From: Pseudovirgaria hyperparasitica | Taxonomy: Eukaryota | Direction: 5' to 3' (one strand) | Assembly: GCA_010093815.1 (NCBI GenBank) | Contig: ML996582.1 | Length of the DNA stretch: 64,000 bases | Shown here: positions 1 through 64,000 of the stretch, piece by piece | Layout of the letters: every line of letters begins with the position of its first letter | Position numbering within the stretch: position 1 is the first letter of the stretch | Program-made: the position numbers and the translations under genes | Notes under the pieces: generated by a model | Databases searched by the model: none | The model's input: the letters and a program-made list of their open reading frames with translations, nothing else | Told to the model about the DNA's origin: nothing

Positions 1-1352
1 TCATTGATACTTCTCTCCATCGTATTCAGGAACTCGTTGAAGGTTCGGTGCAAGCTGACCATGGTCCTTTGGTGCGTCGTTTGCCCAAAGAGCTCAGTCA
101 CAACTTCGCCAATCTTGGTCGATTGTCCACCCCTCTCTAGAAGCTTGATACGGCTAAAGATGCCGTGGACACTATCAAAGATGGTAGTCGGCCGTGTCAA
201 CGCCTTTGCGAGCTCCCGCTTCGCCCAGTCCATGGTCGAGAGTATGCTGTATAAGGTCAGTCACGTGTTATTTCAAGGAAAAAAGACATCTACGTACCTG
301 TCCACGTCACTAGTGACCTGTCCCAAGAACACATTCAGATTCTGCGATAGCTCCATCAGAGTGCCGCTGAGATCGTCCAGCTCGCGGAAGATGATCGGAC
401 CTGATGTCATGTTACTTTGCCGGATGGTTTCTCCCAGGTCCCAAACGGCGATGCTAGTCTCCTGCAGGGTATCGACCTGTCTGAATCCATCCTCAGTGTA
501 GTAGAGTAAAGGCTCATACGATTTGCTTAGTTGCGCAACCATCACAAGATCGGGCGAGGCTGGTTGCTCGGCTGTGGCGAGCAGAAGCTTGAAAGCGATG
601 TAACCTAGCAGTATAACAAGTATCGTGGACGCCTTGGACAGCTTGGCTTCGGTAACCGCATCGTATCTTGACTTGAGCCACAACAGGCTATTTTCGATAT
701 GCTCGATCGAAGAATGTATTTCCCCGCGCATCGTGAACCGGATAACTAGCGACTGTCAGTATGAAGGTCATCATGGCATAGACGCCCACTCACATGAATA
801 CCCTGCGGACGTATGCTGGACGGCTGGAATTTCCTCCTCCTTTTTATCATCATCGTCGTCACCATCATCGTTCCCGTCCTCTGCCCCTTCATGCTCCTCC
901 TCTACGACGCTCAGCTCTCCCACGTTCGGAATGTCATCACGGTCCGGACTGGAGCGAGGAGTCTGGTCTCGAGAAAGCGGTAGTAATATTTGTGTTGGGT
1001 GTAGCGATCTCCTTGAAGGTGACATGGAACGCGACATTGTGGGAGACTCGCTACGACGGACCAGCCCGGCATTGCGATTATACCAGTGTCGAGCTAGAGG
1101 GCCCCAGGTGCTTTCCAACGATGCGCCTCCAATAGACTCGCTGACCGCAGAGTCGCTAGCGACCGAGTACGCATCAGGATCTGTTTCCGAAGGCTCGAAC
1201 GGATAGCCCGAGTACGACAAATGCTCTCCATAGGGAGATTGATGGCGCGTTGGTGTGAAGTCGGAGAGAGGACTGTTCAGGTCTGGGAATGTTGTGCGCT
1301 CGTCATATTGGCTCGCGATGTCGCTGTCGTACATGTCTCGAGATTCGCTCAT
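1..1352 (-). CDS. Uncharacterised fungal protein with a disordered N-terminus, one TM segment and a helical C-terminus; 3' end runs off the window
   Basis: ATG at 1352 (MSESRDMY). Introns 793-746 (GTGAGT..ACTGAC..TAG) and 297-247 (GTACGT..ACTGAC..CAG) join ORFs 771-1472 and 273-731 and an open frame to position 1 (ILSTMDWAKRELA). Hydrophobic stretch ILVILLGYIAFKLLL. Confidence 0.8.
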
Positions 1353-2116
1353 TGTGACTTGTGTGGATGTATGTGTGCGTGTGGGAGGGAAGGAGGGCCA
1401 CAGGCGGAGTGGAGGACCAGAGGTAGATCGAGGAGGACAAGAAAGACCGGAGATTATGGAATATATCTGCAAGATGCGCAGCCAGTCGAGTCGGTCAAGC
1501 AGAGTGTGAATGTCGAGTGTCCAAGTGGATATGTCGAACGCGTTGGCGCGGACAGGTGGGCGCGTCCTTTCCTATGTGTTCTATCACGGCTGCCTGGTGG
1601 GTGGGAATTGAGTCGTTAGTGTTGTAGTAGACAATGAAGCGCGCCATAACATAACGAAGAAGAGAGAGTAGTAGACTCAACTCCTCCATCGAAGAGTGCT
1701 GGAAGTCCGCCAGGCCAGGCCAGCGGACAACTGCAGGGGTGCTGAATCCGAAACGCATTTTATATCTTGCAGAAGTCGATTGGATGGGGATGTTTAGGAA
1801 ATGGAGGGGCTGGAAGGAGGCTGGTTGGTCGTAAGTGGAGAGTAGTGTGGCGGCGTGCAGATGCCTTAAGCTGTTCGTGGCATGGCCGGAGGGGTAGACC
1901 GTTGGCGCCTTGCTGGCCTTGCTGCCTGAATCAACCCGTTCCCCGCTTTCTCAGTCTTCTGGCGTCGAGTATTACCTGCCGTTGCTTGCTGAAAAATAGT
2001 GCAGTAGAGAGTAACATACTGATAAAAGAGAGGGCGTCTTGGACGATTATACTCGAGCTCAAGTGTGTAGCAGCACCAAAAATAAAATATGACAATGTCT
2101 GAAAAAGAAAATATAA

Positions 2117-2229
2117 TGACAAGAGTGGGACTTGAACCCACGCAGATTTCTCTATGCGAATACTAAAGACTTCTGGGAAGCCTAAGACGTATCTTGAGTC
2201 GCACGCCTTAACCACTCGGCCATCTTGCC
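2117..2229 (-). tRNA. tRNA-Leu(CAA) with a ~32-nt intron
   Basis: Minus strand reads GGCAAGATGGCCGAGTGGTTAAGGCG-TGCGA-CT-CAA-G-[intron]-T-TCGCA-TAGAGAAATCTG-CGTGGGTTCAAGTCCCAC-TCTTGTCA. Acceptor stem, D-arm, long variable arm and TTC loop all pair; a T-run terminator follows. Confidence 0.95.
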
Positions 2230-3584
2230 TGATACGAAAGAAGTGTGGTCTTAGTCAAAATATATACGTATCATACTATATTCTCAAAAGCGCGGCATTA
2301 GCGCCAAGCGACTGCACGATTAACACGACAGGACAGTTCCACACGTCTTACCTTCAAAATGAAGGAAAAGTGCCTCTCAAACACCACGCGTGAGATCGCA
2401 CACACGTTCAAATCGCCATACATATATATATATACATTCCTATCGCATGAGGCTCAACACCCACCGGGATCTATGACAGTGCTTTCGCGTGCGTCTGGGG
2501 TCATGCAGCTCCATCAGGTGCAGCTGCAGAGTTGATCTTGATCTCGATCAAACCACTATCTTGTCCAACTTCACAACCAGACAAACCGACTATCAAGCGA
2601 ATACCCAGCCATAACCACACACACTCGTACTCACCGTCTTGCGCAAACCGCGTATATCGGACTCCCTCCCAGCTCGTCCGCATTCTCCGGCCCCTCCTCC
2701 GCAAGCATCCCCAGTCCACAGCTCGCAGTATTGCCAACTTCCATCTTGGTTATTACATAGGTTAGTTGGGTGCCGACAAAAAGCAAACTTTCTTAACCTC
2801 AAAGCCTACGCCGCTGTCGTATGATGCGTGCCATGTGTGTTTGTCTGATTATGCGATGGCGTGGCCGTCGATGCCCGAGTGCATAGCGGTCAGGTCGCAA
2901 AAGGCCTGAGAGCTACGTATCATCCATGTGGTCGTCGTCCATGTGGTTTGTCCATGGATCCGCGTCTTCCGCAGTACGTGCCGCCGCCTGCATCCTCGCT
3001 CGCTCAGCTTTCAACGCTCATGACATACACACACACCTGCTTGTCACGCGGCGCCCTCTTGACCTTGACCGGAGGATTTGGCCAAGCTGGCTGGGCAGGC
3101 GTAGTAGTAAAAAGTGTCCGGGATGAAAGGGCTGTAAAGACATAAAAGGTGGGTGGACAGGCAGAGCAAGGCCAGATACAACCCGAGATCTGCGCCATGC
3201 GACGACTGTGAAGCCTCTTTTCCTCCTCTCTCTGTCTCTATTTCTCTCCCTACAAATCCTCTATCGAGGTTCGGTTTTTTGAGGCTGCTTTTGTTTGCTT
3301 CTTTCACGCAGCTAGCACTCAAGAGAGGCTGGGGTACAAGGTTTGACGTCTGCGGTTCTCTGTCGCCCTGAGAGCTTTTGTCTCCCTCACGCATCTTCAT
3401 CGCATCGCATCGCTATACACTACGTCCATACATATCGACTTCCAACCTTCATCCTCCACCGACCGTCCGACCATCCGCCCGTCCATGTCTCCAAACCAGT
3501 AACAAGCCATACTGGAAACAACGAATCCATCTTCACACTCTACAACCACTCCGACCGGAACCGCAACGCACCAAAACCACCACC

Positions 3585-4262
3585 ATGCAACTCCAACCCA
3601 CTCTCCTCACCCTCCTCATCCTCACCCTCACCCCCCACACAACCGCCAAAGCCCTCCCCTACCCCAATCCACACCCCCTCCCTCTCCCCCAAACCCTAAT
3701 CAACAACGCCCCCTTCTCCGGCGCAATCTACATCGTCGACCCCTCCGGCCAACCCATCACCACAACCACCACCCCAAACACAAACAACCCCCTCACAAAC
3801 CCGCCCGCAAACACCAACATCTGCCCCGCCACCGCCCCCCAGCCATGCTCAAACCTCCTCTCCTGGTGCTGTCCAACAGGCTACACATGCGTCGCCCCAG
3901 CCTCCGCCGCAGGGCTAGTGGGCTGCTGTCCCGACGGCGCAACATGCACGGGCACGCTGGACGTGGCGCTCGTGACGACGGTGACGGTGCAGGTTGCTGT
4001 TGCGCAGGCGCCGCGCACGACGGTCGCGGGCGTGTATGATGGCGTTGGGGGTGTGGTTGTGCAGGGAGGGTATTGTAGTACTTTGACGGTTAGGCAGGCG
4101 GAGGGATTGCCTACTGAGAGGGCTGGGGCGTGTGGGACGATTTTGGTGGTGGGTGCGGGAGGGAGGAGTGTTGGGAATGCGGGGTTGATGGGGGGTGTTG
4201 GGGTGGTGGGGATGATGATGGGTTGGATGGTGGTTTGGTTGAGGGTGCTTGGGGGGTGGTGA
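3585..4262 (+). CDS. Secreted Cys-rich, probably GPI-anchored cell-surface protein
   Basis: ATG 3585 in CACCATG context; signal peptide MQLQPTLLTLLILTLT; Cys cluster C..C..WCCPTGYTC..GCCPDGATC; hydrophobic C-terminal tail. Confidence 0.8.
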   Translation: MQLQPTLLTLLILTLTPHTTAKALPYPNPHPLPLPQTLINNAPFSGAIYIVDPSGQPITTTTTPNTNNPLTNPPANTNICPATAPQPCSNLLSWCCPTGYTCVAPASAAGLVGCCPDGATCTGTLDVALVTTVTVQVAVAQAPRTTVAGVYDGVGGVVVQGGYCSTLTVRQAEGLPTERAGACGTILVVGAGGRSVGNAGLMGGVGVVGMMMGWMVVWLRVLGGW

Positions 4263-4492
4263 GAAGGGAATGGGAGGGGATATGGCGACGAGGAGGAGGA
4301 GGAGGAGGAGGGTGATGAGAGGGAGAAATGAGTCAAGGCACAGGAGAAGGCAGGACGAGGAAAGGAGAGGGATATACAAGGCCCATGAAGTCATGAAGAT
4401 ACGACACACACCGAGCAACCAACTTACCAACCATCTAATAATCCACAACAGCATCCATCAACAAAAAGTCAAGACAGAGCTGGCTACACATT

Positions 4493-4580
4493 CACACATT
4501 TACACATCCACATATCCACACATTTACACATCCACATATCCACACATTTACATATCCACATATCCACACATCCACACACC
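4493..4580 (+). repeat. 24-bp tandem repeat (CACACATTTACACATCCACATATC), about 3.5 copies
   Basis: Units at 4493, 4517 and 4541 plus a degenerate tail. Confidence 0.85.
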
Positions 4581-5286
4581 CACACACATCGTGTGCTGAA
4601 CACATCTACTCCGGCATTTGACGACAAACATATACCAATACGATTACACTACACTGCTACTGTCTATTACTTTGCTTTCTATATGGATGCAATGCCATGC
4701 CGTGCCATGCCTCAATCTCCCTCCTCCCTCTCTCTCTCCCTTCTCTCTCCTCCTCCCAAGACTCTCAATCTCAATCTCAACCTCAACCCCTCACACACAC
4801 ACACTCATCCCCCCCAAATCAGAACAAAACCCATCAACAAAGCGTATATATATCTGCGTATGCATAAGCAAAAGAAACGCCAAAAAACCCCCAAAATGTG
4901 CTATAAATCACGCAGAAAAAAGGGGGCCGCGGGACGACACGCTCAAATAAGTGTGCATTAAAATACAATAACCACCTAGCAGGCAGGTAACTGTATGTAG
5001 TAACACACAAAAAAAAACTCCAATCCGATCCGCTTCAAAACAAAACCCCAATCTAAAGAACCCTCGCTTACTCAAAACAATGCTTCGCTGCGTCGTCATG
5101 GGGACTAATTATTCGTGAGGAGTGGAGTGGAGTGGAGTTTCAGGCGACGGGGGGTGATGGTGTGCGTGTGTGGTGTATAAGAGCGAACAAGGAAGCAAGC
5201 AAAGCAAAGCAAGCCCCTAAAAAATGCAAGGCCTCTTCAAAAGACCCCCAAAAACAACTTTTTTCATGCTTTCAAAGGACCTATCC

Positions 5287-7468
5287 TCACGACAACGGCC
5301 ACCTCGACTTCAGCCCCTCCATCCACCGCCCATACAGCACATCCGCCAACAGCCCAGCATGCTCCATCCCCGGCTGGACATGCCCGGGCAGCTTCTTCTC
5401 GTCGAAGCCGGCGTAGTGCGCAGCAGCCGCAAGATCACGATCGACAGCCCCGCCGACAAACGCGCTCTGGCGGCGGCGATGGTGGCTCTTGAGATGAGGG
5501 TTGTTTTGCGCGAGGACGAGCTTGGTTTTGGTGGGTGTGTCTGGGGCGCCGCTGTCGCGGCGGCTGGGCGTGCTTGGGGGTATGCTGCTGACCTCGCGGA
5601 CGGCGGGTGCTGGGGTGTTCTTCACGGGGGACTGGTGGGTGAATTGGATGCCGAGGGCGGTGGCTAGGCGGGCGTCGCCAGAGACGCGCTCGAGCATCAT
5701 TTTCAGAAGGAGATATTCTCCTTCGGGGTCGACGCGGTCCAAGGCACTCCATGCATTGGCCACTTTGCTCAGAGCTTCTCGTTTCGTTTGGCTTCCTGTC
5801 TGTGCGTATGTCTCCTGCAATGCAGGATCGATTATCTTGGAGAATGCGCGGCGCCCGAGGAGAGCTTCTTTAGTTGCCGGTGGGGGGTGCGCATCAACCG
5901 GCATTAGAGGTGCATTCTCGTCTTGGACTCCTGCGTCTTCGTGGATCGGGGTATTTCCGTCACCGACATGTATGACGCTGTTCGATCGAGACAGAGGCCC
6001 GGGCTGACCATGTTCCTTCTCTCCTGAGACTCGGCGAAATTGCCGGACTGTGGATGGACTGTTGCCAAAGGACATGTCCAGCCCCAGGGGTTGCTTCTGG
6101 CCACTGGCTCTCCTGTTGTCACTCACGCGACGTGCTGTTGGCGTCGAGCCTGACGGTTGCCGTATGGCGGTTGCAAATGACGAACGGCGGGAGGCGGTCG
6201 ACACTTTGCGGACTTTGCGGACTGCGGGGGACGCGGACAAAGTTCCTAGTGGCGTCTCGTTGATGTTGAGCCGTTCCAACAGTGCTTCGGAAATGTCATT
6301 TCCTCCAGATGGAATGCGTGCGAGTTTCCGGCGTTTTGTGGTGTGTTTATTGACAGGCATCTTGACAGTGGATGGTTTGAGTGTGTCAAACACCCACTCG
6401 TCTTGGTCTTCCCGGGGTGATATGTTTTGCATTGTCTCTTCGTAGTATCGTCGATGAGTCTCATGTTCGTCCTCGGACGTGTCGAATTGCTCCTTGCGTA
6501 GGATGAGCTCTCGTAATGTTTCTGTGCGTCCAGCGCGCTGAATGAAGCGGTGTCGTAGCAACTCCTTTGCTGTTGCTCGCCGGTCGGGGTCTTTGATCAG
6601 GCATGATGCGATGAAATCTTTGAAATCCTTGCTCCACTTACTTCCCTCCAACCGTGGTGCTGGTGCCTTGGGTATTAAGAATAGTACCTTCATGGGGTGG
6701 GTCTCAGCATTCGGCGGTGCTCCGTTTGCCATTTCCATTGCTGTTATACCGAGCGACCATATGTCTGCCTTGAAGTCGTAGCCATTTTCCTGAATAACCT
6801 CTGGTGCCATCCAGAACGGCGTACCTACAAACGTCATGCGTTGAGACTTGATGTTGGTAAGCTGCGCAGCAACTCCGAAATCAGCAATCTTGACTCTCCC
6901 ATCCTGTGACAGCAGGGTGTTGGCTGCTTTTATATCCCTATGGATCTTGCCAGTATGGTGGAGGTAGTCGAGGCCTAATAGGAGTTCGCGGCAGATGATG
7001 GCGATATGTGCTTCAGAAAAGGAGCCGGGTTTCAGCTATAATGAATGGGTCAGAGAGGCGCTTTGATGGAGGCATCACTCGACTTACGAGATCCAGGCAG
7101 GAGCCTCCTCCCAGGTATTCCATCACAATCCATAGCTTCACTCCTTTTACAAAGCTCGCCTTGTACTGGGTAACGTATGGACTTTTGCATGTGCTCAGCA
7201 CAGAGATCTCTTGTTGGATCTCAGCAAGGTCATCACCGCTCCCTTCCAAGTCAATCTGTAGACTACGTCAGTCTTGAAGCGAAGTAGCAACCGAACTTAG
7301 TGAACATACGTGTTTGATTGCTACCAGCTCGCCGGTAGACTTCTCGATTGCTTTGTAAACGACGCCGAAACTACCATCTAAACAGAGTGTCAGCATAGAT
7401 CATACTTGCAGGATATATCTGGTCCGCATACTGCCGAGCTCCTCGAGTACTTGATAGTTGTCCGCCAT
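5287..7468 (-). CDS. sid1: STE20/GCK-family Ser/Thr kinase, Sid1/SepL-like (septation initiation network)
   Basis: ATG 7468 (MADNYQVLEELG). Introns 7431-7378, 7309-7256 and 7087-7036 restore GSFGVVYK, VAIK, HRDIKAAN, DFG and TFVGTPFWMAPE. C-terminus LADVLYGRW. The ortholog call rests on recalled similarity to fungal SID-1 N-termini. Confidence 0.85.
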
Positions 7469-9182
7469 TATGGAGAAAGCCGATTGCGGCGAGCTGTAGT
7501 CAGACTAGGGCGCACCGAGAAGTTGTGAAAGCACCACCATGCGCAGCAATAAAGAGAGGCTCACAGAAATAAATCTGTATAGATTAAAATCGTTAAGGAT
7601 ACTCGGGGATGAATGCGCAAAAGGCTGATGCTGGCCGTCATAGACCTTTTACTCAAGGATTGTCGCAGTGTTGTGTCCAAGCCGCAGCTCCAGTGTAATC
7701 GCTATAGCAACCGGCAAAAGGAACGTGCGCATCGATGCCCGCCATGCACATCCCACAATTTCGGACAAAGGGGCTGTGGAGTTCCGAAACGTCCTGATCT
7801 CTCTTTACATGATCAAATGGGTGAATTTCGCGACTTTGTTATGTACAGATATACAGATATTCTCCATAAAGTATGACGCCCATACTTCGGTACGTGAGAA
7901 GCGGCAAGCGTTTATATCTGGCATACACTGCAGCCTACCAGAACCTGATGATGAGGACGGGATGCAGACCCCTATCTGACGGGTACCTGCAATAGCCGCT
8001 AATGACAAGCCCACAGTGTTGATTCATTCGTTGTGATTCGTTACTCTGTCAGGCATCCTGCTTTAGCCTTCACTTGAAACTGTTTACACTTTTCCCTATT
8101 GGGACAGCCACATACCGTGCCTAGTCCGTTAATCGGAATATTCAGGGTCTTTGGATTCTCGATACCGAGGAAACGGCCCGGTTGTCTGAAAGGATTGATC
8201 CGACGCGGAGAGGGCTCGCGGCTCGCTATGGACCTAGAATCCTCCTTCTCGTGGAGCCTCACGATATGCCGTGATGTATATAAATATCCGTACGTATCTC
8301 CATCCTTCCCTGCCTCCAGCCGGCTCCATACTCCCCCATCGAAAGCCAAAGTCGTTGCTGTTGGGCTGGAGTTGGCCATGCCACCAGAGCTTTGACTGCC
8401 TGATCATATGCTTATACGACTCGTAGTCCTATTTCTGGACATAAACACAACATAGTTTTGGCATGCTTGCGTCATAACACTGGCAAACCTGATATTCTGC
8501 TCGGCCATGCCGATCTGGCAGACCTGTCCCTGCAACGCCATAATATATGGCCTTGCCGCGTAACTGTGTTGTCGTGCTTTTTCTTATTGACACCTTGATG
8601 TTCCATGCCACGGCTATTCGAGGGGCACATGTGATGATGCCACAGCCAAGCACCACGGCTCATCCACCAGTAGCATCCTGTGTACCATAATAGTAATACG
8701 CGCATCACTGGACCTTTTGCCGACCATCGCAATGGAAGCCAAACGCGTTTTGGAAAAAGGAGATTCCAGGGCAGACTGGTGACTGTCATAGCGTCTCTCC
8801 CCGCCGTGGATCCAGTCTACTCAAGTACGCCATGGCGGCACCGTGGTAACGAGGACGGTGGAGGATCATCTCGCCGTCTGTCTTTGTCCTCCACGCTCGC
8901 TGCAACACCACAAAAAACTCATTGAGTATCAATGACTTCCACTTTGTTATGGGGTTTGGACTTCTAGGGCCTAAGTCGCTGCCCTTGAGATTCTGTTTTG
9001 TTCTTCCCGCGTGGCGCACCTTGACCCTAGCCGTCTTCTTGCTGACGATTCGCTGGGAGTTTTCAGCCTCCGAATCTTCGTTAGCGTTCCTCCACCGACT
9101 GTTTTCCTATCTCCATTCCTACGCTCCCTTACTGTACAATCGGCATGTTGTGAAGAAGCTATTTCTAGGAGACATAGATACC

Positions 9183-10866
9183 ATGGAGTCCGACTCTTAT
9201 GCGCGCGCAAAGTCCGGTAGACGTCACACAATCGCTCCAATCGACCCGCCTCAACTCGCACCTTCAACATCAGGGGCTTCCAAAACAAACTCTGCCACCG
9301 CGACCGACAGAACACATCCACTACACAGCCCAGCAACCTCTGACACCGTATCACCTTCTCTACCTTCCCATTCAAATCGATCTTCGACGATATACGAACA
9401 ACATGGGCCCACGACAGACCGGCAGTCGAAGCGGCTCTCACTAAATTTTCCCATCCAGCCGCCTGATTCGCGACCCAGGCCGCAATCATGGATGTCTACA
9501 GCTACACCTGTCCTGCCCTCTCCAGAAATACCCGAACCCTTGCCATCGCCGACATCTGGCAATTTTCTTACCTCCCTGGCTGCACAGGAACGACGCGTTC
9601 TCGAACTGAGAGAAGAGTTGCACAAGGCAGAGAGTCAGTTAGGATCGCTTAAGAAACAATGGGCGCTGCATGAAGTGCACCGAAAGCGAACTGAAGTCCG
9701 CACACGAACGCAGTCTTTACTACCACTCAATACATTACTATCGACTGTGCCCAGTCCAGTCGACGACTCCGATGGGCAGTCGTGGATGCAGAAAGATTTG
9801 GAAAGACGTCGGACTCTATTGAGTGCTCCGAAACAGCCGACGAGAACTGTCTTTAGTGGATCAAGACATACCCGACAACTGTCATTGTTGTCGCCAGATA
9901 CCAGCTTCACACCATCCTTTCGACAGCCGTCTGACCTTCTTGACGACAAGCAAGAGACTTCAGATTCCCTCGTTCAGCCGCTCACAAGGTCTTTAACTGT
10001 CTCGGATGTGCCGAAACAGCAGAAAGTGTCGGATGACGGGTTCGATGCGGCGAACGCCCAGGGAGAAGCAATTCTGCGGCAAGGGAAGAAAATGGCCACC
10101 GACTTCAAAGACGGCCTCTGGACCTTTATTGACGATCTTCGTCAAGCCACTGTTGGCGAGGAAGCAGCCAACACTCCTCAGTCTCGAACAAAGCAGAGCA
10201 CCCAAACGTCCAGGAACAATCGTCAGTCCAACAAAGGGAACATGAACGGCCCAAAGAATGGCGCTACAATCAGACCACAGAGTTGGGCACCCCAGAAGAC
10301 CAGCAGTGACGCGCTGATCGACATTGGAGGGTCATTTTGGAAAGAGCACGGTCTTGACGAACCCAAAACCTCTGGGTTGAAGAAGAACAACGCGGCAAAA
10401 CACATGATCAGGACACCTCAGAAGTCGGTGCACCAGGCAGTAGACGACCAGGGCGAGAGCTGGGACTCATGGGAGACTCCGAATGAGAAACACATTGGGC
10501 GGCTCAGCAGCAATGACTCGGGGTCCGAGGGCCGCAGCACACCACGGTCAGCTCGCAGCACGCCTCGGACTAGCACAAGGTTCGATCAGCTCCATGTTCT
10601 CATGAAAGAGTGTTACTGATGTCAACAGCTCAACTGGCGACGTGACCACCGTCCAAACGCCAGTCCATGGCCGTAACGACTCGATAACATGGCCGACACT
10701 AGACAAGCTGTCGCCGACAAATCTGAAGAGAACAGCTTCGCACCTCATGCGAGAGTGGGAAAAGAGCCTCACGCCGACAGCAGAGTCGCGGGACGAACCA
10801 TCTACAGGCGAGGATGTCGACAGAAGTGTAGCTTGTAACACTGGTCCATCCAGGAAGGCCGATTGA
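9183..10866 (+). CDS. Conserved fungal coiled-coil protein (DUF4048-like)
   Basis: ATG 9183; intron 10580-10628 joins the last exon in frame. Motifs FLTSLAAQERRVLELREEL (coiled coil), HTRQLSLL and GKKMATDFKDGLWTFIDDLRQATVGEE. Confidence 0.75.
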
Positions 10867-12328
10867 TTAGGTGTGCGATTGAGCGACCAGTGGATCGGCG
10901 GCCCAGAACGACGTACGAAGTAATGACGATACTCTAGCGAGCGGACTATGATGTTTGTTTGCAAGACTGGGCATTCATAGTCTCGTAGTGTCAGCAGGAA
11001 CAGGACACAGACTTTATTATTCACTTCCACTGTACATATTAGACAGCAGGGGCCTGTGGCGTCTGGGTGGGCATACCGGTGTCTTTTTAGACGAGTTTCA
11101 AAACTTGCACCAAGATTTTTATAAGATCATGCAGCTTCACTTTGTCCTTCTTTATGATGGAGCTATCCACTACGACGGAAATGTGGTGCAGCGCCAGGTA
11201 TAATTTTTTGGCGTGACTGGACATGCCATGCAGAGACGGCTGGCCTTAACATCTAGGCTCCGGGTTGCGATAAGCCGTCAGTACGCTCTTCGTCTTCTGC
11301 ATAGATACATGGATACACAACAATGCAGAACGGATCGTTCACAGTAACAAGACGAGGCACAGCAATGTTTAATTGTTTCACGACAAGAGACACAGTGCCA
11401 CCAGTCGAGTGTTGAGCGTATATACACACCTGTGGACAGAGAGAAGAAGGCCAAGACCTCAACAGGGAGCAGGTTTCGACAACTGCGCCGTGCGTAGGAC
11501 ATCTCCACACACAAAGCGGGACGGGCTTCCTAGAGCGGCGAACGTTGTCTGCATGGTCAGGGTTGTTCTGTGTATGTATAATTACTCTGTGCTCTAGTGA
11601 CTGATACTGAAGGAATCGCCAGCTCGGTGACAATCGGCTGATGGGCGATGACTGATGACTGATGGCCGAGCGCTGCTGACCACAGAGCCGAGACTGGGAC
11701 AAGAATTGGCGGTTCTTAGCAGTCAGTTCCTAGCAGTGCCGGAGCAGATATCCGTGCAATCTAGCTGCTATCGACAGTGTAGTGTCATTGGTGTTGTTGA
11801 GTGAGCTGAGGGCTGGGCAGTGTGTCAGAGAAAGGCGCGATCCGACGCGACGGCACTCTTGAGGGAATTTGTACGGGGGAGTCACTACTCATCACAGCAC
11901 AAGAAGACGACAGGACGACCATGACATTAAAATAATAGTAGTAGTAACAAGAAGAAGAAGGTCCATTATAGTCAATATGAATATGTAGTACGCAGGGCAC
12001 ACTGGGCGGGGTTTCGGTTTCAGTCCCGCAACGCAAACCTCCCCCAAGAGTCCTAAGACCCGCGCACGCGGAATCCACATTATTACTACTACGACGACCA
12101 TACACATACATATATAGATACATGATCCCCTACTGCGGCCGGCGGCCCCATCTGTCCACTCTTATCAGACAATCCAAAGAGCAAAAACGTCAGAGACGCG
12201 AACAAGAAGAGTCAAGCGGCGTTCTTAAGACGGCCAGTCTGCACGTCCCGAAGCCACCACCACCTACAGAGCTAGCACCACCTTTTGTTATTTTCACCGA
12301 CACCACATCTGCCTGCACCACTGACAAC

Positions 12329-13194
12329 ATGTCTTTTACCGGTGAGATTTCTCCTTTTCTCTTTTGCTCTCTCTCCACCCTAAATTGCTTCACTTTGTCC
12401 CGGTAGCGAGTCTGCGCCGTAGAGTCGCTGCTGTGGCCGTCATGGCCCTTCTACCCCGTCGAATGTCATCACTTGCGCTCGGCCTCGGGAGCCGCACTGC
12501 TCCTCTGCGCTGCTCCGTCATCTCACCTCGATCCCTGCGTTTCCCCATATCATCGCAAAGACAATGGCAATGGCACCAAACAGCTAATTGCTCCTCCAAC
12601 TCCTCAGACTCAATCGAACGAGCCATCAATGGCAACAGGTCGTTTGCCCAACGCTTCAAAAATGAAAAGCCAGATCTCTTGAAGGAGCTCATCGCCGGCC
12701 AGCACCCTGAAATGCTCTGGATCGGATGCGCTGACTCGCGAGTCCCCGAGACCACCATCTGCGGCAGCGAACCTGGCGATATCTTCGTGCACCGCAACAT
12801 TGCCAACTGCCTTCATGAGAATGACGTCAACTCCGCCAGCGTCATCGAGTATTCCGTCGCCTTTCTCAAGGTCAAGAAGATTATGCTCTGCGGACACACA
12901 AAGTGCGGTGGAGCTGTTGCTAGCCTTGGCGACGACGACTTGGGCGACACACTCAACACCTGGCTCACGCCCATCCGCGAGATACGCAGGAAGCACCAGG
13001 CTGAGCTTGACAAGATTGAGAACCCCGACGACCGGGCGGTGCGTCTAGCTGAGCTCAATGTTCACAGGGGAATTGAGGTTCTGCTTGCCAACCCGACCGT
13101 TCAAACAGCCATGAAAGAGCGAGGACTCACCGTGCATGGCGCCATCTACGACATTGCAGAGGCTGAGCTTCGTGTGCTCGACACCCCGCAGTGA
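12329..13194 (+). CDS. nce103: Beta-class carbonic anhydrase with two possible N-termini: ATG 12329 via intron 12342-12607, or ATG 12442 with a presequence
   Basis: Zn-binding motifs WIGCADSRVPE and CGHTKCGG; GDIFVHRNIAN; LAELNV. Confidence 0.93.
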
Positions 13195-13327
13195 GCAAAA
13201 CTACCACAATGTGCAACGTTTAGCGTTTTGTTTGTTTTGGAGTGGGAGCGGAGTGGAGTTGAGTCAAGCATGGAGCGGAGCAGCATAGAGGAGCAGCACA
13301 CGAGCCCTGGCGTTGTATTAGATGATG

Positions 13328-13352
13328 AGCAGCAGCAGCAGCAGCAGCAGCA
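13328..13352 (+). repeat. (AGC)n microsatellite in the 3' region of the carbonic anhydrase gene
   Basis: About 8 AGC units. Confidence 0.85.
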
Positions 13353-14161
13353 TTGACCCTAGAGTATCGCTATTGAATTAATATCGATGCAATTCTCCGA
13401 CATGACAAAATAACCTCCGGTCCTCTTCCGCCTGTCCGTGAGGTGCTTGCGAGACATTGGGCCAATCTATGAGAGCATTCGATCGACGATGTCCGCACAG
13501 AGTCTACCATGCGGCATTGACGTTTCATGGCGTGACGATTAAATTTCATTTTAACGCACTTGGATACAAAAGTTTATTCGTCCCTGCGACTAGAGACGAG
13601 ACCAGACAAGACTATCCGTTCATGGTCTTTTGCACGTGCTCCTCTTGCTTAGTGGAAGCTTGGTACCCAATAACCGTAGAGGTAATTCGACTTTTCATCA
13701 CTGATTGCGCGATCCACCGCACCGACGTAATCCTCACGCTTGGGGAGACGAAAATAATACTGTAATGCCTCATCTGAGACTGACACGCAACGACAGATAT
13801 CTTGTTGGTGCGAGTATATGGCCACCGCTCCTGCCCAAACACATGATATATCCATAAACAACAGAAGACACAACCATTGACACACAAATGCACATCCTGG
13901 ACTGACACAGACCTTTTCCTCGAACACAGACACTCGCACCGTCACACGAATTGCATCATGCTAAGCAAGATCGTGCTCAACACTGGCAACAAAACACCAT
14001 CCCTCTTCACCGCCCGGTAACACCTCCAGAACATGGAGATAGGCCGTCGAGAACAGAGAAACCGTCTACTTACCGCATCGCTCCGTCTTGCCCTCACAAA
14101 CATGCTGTCTACTGGGCTGACTCGACCACACGTGAAGAGTGTGTTTGCGATTGATCCTTCG

Positions 14162-15694
14162 ATGATGCCTAGGCAACGCGACCAGGCGACAGATACCCAT
14201 GGGTGGATTTCTTCTCTCCGTCGATATCTGACGCCAACGAGTATGAGCCAACCCAAGCGTCTGGTCTCGGGCCCGACGGCCTCCGCGGTTGTTGACTCCC
14301 AGGAAGATCAAGCTGCTTCTATGCCTGAGGATGCAAGCATGGAGCGTGTAACTGAGGACCTGCCACGTGAAATCAGCGTCCCGACAGCCTGTGCTTCGAC
14401 TATCCGGCCGCGGAAGACGCGAATGCCGCGCGTGGATTCTGGCACTGATTCAGGTAACATACTACAACCACGCTCCTCCAAAGACGAGAGTGAGCTCCCG
14501 TCGCAATCGCTTGAGGCAAGAGGAACGCTCTCGGATAGCACCACGCTCGTATCTCTCGACCTATCACCAGCGATAGCGCAAGTCATACAACCACTATACT
14601 CGACATTTACGTCGCCTACAACAGACTCGTCTTCCTTTCCTTCGGTTGCCTCGCCTTGCATTCGCATAGATTCGAACTTGTTGGAAGGCGTGGTATTGAA
14701 TGGCTCAAACTCACCGCAGATACTACAAAGTCCACAGGAATTGGCGGCAGATACCAATGGCACGGTCTTGAGACGCACAAGACGCACCAGGGCGTCAGAG
14801 CACCACCGAAGCAGTTCAGGGTCTCAGTCTCCTGCTCAACAAGTACCATCACTCCCAAGATCGGCATCGACAGACTTTCGTAGAGAAGGTGTCGACAATC
14901 TCAAGACATGGCTGCACCGACTTGCTGTGAATGGCGCCTTGGAATCTTCGCCATCCGTCAATCATACGGCAGCTCACACATTGCGTCGCATATCCACACG
15001 CTCCACCGCCCCAACCGCAGGCTCCTCGAGTCACGGCTCCATCTCCTCGCCCGCCACGCCCTCACAATACCTGCGCGAAACCTACCCACGCACACGTCTT
15101 ACACCCGGCCGTATAATATACAAAGCACCCGCGACGCCTAGCGTCGACGAGCAGGCTCGTCCCAAGCCGGGCGAGTTTCGTAGGAAGCCACGTCTACAGA
15201 GATGTGATTCGTTCGACTCGTTACTGACAGGGACTCCAGATGCTTACACATATGCCCTGCGCTCGCGCACGAGTCGGCGTCTGCGCGAGCTATTCGCGAA
15301 GGACGACGCGAATAGTCAAGAGGGGGACTACGAATCGACACCAGAGCAGAGGAGGGTGTCGGAAAGCACAGTTGACGCAGAGGGCGACGACGTGAGCGGG
15401 CGGTTCATGGCCGCGATGGCGACGCTGAGAAGCATGTATGGACAGGCGGATATGGCGAATAAGTCTCGGATTACAGACGACGTAGAGCGTATGTTGAAAG
15501 CGCTTGGGCCGAATAAGGCGAAGGCCGCTTCGGGCTCGGGCTCACGTTCACGTACCCAGTCAAACGGCCAGTCGGTGTCGAGGGGACGCTCGCCCCGACT
15601 GAAGAAGCAGAGCAGCGAGGTTAGCATTATCAAGGGGAAGCATGGCGACGAGAACTATTTCGGACAGGCGGTGCTTAGTCCTGCATTCATCTGA
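14162..15694 (+). CDS. Hypothetical Ser/Arg-rich, largely disordered protein; start uncertain (14033 or 14162)
   Basis: Open frame of more than 500 codons with no recognised domain. Confidence 0.6.
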   Translation: MMPRQRDQATDTHGWISSLRRYLTPTSMSQPKRLVSGPTASAVVDSQEDQAASMPEDASMERVTEDLPREISVPTACASTIRPRKTRMPRVDSGTDSGNILQPRSSKDESELPSQSLEARGTLSDSTTLVSLDLSPAIAQVIQPLYSTFTSPTTDSSSFPSVASPCIRIDSNLLEGVVLNGSNSPQILQSPQELAADTNGTVLRRTRRTRASEHHRSSSGSQSPAQQVPSLPRSASTDFRREGVDNLKTWLHRLAVNGALESSPSVNHTAAHTLRRISTRSTAPTAGSSSHGSISSPATPSQYLRETYPRTRLTPGRIIYKAPATPSVDEQARPKPGEFRRKPRLQRCDSFDSLLTGTPDAYTYALRSRTSRRLRELFAKDDANSQEGDYESTPEQRRVSESTVDAEGDDVSGRFMAAMATLRSMYGQADMANKSRITDDVERMLKALGPNKAKAASGSGSRSRTQSNGQSVSRGRSPRLKKQSSEVSIIKGKHGDENYFGQAVLSPAFI

Positions 15695-16698
15695 GGCGGC
15701 GTTGAACGCGGGCAGGCGGATACCCCAGCATTCTTTACAGAGGTGTAGTAATGGCGTTGTTTTCATTTGTTACTGATATCAAGATGCATTGTATAGACTG
15801 CTTCGGTGTGTTTGATAGAGCGATGAACACATGTCCGTGTACGGATAGATACCCGGGTATTGATAGAGGGTAGTAATGGTGTTTTTCATTTGTATTATCA
15901 TCAAGATTTGTTGTATAGACTGCTTCCAAGTGCTTGATAGATACATGAATAAACAAAGAACCATGTACATGGTAATGATTAGAGACTGAGACTATGATCC
16001 ATCCTTTCACGTGCAAGACACGTGGAGGCGGGGGAGCCCAGAACCGTCCGCCCGACACCTGCACGCACGATCCGGGTTTTTCGGTTCGCGCCGGGATCGG
16101 CACCGCTACATCAGCCACCTCGGATCATCACCCATCTCCTCCATGTCATGCCACTCGATCTTTCAATGCCATAAGTACGACTACCTACAGGACTCCCACA
16201 GGCAACATAATGCACAATACCCTCGTCAACCTCTCCACCACCGACCTCCTGCCTCCATAAGCAAGCATTGATCTCATTGATGTGCTGCGCTCGCCTAGGT
16301 GTACTGTGATCGAGCACTCCCCCCGAAACCCGCATTACTCAGCGTTGACCGAGCCGAGCTACTGTGGCTGGCATAGGTCGCCGACGGTCCGTTCGGCTGG
16401 AAGTTCTGCTTATAAAGGGCTGCTGAGAAATAGGCTGTGAATTGCGGATAAGACGAAGCGGCATACATACACATATACATACATATACGCGCACGAGGAA
16501 GAACAGGGTTGAAGACGACCACGACGGTGGGGTGTAAGAGGCTTGGGATACACGTATAGCGTACGGCATACGGCATACGGCATTCGACAGCATTCGCGAG
16601 AGACGAGGGACGAGTAGACGAGACAAGACGAGGGACGTGTATACATATACACACATCTACATACCACACCACAAAGCACATCCCTCCACCCAGCAACG

Positions 16699-17624
16699 AT
16701 GCCGCAACAAGACCCCCCAACACAGCCAAACGGCACTCACCCACCCACCACAACCACAACCACCTCCCCCCCAAAATTCGACTCCATCCCCGACGCAATC
16801 GCCGCATTCGGTACCCCTCTCCCCCTCCCTCCCTTCCCCCCTTCAAACCACCACCCCAAACTAACACCCCCAACCCAGCCGCAGGATCCTTCATAATCGT
16901 CCTCGACGCCCCCTCGCGCGAAAACGAAGGCGACCTCATCATCGCCGCCGCCCACCTCACAACCCGCAAAGCCGCCTTCCTCATCGCCCACACATCAGGC
17001 TATCTCTGCGCGCCCATGCCCACTTCGCGTGCTGACGCGTTGGACCTCCCGCTTATGGTCCCGGCGGAGGAGTCGCAGGATGTGCATCGCACGGCGTATA
17101 CGGTTAGTGTTGATGCTGTTGGTGCCGGGGTCGGTGGTGGGGATGGTGCTGCGGAGGACGGAGAAGGCAGAGGGAAAGGGAAAGGGGAAGCCAACAAGGA
17201 GAGTAACAACGAGGAATCAGGCATAGTAACAACAGGCATATCCGCCCACGACCGCGCCCTCACTTCCCGCACCCTTGCCCACCCCCTCGCTAAACCATCC
17301 CACCTCCGCCGCCCAGGCCACATCATCCCGCTGCGCGCCCGCGACGGCGGCGTTCGCACTCGCCGCGGCCACACCGAGGCAACGGTTGAGTTCTGTCGTC
17401 TGGCCGGTATTGAGCCCGCTGTCGGGGTTATCGGGGAGTTGGTTACGGACGGAGGGGTGGTGGAGGGGGTGGCGGAGAGGGAAGGCGGTGGGATGATGAG
17501 AAGGGATGAGTGTTTGGCGTTTGGAAGGAGGTTTGGGATTCGGGTGGTTACGATTGGGGATCTTGTGGAGTGGGTGGAGGCGAGGGAGGGGGTGCTTGGG
17601 GATGGGGAGGGGGGGGATTACTGA
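16699..17624 (+). CDS. RIB3: 3,4-dihydroxy-2-butanone 4-phosphate synthase (riboflavin biosynthesis)
   Basis: ATG 16699; intron 16811-16878 (GTACCC..CTAAC..CAG). Motifs FDSIPDAIAAF, VLDAPSRENEGDLI, TAYTVSVDA, TTGISAHDR, RPGHIIPLRA, RRGHTEA. Confidence 0.95.
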
Positions 17625-17881
17625 GGATGGTATTAGGGATTTTGGGAGGGCATGGTGGGTTGGAGGTTTAAGTTTAAGTTAAAAGGAAGGAAAAGGAAAA
17701 GAAATGGAAAGCAAAGTAAAGCAATAAAAGCATTCATCACTGCGTTACCAGCCAGCCTAGCTACGCCCACTCCCATCTTCTCTCGACGCAACTCCTGCTC
17801 CCCTTTTTCGTAATTCATTCCCCAGTCCTTCCACAAGTCCATCCACAAGTCCACCCATCCACCAACCCACCACTCATCAAC

Positions 17882-19973
17882 CTACGCAACGCCCAACCCC
17901 GCAAGCACCAAAAGCGCAACATTCATAACCACAACCACACCCCAAATCACCAACGCACACCCCGCCGTAACCCACCCATTCCGCATCTGCACCACCTCTC
18001 CATCCCCCTCTCCCTCTCCAACCCCATCCACACCCTCACCACCACCACCACCCCGAACCCCAACCCGCATAACCCCCGCACAACACGTAAACCAAATCAA
18101 CGGCGCACTAACCACCGGCAGTATAACCGAAAGCGCCACCTGCGACGCCTCCAACGCCCTCGACAACCCGTCCCTGCCCACCGCCCCAGCAATAACAATA
18201 CTCGGCACAATGCTAATCGAGCGCGTAATCAGGCGGCGGAGCCAGGGCTTGACATGCCAGTTCAACTGGCCCTCGCTGACCATCTGCCCGGCGATAGTGC
18301 AGACGATGCCGGCGGAGGTGCCGCTGAGGAGGAGGGCGAGCATGAAGATAGTGCCTGCGGCGGGGGCGAGGGAGGAGGAGAGGAGGGCGTGGATGGCGAA
18401 GAGGTCTGCGGATTCGGCGTCGGAGGGGGAGGAGGGATTGGAGGAGGGGTTGTAGAGGGAGGAGCCGGCGACGATGAGGATGGCGGAGTTGACGAAGAGG
18501 GCGAAGGTGAAGAGGGAGATTGCGAGTTCGGCGATGGAGTATTTCATGCAGGATTGGATTGCGGAGAGGGAGGGGCGGTATTTTTCGGGGGGGAGGGTGG
18601 AGGAGGTTGTGGAGGCGGTGTCGTCGTCGTGGAGGGTTGTGTTTGGGGGGATGAGTCCGGCGGCTAGGTCGAATTCGCGGAGGCGTGGCTGGACGATGCC
18701 GGAGCCGAGATAGAGTGAGTGTGGCATCACCGTTGCGCCGAGGATGCCGCAGGATTGGTAGAGGCTGCTGCATTGTGGTTAGAACTGTTGCTGCTGCAAA
18801 AGAAGTTCGAGACGACGTACCCCTTGGACTGCACAATCGCGGACGAGGGCAGGTATCCGCGAAACACGTCGCCGACAGACGTGTTCTTGATGTAGGACAG
18901 CTGGATGATGAAGCAGACGACGACGCCCAGCACGAGCAGCGCCACGAAGCCCTCAAAGTAGCGCAGGCCGCGCATGGAGCCGGACGGGCGGTAGAAGAAG
19001 AGGATGATCATGACGTCGATGATGGAGATTGCACAGCCGGCCACGAGCGGCACCTTGATGAGCACGTTGAGCGCGATGGCGAAGCCGATGACCTGGTTCA
19101 GGGGGAAATCAGCATACTTGCTTGCTTTGGATTGGGGGGCTTGGGGAAAGGAGCATGCATACCTCCGCGATGTCGGTGGCGATGATGGCAGACTCGGCGA
19201 AGAAGTAGAGCACGTAGTTGAGCCATCGGGGCAGATGAGCCTTGCAGTTTTCAGCGAGATTCATGCCCGTGACGGTGCCCAGCTTGATGCACAGCGACTG
19301 CAGGAAGATGGCGAAGATGTTGGACATCAGGATGATGAACAGCAGTCTGTAGCGATACGTTGCACCCGCAGCCACGTCCGTCGCATAGTTGCCTACAACA
19401 ACAACATATATCAGCATTCAGAACATTTTCACTCCTGGCCGGCAGTCCACACGACTCGACTCGACTCGACATACCAGGATCAATATACGCCACAGCAACC
19501 ATAAACCCCGGCCCCACAAAGTTCGCATACTTTGCCAGAACCGCCTTTGCACGCGTGAATGCATTTCCAGCTCCACGCTTGAGCAAGAAGCCCCGACTGG
19601 CGGCCATACTCGCTCGACGTCTGCGCGCCGCCTCTCTTCCTCCTCCTACACTCGAGGCGCTCGCCACCCGCTGGATGTCGACGACGCTACTGACATCCTT
19701 CCCCCCCTCTCCCCCGACGGCCCGACCAACGGACCGCCGCATGCTGAGTCCCGCACTCGGTCCTGCGCTGCCTTGTTCGATTATGTGACTTGTATCTCGG
19801 TTGTCGGACGACGGCCCGGCGTTGGCGTTGGCGTCGTCGTCGTCGCGGCGGAGAGTGCGCTGGTTGGCGCGGCCGTTGAAGTCTTCCCGGGTGGTGAGGT
19901 CGGCGGCGAAGGCAGACGGGTTCTGGTTCCAGCCCTCGTGCGGGTCTGGGTCTACGCGCGAGGGGCAATTCAT
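17882..19973 (-). CDS. SMF1: NRAMP-family divalent metal (Mn/Fe) transporter, Smf1/Smf2-like
   Basis: Exons 19973-19475, 19392-19163, 19092-18821 and 18764-17882. Motifs VAVAYIDPGNYATD, IIATDIAEVIG, ILGATVMPHSLYLGS, CTIAGQMVSEG. Confidence 0.93.
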
Positions 19974-22195
19974 GGTGGTGGTGGTGGTGGTGGTGGTGTT
20001 TCGGTCGTCAGTTAGACTTTGGCGGAGGCGGTGTGTGGAGGAGGACGTCTGCGCAGTCGAGATGTGTGAATGGTAGGTAGGTAGGTAGGTAAACGAAGCA
20101 GGATATCAGGACGTATAGGTAGTGCGCGTGAGAGAATTGAAAAATATTATAGATTCGTGGTAGCGGGCACAATTAGTAGTAGTCGTAGTCGTAGCAGTAG
20201 TAGTAGTGTGCGGCCGAGGTCTGCGGCGGAGGGGGACAAGATTCACACCTCAGCAGCCAGCAAGCAAGCAGCTCGCGAGATATCGGAATGCCAGTATTAG
20301 TACCTGTACCGGGCAGAGAGCACACTGCAGTAGTAAGTCAGCGCTAGACTCTTCAAATTCACTCCATCACCGACATCTCGACCACTTACAGATCATCAGT
20401 CGAAGGTACCTTGTTGGCCTCTAATTATCAGACGTGACTGTGACTGTGATGGACGGGCGGTGGGGATGAAGTACATACAGTACTCAGCTTGATCCAATCC
20501 ATCCATTCCCCAGAGTTCCAGACACCACCGCCCAAGAGCCACAGCCAGTCGGACATCTAGACATGCATGCATACATACATTACACTCCACTCACTCCACC
20601 ACTCCTCTTTTCTCCCGAATTGTCCTCGTCGACGTCAGACCCCATATTTCTTTCTCGTTGCCTGCGGAGCAGAGCAGAGCCGGGCAGACTAGTTAGTAGT
20701 AGTAGTAGTCGTATTCAAGGGACTACATGACCCGCACAGAAACCCTACACAAAACACACAAACACATATATATCTATACAGCAGATAAGCGGTGAGACGT
20801 CAATACATAAGATGACGTTAGTTGAGGTCGTGCAAAACCGTTTAGGATCGAATGCTTGGTCTCAGCCTCCTCCTCCCCCCCTCTATCTCTATCTCTCCAT
20901 CCATCCACCTCTATCCATCGATACGCTACACTATACCACGCTACCAATCGGGGAAATCGGGATATATGTATGTGTATATATGTACATTGCATGACATGAC
21001 ATAGCATCGCATAACACCGCATGGCATGGCACTGCATACAGAGAGCATGGGCATACTTCCGGCCGGGTCGATGATAGGAGAATTACTTACTTGCTTGCTT
21101 ACCCGACTACTGACTCACTACTGACCTCACTACTGACACTACCAACTACTGCCTCCAGCAATACACTACAAGGGCATTCAATCTCACAGATCACATTTCT
21201 AGCACCCGTAATACTGCGTGCGCTCTACTAGCCAGCTTCAACAGCAGTAGCTAAAACGCTAGAAGTCGTACCACGTGTGATATATATCCAGCAAGTGAGT
21301 GTGAAGCACACAGGCTCTCCGAGCATGAAACAAAGCTCCGAGTCAAGCTTTCCAGACCAGACCAGACCAGACTAGACAAGTCCAGGCTAGTCCAGACAAA
21401 GCCTACCGTCAACATACAAGAACAACAACAACAACATGTATTTCTCACATCATCTCTCTGTAGAAAGTACGTACTGATTGATTGATTGTTTGTTTGTTGA
21501 TCGTCCGAACAAAATGCTCCTTTGCTACGCCGAATAAAATAAAATAAAAACAACAACCACCGGGCGCGGGCAGGCGGACGACCCATCAAGACTGTGTCGC
21601 CCCCCCTCGAAACAACCCATGGTCCCCAAGACATGCTTTACTCCTTGCTACGCCAATGTGTATATGATTGTTCAGCGAGGAGGGGGAGGGGGTATTTCGT
21701 CAACCTCATAACAGCCCGCTATAAGCTACTGCTCGTCCTCTCTCTCTCTCTGTGTCTCACTCTCTCTGTCTCTCTCGCTCTCTGTTTGCCGAGCGCTATA
21801 TAGCACCGACAAGACTTCATCTAGAAGTGTTACGTGCGTGCAGTGGGAGGAAATTTACGCTACATTGATATACTCAATATGAAAACATCGTAGCTGATAT
21901 CGCCGTCACAATGATTCTTTTCTTCTTCTTAGGTATCCGAGCATGCTTTTTTTGTTTTCATTCGACAAAGTTGGTGTGGTGCCGTAGATGATAAAATATA
22001 TATCGAACTGTCGTGGAAACGGCGCGAGCGAGGCTGTCGGCATCTAGCGGTCCCTGCCGTCGTGGTGCCGTGGTGCCGTGATGTGGTCACCCGGGCGGTG
22101 GGCCTGAATAGCAAGGCAAGGCCTTGCCAGGCTTTTACACGTGAGCAAGATCGCCATCGGTCAAAAGGGACATTGTCATGCGCTCCGTAAGGTCA

Positions 22196-25100
22196 TTATT
22201 GGCAGAAAAGGTCAATCTCGGGTGACTGCCCTGCCATTATTTGTGCCTGCTGATGCTGCTCCCGCCACGTCTCAAATGCTGTCTGTACGTCCTCGTCACA
22301 GTGTATGCTGACGTAATCGCCATCGTCCAGGAACTTGAGCGTGACGTCGCCAGACGTAAGAGATAGTTTGGTAGATCTCTGGAGCTTCGCATCGATACGG
22401 TCTTTTAGTGATTGGAAAGTGATGTTGGTAAATGCAACCAGTGTCAGGCTCGTGCCACCGGGACAGTGAACCTTGACCTTGAGAGAGATGGGGGCGTCAT
22501 CCAAGGGCTGAGGCGTCGGTGTCGGCATCGGTGGTGGTGGAGTTGATCCGTGAGAGAAGCCCGTCGTCCCCGGCCCCATACCTGGTCCTCGTCCAAAGGG
22601 CATCCCAGGACCAGCGCGCGCTGTTGTCATACCAGGCGATTGTGTCCTGGCAGGATTCGAAGGATGACTGGTAGGCTGGTTCGGTGAATTGCTTTGGCTC
22701 CGGTTGATCATGAGTTGACGTTGATAGTGCTCGTGTGTGGGAAACGGTGGTACCGGTGGTGCTTGCTCAATGGGGCGTCGAGCAGCATTCTGGATGTCGG
22801 GGCTACTAGCTGATCGGAACCTCGCCTGCTGTGATTGTGTGACTGGCAGTGAAGGTCTATTCTGCATGTTACTGCGTGCTTCTCGAGCCATGCCACCCGG
22901 CGCTGGGGCAGTGTATCGATTGTGCTCTGTATAGTAACCACCTCCAGGTGTCCCCTGACGAGGAAACGGGAACATTCCTGCAGAGGACGAACTGGTGCGT
23001 GATGACGCAGGCGTCTCTGCGACTGGTGAAAAGTACGAGTCCTGTGCCACTGCTGCGGCGGCTGCTGATGCTGCCGCATTCTGGAGTTGTTGCGTCCGCA
23101 GTGTCAGAGACGGCTGCTGAGTGGGGATCGGATTCGGGAACCTCGCTGGGGGAAGTCGGGGGTCCGCAGATCCCATAGGAGGTCCACTTTCGCCAGTCGT
23201 AGATCGAGAACGAAGACTGGTGCTGGACCCGTTGCGACTCATCGAGTATTCTGACTGTGGGAAAGAGCTTTCTGGTTCTTCGTCTTCGTCGTCATCATCA
23301 TCGTCGTTCTGTTGGTAGGGGTTTTCCATCTGATGATCTCTCATGTATGTGAATTCTGTCGCTGATATCGCTGCTGGCACTGCCCGAGGATTGCTATTCC
23401 GCGCATAATCACGCCAGAGCCTTCTCTGTTTGTCGACCTGGGCTGCCCATTTCTTCATCTGCTCCTCGGTCGAGAATCTGACAACAAAGTTTTCAATGCC
23501 AGGATCGCCTTTCCAAAAAATCTGACAAGTGTACGAGCCTGAGAAAATTGTTAATCGATTGAGTCGACTTGTAAAACGTTAGGACTTACCTGGCTTCCCA
23601 ATCGATATCGTCTCCGTTACGTTTTGCATGAAAATGCGGCCCTTCAACTGAAGCTTCCCTTTCCCTTTCCGGTCTATCGTGCTGCGGTTGTTCATGATAT
23701 TCTTTTGCTGCTTCGGCTTTATCTCCTTACAGCAGAGCAGGATTAGTTCGAAAAGATAGACTCGATACTGCGCGAGGGTCAGGTCCACGTTGAGCGAAGA
23801 ATATGGTTTCCTGCGGCTACTACTTACCTCTCGTTCGCCGTCTTTCGAATTGATACTGTCTCCTTTCAATACAGTGTGAGTGCCATGGAGCAAGAGCTCG
23901 CCAAAGACTTCGATCTTGTGGCCTTTCCAGTCCTCGACCAGTCTCTTCAGCTCTTCCACGGCTTCCTTGCGCTCCTCGTAGTCTATGGCCTCGTTGGTGG
24001 CCTGCAGTACAGTCTCGGCAGCTTCGATACCATTAGTGATTTCTGCTTTCCTTGCGTCGTCCATATCGCCCTTGTTACGGAGTTCTCGGAGGAGCAGAGG
24101 GTACTTTGACAGTCTCTGGAATGGCTTGAGCAGAAAAGCTGTTAGATTTGTGGGGGATTCGGCAATCTGTCGCAGCTCTGGTGGACCTCCAGCCTCTCGC
24201 AGTTTGTCATATTCCTTCATCGCGACTTCTTCGCATCTTTTCTGGTTGGCGATATAAGGCTCATACACTCGAAATGCGTCCTTGTACAGTACGAACAATC
24301 TGCCCCAGTTCTGATCGGCTGGAGGCATGGCATTGGTCTGCTCCACACGGATCAGAAATCGGCGCTGAAAATCAAGAAGTGCATTCAGGTTTAAGAATAT
24401 GTCGTGAATAGCATCGCCGGTAATCACACCACGTTCTTCGACCAGTGTTCTGAAAGCCTGAAGTAGTTCCAGATGTTGCACATACGTGCGCTCAGTCTTG
24501 ACCAGCTCGTCAATAATGTGCTCTCTCTGTGTGCGCTTCGCCGTCAACGGCGCATTTCCATCGTCTCCTATCGCTTCAGGTGGCAATATTATACCCTTTT
24601 GCTCAAGGACGTCCAAGACCTTGTTGACAACTCTTACAACCTTGACGAAGCCTGTGGTATCGTCACCATATAGATCTGCGATTATGAACCGGTCTTCCAA
24701 GCCAAACTTTAACTCTGTGATACAGGCAGTCACGAATTTGGAGGTCGCGGCGTGTGGTCTTCTCGCCGGGTTTGGGACTTTGACAGGATCTATCTCGAGG
24801 CGCACAGCGGGGTTCATGGCGTTGTATATTTCCATCAGCGGATAGCCCTTTCTGTACGTCCTCCATAACAGCGTCGCAGGGTCAGTGTCATCGTCAGCGC
24901 TGCTTTCTTCGGCCAAGAGGATCTCCTCGATCCCAGGAACAGTTGCGAGCCGCTGCCTCTGGGTCAGACACATCTGGAAGAGCGATAGCTCCTTGTCCCC
25001 CCTTTTGTTGAGAACATTATTGGCAGCCTCGACAGGACCGCCATTGTTCACCAAGGTGGCAGATGAGGAGGCGGGGGAGACGAGAGTGGTGGCAGAAGCG

Positions 25101-25312
25101 GCGGTGTCTCTAGAGCGAGTGGTCGAGGTGGACTGGATGGAGGAGTGCGAGTTGAAGGAGGTTTGGCTAACGTGAGACTGATTCTGCATGATGGACGGAG
25201 GAGCGCTGCCAGCAGAATTCAGGCGCGAATGAACAGATGGAGGAGCGGTGTGTGTTCGAGACAAAGGCCCATATGTCGCCACCTCCATGCCCAGCATAGG
25301 AGTACTCAGCAT
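22196..25312 (-). CDS. CDC24: Cdc42 guanine nucleotide exchange factor (CH, DH, PH and PB1 domains)
   Basis: Likely ATG 25312; introns 23827-23768 and 23589-23539. CH motif DLYGDDTTGFVKV; DH motifs ELVKTERTYVQHLE and FLLKPFQRLSKYPLLL; PH region FGELLL..LFELILLCCKE; PB1 motif LKVKV..DDGDYVSIHCDEDVQTAF. Confidence 0.95.
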
Positions 25313-26328
25313 AGCAGGAGGGAGATTGACAAGGCCAGCGCTCGCAGACCTGCGCGTGACGAGCAAATATGCTCTCACGAACTCTTATCGGCGTCGCAGG
25401 CCAGGTCGTAGGGGAGATGAGCCTCGGAGATGGATTGAGAGGTGACCCTGGAGAGCTAAAAGAGGGGTGAGGACTGAAGGGGTCGATGGAGCCAGGGTGG
25501 CAGGCAAGACGCGGCGACTTTGGGGGAGATGTCCGGCGGACAATGGTACGCAACGCAGTGGAGGAGCGGTATAGAAGTGTAGAAGAGTAGTGGAAGGGGG
25601 AGAGAGAGTGTGTGTGTATCAGTAAGATGATGGAATAGGGTAAGGTAGGGCAGAGAGAGAGAGGTGTGTGATATGTAATGTACTGTACTGTAGTCTGTAG
25701 GTCGAAACGGGGCTGCAGGAAGGGAGACGAGCCGGGTCAGTCGCTTCTTCTTGGGCTGTGGGTGCAGCAAGTGGAGAGGCGGCGGTTTTGGCTGCGGGCG
25801 GCGGGCTGTGGGCTGTGGGCTGCTAATACTGTAGGCTGTCTACTAGCTACTGGCTGCTGGCTAAAAGCTGGCTAATTAATCCCTAATTAATGAATCACTG
25901 TTAGAGGAGGGCCCTGGCTGAACAGAGTGTTGGGGGGCAGACAGACGACAGACTTGTCTCTAATTGGGTGTTTCACCCCAGTCGACAGCACGACGGTGAT
26001 TGGCTGGTCTCCGAACCTAGAACTGCTTTAGATGCTTTAGAAACAGCGGAGACTGTGTGCTGTAACTTGTAACTTGTGGGATTCGCGCCAGAAAGTTATA
26101 TATGATTGCCGCCGACGCCGCATTCAGGGTTGTGGTGCCTGATGGCCTTGATGCCTTGGTGTCTTGATGTCTTGGTGCCTCGCTACCTGATGGCCTGACA
26201 GCCTTAGGCATCCTGGCACCCTGAGGGCTGCGTTTCTGTGGTCACGATGGATGATGACTGACTGCCCACACTGTCCAACTCGTGTAGTGGAGGTATATAT
26301 CTCGTATCATCACTAATGGATTACACCC

Positions 26329-26329
<1 letters not shown>

Positions 26330-26361
<32 letters not shown>
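26330..26361 (+). repeat. (CAA)10 microsatellite in the CDC24/FWD-1 divergent intergenic region
   Basis: Read directly from the sequence. Confidence 0.9.
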
Positions 26362-26844
26362 CGCTGACTTCCTCGCCCTTTTTCACGCTGCGTTCTGTAT
26401 TGTCCTTTTAGCCTTCCTCTCTCGTTGCGTTGTTTGCTTCCCATAATCTCTCCGAAGCCTCGTCATCCGCCACCCGATAGCCTACAGCCGACAGCCCACC
26501 CATAGTCGACCCAACGTCTTGTTTGTATTGCGTCGTTGGGGGCGATCGTGACGGTTCAGGCGGCGGTGAGCCTCTATACCCATCCTCCCGGACCCCTCAC
26601 GACTTCACAGACGACTGAGCGGACTGGGCACTTAGCATTACCCGGCGTACCCATCGACTGTGTGCTACGTCGTACATATCAAGCGCGACCATCATACAAG
26701 CCGATTTCTCCGCTCTCTCCAGCTTTCGTCCGATACTGATCCACCCACCAGCCATACTGGCCAGACTGTCAAGTCTTGTGACGCTTCCATCGTTGCTTTA
26801 CAAGCAAGCAAACAAACTATTCCACTGGTATTCGACACACCACC

Positions 26845-29775
26845 ATGGCTCAACCCATTCGTCGCGCCAACAGTGGGACTTTCGTCGGCGCACCTTCGTT
26901 CTTAGCATCGATGAGGTGTGCTTCCTTCAAAGTCGACGAAGGATATTCAGAGGATACACGCAGCCAGAGCGAGAACGACATTCTTATGCGTTCCGACTCA
27001 AGACTGGAGGAAATGACAGAGGCTGACGGCCAAGTTCTTCCAGATTGGCTTCTTAGCATGAATGAGGCTGACCGGAGTGGTACGCTCGTTCCTTGACCTC
27101 CGCACACATGCTCATGTGCAACGCTGACGCGCATAGAATTCACGTATATGATTCTACGAACTCTACGAACCTCTTCGATTGCTTCGATTGTGGACCGACT
27201 CAATCCGCTCCTACATCTTGATCCTGTCCTGCATCTTCCCCCCGAAGTCACCTCCATCATATTCTCCTACCTTACTCCAGACACCCTGTTGAAGACCTCT
27301 GCGCTCTCCAAGTCGTGGCGAGGTCGTGCCCTGGACAGTCAATTGTGGAGATTGCTATTCAGGTTGGAAGGATGGACTGCCGATCCAGCAAAAATGCGAG
27401 CATTCGAGGATGAGGAACGGCTACGTCGCTCCGGGCTGCGAGATCGGAAGAGCCGCGTCAGATTCGCAGACAGAGGAACCGAGAGGTTCAGAAGCAAGAA
27501 ACGTGCGTACGACAGCGGCAAATCCCGCGACGGCCCAACACCAATGACGGTGGAAGAACCTGACATTACAATGGGCTGGGCCGAACAGCATGGCAAGGTA
27601 GAAGCCGATGAGAGCCTCAACAACAGTCCTGACCGCATGCAGGACGTCTCGTTCGAGAGCGACCATATTCCTATGCCGGCTGCTTCGACGCCTCTGGAGC
27701 CACCTGTGAAGCCCTCGTTACTACTAGATGATTCCAGTGACAATCCAAGGATCAACTGGCATTATCTCTACAAACAGAAGAGACGACTCGAAGACAATTG
27801 GAATGCAGGTCGATTTAAGAATTTCCAATTTCCGAACCCTGATTATCCGCAAGAGGCACATACTGAATGCGTCTACACGATCCAGTATTCCGGCAAGCAT
27901 CTGGTCAGCGGTAGCAGAGACAAATCTGTGCGGATTTGGAACATGGAAACACAACGCCTTACACGACCGCCACTTTTAGGGCATAGTGCCTCTGTGCTAT
28001 GCTTGCAGTTCGACGACAGTCCACAAGAAGATGTGGTCATTTCCGGAGGAAGCGACTGCCACATCATCGTCTGGCGGTTTTCTACAGGAAAGCTCCTCAA
28101 GAAGCTCTCACGCGCCCATTCCGAATCTGTTCTCAACCTCCGATTCGATGAGAATTACCTTATAAGTTGTTCAAAGGATAAATCGATCAAGGTCTGGAAC
28201 CGCAAGCAGCTCCTTCCTACGGATCCCTGCTATCCAATAGTAACCACGGCGGCGTCTGCTCATTTCCCACAGCATATCATCAGTATGGACCAAGTGCCAG
28301 ACTTGCAGCGCAATCATATTGAACCTCTGCCGGAGTATAGCTTGATAATGACCTTACAAGGACACACTGCAGCCGTCAATGCGATCCAGATATACGACAA
28401 GCAAATAGTGTCAGCTTCCGGCGACCGATCTGTCAAAGTTTGGGATGTGAGGACTGGCAAATGCTTAAAAACCTTTCAAGGTCATACCAAGGGCATAGCA
28501 TGCGTACAATTCGACGGACGTCGCATAGTCAGTGGATCGTCGGACGAGTCTGTCCGTATCTTTGATCAAAGTACAGGCGCTGAAGTGGCTTGCTTGAATG
28601 GTCACAAAAACCTCGTTCGCACAGTCCAGGCATCGTTTGGCGATTTTCCGGGAAATGAAGAAGAACTCGAGGCAGAAGCAAGAAAGGTAGACCGGGAATT
28701 TTTCGAAGCTCGAGACCGTGGAATGCTTGGAGAAGATAGTCTGTCCCGCGATCGTCGTCGTATGCGCAATGCAGGATCGAAAGATCCCAAAGATATCTTT
28801 GCGTACGGAGCCAAGCTGCCGCCGGGTGGAGGCGGTAGTCGATGGGCTAGAATCGTTTCTGGATCTTACGATGAGAGTGTGATAGTCTGGAAGAAAGATG
28901 CAGAGAGCGGCAATTGGGTGGTGAGCAAGATTCTACTCCAGAACGAGGCCGTCAGATCCGCTGGAGATCGACCGCGGAACAGACCAACTCAACAACATCA
29001 ACAAGCGCATAACCACCCGCATGGACAGACTGGGCAACAGAATCAGCAGCAGCAGCAGCAACAAGGCGGTGCACAAAACGCGGGCAATGCACACAATGCT
29101 GTCAACCAGCTTGTTGCAGTGCAAGCCAACTTCCAAGCCCTCGCCGCTCAAGCTCACGCTCAAGTTGCTCACGCGCAAATGCTCGCTCAGCAAGCGCAAG
29201 CACTTCATCAACAAGCAAACAATGCACAAGCTGCTCAGGCTGCTCAAGCTGCCGCGAGCAACAATCAAAATGCTCCGCATGGACTCGCCGCCACCAACGC
29301 GGCGCCCAATAATGCCACTAATCGCCCCACGGCTCACCAGAGTTCTACACAGCATGCGCCTGGTCAAGGTCAATCAAGTGGCCAACCGTCAAGCCAAGCT
29401 CAACACTCCCATAGTCAATCTCAGACTCAGGCTCAGGCAACCCAAAACCAGTCTCACAATGCTCCTGGGACTGCGAGTGCTGCAGCTAGTAATAATGCAC
29501 CCGCCAATGCACCAGCGCCTCAAGCCCAACCGCATCACCATCATCATAACCACAATCATGCCCACGGCCACGGTCATAATCACCACCACCACCATCATCA
29601 TCCGCTGGGACCGCTTGGCGTCCAACAGGGCACCAATTCACGCGTCTTCAAGTTGCAATTCGACGCTAGACGGATCATCTGCTGCTCGCAAGATCCCACA
29701 ATTGTCGGCTGGGACTTTGCAGATGGCGACGCGGACATTATCAGCGCAAGCCAATTCTTCGGCGAGCTACAGTGA
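26845..29775 (+). CDS. fwd-1: F-box/WD40 protein, beta-TrCP/FWD-1 type
   Basis: ATG 26845; intron 27080-27136 joins ORF 26845 to ORF 27148 in frame. F-box LPPEVTSIIFSYL; WD repeats (HTECVYTIQY..SGSRDKSVRIWN, GHSASVLCLQFD, GHTAAVNAIQ, GHTKGIACVQFD); terminal RVFKLQFDARRIICCSQD. Confidence 0.9.
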
Positions 29776-30247
29776 ATGTGGTTCAGTCTGTTGATATTTC
29801 ATCCGGGAGGTTTTTGTGAGATAAGGGCAGCACATACATTTTTATTCAGACATGAGGCATCGCATGTTGCATTTTCGCATTGGGTGGGAGAGAGTCTTTG
29901 GTATACTTTCATAGCACTTTTTATTTATCTATCACTATCATTATTACCAAGGCCTGTTAGCGCATCATTTTTATTATTATCATCATCATCATCACCGTCG
30001 TCATCATTATCATTATAGCAGCATTCATCGACGGGCTTAGTAATCAGTCAGCAGTCAGGTCAAACATTAAAGCGGACGGGAGGCATAGATCTTGTATGTA
30101 TTCATGTATACAGCCAGCCTTTTTTTCGGAACATGAATAATAAAAGCGCTTTTACCTACTTCATTTCGTTGCCATGTATCGTTCGTCCTCTGCGTTGCGC
30201 CCCTGACCTTATATCCATGGATGCATGTGCTAAGCTTCAGTGATACG

Positions 30248-30251
<4 letters not shown>

Positions 30252-30306
<55 letters not shown>
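30252..30306 (+). repeat. (CT)n microsatellite, about 27 units
   Basis: Read directly; lies at the boundary between the core and accessory blocks. Confidence 0.95.
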
Positions 30307-30310
<4 letters not shown>

Positions 30311-31138
30311 CTACCTGGGGTTTTCAGAATCGGCTGGGGAGCTTTTAGGGAGGATGGAGAGGAGGGATGTTGTTATTTATTTTTGGCGTTGACAATTGGG
30401 GATGGGATGAGGATGGCATGGCATGGCATTAGGATGGGATCTATAGGTACCCGTTTGTCCTCTTCGATGGATCGGGGGGCTTCCGCGAAGGTCGTACTAA
30501 TTGATGAATGATGAATGGATGGATAGATGAGTGGATGACGATGGGTACTTTCATTTCGGGTATAGAATCCATATGCGGATTTCTTATCGTTGATGATACT
30601 GTTTTTAGGGGATTTCGTTGCTTTTAGTGTATGTTTACGGGTGCGTCTCTGTAGTAAGTAGGGATTGGCGGGCTTTTCTTGAACGTCTCCTTTTTGGTCT
30701 TTGATGGCGCTTGTGGGGGTATTGGCTATTGTTTTTTTTGCTTCTTGAGCTTGAGCTTGACCTTGGCCTTGCCGTTGTGTTTGAATGACTTCTTAGCGCC
30801 TAGTAAGGTTGAAGGTTAGTAGATGTATGTGTAGATAGAAGATATAGATAGAGTAAGTTAGGGCCGGAGTTCTATCATCGGCGGTGTATTTCTATGTTAG
30901 GAGGTTCATAGGGGATGGTAGTGTCGAACGAGGTGTAACGGCGGAAAGGTAGGATGGGTATGTGGTTTGCTTGGGGTGTAATATGGTAGAACTTAGGTAC
31001 CCCGTGCCGTGTAGATGAGTTCAGCAGGCTGGACGGATGTAATACCAGAGCAATTCGGAGTGTGTATATCGGTATTATAGAGGGTAGAAGAGGGGAATGT
31101 GGTAGAATATACTGGGTTTATGGACTTTGTAATGTAGC

Positions 31139-31516
31139 GTGAACTTGGTCGAGAGTAAGCATAAGCGGCCAACCTTCGAGTACACCATCTCAGCAACGGA
31201 AGACTCCTTGGAAGTCACAAGTGACCTAGACGCCCATATTGCGTCGTTCCAGAACTTTCGACAAAAGGTCCACACCGCAAGAAGGGCACAGGGCCTGGAT
31301 AAAGTCATCACGACCGATCCTATCTTGAAGAAACCGACCATAAAGCAGGAGCTCAATGTGATTCGACCTGGACTAGCCAAAGAACGAGTCGTCATCTCGT
31401 CAGACGAAGAGGAAATCGACAGTGATTTTGCCACAGATCAGGCGCGCCACATGCCTGCGAGAACCTCCGCTGCTCCAAAAACGACCTTACGGTCGTTTCA
31501 GAGAAAGCCCATGTAG
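31139..31516 (+). CDS. Small orphan ORF or gene remnant
   Basis: 125 protein-like codons (ERVVISSDEEEIDSD) in a TpA-rich context; no clear ATG. Confidence 0.3.
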   Translation: MNLVESKHKRPTFEYTISATEDSLEVTSDLDAHIASFQNFRQKVHTARRAQGLDKVITTDPILKKPTIKQELNVIRPGLAKERVVISSDEEEIDSDFATDQARHMPARTSAAPKTTLRSFQRKPM

Positions 31517-31599
31517 GTAGATATAGAGTCTAGGTTCTCTAGAGGGTGTGCATGAATTTGGTAGTGTATAATAGAGCGGAAGGTAGGTGTTCTATGCTA

Positions 31600-32210
31600 T
31601 GTAGCTATGCCTTTCAGAGCTAAGCACGGTGAAACTACGATATAGTATACTATATGGATAAATTTATAGCTATTGTTATGGACATGAATCGTAAAGAGCC
31701 CGATCCTTTGATGCACAACTCCTTCTTGGACACTGTTGGTTATGCGACGTTCATGCAATCCTCTAGGACTAGTCTCGCGGAATTTGGTGTGGTTGGGATG
31801 AGGTGAAGGCTCCTGGAGCGGATACTCATTCCTGTTTTCCTCTGGTGGCAAATTTTCTTTGTTTCCCGATTCCGTGGCTCCTTCCTTTGGACTTCTTTGC
31901 AATTCGATACCCTTACGTGTCTTAACGATGGTGACGGTGACGAAACGTTACCTTGTCTGGTATTCTTTTATCCTTTCCGTTTGTCTCACCGTATTCATGA
32001 ACTCTTTGGCTGAATGTTTACGGAAGCGTCTTTTGTTCACTGAGTCGGGTATTGACGTCTTGGGATTCGGTTTCGGAGAACTGGTACGTTCGGACGTTGG
32101 TGTCTTTATGTTTAACTAGTGCTTGTCTTTCTTTCGAAGATGACTAGCTGGTGGTATGCTTTCAGCTACCAAGATGTTATGGATAATGAAGTTGTCATCT
32201 CTCTTGTGAA
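31600..32210 (-). pseudogene. Degenerate Lys/Arg/Pro-rich reading frame
   Basis: One frame runs from ~32208 into ORF 31597-31902, broken only by a TAG (~32118) and a TAA (~31950), each explainable as a RIP-type CAG>TAG or CAA>TAA change. Confidence 0.35.
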
Positions 32211-32339
32211 GTATTGATTGATTGATGTAACTACCTACGGATTCCAGCTATCTATGTGGAATCCGGTGTCCCTGGTTCCTTCCTGCTATCTCCATACTAT
32301 CCTTCCTGCTATCTCCATATCATGTGTCACTTCCGTGAC

Positions 32340-33070
32340 AGCTATAGAGGTTATTTGAATATAGATATCTTAGAGGTTATATTGAATGTTATTCTTTCAT
32401 ATAGACTAAGGGAGTATATATATATTTTAGAAGTTGTAGATAGATTCCTTACTTTAGAGTATAGCGAAACTTGGATATAATAGAGTTTATAGATGAATTT
32501 ATAACTATAGAGTATAGTAAAAGTTAGATCTTCTATAATAGAGAGATTAATTTACTATCTTATAGGCGGATAGAATTTTAATATATTATAACATATAGAG
32601 GAATTTCTTCTTCTTTAGTATAACGAAACTCGGAAATCTTATAATATATAGATTAATACCTTACTCTAGAGTATAGTATAACTTTCATTTCTTCGATTAG
32701 ATATATACATTTCATTCTCTATAGCATGATAAAACTCCTATATATGATAAGTTATAGATAAATATATAGAAGCATAATATAGAAGGAAACGTAGGTATCT
32801 TATCATAGTTGTATAATTTTCTTCTTTTACAACATAGCGAAATATACAGAGGTTATTATATGTACATGAATTTCTTCTTCTGGAGCTCGAAGGAACTTCG
32901 ATATCTTATGATATATAGATGAATCTAGTTGAGTTTAGTATAGGGAAACTTAGATACCTTATAGTAGATACAGGATTTTCTTCTTTTCGGGAATAAGAGA
33001 ATATCAAAAGATTACAATATATGGGTGATTTCTCCTCCTAAAGCTCGCCGAAACCTTGATATCGTACGGT
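32340..33070. repeat. Diverged 53-bp minisatellite, about 14 units, TpA-rich
   Basis: GAAAC-like cores recur at about 32466, 32519, 32625, 32678, 32731, 32786, 32839, 32892, 32945, 32998 and 33050. Approximate consensus GAAACTTAGATATCTTATAATATATAGATGAATTTCTTCTTCTAGAGTATAGC. Confidence 0.8.
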
Positions 33071-33341
33071 TTCAATTCATAAGATCGGTTCTGGAACGAC
33101 ATATATACACCTCGTAGATAAGCTGAAGTAATATCCAAGTGTAGTCCCTTCCTTCATGGACTTCGTGACTGGTCGAATGCTAGAAAAATAATTACATTAG
33201 AATTCACGCTCGATTCTGAAACGCTCCACTGGATACCAAATCCGTACTGTCTACAAGGATTAGCAATACCATGAACCAGTACATGTCGAAACACACATCC
33301 GACCCACCACAAGGCCACAGTCAAATATTGCTACACACAAT

Positions 33342-34320
33342 CTATGATACACCCCCCTCTCCCTCCTCACCATTCTGCTCCCGCTCCCCCTCTTCTTCTT
33401 TCTCCGCCTGGTCGGAGTAGTAGTCCGCCAGATCCAACGCATGAATCTCCGCCTCCGCATGCCACCGCTTCGCCACAGCCCGGAAATACCTTCTCCGCAG
33501 CTGCCGCTCCCGGCGCTGCATCTCGTCGTAGTTGCGCTGTCTCAGCATCGGCATCTGTTGCGTGTTGTGTCTGACGGCTACGCCACCGTCAGCTGGTTCG
33601 CTGGCTGCGTGCCGCATGATGCCGTGCTCTGTGGGGTGGAGTGTTAGTGTCCTGTTTGGTATGGAGGGGATGCGGTGTCCTTACCTCTGTCAGCAGCGTC
33701 GAGTGCTACTGGGCGGTCGCTGCCTGAGCGCGACTTTGGGCGCGGAACGGCAGGATCGTTAGCAGGATCTTCTATCCCGCGCAGTACCACGCCCTGGTAC
33801 TCTCCTTCTTCTCCAGGATCTTCATCATCACCGTCTTCTTCATCTTCTCCTTCCTCCAGCTCCGGCCCCTGCTCCGCACTCCTCAAACGGCCAAGCATCA
33901 CGCCCAGATCAAACGCCGTGAAGCCGTACACGTCCCTCCTCACCATGCCCTCGGGCCTACTATCAACGGCAATCCTAATCGCCTCGACAAAGTCCCGTTC
34001 GGACGTGAAGAACGTGGTCAGCTGGAACAGCCGGTCGATGACCGTGCGGGACCAGTTCTCGTAGGGGAGCAGGACGTCTGGGACGTTGTTGCTGGCCCGT
34101 GGGAGGCGGTTGTGGGTTGCTTTGCGGATGTGGAGTTCGGCGGGGATGACGTCTTGCATGGGTCGGTTGAAGATGGTGTCGAGGTATTGCTTTTTGATGG
34201 CGTGTGAGGGTTCGCCGAGGGGGAATGCGGCTGGTGGAGGCTGTGTTTTTCGGAGACGTGAGTTAGTTTGAAGTTTTGAGACTGTGGGTTTTGGGAGAAC
34301 GGGTGTGAGGGATGTACCAT
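33342..34320 (-). CDS. Orphan-family gene A: one helical domain, acidic linker, C-terminal helix
   Basis: ATG 34320-34318, intron 34317-34241 (GTACAT..CTAAC..CAG), exon 34240-33685, intron 33684-33629 (GTAAGG..CTAAC..CAG), last exon in frame with ORF 33342-33617. Confidence 0.75.
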
Positions 34321-37300
34321 TGTAAATATGGGAGGTGCGTGTGTGGGGTTCAGTTCGAAGATCTGAGTTATAGAAGAGAAATACGAGTATGCTGAGACGA
34401 TTTTGTCGCACAATATATAGCTTCAAGGATGATTTTACAAAGGCTTTTCTCTCTGTTGGATGTAGTGCTGTAGCGTAGTGGGTGGGTGTAGGCAGCTTAT
34501 AAGTAGGCAGCGGCAGTCCCAATTGGGTAACAGACGCGAACCTTTACGAGGAATTACAAAACTATATTAACGTCCGTTCTTATAACGACCCGGCTAAGAG
34601 GAACATCCAGAGGTAGGGCGCTAACCTTGTGGTAAACGCTCACAGTGTCTGGATACCTCTCAGGGGTACCATGGAAGCTGGACTTGGTAATATCCAGAAC
34701 TTCACGACTAGGAACAACGAGCCTTGTGCGTGTTAGTCTATATCTATTGCGCGGTAGGTGTGTATGGAACCTGTGTTTCCCTGTTTCTCAGGCGTTGGCT
34801 CCACGCGAATTAGAAACACGTCTAGCCCCTGAAAAAGGCGATTATCTCTCCATGGCTTTTCACAATGTAGGGAGTCAGTCATACGTGTTCTTAATATGGC
34901 ATTTGGAGGCTTTCTATGTTTGTTTGTGTTCCGCGGGCTTCGCTTCGGGACTTCTTTAAGGCCTGCACAGTGGTTATTGGATGCCGCTGCTAATGAGATG
35001 CTAACAATGATATCGATATTGCTACTCTATACCCTTGTCGTGACGCTCGGAACTATATGTTATTGTAGACATATACGTCACGTCGTGACGATTGGTCTTC
35101 TATCGAACGACTCCTTGTATAAGTGTTAGAGTGTAGCATCCTTGGACACGTTCCCCTTTCTGGTCTCCATGTTCACGCCTGGTAGGCTGGTACTTCACTA
35201 GTGCTGAAGCACCATGTACGTGGATTTCATAGGACAATTCCATCCTCGCGGAATCTGCTCCGCCTCGCTTGTACATCTACGTTCATTGTTTACTTCACTA
35301 GTGTATGGCACAGGTTGCGTATGACTCGGCGTATGGCTCGGCGTCTATGAAACTTACCCGTCGTGATAGTTAATGGCACCACTAGCGTCTATGAATGAAA
35401 CTAGTTACATTGAAAGTGTATATACATGAGTCACATTGTGAGATACATGGATACTATACAGAGTGTAGTCACCCATGGCATGATTGAAATCACACAGTGC
35501 CGTTACACCCACACTCATGACACCAATCGTCACTGAATGGATCTACCTGGCATAGTCGCTTTTGGGCCTGCTACGAATATGTGTATGTATATATATGATC
35601 CACTTCTTACCCACTCACACCTCCACAAAGCACACCATACTTCGCAACCCTACAAGAGTGCCGCGGTTCATGTCTGCTTTCCAGACACACCCATGCCTCT
35701 TGGGCTGTGTCGATGATCACACAAGAGATAGCAATGGAACTGTAGTTTCAGCTTATTCAATCTTTGCCAGGATGCTGTGTTCCTCGGTGGTTCGTGCTCT
35801 GACATGGTCAGAATCTTAATGGTGGCAGCGATGACGGCGATGGTGATGATCCGCAGCAGCAGTGGCGGGCTAAATAGTGAACGATGATGATGCAGCTGGG
35901 CAGCGAGGTGTGTTGGGGATGGGTATCAGTGCTTATGAGGCCTTGGGCACATGAGGGATGTGGAAGCCCCGTGGTCATTGACAGTTGTAGTGGCCAGATG
36001 GAACAGTAAGGTGTGTTCTGGTACGAGAAGAGTTACTAGAGTCCCTTATTTATATACACAGCTTAGCGCGGAACGGTGCCTCATGTGACCTTTCATCGCC
36101 GACCGGCACGAAACGCTTCCGGGTTGCTATTATCCCAGCAGGTGCTCAGCTGGTTCCTGACAGGATATACAGCTCTGTGAAGGGGGTTGATGGCTTTGTT
36201 AAAAGAGAACCTGGTAGACTTGGGCGGATTTCACTGTTTGATAAGGGGAAGACAAAGATTGGGCCACGCTGCGTAGTGTTGGATAGCTTGGTATAAGTTA
36301 GTTCTGGCCGGTGTTCGCCGTATGTTTACCTGGGCTTAACTATTTGGATATTATGTCCGAATACTGTAATCAATATATAAAGTTTTGGTCAGCTTGTCCA
36401 ATACGAGTGCACAGTGGATGAACTATTAAGTAGCAACTAATGTGCCGATAAACGTACAATTAACACCTCAAAACGCGATGATATACACTAACGGTTCGTA
36501 GATCGATCCTTGTATCATATTTGCTTTCAGGGCCCCTGATACTGTCAGTCAATCATAACAGCGCAGGGCTCCTTCGTCAATCACCACAAAGCTCAAACAT
36601 CCGGAGCAAGTGTTATACAAGGAGGTCCAGTATATCGTGAATCAGAAGTTAGACGGTAAAGTCGTGCCCGGTGACTGAAATTCTATCCTAATGTGTCATC
36701 TATGCAATTCGATGTCTGTGTTTCGAACATTCACTGACATGTCTTTCTCTCTATTCATAGTACAACCTTCACAATGGCGTACACAGAGGGTATGATCTAT
36801 CACGCGGAAAGATTCAAGCGCTGTGATCTATCTAAAAGTTGTGTTTCGACCTCTATGTCAGTGAGTCGCACCTGCACGATCTCATTGAATGCATATGGTG
36901 GTGCATACTATCGCGGTTGATCTCATTACGAATCTAATTTAGACCAGAGACGGGACTTCACTATCTGCTTATGACCATGAGTACGGTCCGCAATCTATGA
37001 GATACCTTAAATGCGAAAAAAACACTCATCCGCTAGTCATAGACGGGGGTGCACGTCAATCCGATATGACCACGGCACAATGCTAGATGAATGACTAGAT
37101 CGGAATCCACTCGCCAAAGGCAACTAGAACAGGAAAACTATACACACCGATACAAGGTAGAGTGACTGATAACGGAGGGATCAGCTTACGAATGGGTCAT
37201 CGCATATATATCCGCTTGTGAGTTTACACGTTCTTATGTTATGATTGGCTACTATATACTCATTTTGTCCTCCAACTAAGCCATAGATGATCCCCTGCAT

Positions 37301-38878
37301 CTTATCAAAGATTCCCGCACCGACGATGCTTGCTAGCTTAACAAGATCGAACGACCCGGTCGCCATACGAGAATCAGACGCCCGGCCTTGTGTCTGTCGC
37401 CCGACCGCTACGAAGCATATAATCGATAGAACTCCCCTCTGAAAAAAGCAATATAGTCCCAAAGATAGCCGACGGCCGAGCAGCTACTCAAGAAAGAACA
37501 ACAAACACATAGGCAAGAAGTCAGGATGCTACTATCTGCCGCCTCTTATACAGTATAGAACAACTCGAGCATGGAACAGCTTGATCAATGAGAGAAGTTA
37601 GGCCTACAAGGAGGCGATCTGGGGCTTAAGATATTGCATGTAAGCGTAGAACTATCAGGACACCTTCGTGAGGTGTGGTGTAGCTTGGGTCATCTTATTA
37701 GTACGCAGCTGACATAGGACTGCTTTCACAATGCCCAGGTCTGCAACCATGTCTCGAGCTAAGAGTCGTTTGACTATAATGACTGACTTCCATTCTTGCC
37801 ACATGGACGGCTTTGATATAGCTTTCAATTTGACCAAGGCGCTGCCCCTAGCTTGTGCCCGACCAGAGAGAAGTTCTTTCTAGCTCAATATCTTGTAGCA
37901 CTTTCTAGTCGAAGGTGCTCTAAGAGCGCGATCCATCTAATAATTTACCACTTACGCAGTGTCTAGTGCTGGCAGATTTGCTTACAACTCGGAGGGAACC
38001 ACAGCTGTTGTTACTTGAAGCGCTGGAAAGGACGTTGTCCATTCGTACACTCTGCTGTTTCTATCACGCTGACTGTGTAGGAAGTCACTACGTGGTAGAG
38101 TATTACTCTTATTCACTCGGACTTGTTTGCAGTGAATAAATAGAAAGAACATGTTAAGAGTGTTTTATAGCATTCTGTCTTTCTTGCACGTCCATCTCTG
38201 TTCAAGTCAAAACACCTACAATGAATTACGGCGTTGAATCGAATGATCGTTCAACCTCAACGGTGCGTGTTATGTGCATCTCTTACTCGTATCTATATCG
38301 GTCTCAAAGTGTTTCATGGTGTACGTCTCTGGGATTTATCTTCAATTTTCACCCCTGAAAACGCGCGGCGGCGATGCCGTTATATCCATACTAATAGTCA
38401 TAGCTTTTGAATCCATATAGAAGCTGTTTGTTGTAGCCCTAGACATAAAGGAAGGAGAATTTTGTACATTTTACAGAACGCTTTGCATCTGAAAATCGTA
38501 TTACCATAAGCCAAGGTCGGTCGAAACTAAGTGGTTCCATACAGAAACATAAGAGATATACCGGCACTCTCCTCGTGGTATCTGGTTGTCCATTTTGGAC
38601 ATCCCTAAGTAGCATTGCACTATGTGTCATGGGTGACTTCTCTGCAACTGTGAAACCGTACCGGATGAACCATGGACCGCACATCCGCGCCCCTTTATTC
38701 ACAATATTAGCGAGATCTAATCCCACCTTCGGCCCGAGGAATATTTCTTGTAAAACTTGGTAGCCTTCTACATACTCAGCCAGATCTATCTATATAAATA
38801 CTGTAGTACGTCCCAGCTCAACTTCGCCCGTTACATTCTAGCTTTGTATGCATTACACTCTAAACACCTTTGTATAGG

Positions 38879-40624
38879 ATGTGTAAGTATCTAAGAACTT
38901 TGCACTAGAAAGTTGAGTTTACTTATCGACTGTACAGATCACGGTACCGACAACATACCCACGTGGAGCAGTAACGGAGCTGCCTTAGCGGATAGATTGG
39001 TATTAGAACGTGTGGAAAGGGATTTTACGCATTATTCTGAGCGTATACCTACCATGGTAAGACTGTATCTTCCTACTTCAAGTGCTTCATATCTTATTCT
39101 TCGTAGCAACAGGAAGAGTTCCAACGTCGGCATAAGATGGATATCGAACAGCAGCGTCGACAGGACCTCATTGAAATGATCACAAAGGCTTGGAAGATCG
39201 ATAAGATCACCGAGTTCTTGAGTCCTCAAATGACACCTCGGCGACTAAGGACCCGTAACACTAACCCAAACCGAGATATCTACATGAACGTACAGGAAGA
39301 CAAGCTAGATCTAGCCTTACTAGAGCTATTGTGTGAGCTTGCAAAGCTCACTACAGGAAGAACTGTAGATGCAAGGAAGATGCTGCTCAAACACTGGGCT
39401 TTGAGACATCCTGACAAAGACAACCCCAGGGATGATGAGAATCGAGGCCTTATAATTGAGGATGTCGCTCATGCTCTTAGCGACGCAAAGGGTACGTTAC
39501 ACATGCTCTACTAACCTCGTATATATAGCATAACACTGACATATGGCATAGAGAAAAGTAATCAGAGCAGAGCTATTTTGAATCAAGATGTTAGATCTCT
39601 TCCGCTGCCAGTCGAAACTGGGCAGGGCAAGGAGAAAGTGTTTAGCTCTGTAGATGCTGATAGTACAGCGACACCTGTTTTCGGAGGACTAAGCTCTCAA
39701 GATCATACGGCAGATGCTACACACAAGCGTAAGACTATTGGATCTGTTTCCAACAGTGATTCCATCCCGTTGAAGCATCGTAAGTTACCCGGATCCTACC
39801 AGGAAAAGCATTAACGTTTTCTAGTCGGGATACCTACGGCAGCAGAACCAGTGCCGTTTGACAGACTGGTACCAATACACACATCTGCCAAGTCAATGGC
39901 GCCCCTTCATGATCCCAGTCAAGTCGGATCGACGAGAAGAAACGTCGTGGTTGCCACCGGGGTCCCAAAAGGTGGACACAAGACTCCCCAAGTATCGAGC
40001 GCGGGGATCAAGAGACAGACGCCCGACGCCCTACAATCAAGCACTAAGGAAGAAAGAACAGACAGATGGATCAGCGAGACACGTAAGCACGCTCCAGCAG
40101 CGCATAATGACATTGGTGATGCTGATAAAAGTCCAGAAAAAGAGTCTACGACAGTCATCCACTCTGATGACTCGCCAGACAGCTCATACCAGCCTCCCAA
40201 GCCGGTTGGGTCAAGGCGACCCAAGAGGAAGCGTTCCATGCCTAAGGACGTACCCATCTTAGACTCGGAGGGCCCAGCGAGGAAGACAAGGGTGGTAGGA
40301 GCACTACACACTCGGTCACAGGGGCCCTGTGACGAGCAGTCGCTAGCAGAGTCCTGGAAGACCGTAGTGGCAGATTCCGACTTCCCCTCCAATGACCTCG
40401 CCCCAAACCATGAGCTTGTCCGGTGGCAGTCAGATACTGTGGACATCAACGAGACGCAGCGGGCGTACGCAGCTGCGCACCACGGCGGAATGAGCCTGAC
40501 GGAGATGCGGATGAGGTATACCCTGGCTTCAACATTTGTAGATCGCATTGATGCCGATCTCAATCGACAGTTCTTGGGACTGTCGATTTATGAGGCCGAG
40601 CAAAGGGAGGCACAGGGCGAATAA
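38879..40624 (+). CDS. Orphan-family gene B: one helical domain, disordered basic linker, C-terminal helix
   Basis: TATATAAA at 38791. ATG 38879; introns 38883-38937, 39057-39106, 39492-39550 and 39780-39824 join ORFs 38913, 39137, 39578 and 39851 in a single frame. Confidence 0.75.
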
Positions 40625-40969
40625 GTTGACCAAGAGGACAGAATACGTTTCTGGTATGATTAGGACACATCGCATTGTATACATAATACACAGTGTCCAA
40701 CGTGCGTGCACAGATACATATGATAATAAGTCGTGACATTAGACCGTACCATGTATGACCCTCTTTGAAGTTCGCCGTTTCGATTACGCTTGCGTCTACA
40801 TTAATCGATCCACGTCCTCTGAAAGTGTTTAAAAATACTAACAAGTTTGTCATTACACGGTTTCCGCTAATCACTACCCCCAGATGATTCGTGTGGGTAA
40901 TGGATTACTCTTTTTCTGATCTACTTTATTATAAGAGAGAATGTAACCATGTTGTAACGATATAAGTAT

Positions 40970-41781
40970 TTAAGCCTACACGAAGAGGCATCCCTACGTG
41001 TCTAGGATACGTTATGGATGCTTAGGCTATTTTCTAGCTCTAGAAATCCATCTACAGAGCTAAATCATAATAAATAGGGAGCCTGAGTCACCCACAAGAG
41101 ATGTAGGCAATACCATAGTACTTAGAAACCACTATATCAACGAGGCTACTTGAGATTTGGATAGCAGTCTTTCTACGAGTTCTGTTCTCTTGGAACTCCA
41201 ACGATTAGGTAGAATCTTGAACTATAAGAGTATTCTTTCTATTAAGGCATACAGTAGGTCTAGAGCTAGGAACTCCTACTATCGGTACTAGCGAATACAA
41301 GTCTTATATAAATCGATATGCTCCTCATATGTAGGAGTTTCATGATCTGAGAGATCTCTTTTGATTTTTATATTGATACACTTTATGCTGTTGTTCATCG
41401 CGTGTATTATCTTTACTTGAAACGACCTTTCACATGAATAAAGATCTGCTCTAGGAGCCATGTATTTCATTGTATAGGTAGTCTTAATGATTGAAGTCTA
41501 TTGAGTACGATAGAGCGATACATCCTATTCAAAGCTGTGCATTTACAGATTTTCCCGAAGTTTAGACCTGTGATATCAGACATAAACCTTTCAAAAACGT
41601 GATTTGACACAGACACGAAATATTTAATATCATGACACCGCCCACAATTAAGTAGTTTATTAGGTGTTAAGCGCTTCTTATTCCATTCACAAGCGAACGA
41701 TGAACAAGCTCTATTGAGGTTCAACAAGCCGAAAAGTAGTATCCAGTAGTGTTTTTCGTAGTTTTCCGACTCCCAGGACAT
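40970..41781 (-). pseudogene. MYND zinc-finger gene remnant
   Basis: ATG 41781; RACSSFAC..KLLNCGRCHDIKY, then after a frameshift SCLCQ, and KICKC back in the original frame. The downstream frame contains several TAG/TAA stops. Confidence 0.5.
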
Positions 41782-42400
41782 TGCGATGAGTATATGATGT
41801 ACCTGAACGAGTGGTTATACTAGTGTCAATAGGTTCAATACTAGCTGGAAATCGAGACGTGTGTAGAAAACTTTGTAGATATATACTATATACTTAAGTC
41901 ATGAGTTTAGTAATAGTTGTATCTTATGGCTACATTGGGTTAAGACTAATACTATATAAACCAAAACTCGCTATAGAAAGGAATCTTCTGTTAGAGAGCC
42001 CCAGATTGAAAGATTCTTCTAGGTTATAGTCCTGGTTTCATTAAAGGCACTCTATTCACGTTAATTCTAATGAATATCGGGGGCTCCCTTACCTCATTAT
42101 ATGCAAGTATTACAATCAAAACCACTTGTCCTCCAAGAAGTGAAGAAGGAAGCTTTGGTAACACTATGTACCCGAGGGCTAGCTTCAGAGGTACATTTAC
42201 GGTGAAACTACACATTGTGAAAGCACACGGTCCCGGCGAAAGGTTTTCGCGTCAAGTAAATACAAGCTTGTCTAAGCAAAATTTGCGCTGCTAACCAATA
42301 TCATAGCAAGCTACGCAACCTGAAGCACCTTCTATACAACATCTTTCCGATTATTATCCCCATTCTCTCTGTCAAGATTGCCTCCTTTTACTCACTTATA

Positions 42401-44621
42401 ATGGAAGATTCTACTCAGTCTAACATTTCATCCGACGAAGTGCCACTTCTAGAGCCCCCGAGAAGAGTAAGCACGCGTCATATCCTAACAGAATTCGCTA
42501 GTACTAAGATATATTGCACCGCAGAGGCTAACACAAATGCAACTTAAGAGAAACCAGGAGCTAGCAAAAGCATGCCATGCAAATTGGGGCTCTCCATTAG
42601 GTGTATCAGAGTCTACCGGAGGGAGTACTCCTTTGCTACCTCGGGTGCAAGGTTACGAAAAAGATGGCTTCACGCCAATACCTCTTGCCCCTGGGGATGA
42701 CCCTGCTGGCTGGGCGGCCGTGAGACTAGAGGACTGGGATGTTGAGTTGCTTGAGAGCATGCTGGAACTATCCCAGATCACGAAAGGTAGGCCCAAGCAA
42801 GCCAGGCGAGCCTTAGAGTATCAGAGAATGCAGCGGCGTCGTGGTGATGGCGATGACAATTATATCGCGTCTTTCACGAAGAAAGACGTAGATGATGCAA
42901 TCGTATACTTGAATTCCGACTCTGGAAGAGAAAAAGAAGCAGAAGACGGAGATGGAGAGGTGGGAGCCAGGCCTGCAAGCAATACAACTTCTACATATCC
43001 CACAAGAGTAAGTATCCGGACACTACAACGACTAGACAGTTCCCGCTAAATAGGTATCTCACAGAGGTCCAGGAATCAGCAGACTGCAAAGACAGTCGAA
43101 TTTATCAATCAGATCCAATGGTTTTGGGGCATAACGAAAGAAAGTGAGATACTACCAAGAGACTTCAAGTACGCACCTCGTGGTATTCCTGGCGCGGACG
43201 GTATCCTGCAGGAGGTAACCTTGGATCAACAAGGTCTGGATTCAGAACCACTGCCACCCATCTATTGGCCCCTGGGTTTATTAAAGTCCATGGAACGTCT
43301 CGCTATAGTCACCAAGAACAATCGTGCAGGTGCTCTGGAGGCACTGACCCGCGAGATTATGGCAAGACAATCGGGTACGAGCGAGGGCCGCCATTACTTA
43401 TACCTCACAGCTAGAGACGTTGATAAGGCATCGAACAAAATAGCGCTGGCCAACTGTCTGGAGAAAATGCAACGCAAGAAGCTCATCAATAATCGCTCTG
43501 GAGAAGTCCACCCCAACGGTGGAGATATGAGCACTGAAACTGTCGAGGGAGAGGTCTCACAAAGTGAGAAACGTATAACAAAACTACAGGTACGATTCGA
43601 AATCGATGCTTCTGGAAAAGTCAGAGTCGTCAGAACCGAACCCATATCTCAACAGCAGCCAATCATCATGCACGAGGTCGACGACTCCTCTCCTACCACT
43701 ACGCGCCGCTCAGGACGTCAGACTGAGAGACCGGACTACAAGGTCCGAAAGGCATTGAGAAGCATGTATGGTCGGCGTTCTCTCCCAATCATCCCAGACC
43801 CTACAAACACAGCTCATCCTTTGCCGCTGCTACGACTACAGCTCTCCGAGAAAGCAAGGGGAAAAAGAAGGATGGCTGACGCCGAGGACACCAGCACTGA
43901 CACCGATACTCAGCGCAAGAGGGCCAGAGCCCTATCAAAGCCTCGAGGAACGACGAAAGAGATAGCACAGCCAGCTCGTACCGCGGTTCTGGCGGAGCAG
44001 CCTCCCCAATTCTCATACAGCCAACACAACACGACCGCACCTCAGACCTCAGGACTCGTACAACCAGCCTTGCCTCCACCACACCAACCCACCCAGCGCC
44101 CTCAAACGCGCTCAGCACGACCAAACCGCCTCCACCAAATGCTGCAAAACTCCACCACGCAGGACAATCTCGCCAACACCGCCTCACTCCGCAACAACGG
44201 TGAATCCAGCAGGACCGCCAACTCCGACCCGCCTCCACGCCTTCAACCAGCCCCTGAGCCCCTTGCCTCCGCACCGCACGCCAACGAACGTGAGATCACG
44301 GCTCGCCTTCATGGACTGCGGCTAGAGGCATACCCGCTTCCGCCGCACGCAGACGTCAACCGCGTTGGGATGGCGTGGACGCACACGGCAGATCTGGGCA
44401 TTCTCGAGTGCATCGAGGATGCGCGCGCCTGTGCCTCTGAGCACCGTGCGTATGCCTTGGAGCTTCGGCTGGAACAGCAGCGGAGGGAGCGAGAGGGTGG
44501 GATGATGGAAGTTCGTGCGGGTGAAGAGGAGGAGGGGTGGAACGGAGAGAGAGAAGAGGGCGGGGAGGATGGAGCTCCGGGTGGGGAGGAGAGGGGGGAT
44601 GGAGAGGCCATGGAGGAGTAG
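42401..44621 (+). CDS. Orphan-family gene C: two tandem copies of the helical domain, basic/Pro-rich linker, C-terminal helix
   Basis: ATG 42401; phase-0 introns 42467-42524 and 43008-43064 (both AGA|GTAAG..CAG|AGG) join ORFs 42537 and 43221 in frame. Confidence 0.8.
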
Positions 44622-44899
44622 GTGGCTGGAGGAGAAGGAAGGAAGAAGGTTGGTGGAGATGGAAGTGGGTGGGAGGGCAACGTGTAGTTGCTCAGCTCGC
44701 GTGTGTACTATATCATATCAATAAGTAATGGAGGTGAGTGGGGATCAAAATGTACTAGTAGACAGCTTGAGCGGTTGTGCGACCAGTATAGAGGAGACCA
44801 TACTGTATTTCTTTAACTGTGGAGCCATGTCTCCTTTAATAGTAAACACATTTCCATACAACCTATTCCGCGGGACATAGTAGAGAATTAGATATACGC

Positions 44900-45330
44900 T
44901 CAGGTCATAGACGTATACCTTGATATAGCACGTGTGTGTTTATCATAGCCAACTCATGAAACCTCGACTATAATATACTAGATGTTATAGAGTACTACAT
45001 ACATTATAGCGTGATGGACTAATATCATCATAGAAGATATATATCCTTTCTATAGCTAATACACAGTAATTAATATCTATATACTACATATGATATTCAA
45101 TTAGATATAAGATTAAATGTTAGACTAATACTCTAGTATACAAGATAGAGAGTCATTATACGAAGCCCGAGATTCTACAGTTCTTGTATAGAGTGTATAT
45201 GATATTATTACTATATTATACACTATATAAGACCTATACAATCTTCTAGCTATCATTAATACTATAGAAAGGTAAATATATTCTAGTTTCTCTACGCTAT
45301 AGAGTCTTTTAAATCGCTATCTAATGGATA
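44900..45330. repeat. AT-rich, RIP-degraded repeat remnant, family unidentified
   Basis: Strong TpA excess and CpA/TpG depletion by eye; stops in all frames. Confidence 0.55.
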
Positions 45331-45630
45331 GCAAAGAAGTTTCCTTGTCTACAAGCCTGACACCTGACATCTTAAGTAGAGAATATATCGGTTCTTATGA
45401 GCTGTCAAGCCTGTTCCAGCGATCCGTCTGTAACCTTTTCAGCGCGACGACCTCCTACGTTGGATATACTCGGATAATTACCCGATATGGTATGGAGATG
45501 CGTTCTGATTGGCTAGATAAGCCTACCGAAGTGGCCGCCTTATCAGAGGCGACTAAACATGCCCCGCTTTAGCGATAGCAGCTACATTCACCAAACATAC
45601 ACAATATTTGGACGCAAATTATACTTCACC

Positions 45631-47386
45631 ATGGCTTCCTTGAATTCCTATCTACTTTTTATTTTTGCCCTTGTCCTTGTGCCGCTGTTTTTCATAGTAC
45701 CGGCATTTATATCACCGCTGCGACGCGTGCCTGCAGCTCACCCGCTGGCTCAATTCTCCTCTGCTTGGATACTCTGGAAGCGTTTCCGAGTTGTGGAAAA
45801 TGCGACCATTAAGGCAGTGCATGACCGGCTTGGGCCGGTGGTATTGCTGGGGCCAAATGAAGTCAGTGTGAATTGCGTTAAGGGTGGACTTTCGACGGTG
45901 TATGGAGGAGGCATGGAGAAGCCGACAGGGAAGGACGGATGGTATGGGAACTTTACGAATTTCAAGTATGTTGGCTCGGCCCTTGTTGGATGGCTAGTTG
46001 AACTTAATAACCCATAGTGTCATGAACATGTTCGCAACATCATCGGGGAAATTGCACTCTCAGCGGAAACGTATGATCTCCAACATCTATTCGAAATCAA
46101 ACATCCAGTCATCGAGGGAGCTGGCAGCCCGGAGTTCCATCATCTTTCATAAGCGCATATTACCAATGCTTGATGGTATATGTAGTGGGAGTATGTCTGG
46201 TGGCTACCGGCATACGCATGGCGTATGTGACATGTATCTTGTGTTATGCGGCATGACAATGGACATTGTTACATCCTATATCTTTGGATTATCGGTATCC
46301 GCAAACTTCACCGAGAATCCTATAGTATGCGGACACTTCATGCATAACTATAACTCGCGTCATGGCTATAGCTTCTGGCCATTCGAGACACCAGGCTTCT
46401 TGAGACTTATGGACCGATTCGGGCTGCGAAAGTATTTTGTGCCAGATCTGGTCGCAAAAGCAAACGGCGAGATTGAAGAGTGGACCATGATTATGGTTGA
46501 TGGTGCAAGGAAGCTTCTGGATAGTGGTGTTCAACAAGATCCTGAGAACACCCCGATCGTCTACCAGCAACTACGCTTAGGGCTCGAGAGAGAGGCAGCG
46601 AAAACTGGATCAAATCGATCATCTCATGAACAGCGGCTGATGATCGCTTCTGAGCTACTGGACCATTTCGCTGCGGGTTTCGACACGTCGGCGATCACCT
46701 TGACCTACTTGGTGTGGGAGCTGTCACGACCACATAATCAACACCTACAAGGGAGACTGCGTAAAGAGCTTTTGACGTTATCACCGATTCTTTCTGCGTC
46801 AAAACCGGGAAGTATGGACATCCCAGACGCGAAATCAGTGGACTCGCTGCCTCTACTCCAAGCCATCATTCAGGAGGTATTACGTCTTCACTCAGCAATC
46901 CCTGGGCCTCAACCACGTGAGACGCCAGTCGGAGGCGCTTTCATAGGCCCTGATGTTCAGACAGGTTCCACCAGCCCTCAGTCAGGCAGAACGTACTTCA
47001 TCCCAGGACGTGTTCGTGTCAGTGCAAATGCGCTAACACTGCACTCTAATCCTGATGTGTTCCCTGACCCTTCTAAGTTCTCTCCTGAGCGATGGTTGAC
47101 TACTGAGGGCGAAGCGAGGAAGGAAATGGACCGATGGTTCTGGGCTTTTGGCAGCGGGGGGAGGATGTGTGTTGGTAGTAACCTGGCTATCTATCGTGAG
47201 CATCGACACTCAGAGCCAGTAACAGAGCTAATCTTAACAGAAATGAAATTCATCATCGCGGCGATTTATACTAGCTACAGGACTCATATCATTGACGATA
47301 CTGGCATTGAACAAGAAGATGCATATACTGCGCGTCCTCGAGGCCAGAAGCTAATGATTAAGCTGGAGCCTGTGAGTAACATATGA
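45631..47386 (+). CDS. Cytochrome P450 monooxygenase
   Basis: ATG 45631 with an N-terminal TM anchor; introns 45966-46017 and 47196-47240. I-helix AAGFDTS, EVLR, PERW and heme motif FGSGGRMCVG. Confidence 0.95.
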
Positions 47387-50193
47387 AGCTGCTAGTCTCC
47401 AAATGTAGGTCTCGAGACTCATATCAATGCCTGTGAGGTTGTAAAAGCAAGCTTAGCCGGGTTAGTTTCACGCGGGCTGCCTTGCATGAAGGATTCAACT
47501 ACGGCTTACCAAGGATTTGCAGTGTTGGTCTACGAAATCGAGCGATCACAGTACTAATACATAACTTCGACCTTGTCAGATCAACTCGCCACCAAGCAGC
47601 GTTTGACGAACAAACAGAATCGTGGTTAATCTTACGCAGCTTTTTTTTAGCTAGCATACGCGTCTTCGAAGAAAGTCTGGACAAGCTTTGCCAATAAGCC
47701 ATCTTCACTCCAAGCTTTCGTAACCCTTGCTGATGGCTTCCCGCTTCGTACACGTACCCTTAAGGGTGCCAGCCAACAAAGGATCACTCCCTTGTCGCAC
47801 TATCACCCTCCGACAAGGTACAAAAACGTCAGATCGGCGGAAATCGATTTCCATCAAATCTGGCTCGTTGTGTCTTCGGCGGGGCAGGAGCTATTGGAAC
47901 ATCATGTCCTTCGAGCACATAGAGTAAAGCAACACAGTGGTATGTATGGAGTCGTTTGATGAATGGGAACTCCTCTAAACGCGCATGGGTATAATGTCTT
48001 CTTTCCATTAGCTGTCTGAGTTTGGAGCCACTTCGTAACCCGAAAGAAGGCAATAGACAATGCTCGTGTGTGGCATGATCAGCTTTCCCTGGCTCAGTGC
48101 AGATCAAGACTGTATGCACTTCAGCCTCCACTTCCCATTGTTGTTGACTTCCGACTCCGTCTGCAATCGGCCATGTTGTGGTGTTTCAATCAAATTTAAG
48201 CTGCAGTTGGCATTAACCGGATCCGCAATGCCGAAATATTCACATCTATGATCATATATACCTCTACCTTAGTCATCGCCTTTACGAAATCTCCGCATCG
48301 TGTAACTCTGTCATCGATTTGCTCGAAACGATGAATAAGAACTAATCAAACTTGTTCGGCACGGGCAAGAAGTGAGCCAGATACAATACTGAACACTATT
48401 GAGACGTGTATACTCAGTCGTCACTCAGCCTTTAATGTTCTCAAACGGCTCTGTGAAGACATCGCGCACTTTCTCTGTAAAAATACAGGAGTCATGTTGT
48501 TCATGTAAGACACAATGAGGTTGACTGACCAATCGCTGCGTTATGCGAGATGATTATCTTCTTCCGCAACCCGTTTGGAAAAGAAAAAGAAAAAGAACAG
48601 GGACAAAGAGCTAGGATCGATGGTTCACACTTACGCGTCGGTCAATCCTTGGAGCTCAGCCTTGCAGATGAGCGACTCCACTTAACAGGATGAACATGTC
48701 GAATCAAGCACAACTCATGCCAGTAGTAACTGCGCGTACTTTGCAGGTAGTAGTACTTTGCCTCCGCTATGCGACGCTGTCAGGCTGTGCCACATCCACT
48801 CCCTCCTCCTTCGTCGGTCGCTTACCCTTGATGGAATATAATATGAATCTCGTGGCTTGTTATGTTCATTGGCTCGGATCATAATACAAATGAGGATTGA
48901 GTAACGTGGTGAGACTTGCCTATCACGGAGGGCCCGCGAGATATGAATCTCGAAATGGAATCATAACACCGCGCACACACACAAGCTCACTACGGACACC
49001 TACCGATCGTTACGCAATACACACTCACAAATAGCCCTCAGGAATGCCACCTCCAGCTAGGAAATATCCATGGGTCTCAGGAAATCAAACATTTAACACA
49101 TAGAACCATACGCTTGGCTTGGAACTTGCACCGCACATCGAAATCTCTGATATTATAGGTGTAACACAACGTATGCATGTCTGATGCTTCGCCTCTAATA
49201 TGCGTCCCACACAAATCCCCGCTCGCAGCCGCTCTTCCGCTGCACTTGACCTCGTCCCGGAAGAAACCCTCATAATGGAGCGGCACTCATAGACTTGAGA
49301 AAGTCGTTACATCGTGTAGATAAGCCGCAACTTCTTCATTTGGAACAACTCACTCATATCTGTCGCATGCTGCTCACTCTGCGCGATCCTCGGGTGTAAG
49401 AGCAGGGCCTCGCGGCTGATTAAGATCTCTTTTTCGTCATCCATGAACTTTTGAGGCATAGAGGTCTCTGATCTAACAATCCTGAGCTCATTTCTGAAAC
49501 GAATGCACGGCTCCTGAACGGTACAATGAGCGGTCGACCAGTACGTCATTCTTTCCCTATGAGCTTGCCAACTGATGACCTACGTTTGTTGTCGCACCAT
49601 AAGTAATATCCTTCGGTGACTGGAATAGCTGACTGCATATCTGATGCTCAGTAGATGTGTCCGTATCACAGTGGGCATCTGAGCCATCTGTAGATGTAGT
49701 CGCTTGCCATTGTTCATTCCGACTCCACATTAGCTGAGGCTGTGTACGTAAATGAGTGTTGCTATTGTTGGTAGCTTTTGAACACACTCTCAGTCTGCCA
49801 TGCTCTTGACCCGGTCTTCGATGATTCGGATCCATCTTGCCCCTTAGACACTCCTTCCAGGTCAGTCAGATAATTGTGTGACGTTCCCTCCGTCCGTGGA
49901 CGCCTAGTGTCTCCGACTCGGAGATCATAACGCTATGTTTATCTCTTTGAGACCGAAGAGCCTCATGTATCCGTGGACAAAGCACAGATTATGCTGAACG
50001 TTTCGGACATCAGCTTCTCGTGGTAAAGAGCTGCATCCTCCACACTACGTCAGTATCTATAGACGCGACTCCAGAACTTCCCATATAACGCTGAAAACAT
50101 GCACCCAGCACCTCTCGATTCTAATCATCTAAACTGTCTCATCAACACCCAACTCTCCTTCTCACTCTATTTGGATTATACTACACATTCAAA

Positions 50194-51129
50194 ATGGTTG
50201 CCCAAGTGGATACTACTTTCAATTACTTCAATGAAGACGCTGGCTATGACCTGATCCTCGGCACTGTCCAACCCTTCCGCCGCAAGGTCGACTCCCAAAA
50301 CGCGACCGCACACGACATTCGCGGCCATGAAAGCGAGTTCAAACTCGATACCCACGGCTTCGAGCTCTGTCACCACCCAAGCAAACACATGGACCTGGTC
50401 AACGAGCCCGACAAAGACATCGTCAAGAAGCACATCTACCCAGAAATCGAAGAAGTGCTCAAGAAATGGTAATTCCCCATTCCTTTCCCTCTTCCTAATC
50501 TCAACTTCTCCCGCACCGACTTACACCCCACCAGTACCGGTGCAAACAACGCTCTTGTCTTCTCCCACGTCACCCGCAACGGCTCCCCCGAGAAAATCCA
50601 AGCCCAAGCCGACGCCTCCACCAGCGACGAAGAACGCACCACCACCGCGACCCCAGCACGCGTCGTCCACATTGACCAATCCGCCATCGGCGCCAACGCC
50701 CTCCTCGAAGACAATCTCCCCGCCGACCTCGTCACCAAAGTCAAAAGCGGCCGCTGGGCCCTAATAAACGTATGGCGGCCCCTCAAGAAGATCCCCCGCG
50801 ACCCGCTCGCCATGTGCGACGCCCGCAGCGTCGCCGAGACAGACAAGGTCGAGCTCACAGCCCGTCTGCCCACCTGGAGCGGCGCAAAATACGGCGCGTC
50901 GCGCCCGAGTCTGAGTGCGCTCCACGTGCGCTACAACGAGGCGCACCGTTGGTATTTTGCCGACGAGATGACGGAGGATGAGGTCTGGGTGTTTAAGATC
51001 TGGGAGTCGCTGGATGATGGGTCGGTGGCGGGTGGGGTTGCGCATTCGTCGTTTGTCGACCCGCGCACGAGGGATGTGCGTGAGTTGCGCGAGTCGATGG
51101 AGATTAGGAGTTTGGTGTGGTGGGATTAG
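50194..51129 (+). CDS. AsaB / GA4-desaturase / CmcJ-like hydroxylase-desaturase family protein
   Basis: ATG 50194; intron 50469-50534. Motifs HDIRGHESEFKLDTHGF, PARVVHIDQS, RWALINVWRPL, DPLAMCDARS, HRWYF, VAHSSFVDP, RESMEIRSLV. Confidence 0.85.
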
Positions 51130-51547
51130 ATGTGCGATGCGGATCTGTGAGGGGGTTGTATTATATTCTGTATGATATCTAGTGAGAAGATTCGATAGGT
51201 TGCATATGTTACCACCCACTACTAACGCTCTGTGCTCTTAGACTTAGCCCCATACCTCATGCATCTTTTCTTCTACAAGACCTTTCTGCCCAGCATCATA
51301 TTCACACATAGAATATCGTTATACGCCCATGCGAAGAACCATTACCCTCCACAGACCTAACCTACACCAAAAAAGAATCTTTTCCTGCCAGGAATTTCAA
51401 CTCATACCCTCCCTCTGCAAAAATTTTCATATCAATCCATATCCACAATACCATACTCATAAACACACTAAATTCCATAAATTATATCACCGCCAAGCAC
51501 ACCGACATCCAAAATGACCATATTCCCTCGCCAACTCGTCTCACACC

Positions 51548-52323
51548 CAGACTTCCTATCAATCAGTTCAACTTCAATTCGACCGCCTCAAGAACTGGTT
51601 AGTTTAGTTCAGTTAAGGCCTCTTACTAAGAACTAACGCTTTAGTTTAACTTTAATTTAAGATAGTATTAAACTATAAATAATTAAACTAAACTAAAGTA
51701 TATATATATATAGACTATAGTATTAAGATTATTCTAATTTTATAAGTACTAGAGTTAGGCCGTAGGCTAACTTCCCTTATTTACTATATATATTAAATAC
51801 TATTACGTTAATAACTACGCGTTAATAACCTTAATATAGTATTCTAGCGGTCTATTTATACCCCTAAGGAGTACTCTTAAGATATATTTAAAAAGTAGTA
51901 TAGCTAGACCGAGTGTTCGTAGCGTAATATATATATAAAGAAGCCTTAAGATATATCTTAGAACCTAATACTAACTTAAGATACTACTACCTATAACTCG
52001 ACGATACTATCTCTCTCTAGTATTAGCCCTATTCTATATAAGTCTATATCTACTAATCTATATAGTTATCTAGTTCGAGAGCCCTCTAGGATAGAATTAG
52101 GTAATATAGATAGCGTAGAAGATCTAGATTATAACTCTATTATTAACCCTAATAATAAGTCTATATATAAAGGCATTAATTAGTAATATCTCTTATCCTT
52201 TATTAAGCCTATAGAGATACTTAAGCGGGCTAATAGCTTTAGCTAGATCTAGTAATACGGGTATTATCTCTAATAGATAAATAATAGAGCGAAGTACTAG
52301 TAGTATTATATATACTATTATTA
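51548..52323 (+). mobile_element. 5' portion of a RIP-mutated hAT-family DNA transposon, interrupted by LTR element A
   Basis: Candidate TIR CAGACTTCC at 51548 and subterminal AGTTC/GAACT repeats in both orientations. The frame at ~52170-52320 reads GIN**YLLSFIKP..S*I**YGYYL..KY**YYIYY, which reverts to the GIDW..SWIWQHGY..CxxC BED-finger start of fungal hAT transposases. Confidence 0.6.
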
Positions 52324-53990
52324 TGTTAGGACGGGAACCATAATAGACCTATATAGATTATTCTAATCCATGTAGCCACGTAGTGGCTAGAGCTAGGTTA
52401 AGTTAGCTAAGTTAAGCGAGGTTACTATATAAGTAGACCGTATAAACCGATTCCTACTTATTAGGAATTAACCTTATATAAGAGTAAGATTACTCTATAA
52501 ATACATTCCTATATCTCTCTATAAACTATTAGACTACTATCCTACGTCTTTACTCTTTATATTTTAATTTCTCTCTATATAGTATAACGGTAGCTTATAG
52601 AGATAGCTCCTACTACGCGCTATAATACCCGTGGCACTACCTTATATAAGAGACTCTCTCTAAATCTAAACGAAGAGAATAGTCTCTCTACGACTACCTC
52701 TACTAATAAGTATACTCTATAGACTATCGTACTAATAACTAGTACGGCATTCCATATAACCATAGAAGATTACCTAGATAATAAGGAAGAAGTCTATTAT
52801 ACTCCATCGCGGTCTAGTTTATACTATACTAGACCCATTCTTACTATAAGACTAGACCCTATTAACGTTAATAAATTAATTCGTTAGAACTAACTAACGT
52901 TAACCACGCCTTATAATAATATATATACTAAGCTATATACGGAGAGGTAGTATTAGGCTTAGCTTAAGTAGTAACTTCGCGAACTTGATAAAGTATAAGG
53001 ATAAACCGCTAGACTCGAAGCCGTACTACGCGCTTTAGTACTAGTAGTAACTAACCTATACTAATATAGACTAACTTAAGCCGAAATAGTCTAACTAAGT
53101 CTATTACTATTCTAGTTACCTTAGCCTAAGAAACTACCTTACTTTAACGGTAAAACTAGAAGAAGCTTTTATAAATAGGCTTACTAGTATAGCCGATTCT
53201 TCTACCTATTCACGAACGATAGTAATAAGATTAGGTTTATATAGAACTACCTAGATCTAACGCTATCTAAACGTTAGATAGTATATCGAATTAAATACCC
53301 TAAGAATATGTATAACTAGGACACGTTTACTAAATTCCTTCTTTAATACTTTAGTAATAGAGCCGAGCGACGCGAATAGGCTTAGAGCCATATCTTTAAG
53401 ACTTAATAGCGAGAGAGATAATCCCCGTTATAACTCCTTAAATACCTCCGACCTCTTTAGAGAGAAGCTAAGGAAGATTATATAGTTTAATAATATAACG
53501 ACTTTAAAAGGTCCCTTAACCCGAGTGTAAAGGAACGTATTAACCTTATAATATCTATCTCTACTAACCTTTAGGCACTCGCGAATCTCGTAGAACGATA
53601 TTAGTATATAATAAATAACTAACGTCGTATAGACGCACGACTATCCCTATTAATCTAATCCGATACGAAATTATCTAAAGAGGACCGGTTTAGTAATAGA
53701 TCGCGCGGAATACCTTATAGGCGCTACTACTCTATAAACTTAAGAAGACGAGGCCCGTACTACGGATCTTTCTACTAGTTAATATATCGAGACGCGAGAA
53801 ACGACTTATATAAACGACCTAAAGTTACCTACTATACCTATAGTAGGATAGGCTATATAGCACCCGAGTACCGCTTAGGGAAACTACCGAATACTAATAT
53901 AGATACTAAGTTAGTTATATACTATAAGTGCTAGTAGCTAGGACACATCGCGCCTAACTACCCGGTATATAATATAAAAAACTAACTATC
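52324..53990 (+). mobile_element. Ty3/gypsy element A, 5' part (5' LTR from TGTTAGG to about 52627, then gag), RIP-inactivated
   Basis: TG start; two RIP-altered CCHC knuckles at ~53825-53965 (YYTYSRIGYIAPEY; YYKC**LGHIAPNY); gag ends A AAA AAC TAA at 53976-53985. Confidence 0.8.
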
Positions 53991-54218
53991 TGTAAGAATA
54001 GGATTATTGGATAGTAGTGTAGCCAGATAGAACAATGGGGTGTATTCTGTCACAGAACGAATTACTACCGAACCCTTTCGGTAGGAATCCGAGAGTATAT
54101 ACATAAAGGGACGCCGATCTATCTAGCACGTGACTGTTTACCGCCCTTCACGTTACCTCCTAACCCTATTAGCTAAGGTACGTATAGGTCGAGTCCTACC
54201 TAAGGCTAAGTCCTAATA
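53991..54218 (-). repeat. 3' LTR of element B
   Basis: Matches 61146-61373 with 11 substitutions by my count. Confidence 0.95.
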
Positions 54219-54702
54219 ATTATCCCTTCCCTCTAGGAAGCTACCCTTAGCGACCTAGATCGTTACCTATCCCTATATCCCTATCCTAAGTCTCGTAAGA
54301 CCTTAGTCGTTCTCCACGCTTCGTCTTAGATACTTGCCGATATTCGCCGATCTAAGATTCATATAAGCGTTTTCCTAACAAACTAGATTTTATCCATCTT
54401 AACTTCTTATATAGGTGAGATTACCTAATTAGGCCTAGCGTATCACGTGATATGATTAGGTAAGCCCGGGTGCTACCTATATTAAAATCTTTTCTTAGAA
54501 ATATTCCTTTCTTCAAAAAACTTCTTAACTCTTTATAGAGTTTTTTAGATTATTAGGTATATCACCCGATCCTTATAGATATAGATTTATATAGATTTAC
54601 TACTATTTAGTGCGATTTACATAATTTACTAATTTTCGTGCCGTCCTTAGCTAGTAATAACACAATTCGTAATAATCTATATAAATTAATAATAATCGTA
54701 AT

Positions 54703-55684
54703 ATGGTTTCCCGAAATCTCGACGCTCTAAAGCAATCGGCGCGGAAATAGGCGCCTTCGAATAATCCCTATCTCGTATACGTTACTGACATGTCGAAAGC
54801 TATTAATCTACCCCGACCTAGGCCGGGCTCTAATAATCTAGCCATATATTATTATAGTTATCGCTTTCCGTCGTACATTGCTCACGGCGGTACTAAATCT
54901 ATAATATACGGCACTTACATAACCAAGAAGCGTTATTACTTATAGATATTTAAGCAAGTTCGAAGAACTTTACGCAGATTTACTTATATCGGTATAGATT
55001 ACTACTAGGCCTCTAGTAACCCCTACCGATAAGGAGCGTGGTACTACCGATCGCAACGCCTTAGAGAAGGCTTTCTACGAGCTATATACCTAAGGTAAGG
55101 GTTACGCCTAGGAGTACGATTCTAATAAGATCCGTAAGGGTTTATCGGAATCTCTTATAGCTATTATTACCGCGATTGCTAGGTAACATCGTTTTTCTTA
55201 AATCGTTATAGATTCTTACTAATATATATTAATCTCTATAATAGTGCTAAAATCTCTGCCACTTCGGACTTCTTTCTATACACCGGCGATATTAAAATTC
55301 CTAGAAAAGGTTCTAGTAAAAAGGCTAAGGTTCCTTCCTCGCGCGTGCTAAAGAGCCGTAAATTTAGGGAAGATAGCTCTAATCTAGAAGTTTCTATACT
55401 AATGGTATGTGGTTCTATACCGATCGTTAAATCTTTTCGCTGATTTATATAATTCTTAGCGTGCCCACGCCGGTCCGTCCCTCTCCGTCCCGGGTTCCGC
55501 CGCTCTATAGGTTTCTATAGAGGAGTTCATAGCTATAAGGCGCGCTATATAGAATTTATAGCGTCGGAACGAAAGGCTAGAGACTTATGTTATAAAGCTC
55601 TATACTATACTAAATAAGAACTAGTAGAAGGAATTAGATGTAACCATCGCGGTAATTAGTACTTCTACTCCTACTCCGACTTAA
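54703..55684 (+). pseudogene. Spliced accessory gene antisense to element B (Zn-cluster-like N-terminus, C-terminal coiled coil), RIP-mutated
   Basis: ATG 54703; introns about 54954-55008, 55183-55244 and 55405-55459 with compatible phases; all internal stops are TAG/TAA. Confidence 0.65.
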
Positions 55685-58600
55685 TCGGTTTAGATCTATA
55701 CTAATCGGTACTAATATGTCTCTTTTATCTGGCGTTTTGGTTTTTTCGGTTTTAATTTTAAAGCGATCTTACTTCTTCTAGATAGATTAGTGCGAGTTTA
55801 TATAGATCTATATAGATCTTCGTATTTTCTTTTAGCTTCCTTAATTTCATCTTTCTTTAATAATAACTTCTTTAATCTCTTTAGTAATCTATACCGATCT
55901 ATACCGATCGGCACCGATTTTCGATGTCCATTTCTCTTAGTAAATTATTTTTCTAAGTCTCTTTTTTAGTTAATTTTTTAAAGTTCTAAGTTCGAACTTT
56001 CTAAGGAAGTTCCTTAATTCCTTAGAATGTTTTAAAGATCTATGTCTCTTTTACCTTCTTCCTTTTAGGCGGCCGTCCTCGGCGCCGAACTATACTAAAA
56101 AATGTCGAATCGCCGTACTTTAGCATAATTCTCTACGATTCCGCGGCTTCCTTTACTAATTACTACTTATACGCTAATATCGCTGCTTTACTAATATATA
56201 TTACGGGTTCCCAAGTATCTTCGTTAGGATTATACCCTTTCTAACGAATTTTATATAGCCACGTGCCATCTTCGGCACGTTATTAGCCTAGTATCTACTT
56301 AACTTTATAGATATCCGCACCTCCTTACGTAACTACTTTATATAACGTCTATTCGGAACGATCCGGTAACGATAAGGTATGGAATAGCTCGAGAAGCGTG
56401 ATATAGAATATATTATGTATCTTTAACGTGGGAGGGAGTTTTAACTTATACGCCTAGTCATTAATTACACAAGTAACCTTAAATAGACCTATTATCGTGT
56501 AGTTAAGCTTCTTCTTCGGCCTAATACTACGAATATTTTTACTATTTAGTAAAACTTTATCTCTAACATTAAAGATTATAGGCTTTCTACCCTTATCATA
56601 GTGCGATTTACTATAATCTATAGTATCTTATAATAACTTTATAACGCTTCTTTACGTTTAGAATAGTTCTATTATAATCTCCGTCGCCTTAACGTTAGAC
56701 TACTCTAATTTATACTAAGTTCCTATAAACTATACTTTATAGTTTCGACCGAAGTTTGCTTCGAACGGACTTACGTGGGTTAACGCATATCGGCTGTTAT
56801 TATACGCGAATTCCGCGACATAGACTAACCTTACCTAGTTATCTTACTTATAGTTATAATATACGCGTAAATACGCCTTAACTATCTAATTCTACCGCTC
56901 TATCTATCTATCTATTTATAGGTGGAACGCGGTACTAAGTTTCCGCTTAATTCCCAGCGTATAGTAGAAATCCTTCTAAAACTTAGACGTTATCTACGGA
57001 CCTCTATCCGAAACTATGCCGTTCGGCGTACTGTAGAGCCGAACTACGTCACGAAGTAGTATATCTATAAGATCCGGTGCTTGGATCGTCTTCCTTATAG
57101 GGATATAGTATAATATCTTTATAAATCTATCTAAAACTACGAGTAAACTATTATAAATATACCTAAGACACTTACTTAGGGGCAGATCTATAATAAAATC
57201 TATCGACAATTCCTTCCATACTTCCTTTAGCATAGGTAATAGCCTTAATTCGCCATATAGTAAGTGTCTATATACTTTCGTATGCTGGTAAACGTTATAC
57301 GTTTTTATATAGTCTTTTATATATTTATAAAGACCCGGCTAGTCGTACGTCCTTCGGATTAAATCGACCGTCCTTATAATGCCGAAGTACCCTACTAACG
57401 CGTAATCGTGCTGTTCCCTTAAAACATTAATTTATAGGCCGCCTTCCGGCACGTAGAGTCGGCCTTAGAAGTAGATCGCGTCTAATCGTCGTTCCTACCT
57501 TAATAACCACGGCGGTTCTATAGCCATTCCCTTTATACTTATGACTTTCTTTACTAATACATCGGAATTCTAGGTAGATTTAATTAAGTCTTTGAGGATT
57601 TACTCTATTTCTTAGACGTTAGTTTAGATTACTTAATACCCGCTCTAATTCCCGCGGAGAGTCGCCGAAAGTGTCCTGGCTTCCGGCACTCTATTAGATA
57701 ACTAGTCTTTTAGTATCTATAGTATAGTATAGTCTAAATTACACTAACTATCTACGTTATTCTACGACGATTTCTCGTAATCTTTACGCCGTAATAGAGG
57801 ATCTGCTTTATTCTCTCTTCCAGCTTTATATAAGATTTTAAAGTTAAATATTAACATCCACTTAGCCTAACGTACTTATCGGCGATTAAGGACCTTAGTC
57901 GACATAAAGTAACGTAGATTTACGTGATCCGACAATAATTCAATCTAATATATAGAGCCTTCTAAATAATATCACCATTACTAAAAACTCTCGATAATTA
58001 CGAGTAGTTCCTAGTCGTGCGTATCATAACGCGTCTCTACATCCGCTATTTTACGGGAAAAGAAGGCGACCGGGTGCTATTACACCTTATCTTTCGCATC
58101 TTTATACGGTTAACTAATGATTCTAGCAATTACGAATCTAGATGCGTCTATTTCGACCCGAATATGCTTCTTAGGATTAAAATACCTAAGAATTAGCGTA
58201 GTTATAAAGTAATTCTTTAACGATCGGAACGCATCTCGCGCTTCCGGCGTTAACTATATCTCGACCGACTTAGCTTTACGCTATGCTCGCCCACCTATAG
58301 GGATTTTACCGCCATTCTCTATAAGTTTATTAAGCGGCGCCGTAATTCGTGAGAAACCTATAATAAATTTATGATAATAGTTCACGAAACCTATGAACGT
58401 CCTAATTTAACGTATAGTAGTAGGTTCTAGCCATTCTATAATGGTCTTAACACGCTCTAGCTCTATTTTAAGGCCGCCGTATATTATAATAAAGCCGAGA
58501 AACCTAACTTCTTATTAGTAAAACTTATATTTAGATAACTTTGCGTAGAGTTTATACTATCTTAAACGATTTAGCACCGATTTCACGTATTCTTCGTGAT

Positions 58601-61145
58601 CCTACATGCTATCGGAGTAAATTAGTATATTATCGAGGTAAACTACGCAGATCACATTAAGTAATCCTATAAGTGTAGTATTAATGTATCCTTAGAACGC
58701 TCCTAGCGCATTTATTAGCCTAAACGGCATAATAGTATACTTAAAATGACCATATCTAGTCCGAAATGCGGTTTTCTACTTATCTCCGCGACGGATTCGA
58801 AGCCGGTAATATATATCTCGTAAATCTAGCTTCGTAAAGTACTTTACCTTCATTAATTAGTCTAAAGATTCACTAACTAACGGTAATGGGTGACGATTCT
58901 TCTTAGTCACCGTATTTAGTGCTCGATAGTCGACGTATAGACGTAAACTTCCGTCTTTCTTCTTTATGAAGAGAATAGATACGCCGGCTAATAACGTACT
59001 ACAACGTATCTAGCCTCTTCCGAGATATTCTTTAATATATTTACGAAGAACTTTAAGTTCTAGTCTCGAAAGTAGGTAAAGTAGACTATAAGGGATGTCT
59101 ACTCCCTCTTCGAGCTCAATCTTTAGCTTATACGGCCTATGGTCAGGGAGAAGTAACGCGTCCCCTACCGAAAACACATCCGTATACTACGAATATACGT
59201 CGGGTAGCGTGTCTTTACCCCGATTATTACCATCCTCTTCGTCTTCGTCGACGATCGATAGGGATATAAGATAGACTAGCGATGATCGGGTCCGCACGGC
59301 GAGGTTCCATGCCTCCTTACTAATAGTTACGACTTACTAGTATAATTTACCGCGATATCGACGGAACGTTAATATCTCCTTCTAAAAATCAAGGATTAGG
59401 TTTAGGCGTTTAAGCTAAGGCATCCCTAGAATCATATTCTATTAGCTAATATTAGCCACGATAAATTCATTAGACATCTACTATTTTATTATCTTTAAGT
59501 TATGAACTTCGTAATTCGTTATAGTTTTACCTAAAGTTCTAACTTTATATCTATTAACTATAATGGTTCGGCCAACTTTACCGAGATCGTATAATAATCT
59601 ACACTCCTTAGCGAGAATCGACGAAATATAGTTATCTTCTACACTAGTGTCCACGAGGGCCTATATAGTTTTATTACTATTTACTATAGGTAACGATACT
59701 TTCAGTAATATTAGGTCTTTACTCGCCGGGAGGCGCTACGGCTCCTCCTAAGTATATATAATTTAGCTAAGAACGCGGTTAGGTCTTGCGTACTAGCCTA
59801 TTCTTTTTTCGGATTCTTATAGTTAGGCGAAATATATCCCTTTTCTCCATACTTATAGTAATAAAGTGCGCTATAATCCTGCTATTTTACGACAGGCGTT
59901 ACATTTAAGCCTATACCTTATCCTTTTCCGCGTTAGGAACCACCGCCTCGATTATTTCGGTGTCCTCTTAACGCGTTTCTACCCCGATTTACGCTCTTCT
60001 AGCGTTAATCGCGGTAAGGTTACTCTTAATTGAACGTATTCGATCGACCTCGTTTCTAACCCGTGTGGGGTTCGTCGGTTTTACCTAGAGAGCCGCGTTT
60101 CTTAAGGATGCGGTAGTATTCGTTAGCTTTCTCCTCTAATTCGTATAGATGGTTAAAACTTAATAATACTATTCCTAATCTTTCGTGGATTAACGGGAGT
60201 AGTGCTTCGCGAAACTAGAATATGCGAATATTTTCCTATAGTATAGGGATATTATCCTAGAGGTTTTATAGGTATTATAGTAGTTAAGTAGGTGTCTAGT
60301 TCGGTCATTATGCCACGCTTCTTAACTTAGATAGTACCTTTCTTTCGCGTTCTCCGTTAGTTCCGAGGGTATTTAGTATAAATATAGCTAAATGTTTCTA
60401 GGTTGTCGCCGATAGTAGCTTAACTTCCTTCTATCTATCCTATTAATCGCGGGATTATAAACCTAAGTAACGTTCTCCGAATAAAATGCGTTATACTTCG
60501 GTAGAAAAGAGCATAGGGTTATCGAGGAAGTACTTCTCGCAGTCTCTCTTCCAATCTTTCCACTCCTTTTAGTTCTTCCCTATAAATGTGGTCGGATCTT
60601 TAGGTTTCGGTACACCTAAGGAAGGAGTAGGGTAAATCGGTAACGAAGCGGCCGGGTGTACGGTAGATTATCGCAACTCTAATGGTGGGTAAACTAATTC
60701 CGCCTAAATTAGTATAGGAAGTCGTCTACCTACTATCGTTCCGCGTAGTCTTTCAAGAGACTCGTTAAGTTCTCGTCGTTTTGCGAGGAGTTTCGCACGT
60801 TCGGTCTATTCTTTAAGGATCTATATCTCTTAGGCTTGATTAGCGATATACTCCTATAGTTCGGCGATTAATGGTTATGATTCCTCGTGTAGCTCTACCA
60901 CGACTCGTTATCCAGCTTCCTATCGTAGGAAGTCGCTTAGTATATCTACCATTTCCTTATTAGAAAGTTCCGTGATTCGGTCGGACATCTCTACTTCTCT
61001 ATTAAGAATAGCCGGATTTAATACTAATTATAGAGGATCCCTATTATTTAATACAGTGTTACTTATCCCTATAGTAGATCGTGTCGACCTTCTTAGTTCT
61101 AGTTAGACTATCTTAACTATAGTACTATATAGGTAGTAATTCGAA

Positions 61146-61373
61146 TGTAAGAATAGGATTATTAGATAGTAGTGTAGCCAGATAGAATAATGGGGTGTAT
61201 TCTATCATAGAACGGATTACTACCGAACTCTTTTGGTAGGAATCCGAGAGTATATACATAAAGGGACGCCGATCTATCTAGCACGTGACTGTTCACCGCC
61301 CTTCACGTCACCTCCTAACCCTATTAGCTAAGGTACGTGTAGATCGAGTCCTACCTAAGGCTAAGTCCTAATA
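61146..61373 (-). repeat. 5' LTR of element B
   Basis: Direct repeat of 53991-54218, followed by the CTATC TSD. Confidence 0.95.
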
Positions 61374-61378
61374 CTATC

Positions 61379-63169
61379 TATAAGGAACTCTCGCGACTTA
61401 TAGACGTAACTAAAATAGAGGGATAACTAGCTAACTAGTATATCGAACTATAGGCTGGGCCTATTAAGGTCCCTTATAGATAATATTAGACCGTAATACT
61501 TAATAGCGGTTTAGCTACTAACGTTATATCGACTTAACGAGTATAAGAACTTAACATTAATATTTAAGTACTAATAGGTACTACCTTCTATAGTATTGAT
61601 AGTCCTATTAAATTATAGGGTATCTATACTATTAAATATAGTATCTAGGACAGCGGGGGGAAGTAGAAACCCTACTACTTAACCTTTATTATAGTAGATA
61701 GTCCCTTTAATATAATCCTTAGTATACCGTAGCTCGAAAAATATAATCCGAAACTAGACTTTATCTAGAAAATAGCTGGCTAGCGCATATACCTACTATA
61801 ATAGAATCTAGTATAGCTAGTTGACGATGAATAATTCTAGAAGGACTATAAAAAGATAATCTCCGCTATCTACGTCCTCTTACTTACTTAAAATAGAGAG
61901 CTTAGTATTAAAGTAGATAAAAACCTACTATATTAGTATAAAATATACTAATATATTATATTAGCGATCGACTCGTCCGAATTACCTTAATACTAACCTA
62001 CTAACCTTACTATTAACCTCGAAGACGGTTAATAACCCCTATACGGACCTATATACCCTCTATTAGAACCCGAGCTATAGGTCCTCCGAGAATATATTAA
62101 AAAGAACCTTACGCGAGAATAGATTAGGCCTAGTATATCTCTAGCCGGAGCTCTAATCCTCTTTATAAAGAAGAAGGATAGGAGTCTCTATCTATATATT
62201 AACTACCGTAGCCTAAATAATATTACACGAAAGAATCATTATCTACTACCTCTTATCTCTAAGTCTATTAATAGACTAGGGCGCGCGAAGATCTTTATTA
62301 AGCTTAATCTACGCGACATCTACTACCGCCTACGTATTAAGAAGGGCGATAAGTAGAAAACGGCGTTTAGGACCCGTTATAGATACTTTAAGTATATAGT
62401 AGTCCCTTTTAGACTAACTAACGCGCTAGAAACCTTCTAAGTATATATTAATAACGCGCTAGTAGGTCTACTCGATATAACGTGCATCGTATACCTTAAT
62501 AACATCCTTATCTTCTCTAATAATAAAGAAGAATATATCTAGTACGTATGCGTAGTCCTAGATAGGCTAGAAAAATATAAGCTATATATTAAGCTATCTA
62601 AATATAAGTTCCACTAGGACCACGTTAACTTCCTTAGCTTTATTATTACTAATTAAGGTATAACTATAGAAAGGGATAGGGTCGCTACTATCGTGGACTA
62701 GCCTAAACTAAAATCGGTTTAAGATATACGTGTCTTTATTAGATTCGCTAATTACTACTAAAAATTTATTAAGTATTTCTCCTGGCTAGTAGCACCGCTT
62801 AACGCGTGTACTACTACTATAGATTCGTCTATTACGGTCCGCGGTAGATAGAAATAGTATAATATTAAATTATAGTCTATAGAATTATTAGAAGGTAAAA
62901 GGGCCTCCTTCGAGAAAATCAAAGAGGTATTTATAACTACCCTATTACTAGTATACTTTAACCTAACTAAATCTATCCGCGTCGAAACCGACGCGTTAGG
63001 ATTTATAATCTTAGGCATTCTCTTCTAGCCTAGACTAACTAAGTCTAAAAAGGTCTAATAGTATCTAGTTACGTTCTTCTTACGTAAAATAGTCGATATT
63101 AAGACTAGATATACTATCTATAACTAAGAGCTACTAGTAATAGTAGAGTTATTTAAATAGTAGTAATAT
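61379..63169 (+). mobile_element. Ty3/gypsy element A, pol part (protease, RT, start of RNase H), RIP-inactivated
   Basis: ILNSG (ILDSG), KKKDRSL, KTAFRTRY, YLNNILIF (YLDD), RVETDA, ELLVIVELFK; the frame breaks at ~63170. Confidence 0.9.
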
Positions 63170-64000
63170 TATTATGGAAGGCCGCTCCTGCAGCCCCACA
63201 TGTATGTATCCCTAGCTCGATTACATGGCTTTATTATATATTTAAGGAGGGCGTTTTCCTTGGTCATTCTACTCGGTGCGCTTCCCCTATCACTAATATT
63301 CGACTATTCGACCTTTCCTTACGTTCATGGGCCTCTATGGGTATTGATTATTAGGCTTAGCTATTAAAGAATTGATTAAGAGTATTATATAGACCCGTCC
63401 TATCGTAAAAGAGAACTAATAAGAAGTCATGCGTTTAAAGAGAACTTATAATACCTAGGAGAGATACTTATGAGTTCGTCGCGACTACTATACTAAGAAT
63501 ATAGCTATTTATAAAAGGGATACACGTGGCGATAGCTTACTATAATTTTAGAGGTCGTACCCGGACTACGAACTTATAGGGGGAGATTAGGACTCTAAAA
63601 CTAGCTTAGGGGAAGTATATAACGTGCCTAATAAGGTAGTCTAGACTTACTAGATCGAAGCTACGAGTCCGGAAAATAGGGAGTCCGGAGTCGCTAGGGG
63701 CTAGCCTCTTAAAAGTAGCCGTAAAAAGTATACGCATGCTAACACGGGTGATAGCGCGACTCGAAAATGTCTTAGGGGAATAGGATATAAAATAGAGCTA
63801 GATGAAGTAGTAAAGAAGAGTTCAAAAACGATAAATATAACCTGTTTAGTACTACTATAGCTATCATTTATAAACACGGCCATACGAGTATACCACTTTA
63901 GGAACGCCTTACACGAAGATAATAATATAAGTAGGATACCGTGAACCTTATATCGATAAAGACGATAGTAATAGTTCACCTTATAAAGGGATTAGTTAAC
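63170..64000. mobile_element. Probable further insertion (element C) in the RNase H of element A; runs off the window
   Basis: Pol similarity stops abruptly at TATTATGG (RIP form of the LTR-like start TGTTATGG); the sequence that follows is unrelated and TpA-rich. Confidence 0.5.

Follow-up and report, generated by a model that had tools for sequence, protein, structure and literature searches.

Results

Three spliced genes in a gene-poor stretch

The DNA analysed here (the window) is a stretch of 64,000 nucleotides on contig ML996582.1 of the fungus Pseudovirgaria hyperparasitica, a parasite of rusts. Three spliced genes were read between the conserved genes that bound a gene-poor stretch, an F-box/WD40 gene (27097-29772) and a P450 gene (45998-47383). 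Gene B (39137..40624, plus strand) and gene C (42401..44621, plus strand) share a strand and are separated by 1.8 kb, and both have NCBI entries as "hypothetical protein": EJ05DRAFT_489680 (P0002, 511 aa) for gene B and EJ05DRAFT_514455 (P0001, 758 aa) for gene C. Gene A (33342..34318, minus strand) was modelled with its ATG at 34318-34316, introns at 34315-34241 and 33684-33629, and exons at 34240-33685 and 33628-33342, its start being uncertain.

The exons as read are 39137-39491, 39552-39779 and 39825-40624 for gene B, and 42401-42466, 42549-43007 and 43065-44621 (including the stop) for gene C. At the junctions that could be read in genes B and C, the manual splicing of the preliminary description matches the NCBI/JGI models P0002 (introns 39492-39551 and 39780-39824) and P0001 (intron 43008-43064); the exception is the acceptor of the first C intron, which is 42548 as read and ~42524 as annotated, with exon 2 starting at 42549 and ~42525, respectively. 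The annotated models also extend farther upstream, that of gene B by extra 5' exons from about 38.9 kb and that of gene C to near 42.1 kb. The four peptide stretches on which the preliminary description was built are all present where it had placed them, in frames that are open, can be spliced and show local codon usage, within open reading frames at 33644-34543 (gene A, minus strand), 39107-39514 (gene B), 42489-43049 (first stretch of gene C) and 43050-44621 (second stretch of gene C).

By codon log-likelihood, the proposed frame was the best one in all seven exons of the three genes (0.083-0.172 bits/codon, as compared to 0.14-0.155 for control genes), including 3/3 exons of gene B, both large exons of gene C (0.083 and 0.119 bits/codon) and the coding frame of gene A, whereas two intergenic controls were negative in 6/6 frames. 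The genes contain stop-free frames of 523, 299 and 269 codons, and their introns are canonical GT..AG with a branch-point-like CTAAC and preserve the frame. The RIP indices of genes B and C are normal (CRI -0.38 to -0.50), and both genes are intact, as had been claimed. The claim that they sit within an island of pseudogenes was not supported: the flanks contain no recognisable relic (0/116 flanking ORFs reached the Pfam curated cut-off) and no RIP signature, and the intergenic controls lack coding potential. None of the 15 one-kb bins at 30-45 kb passed as RIP-affected, and a strongly RIP-mutated block lies at 52-64 kb.

A helical unit duplicated in gene C and probably related to one in gene B

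Gene C contains two full copies of a helical unit. Copy C1 (42549..42926, plus strand, 126 aa) has an N-terminal helix with a Trp, then a disordered Pro-rich loop, and then a three-helix core (42720-42926), and copy C2 (43086..43472, plus strand, 129 aa) has its core at 43260-43472. Smith-Waterman comparison of C1 with C2 gave a score of 78 (z 11.2, 0/2000 shuffles), and BLASTP aligned them with 30.6% identity over 98 aa. The internal duplication of gene C into C1 and C2 is thus genuine. Although the two copies have diverged to ~30% identity, neither has lost its open frame or its helix-forming pattern. What is probably a truncated third copy, C3 (44322..44501, plus strand), lies at the C-terminus and comprises the P-L-P-P loop and the first two core helices. 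It is the third domain envelope of the three-copy HMM in gene C (colinear, 6.4 bits, i-E 0.39) and resembles C2 (Smith-Waterman score 45, z 5.1, 0/2000 shuffles), its match to C1 not being significant (z 1.0). The region previously taken for a C-terminal helix of gene C is that of C3, and the protein terminates in an acidic tail.

Gene B carries a single copy (39137..39490, plus strand, 118 aa; core 39281-39490). Its Smith-Waterman match to C1 (score 58, z 6.6, 0/2000 shuffles) covers only 32 residues and was obtained, like the other pairs, with segments picked by eye beforehand in the preliminary description; because the shuffles took account of residue composition and not of the periodicity of helices, z could have been inflated by amphipathic Leu/Glu-rich helices. 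Direct comparison of C2 with B gave z 0.4. In leave-one-out HMM searches against all 789 window ORFs of at least 40 aa, a C1+C2 profile detected B at E 0.004 (rank 3), the best two non-self matches of a C1-only profile were C2 (4.8e-4) and B (8.7e-4), and a C2+B profile detected C1 at E 3e-7, compared with 2.2e-4 for C2 alone, whereas a C1+B profile found C2 merely in 8th place at E 4. By hhalign, the C1+C2 profile matched B at E 2.4e-4 with a probability of 43% over 78 columns; the alignment is colinear from the N-terminal W helix through core helix 2, and in the W helix B is closer to C2 than to C1. In C1, C2 and B, a D-V-x-x-A motif, spotted post hoc, follows core helix 2 at a distance of 23, 23 and 25 residues from its end, respectively. 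With composition-based statistics, BLASTP between the whole B and C proteins had a best E of 0.71, and default tblastn gave neither a C1-C2 nor a B-C match at E<=10. Gene B appears from these comparisons to be a weak but reproducible relative of the gene C unit. Rather than four copies in three paralogs, as initially proposed, we found two full copies and a probable truncated one in gene C and a single copy in gene B, in two genes. Nor was homology of the C-terminal helix among the three genes supported: pairwise comparisons of the C-termini gave z of -0.4 to 2.8, the best reflecting acidic tails alone.

Predicted structure and searches for relatives

AF2 modelling of C1, which depends on an alignment of three rows for the better model, gave helices at 2-13, 65-77, 82-99 and 111-124 (pLDDT 66.9, pTM 0.65, core blocks 79-89), whereas modelling the two-copy region from a single sequence gave a poor result (pLDDT 42.5). 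The better model suggests, with moderate confidence, that the unit packs into a small four-helix bundle, in which an amphipathic N-terminal helix bearing a conserved Trp is joined by a disordered, proline-rich loop to a core of three helices. The domain had been described as one of ~100 aa. Helices are predicted here too, but not a compact domain of that size, because the predicted unit has ~125 residues including the disordered loop; the aligned core has about 55-70 residues. Outside the units, both proteins are compositionally disordered and basic, the fraction of order-promoting residues being 0.19 in the middle parts as compared to 0.30-0.34 in the cores. Runs of at least three Lys/Arg occur at 228-230 and 376-380 in gene B and at 78-80, 183-185, 377-379, 507-509 and 524-526 in gene C (P0001).

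No relative of the unit rose above background in Pfam, in the PDB or in the fold searches, in agreement with the earlier view of the domain as unrecognised. None of seven segments matched Pfam at E<=10. A phmmer search with P0001 returned one of 1,835,955,588 representative proteins at E<=0.001, namely P0001 itself. Only self was found for gene C exon 3 among 8000 scored candidates and for gene B exon 1 among 230 candidates, and none of 98 pattern matches in a metagenome scan was confirmed. A PDB profile search with the unit returned CBP30 alone (E 0.33), and Foldseek gave a best E of 1.2, with none of 28 matches listed at E<=0.001. The fold check with the predicted model likewise stayed at background: only one of 48,161 chains reached Z>=5, where the helical-bundle background extends up to Z 13 according to the tool.

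Gene A

The preliminary description had aligned a segment of gene A (33869..34090, minus strand) as the fourth and weakest copy of the domain, but this membership was not supported. Smith-Waterman z was -0.5 to 0.2 in every pair with C1, C2 and B. In the two HMM result tables that list it, those of the C1+C2 and C2 profiles, gene A ranked 292 and 244 among the 789 window ORFs with negative bit scores, and B, C1 and C2 are absent from the top five non-self matches of its own HMM. The three-copy profile gave an hhalign probability of 0.05% (E 0.84, 20 columns). Gene A neither detects the other copies nor is detected by them. A screen of 156 candidates of 100-319 aa yielded neither an annotated nor a related protein.

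In a language-model feature search, gene A lay nearest to ankyrin clusters (score 0.95), with 10/10 best named matches in the same family set, and by eye its stretch around FTAFDL recalls the start of an ankyrin helix. Unlike ankyrin repeats, however, its recognition value of 1912 is below the bar of 2300, it has 127/256 features in common where true members usually have at least 170 according to the tool, and no Pfam Ank family was matched (ORF at E<=1, segment at E<=10).

Discussion

In this study, we found that the locus contains two protein-coding genes, B and C, which on balance we consider to be intact, species-restricted orphans and distant paralogs with a common helical unit, encoding probably nuclear, mostly disordered proteins. 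The common ancestry of B and C is of moderate confidence. It is unlikely, in our estimation, that only the C1-C2 duplication is real and that B matches C1 by chance or composition, as amphipathic helices of unrelated orphans might. Such a chance match would account for the 32-residue extent of the alignment, for the BLASTP, C2-B and hhalign values given above, for the unrelated C-termini of B and C, and for an intron that differs in position and phase (phase 1 directly after the unit in B, phase 0 and ~27 residues after it in C). It does not readily explain why, among 789 ORFs, the C1 and C1+C2 profiles place B first or second once self matches are set aside, why adding B to C2 sharpens the detection of C1, why hhalign aligns B colinearly to the C1+C2 profile, N-terminal W helix included, or why the D-V-x-x-A spacing is kept in two genes so close together on the same strand. 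The wider proposal that A, B and C are one fast-evolving family with four domain copies, A being the most diverged, seems quite improbable. Gene A lies within 5 kb of gene B and has a similar layout (helical segment, acidic/disordered linker, C-terminal helix), its Trp to F-T motif distance of 44 residues is close to the 47 in C1, and the best hhalign alignment of the three-copy profile falls on the very stretch singled out at first (W...hydrophobic helix, residues 58-77 of A). Against this stand the background scores of gene A in every comparison, the restriction of A-C similarity to acidic tails, and a language-model look-up that places A, albeit weakly, nearest to ankyrin-repeat clusters. 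Gene A is either an unrelated orphan neighbour or diverged past detection.

We think it very improbable that the genes are non-functional, whether as annotation-only ORFs, as a decaying lost element or as recent de novo ORFs. No homologue or Pfam family was found in any search run, the setting is gene-poor and beside a RIP-mutated block, and gene A is missing as an annotated protein in the size range searched; but the long stop-free frames, the frame-preserving introns, the housekeeping-like codon usage in 7/7 exons with unremarkable CRI, and the retention of two diverged yet open and helix-forming copies all argue otherwise. There is still less reason to place the unit, as a strongly diverged member, in a known family of small helical domains. 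The top fold matches form a coherent set of AAA+ ATPase lids (CbbX 3syk at Z 5.2, Rubisco activase 4w5w/3thg at Z 4.7, Drg1 7nku, and also ATAD1, Pex1/6, NVL and proteasome Rpt), which have a four-helix arrangement of similar size and top both fold searches. However, these scores are at background (Z <=5.2, Foldseek E >=1.2, identity 5-25%), no P-loop ATPase core lies upstream of the unit or anywhere in B or C, and the first helix of the unit is tethered via a disordered loop of ~50 residues. By eye, core helices 1-2 together with the D-V-x-x-A helix also resemble the three-helix pattern of UBA/CUE/EF-Ts N-terminal (TS-N) domains, with a short helix, a Gly/Thr turn, a helix with A..(A)L, and a third helix starting D/N-V-x-x-A-like, a resemblance that is no more than a lead. 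Unlike that pattern, the unit has ~23-25 residues inserted between helices 2 and 3, and neither an AAA, UBA, CUE or TS-N Pfam match at E<=10 in the seven segments nor a UBA-type chain among the fold matches listed was obtained.

In this reading, gene C arose by tandem internal duplication and carries two complete units plus, probably, a third that is truncated; gene B has one. The short Lys/Arg runs look like nuclear localisation signals, and the presence of these basic clusters makes a nuclear location of B and C plausible, if tentatively. In such largely disordered nuclear proteins, the helical bundle might act as a module that binds a protein or a nucleic acid, a role suggested by composition, and its multiplication in C might then allow multivalent binding.

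That the searches run here detected no relative outside the species is consistent with rapid evolution or a recent origin. In filamentous fungi, orphan (taxonomically restricted) genes are often located in gene-sparse compartments. B and C resemble such genes in having no homologue detectable outside the species, high predicted disorder, a gene-poor site near RIP-mutated repeats, and local duplication with internal repeat expansion. They differ in that they are not of the small secreted Cys-rich effector type, their starts as read being hydrophilic, in that the sequence directly around them, at 30-45 kb, shows no RIP-like character, and in that their unit is foldable, helical, duplicated and retained. 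A two-gene orphan family of this kind is ordinary for a fungal genome.

Gene models and coding evidence

The proteins predicted from gene C (EJ05DRAFT_514455; + strand, 42401..44621) and gene B (EJ05DRAFT_489680; + strand, 39137..40624) are identical to the annotated NCBI proteins P0001 (758 aa) and EJ05DRAFT_489680 (P0002, 511 aa), respectively. For gene A, their minus-strand neighbour (33342..34318), no annotated or related protein scored among 156 candidates of 100-319 aa. Their source, P. hyperparasitica, is a dothideomycete that lives as a mycoparasite on rust fungi; its genome comes from the 101-Dothideomycetes project (PMC7082219). Among the papers listed under the species name none dealt with these genes, and no paper carried the locus-tag prefix EJ05DRAFT; the supplements of PMC7082219 may carry orthogroup tables bearing on their orphan status.

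The four peptide stretches quoted in the preliminary description are all present, each in a long stop-free frame. Introns read by eye in all three genes have canonical GT..AG boundaries and CTAAC-type branch points and preserve the frame. The junctions in B and C match the annotated models P0002 and P0001, with the exception of the first C intron, where the acceptor in the annotation lies earlier than the one read by eye. With eight ORFs of the window that Pfam confirms as its training set, a codon log-likelihood score peaks in the proposed frame for all seven exons of A, B, and C (0.083-0.172 bits per codon, as compared to 0.14-0.155 for two genes from the training set), part of this value being contributed by stop-free reading alone; two intergenic controls scored negative in all six frames.

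The 5' ends show some further features. An ATG stands directly before a GT-type intron in both gene A (34316-34318, - strand; ATG followed by GTACAT) and gene B (39054-39056, + strand; ATG followed by GTAAGA), and both introns contain a motif resembling a branch point and end at an acceptor that keeps the frame. In the annotation, gene B is spliced at the 39054-39056 ATG as well but begins farther upstream. At its 5' end, gene C is ~58 residues longer in the annotation (42100-42400); this extension includes a hydrophobic stretch and, if translated, might be a membrane anchor.

A repeated unit in gene C

Gene C contains two copies, C1 (42549..42926) and C2 (43086..43472), of a ~125-residue helical module that consists of an N-terminal Trp helix, a Pro-rich disordered loop, and a three-helix core. 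The two copies share 30.6% identity over 98 residues in BLASTP without composition correction, and their Smith-Waterman score of 78 (z 11.2) was reached by none of 2000 residue shuffles. On these alignment statistics, the domain common to C1 and C2 is real.

A third colinear envelope was found by the 3-copy HMM at the C-terminus of gene C (C3, 44322-44501; 6.4 bits, i-E 0.39). C3 matched C2 (z 5.1, 0 of 2000 shuffles), the P-L-P-P loop included, and did not match C1 (z 1.0). Judged by these comparisons, the helix described earlier at the C-terminus of this gene is probably a third unit in truncated form. That helix had also been proposed to be common to all three genes, which is not borne out by pairwise z values of 1.4 (A-B), 2.8 (A-C, acidic tail only), and -0.4 (B-C). 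Apart from the resemblance of the gene C helix to C2, the three genes have unrelated C-termini.

Relationship of genes B and A to gene C

The unit of gene B (39137..39490) was compared with those of gene C by several methods. The local match between B and C1 covers 32 residues at 40.6% identity (z 6.6, 0 of 2000 shuffles), and when HMMs were run against 789 ORFs of the window (at least 40 aa), B was among the top non-self matches of both C1 (E 8.7e-4) and C1+C2 (E 0.004). Adding B to the C2 profile sharpened the detection of C1 to E 3e-7. Furthermore, hhalign aligned the C1+C2 profile with B over 78 colinear columns (E 2.4e-4, probability 43%), running from the N-terminal Trp-bearing helix to core helix 2, and a D-V-x-x-A motif, spotted post hoc, lies 23, 23, and 25 residues past helix 2 in C1, C2, and B, respectively. 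Other comparisons gave no match: C2 against B directly had a z of only 0.4, C2 ranked only 8th with the C1+B profile, and BLASTP of whole B against whole C with composition-based statistics found nothing (best E 0.71). Default tblastn recovered neither the C1-C2 nor the B-C relationship at E ≤ 10. Taken together, these comparisons make B a weak relative. A tblastn search of the window with all three genes as queries found no further copies.

Gene A, the third paralog of the preliminary description and the source of its fourth domain copy, is different. All three pairs of A with C1, C2, and B gave z values between -0.5 and 0.2. Only two HMM searches listed A at all, at rank 292 (C1+C2 profile) and rank 244 (C2 profile) of the 789 ORFs and with negative bits, and B, C1, and C2 were absent from the top five non-self matches of an HMM built from A. 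When the 3-copy profile was aligned with A by hhalign, the very stretch that had been proposed was picked, but with a probability of 0.05% and E 0.84 over 20 columns. The only similarity between A and C is in their acidic tails. Membership of A in the family is undetectable by z, HMM rank, and hhalign alike. The copies had been expected to detect one another in profile searches, and this holds for C1, C2, and B but not for A. Since A is undetected, the family as originally stated fails, and a two-gene family of B and C passes weakly.

Two other readings of these genes were considered. A language-model (Atlas) look-up placed ankyrin-repeat clusters nearest to A with a score of 0.95, but the look-up did not reach the tool's own bars for recognition and for shared features; no Ank profile HMM of Pfam matched A at E ≤ 1 (299-aa ORF) or at E ≤ 10 (74-aa segment). 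That A, B, and C are a repeat family mutated by RIP was not supported, as all three genes fail the RIP thresholds (TpA/ApT ≥ 1.15, (CpA+TpG)/(ApC+GpT) ≤ 0.75, composite index > 0), their indices being normal (0.62-0.80, 1.12-1.22, and -0.38 to -0.50, respectively).

Fold of the unit

AlphaFold2 with a three-row alignment gave a moderately confident model of the unit (pLDDT 66.9, pTM 0.65, core blocks 79-89), with four predicted helices (2-13, 65-77, 82-99, and 111-124) and a disordered loop joining the first and second. The single-sequence model of the two-copy region of gene C was poor (pLDDT 42.5) and unusable for fold search. With the three-row model, none of the 28 Foldseek matches listed against PDB reached E ≤ 0.001 (best E 1.2), none of 21 did so against the BFVD viral models, and the wide VIA-align fold search gave Z ≥ 5 for only one of 48,161 chains (best Z 5.2). 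Searches with this predicted model therefore point to no relative above background.

AAA+ lid bundles top both fold lists, with CbbX as the best match (Z 5.2, rmsd 3.5, 78 aligned), although the tool puts the background for helical bundles higher than this. In AAA+ lid systems a P-loop ATPase core precedes the lid, whereas the ORFs of B and C have no AAA-type Pfam match. None of five ORFs matched Pfam-A at the curated cut-off among matches listed to E ≤ 1, where DDE_Tnp_4 (12.8 vs 24.8 bits), DUF6263, and Adeno_E3 appeared as sub-threshold noise. Likewise, none of seven domain and C-terminal segments matched at E ≤ 10, with HET, NACHT, Myb/SANT, UBA, CUE, TS-N, AAA, and Ank all included. A sequence-profile search of PDB gave a single match, CBP30 (E 0.33), and for residues 120-400 of gene C the ESM Atlas returned no usable feature matches and structure matches with TM of at most 0.27. 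The unit might bear a likeness to UBA/TS-N domains, although no tool supported this. With no Pfam-A family at the gathering threshold and fold searches at background, the unit remains unrecognised, as initially described.

Distribution and interpretation

Among 1,835,955,588 representative proteins, none was a relative of gene C at E ≤ 0.001, nor was any of 8000 scored word-sharing candidates from a 5.8-billion set; a scan of JGI metagenomes with P0001 found none either, as 0 of 98 pattern matches were confirmed. The sole match of gene B, among 230 candidates, was B itself. At these database sizes, paralogues as diverged as B would go undetected.

B and C are lineage-specific orphan genes, which are of a familiar kind; orphan, disordered genes are common in gene-poor regions of Dothideomycetes. 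The most plausible reading is that together they form a species-restricted family of two genes whose products are largely disordered. Their linkers have a content of order-promoting residues of 0.19, and short Lys/Arg runs in both resemble nuclear localisation signals. In the most likely scenario, the helical bundle would be a putative binding module that was multiplied in C. Alternatively, B and C might found an undescribed helical domain family limited to this mycoparasite lineage and growing by internal duplication, as part of a fast-evolving nuclear conflict system (e.g. genome defence, incompatibility, drive, or rust-host interaction), with A as an extremely diverged third member or functional partner. 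We regard this alternative as very improbable.

Should the unit shared by B and C prove to be a genuinely new family at the level of fold, it would count as one more lineage-specific domain in the large part of fungal proteomes that lacks an explanation, and would illustrate on a small scale how a gene is enlarged through internal duplication. No long-standing question is opened by these genes. The case also carries a caution, in that reading by eye produced one of three proposed paralogs and an "island of pseudogenes", neither of which was upheld by the statistics.

Genomic surroundings

To the left of A-B-C lie conserved genes for a protein kinase, a DUF4048 protein, a beta-carbonic anhydrase, DHBP synthase, Cdc24, and an F-box/WD40 protein, and to the right a cytochrome P450 (45998-47383). 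The 15-kb island of pseudogenes in which the three genes had been placed is not supported. In 29.8-45.6 kb and 47.4-64 kb we scanned 116 of 158 flanking ORFs (at least 55 aa), setting aside 42 that overlap A, B, and C, and none reached the Pfam cut-off. At E ≤ 0.01, four families were matched in three ORFs (Atrophin-1 and DUF3915 in a low-complexity ORF, Chitin_bind_4, and SH3_Tf2-1 in the RIP block), all under curated cut-offs, and none is a credible pseudogene. No coding signal is seen between the genes, and none of fifteen 1-kb bins in 30-45 kb passed the RIP test, as compared to all twelve in 52-64 kb. Neither inverted repeats nor tRNA genes were found bounding the region; given the absence of inverted repeats, nothing indicates a mobile element with defined ends.

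The segment 52000-64000 is AT-rich and strongly RIP-like (TpA/ApT 1.35-1.95). A weak, sub-threshold match to a Tf2-1-like integrase SH3 domain within it (56457-56627, - strand) suggests that this block may hold a degraded Gypsy-type retrotransposon. At 32427-33030, adjoining the 3' end of gene A on its downstream side, is a diverged AT-rich tandem array of ~10-12 copies with a 53-bp period and 61-75% identity to the reference copy. This array, missed by Tandem Repeats Finder, rather than RIP accounts for the drop in GC content to 0.32 at 32-33 kb. Between the F-box/WD40 gene and A, two stop-free frames without a Pfam match (30376-30792, - strand, 139 codons; 31133-31513, + strand, 127 codons) could represent further orphan genes. 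A perfect (CT)28 microsatellite lies at 30252-30307. Runs of ATC/ACC-type codon repeats occur at 29534-30016 and 33818-33843, their similarity being of low complexity only, and the latter copy lies within the acidic stretch of gene A, read on the opposite strand.

Follow-up and report, generated by a model that had tools for sequence, protein, structure and literature searches.

The segment at positions 54703–55684 (plus strand) of the 64,000-nucleotide stretch of Pseudovirgaria hyperparasitica DNA analyzed here (the window) is, taken as a whole, best explained as an accessory gene of the chromovirus lineage to which element B belongs, since inactivated by RIP, and we consider this explanation likely. 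The gene would lie between pol and the polypurine tract, antisense to gag-pol, and be interrupted by three short spliceosomal introns. The encoded protein, of about 260–300 aa, would have comprised a Zn2Cys6-like Cys module, a helical part, a Lys/Ser-rich NLS-like part, and a C-terminal coiled coil.

The Host Element and Its 3' Region

The LTRs of element B, its CTATC duplication, its polypurine tract, and the Pfam order of its gag-pol frame establish it as a complete Ty3/gypsy chromovirus that reads on the minus strand and has been degraded by RIP. The 3' LTR (53991–54218) is a 228-nt direct repeat of the 5' LTR (61146–61373), with 95% identity; both are on the minus strand and are bracketed by the target-site duplication CTATC (53986–53990 on the left, the same five bases at 61374–61378 on the right). 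A polypurine tract (54219–54234, minus strand), whose reverse complement reads AGAGGGAAGGGATAAT, adjoins the 3' LTR, and a similar tract precedes the LTR in L003, one of the two closest relatives of element B (see below). The RIP-degraded gag-pol occupies a single frame (56041–61145, minus strand) that covers protease, RT, RNase H, integrase, SH3, and chromodomain. When stops are read as X, the Pfam families follow one another in the order gag-asp_proteas, RVT_1, RT_RNaseH, Integrase_H2C2, rve, and SH3_Tf2-1, RVT_1 being recognized at 4.7e-25 in this read-through along with seven more families, two of which are RNase H models. Chromo scored 18.4 bits (E 0.0021) in this mutated copy, under the cut-off of 25.1, and the chromodomain (PF00385) is present in the listed pol homologs of element B. 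The GC content is 0.32–0.41 at the right end of the window (about 51–64 kb) versus about 0.5 elsewhere.

The tail RGRPPKRKK closes the pol frame near 56040, and from the pol stop to the polypurine tract we measured about 1.8 kb, in agreement with the unusually long region between pol and the 3' LTR that the initial annotation had pointed out. Read on the plus strand, this region begins with a stretch of ~468 nt between the tract and the antisense ATG (54235–54702), presumed to hold a promoter and a 5' UTR, and ends with a 356-nt spacer separating the antisense stop from that of pol (55685–56040). One may ask whether it was once coding in the sense direction, either extending the C terminus of pol or providing an env-like third ORF, the antisense frame being incidental. 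The minus strand does hold an open stretch of 92 codons (55236–55514), and a codon model scored the minus frames from -0.9 to +12 versus -49 to -55 for the plus frames, a difference that may reflect strand composition. However, the minus frames carry 39–62 stops in 606 codons and have no Pfam match, the pol homologs also stop at an RGRPxKR motif, which element B has just before about 56040, and in L002 and L003 it is the antisense strand that holds the long intact frames of this region. A former sense-coding function is thus very improbable.

A Four-Exon Frame Antisense to gag-pol

The gene model lies inside 54235–56040, past the pol stop and before the 3' LTR, and is read from the strand opposite to that of the minus-strand element. 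The exons, the introns, and the ATG at 54703 proposed in the initial annotation were all recovered. Exon 1 (54703–54953, plus strand as for all features of the model, with an alternative end at 54945) would encode the Cys-rich domain, which is now Tyr-rich. Exon 2 (55009–55182), helical, contains two stops and has its counterpart in exon 2 of L002 and L003; exon 3 (55245–55404), Lys/Ser-rich, has no stop, the third exons of L002 and L003 being Lys/Arg/Ser-rich; and exon 4 (55460–55684), coiled-coil-like, contains five TAG stops and finishes with a terminal TAA at 55682–55684. Together, the four exons sum to 810 nt and are in phase. Intron 2 (55183–55244; 62 nt, GTAACA..TACTAAT..TAG) is in phase 2 and its GTAACA donor is weak, and intron 3 (55405–55459; 55 nt, GTATGT..GCTGAT..TAG) is in phase 0. 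Two models can be drawn for intron 1, the earlier one (54954–55008; GCAAGT..TAG, phase 2) and an alternative one extending from 54946 to 54997 or 55033 (phase 0); both donors, 54946 and 54954, preserve the reading frame.

The nine internal stops of the four-exon model are eight TAG and one TAA, without any TGA, as had been claimed from the start, and there is no Cys codon among its 256 sense codons. Because of these stops and of the complete disappearance of Cys codons, the copy of the antisense gene carried by element B is a dead, RIP-killed relic without present function.

The Segment Is Shared by Other Copies

A segment of this sort could also be a fragment of a host gene captured by the element, or a later nested insertion, in a single copy. 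We found no second copy of it in the window, where the sole other match to element B is the RT region, 67–68% similar to that of a neighboring element. Contigs from two DNA runs of one sample (X1 and X2), whose pieces were placed at 80% likeness or more, speak against such an origin: 12,821 pieces from X1 and 4,252 from X2 match the segment and cover each of the 30 bins set between the flank and the integrase region, with the proviso that contig depth in these runs gives no share of copies having the segment. At the variant sites listed inside the gene model, 19–40 different X1 contigs carry another letter, which indicates that many diverged copies include the segment. Furthermore, it is placed inside the frame formed by the LTRs, the tract, and the duplication; the sole repeats inside the 3' region are short AT-rich matches, internal repeat borders being absent; and L002 and L003 share its layout. 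The captured-fragment or nested-insertion origin is thus largely refuted, and we give it almost no credence. These data support the view that the region belongs to the element B family and is no insertion unique to one copy, in line with the initial proposal of an element-carried gene.

The same contigs bear on the donors of intron 1. Position 54946, an A in the element B copy, is a G in 76% (X1) and 91% (X2) of the depth. Position 54955 is a T in nearly all the depth of the other copies, which turns the donor GCAAGT into GTAAGT. C-to-T is the direction of RIP, and this T is therefore uninformative on the ancestral state. Two other runs (X3 and X4, of unspecified kind) yielded only six and four pieces, respectively, none of them across an intron.

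The Open Frame by Itself Is within the Reach of Chance

Taken alone, the ORF and its splice pattern are within the reach of chance in RIP-mutated DNA. By dynamic programming allowing at most three GT/GC..AG introns of 45–90 nt, the best spliced frame of the 3' region had 205 stop-free codons, compared with 122–189 in control RIP-mutated DNA from the window (10 tiles read on both strands, i.e., 20 readings). Stop density hardly marks coding here, since the 1701 codons of the true gag-pol frame include 104 stops, compared with 109 in one antisense frame of gag-pol. A codon-usage model trained on gag-pol gave -9.2 for the gene model and is without power, since gag itself fails with a score near -14. 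No Pfam match was found in the four exons or in the six frames of 54221–56040, and a search of 1.84 billion representatives with the frame containing exons 2 and 4 returned no proteins. A tblastn search for homologs, which the initial annotation had called for, came back empty-handed as well, the best E-value of the six frames of the element B 3' region against 78 related loci being 1.2.

These results are those on which one could argue that the 1.8-kb stretch is a noncoding 3' region (a long 3' UTR or a regulatory spacer) whose apparent exons, introns, and Tyr pattern arose by chance from RIP bias: the control stretches come close to its 205 codons, and it has neither a Pfam match nor a sequence homolog. 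Only through comparison with relatives can the antisense gene be recognized as more than chance.

Antisense Cys-Cluster Genes in Related Chromoviruses

With a query spanning RT to the chromodomain of element B, 4372 proteins were retained at E ≤1e-20 among 8000 candidates scored. Many of these pol homologs are on metagenome contigs of 6–7 kb, and the named matches include Curvularia and Venturia. From an alignment of 16 pol homologs we obtained 78 metagenome loci whose pol lies on the plus strand; just past pol, many of these loci have an antisense ORF combining a Cys cluster and a basic stretch with a long helix and an acidic tail. A scan with a Cys6 pattern returned 17 matches, 15 antisense and two sense, the latter being runs of closely spaced Cys and His. 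Overall, antisense genes combining a Zn2Cys6-like cluster and a coiled coil are present in 18 of the 78 loci, and a gene of the same sort is found in 10 of the 30 loci having at least 700 nt past the recognized pol end. A class of antisense Cys-cluster genes in fungal chromoviruses is therefore real.

BLAST grouping of the antisense ORFs gave three families, sequence-unrelated to one another: family I (L044, L045, L046, L047, L053, L059, L075, and L078), family II (L026, L032, L048, L055, L066, and L069), and family III (L002, L003, L009, and L029). For family I, 312 relatives were retrieved from databases at E ≤0.001, among which a Sporormia protein whose UniRef name gives a Zn(2)-C6 fungal-type domain. 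Family I members show six invariant Cys, C-x2-C-x6-C-x8-9-C-x2-C-x6-7-C, followed by a long helix. The family I profile is blind to family II, to L002, and to the element B model (at most 3.7 bits). In family II, the introns of L026 and L069 are of canonical fungal type: the donor is GTAAGT or GTGCGT, and the branch site CTAAC or CTGAC.

Sister Elements Provide a Template

In a FastTree phylogeny of pol (42 rows), element B is sister to L002 and L003 with an SH-like support of 99, within a ten-row clade to which L009 and L029 also belong. Elsewhere in the tree, families I and II form one clade each.

L002 and L003 are unmutated metagenome elements, and both hold an intact four-exon antisense gene with the position and orientation seen in element B. 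In L002, the exons measure 294, 137, 142, and 201 nt and the introns 71, 47, and 51 nt (phases 0, 2, and 0), with donors GTAGGT, GTATGT, and GTACGT and CTGAC or CTAAT branch sites, and the stop-free product is 257 aa long. An automatic model that maximizes length reads through intron 1 of L002; we kept this intron as spliced, given that a donor occupies the same position in L003 and L009. Database searches with the L002 ORF returned only the identical ENA entry. In L003, the exons measure 267, 227, 211, and 186 nt and the introns 49, 72, and 58 nt (phases 0, 2, and 0), all with GTAAGT donors, for a product of 296 aa. The exons of both genes come in the order Cys-rich, helical, Lys/Arg/Ser-rich, and coiled coil, that is, the succession that had been described for element B after its Cys module. 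Exon 1 of L002 and L003 ends exactly two codons past the last Cys, the motifs of the relatives being C-x2-C and C-x2-C-x5-7-C, after which come two codons and a GT donor. L009 carries its donor, GTGAGT, at the matching position (phase 0, two codons past the last Cys), and L029 has an exon 1 of the same type.

Element B matches this template in several respects. The distance from the ATG to the polypurine tract is 468 nt in element B and 463 nt in L003, that from the pol stop to the tract is about 1.8 and 1.86 kb, respectively, and the gap between the antisense stop and the pol stop is 356 nt in element B, 328 nt in L003, and 224 nt in L002. Introns 2 and 3 of element B have phases 2 and 0, equal to those of L002 and L003. 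Intron 1 equals phase 0 of the relatives only if the donor at 54946 is used; the first model of this intron (54954–55008) thus holds as far as the frame is concerned, whereas its phase 2 departs from that of the relatives. The 54946 donor would agree better with the phase of the relatives than the 54954 donor, both being candidates.

The Cys positions can be compared in the same way. Element B reads NNP-Y-x2-Y where L002 reads NNP-C-x2-C, and its exon 1 ends with Y-x2-Y-x6-Y-L-stop, followed in most copies by GT at 54946. Tyr makes up 11 of the 79 codons of exon 1, compared with 109 of 1597 in gag-pol (Fisher p=0.024). A composite motif, consisting of the pattern of the relatives with either Y or C allowed and then GT or AT, has a single match when the 3' region is scanned over 3,636 codon positions, which falls in exon 1 ending at 54946, and none in 20,830 control positions; it was reached in 101 of 3000 dinucleotide shuffles.

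Plain alignment of the element B model with L002 was not significant (z=-0.33), and neither was that of the L002 and L003 proteins with each other. Because even L002 and L003 do not align significantly, we conclude that the protein evolves too fast for sequence tests and that homology rests on layout rather than on sequence. We also used a RIP-aware score, in which a codon may stand for any residue reached by reverting T or A within TpA. This score was equalled by 25 of 1000 shuffles against L002, by 14 of 1000 against L003, and by two of 1000 against both. Across stretches, 14 of 60 control RIP-mutated stretches equalled the raw score, which adds to the arguments for a noncoding region; raw scores of this type were set aside because they are confounded by the mutation level of each stretch. 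Once normalized to its own shuffles (L002 and L003 together), the score gave z=3.1 and was reached by one of the 60 controls. A variant that reverts every T and A was tried and rejected as too permissive; it gave a z of about 2 with 'max' scoring and no signal with 'mean' scoring.

The three comparative tests overlap one another, each with p about 0.03, so that a defender of the noncoding reading could object that any single one is just at this level. Against this stand the intact genes that the two closest relatives hold with the same layout at the same place, the agreement of element B with them in intron phases, in the end of exon 1, and in the distance from the ATG to the tract, and the occurrence of their motif only once in 24,466 RIP-mutated codon positions of the window, exactly at exon 1. 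We consequently find it unlikely that the stretch was always noncoding. On the basis of the tests, the tree, and the layout, we conclude with good confidence that the ancestor of element B carried a four-exon antisense gene.

Protein Character and the Zn2Cys6 Question

The Zn2Cys6 domain (PF00172) obeys the spacing rule C-x2-C-x6-C-x5-12-C-x2-C-x6-8-C, and family I shows this spacing. Zn_clus was recognized in 6 of the 17 ORFs of relatives scanned, at 10.6–17.5 bits, none of them attaining the gathering score of 21 bits, and a comparison of the family I profile with the PDB gave 23 weak rows, seven of which are Zn2Cys6 proteins (best E 0.17). Given these sub-cut-off and weak matches, "Zn2Cys6-like" is a fair description for family I, short of strict family membership. 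The likeness extends to Gal4, Ppr1, Put3, Leu3, Hap1, Lac9, and Pho7, which associate a Zn2Cys6 cluster with a coiled coil and with which family I shares the Cys spacing and the long helix. Residues 28–62 of a predicted family I model superpose on Lac9, Leu3, and Pho7 with 1.5–1.9 Å over 32–35 residues. In a Foldseek search with this model, 13 of the 16 proteins among the matches listed are Gal4-type Zn2Cys6 proteins, a count that includes 6gys, which we take to be Cep3.

Family III has much longer loops than family I. In element B, the Tyr of exon 1 had been read as former Cys of a Zn2Cys6-like cluster with a long first loop: Tyr do stand at the Cys positions of the relatives, but the strict Zn2Cys6 spacing is absent, as the Tyr-as-Cys reading still lacks the x6 third residue of the first triad and has a loop of more than 20 residues. 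An AlphaFold model of the family III exon 1, built from a four-row alignment, was unusable (pLDDT 43), and a search of the ESM Atlas with exon 1 of L003 gave a best score of 0.85 with no Pfam family common to the matches. Pairs of CGG/CCG half-sites showed no enrichment upstream of the antisense genes of five relatives. Our best guess for the mechanism is that the protein would act as a Gal4-like dimeric DNA binder.

A Split Gene Probably Carried through Retrotransposition

The proposed function derives from this architecture: a small dimeric DNA-binding protein, expressed from its own promoter, may have regulated the transcription or the chromatin of the element. The introns would lie on the complement of the genomic RNA, which would thus offer no usable splice sites for them, and for this reason they would survive copying; reverse transcription would then copy them into each new insertion. 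The argument that antisense introns can survive retrotransposition had already been put forward for element B, and it fits the canonical introns that we found in multi-copy retroelements. A retroelement can in this way carry a split gene through RNA-mediated copying, and its introns would represent a natural version of the antisense-intron logic of engineered retrotransposition reporters.

The recurrence of these genes, in 18 of the 78 elements and with the 312 relatives of a single family, gives a concrete handle on antisense accessory genes in fungi. Their architecture, presumably that of a small dimeric zinc-cluster DNA binder, lends itself directly to assays of DNA binding and of effects on LTR activity. 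Moreover, because such genes escape notice both in RIP-degraded copies and by Pfam, long spacers between pol and the LTR should not be presumed to be noncoding, a caution that applies to the annotation of fungal AT-rich isochores in which such spacers are found.

Known Antisense Genes of Retroelements

The antisense gene brtn of Boty / BcGypsy1, a chromovirus of Botrytis cinerea, is reportedly the subject of an article by Zhao et al. (Virology, 2011, 417:248). According to excerpts from later papers, Boty, in both Botrytis and Sclerotinia, has the antisense gene brtn situated after pol and ahead of the 3' LTR (PMC7264820, PMC8365987, PMC4227169), and a BRTN-like transcript exists in Monilinia (PMC5987419). 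As far as these excerpts go, Boty resembles element B as a chromodomain-bearing gypsy element of fungi in which an additional gene, antisense to gag-pol, follows pol and precedes the 3' LTR; the likeness to families I–III lies in position and orientation and comes from the descriptions given in these papers, not from sequence. In plants, excerpts from two papers report antisense ORFs between pol and the 3' LTR in maize Grande (gene23), rice RIRE2, and Retand of Silene and other angiosperms; the Grande protein is described as nuclear and as having its own promoter, and the TRP28 domain of Retand as predicted to bind DNA (PMC7264820, PMC11963269). In these accounts, the plant ORFs agree in position and antisense orientation and occur in most copies, but the hosts are plants, the elements are non-chromoviruses, and TRP28 stands in place of the Cys6 cluster. 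The same excerpts of PMC7264820 and PMC11963269 make no mention of introns, and neither paper contains the word 'intron'.

An antisense accessory gene in gypsy elements is thus of a kind already known, from plants and from brtn of fungal Boty. The intron-bearing structure, the design associating a zinc cluster with a coiled coil, and the spread over three lineages appear to be additions to this kind, brtn having been compared by description.

Taking these observations together, we tentatively envisage that several fungal chromovirus lineages may encode their own Gal4-like factor, made up of a Zn2Cys6-type cluster, a nuclear-localization stretch, and a coiled-coil dimerizer, antisense and under its own promoter, in some cases with introns, although we would not wager on it. 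The factor might conceivably bind the DNA of the element itself and switch on or protect its transcription, which would make it a fungal counterpart of HBZ, a suggestion drawn by analogy and to be taken as rather doubtful. Equally speculative is the idea that fast evolution gave rise to three sequence-unrelated families sharing one architecture, element B being the fossil of an element that once reached a very high copy number. HBZ is spliced and carries a bZIP domain. HBZ of HTLV-1 and APH-2 of HTLV-2 are compared with antisense genes of retroelements in an excerpt from PMC11963269. The likeness, as presented there, is one of retroelement genes located opposite to gag-pol and encoding nuclear, dimerizing proteins that resemble transcription factors, and it is an analogy only; HBZ and APH-2 differ in belonging to vertebrate retroviruses and in having a bZIP rather than a Cys cluster.

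Among the papers listed for antisense and chromodomain elements, none had 'binuclear' and 'LTR retrotransposon' together, and neither 'antisense' nor 'zinc' appears in the text of 'LTR Retrotransposons in Fungi' (PMC3248453). By word match in full texts, Zn2Cys6, retrotransposon, antisense, and gypsy occur together in a Morchella genome paper.

Position and ends of the antisense ORFs

In B, the RIP-degraded chromovirus of the window, the polypurine tract occupies positions 54219-54234 and the start codon of the antisense gene lies at 54703; in L003, a metagenome locus that together with L002 is sister to B in the pol tree and has an intact antisense gene, the corresponding positions are 5211-5225 and 4748. 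The distance from tract to start codon is nearly equal in the two elements (468 nt in B vs. 463 nt in L003), even though the sequences of B and L003 do not align with each other, which hints that the region upstream of the antisense gene, a putative promoter, is under constraint.

Family I is one of the three groups of antisense Zn2Cys6-like ORFs. Its members lie tail to tail with pol, their 3′ ends and that of pol sharing about 40-95 nt (L045:5638-6156, L047:5377-5952, L059:5608-6126, and L078:4586-5119, all on the minus strand). The C-terminal residues are G-S-S in seven of the nine aligned members of this family, and G-N-S and S-Q-G in the other two.

Two further loci bear long minus-strand ORFs downstream of pol, one with a Cys/His knuckle tail (L013:5012-6872) and one of 328 aa (L055:9553-10536). 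Both look like DNA-transposase genes, and they probably represent nested or neighbouring elements rather than accessory genes. In L001, tandem repeats follow pol (296-1181, minus frames), with 'ALRPGQ(Y/C)P(L)' recurring several times in one frame; they recall the tandem arrays in pol-to-LTR regions that are described for plant Retand elements (PMC11963269).

Sequences surrounding and resembling B

B seems to be nested within a second gypsy element, likewise degraded by RIP, which lies on the plus strand (window 61379-64000), contains an RT-like frame at 62123-62356, and matches the RT region of B at 67-68% over the DNA of 62293-63182. The left part of this interrupted element is perhaps window 51300-53985, and its 3′ region falls beyond the window.

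Run X3, from a separate sample under the identical species label, yielded a 2,840-nt contig of very high depth (2603) with a 130-nt stretch that resembles the LTR of B (15 differences) and aligns to window 54085-54214. Beyond this stretch the contig continues as GC-rich, unmutated sequence, and it could correspond to an LTR fragment within a locus of high coverage or strong expression.

Elsewhere in the window, at 32427-33030, a 53-nt unit is repeated in tandem at least 10 times, with 61-75% similarity between copies, and forms an AT-rich array in otherwise GC-normal surroundings.
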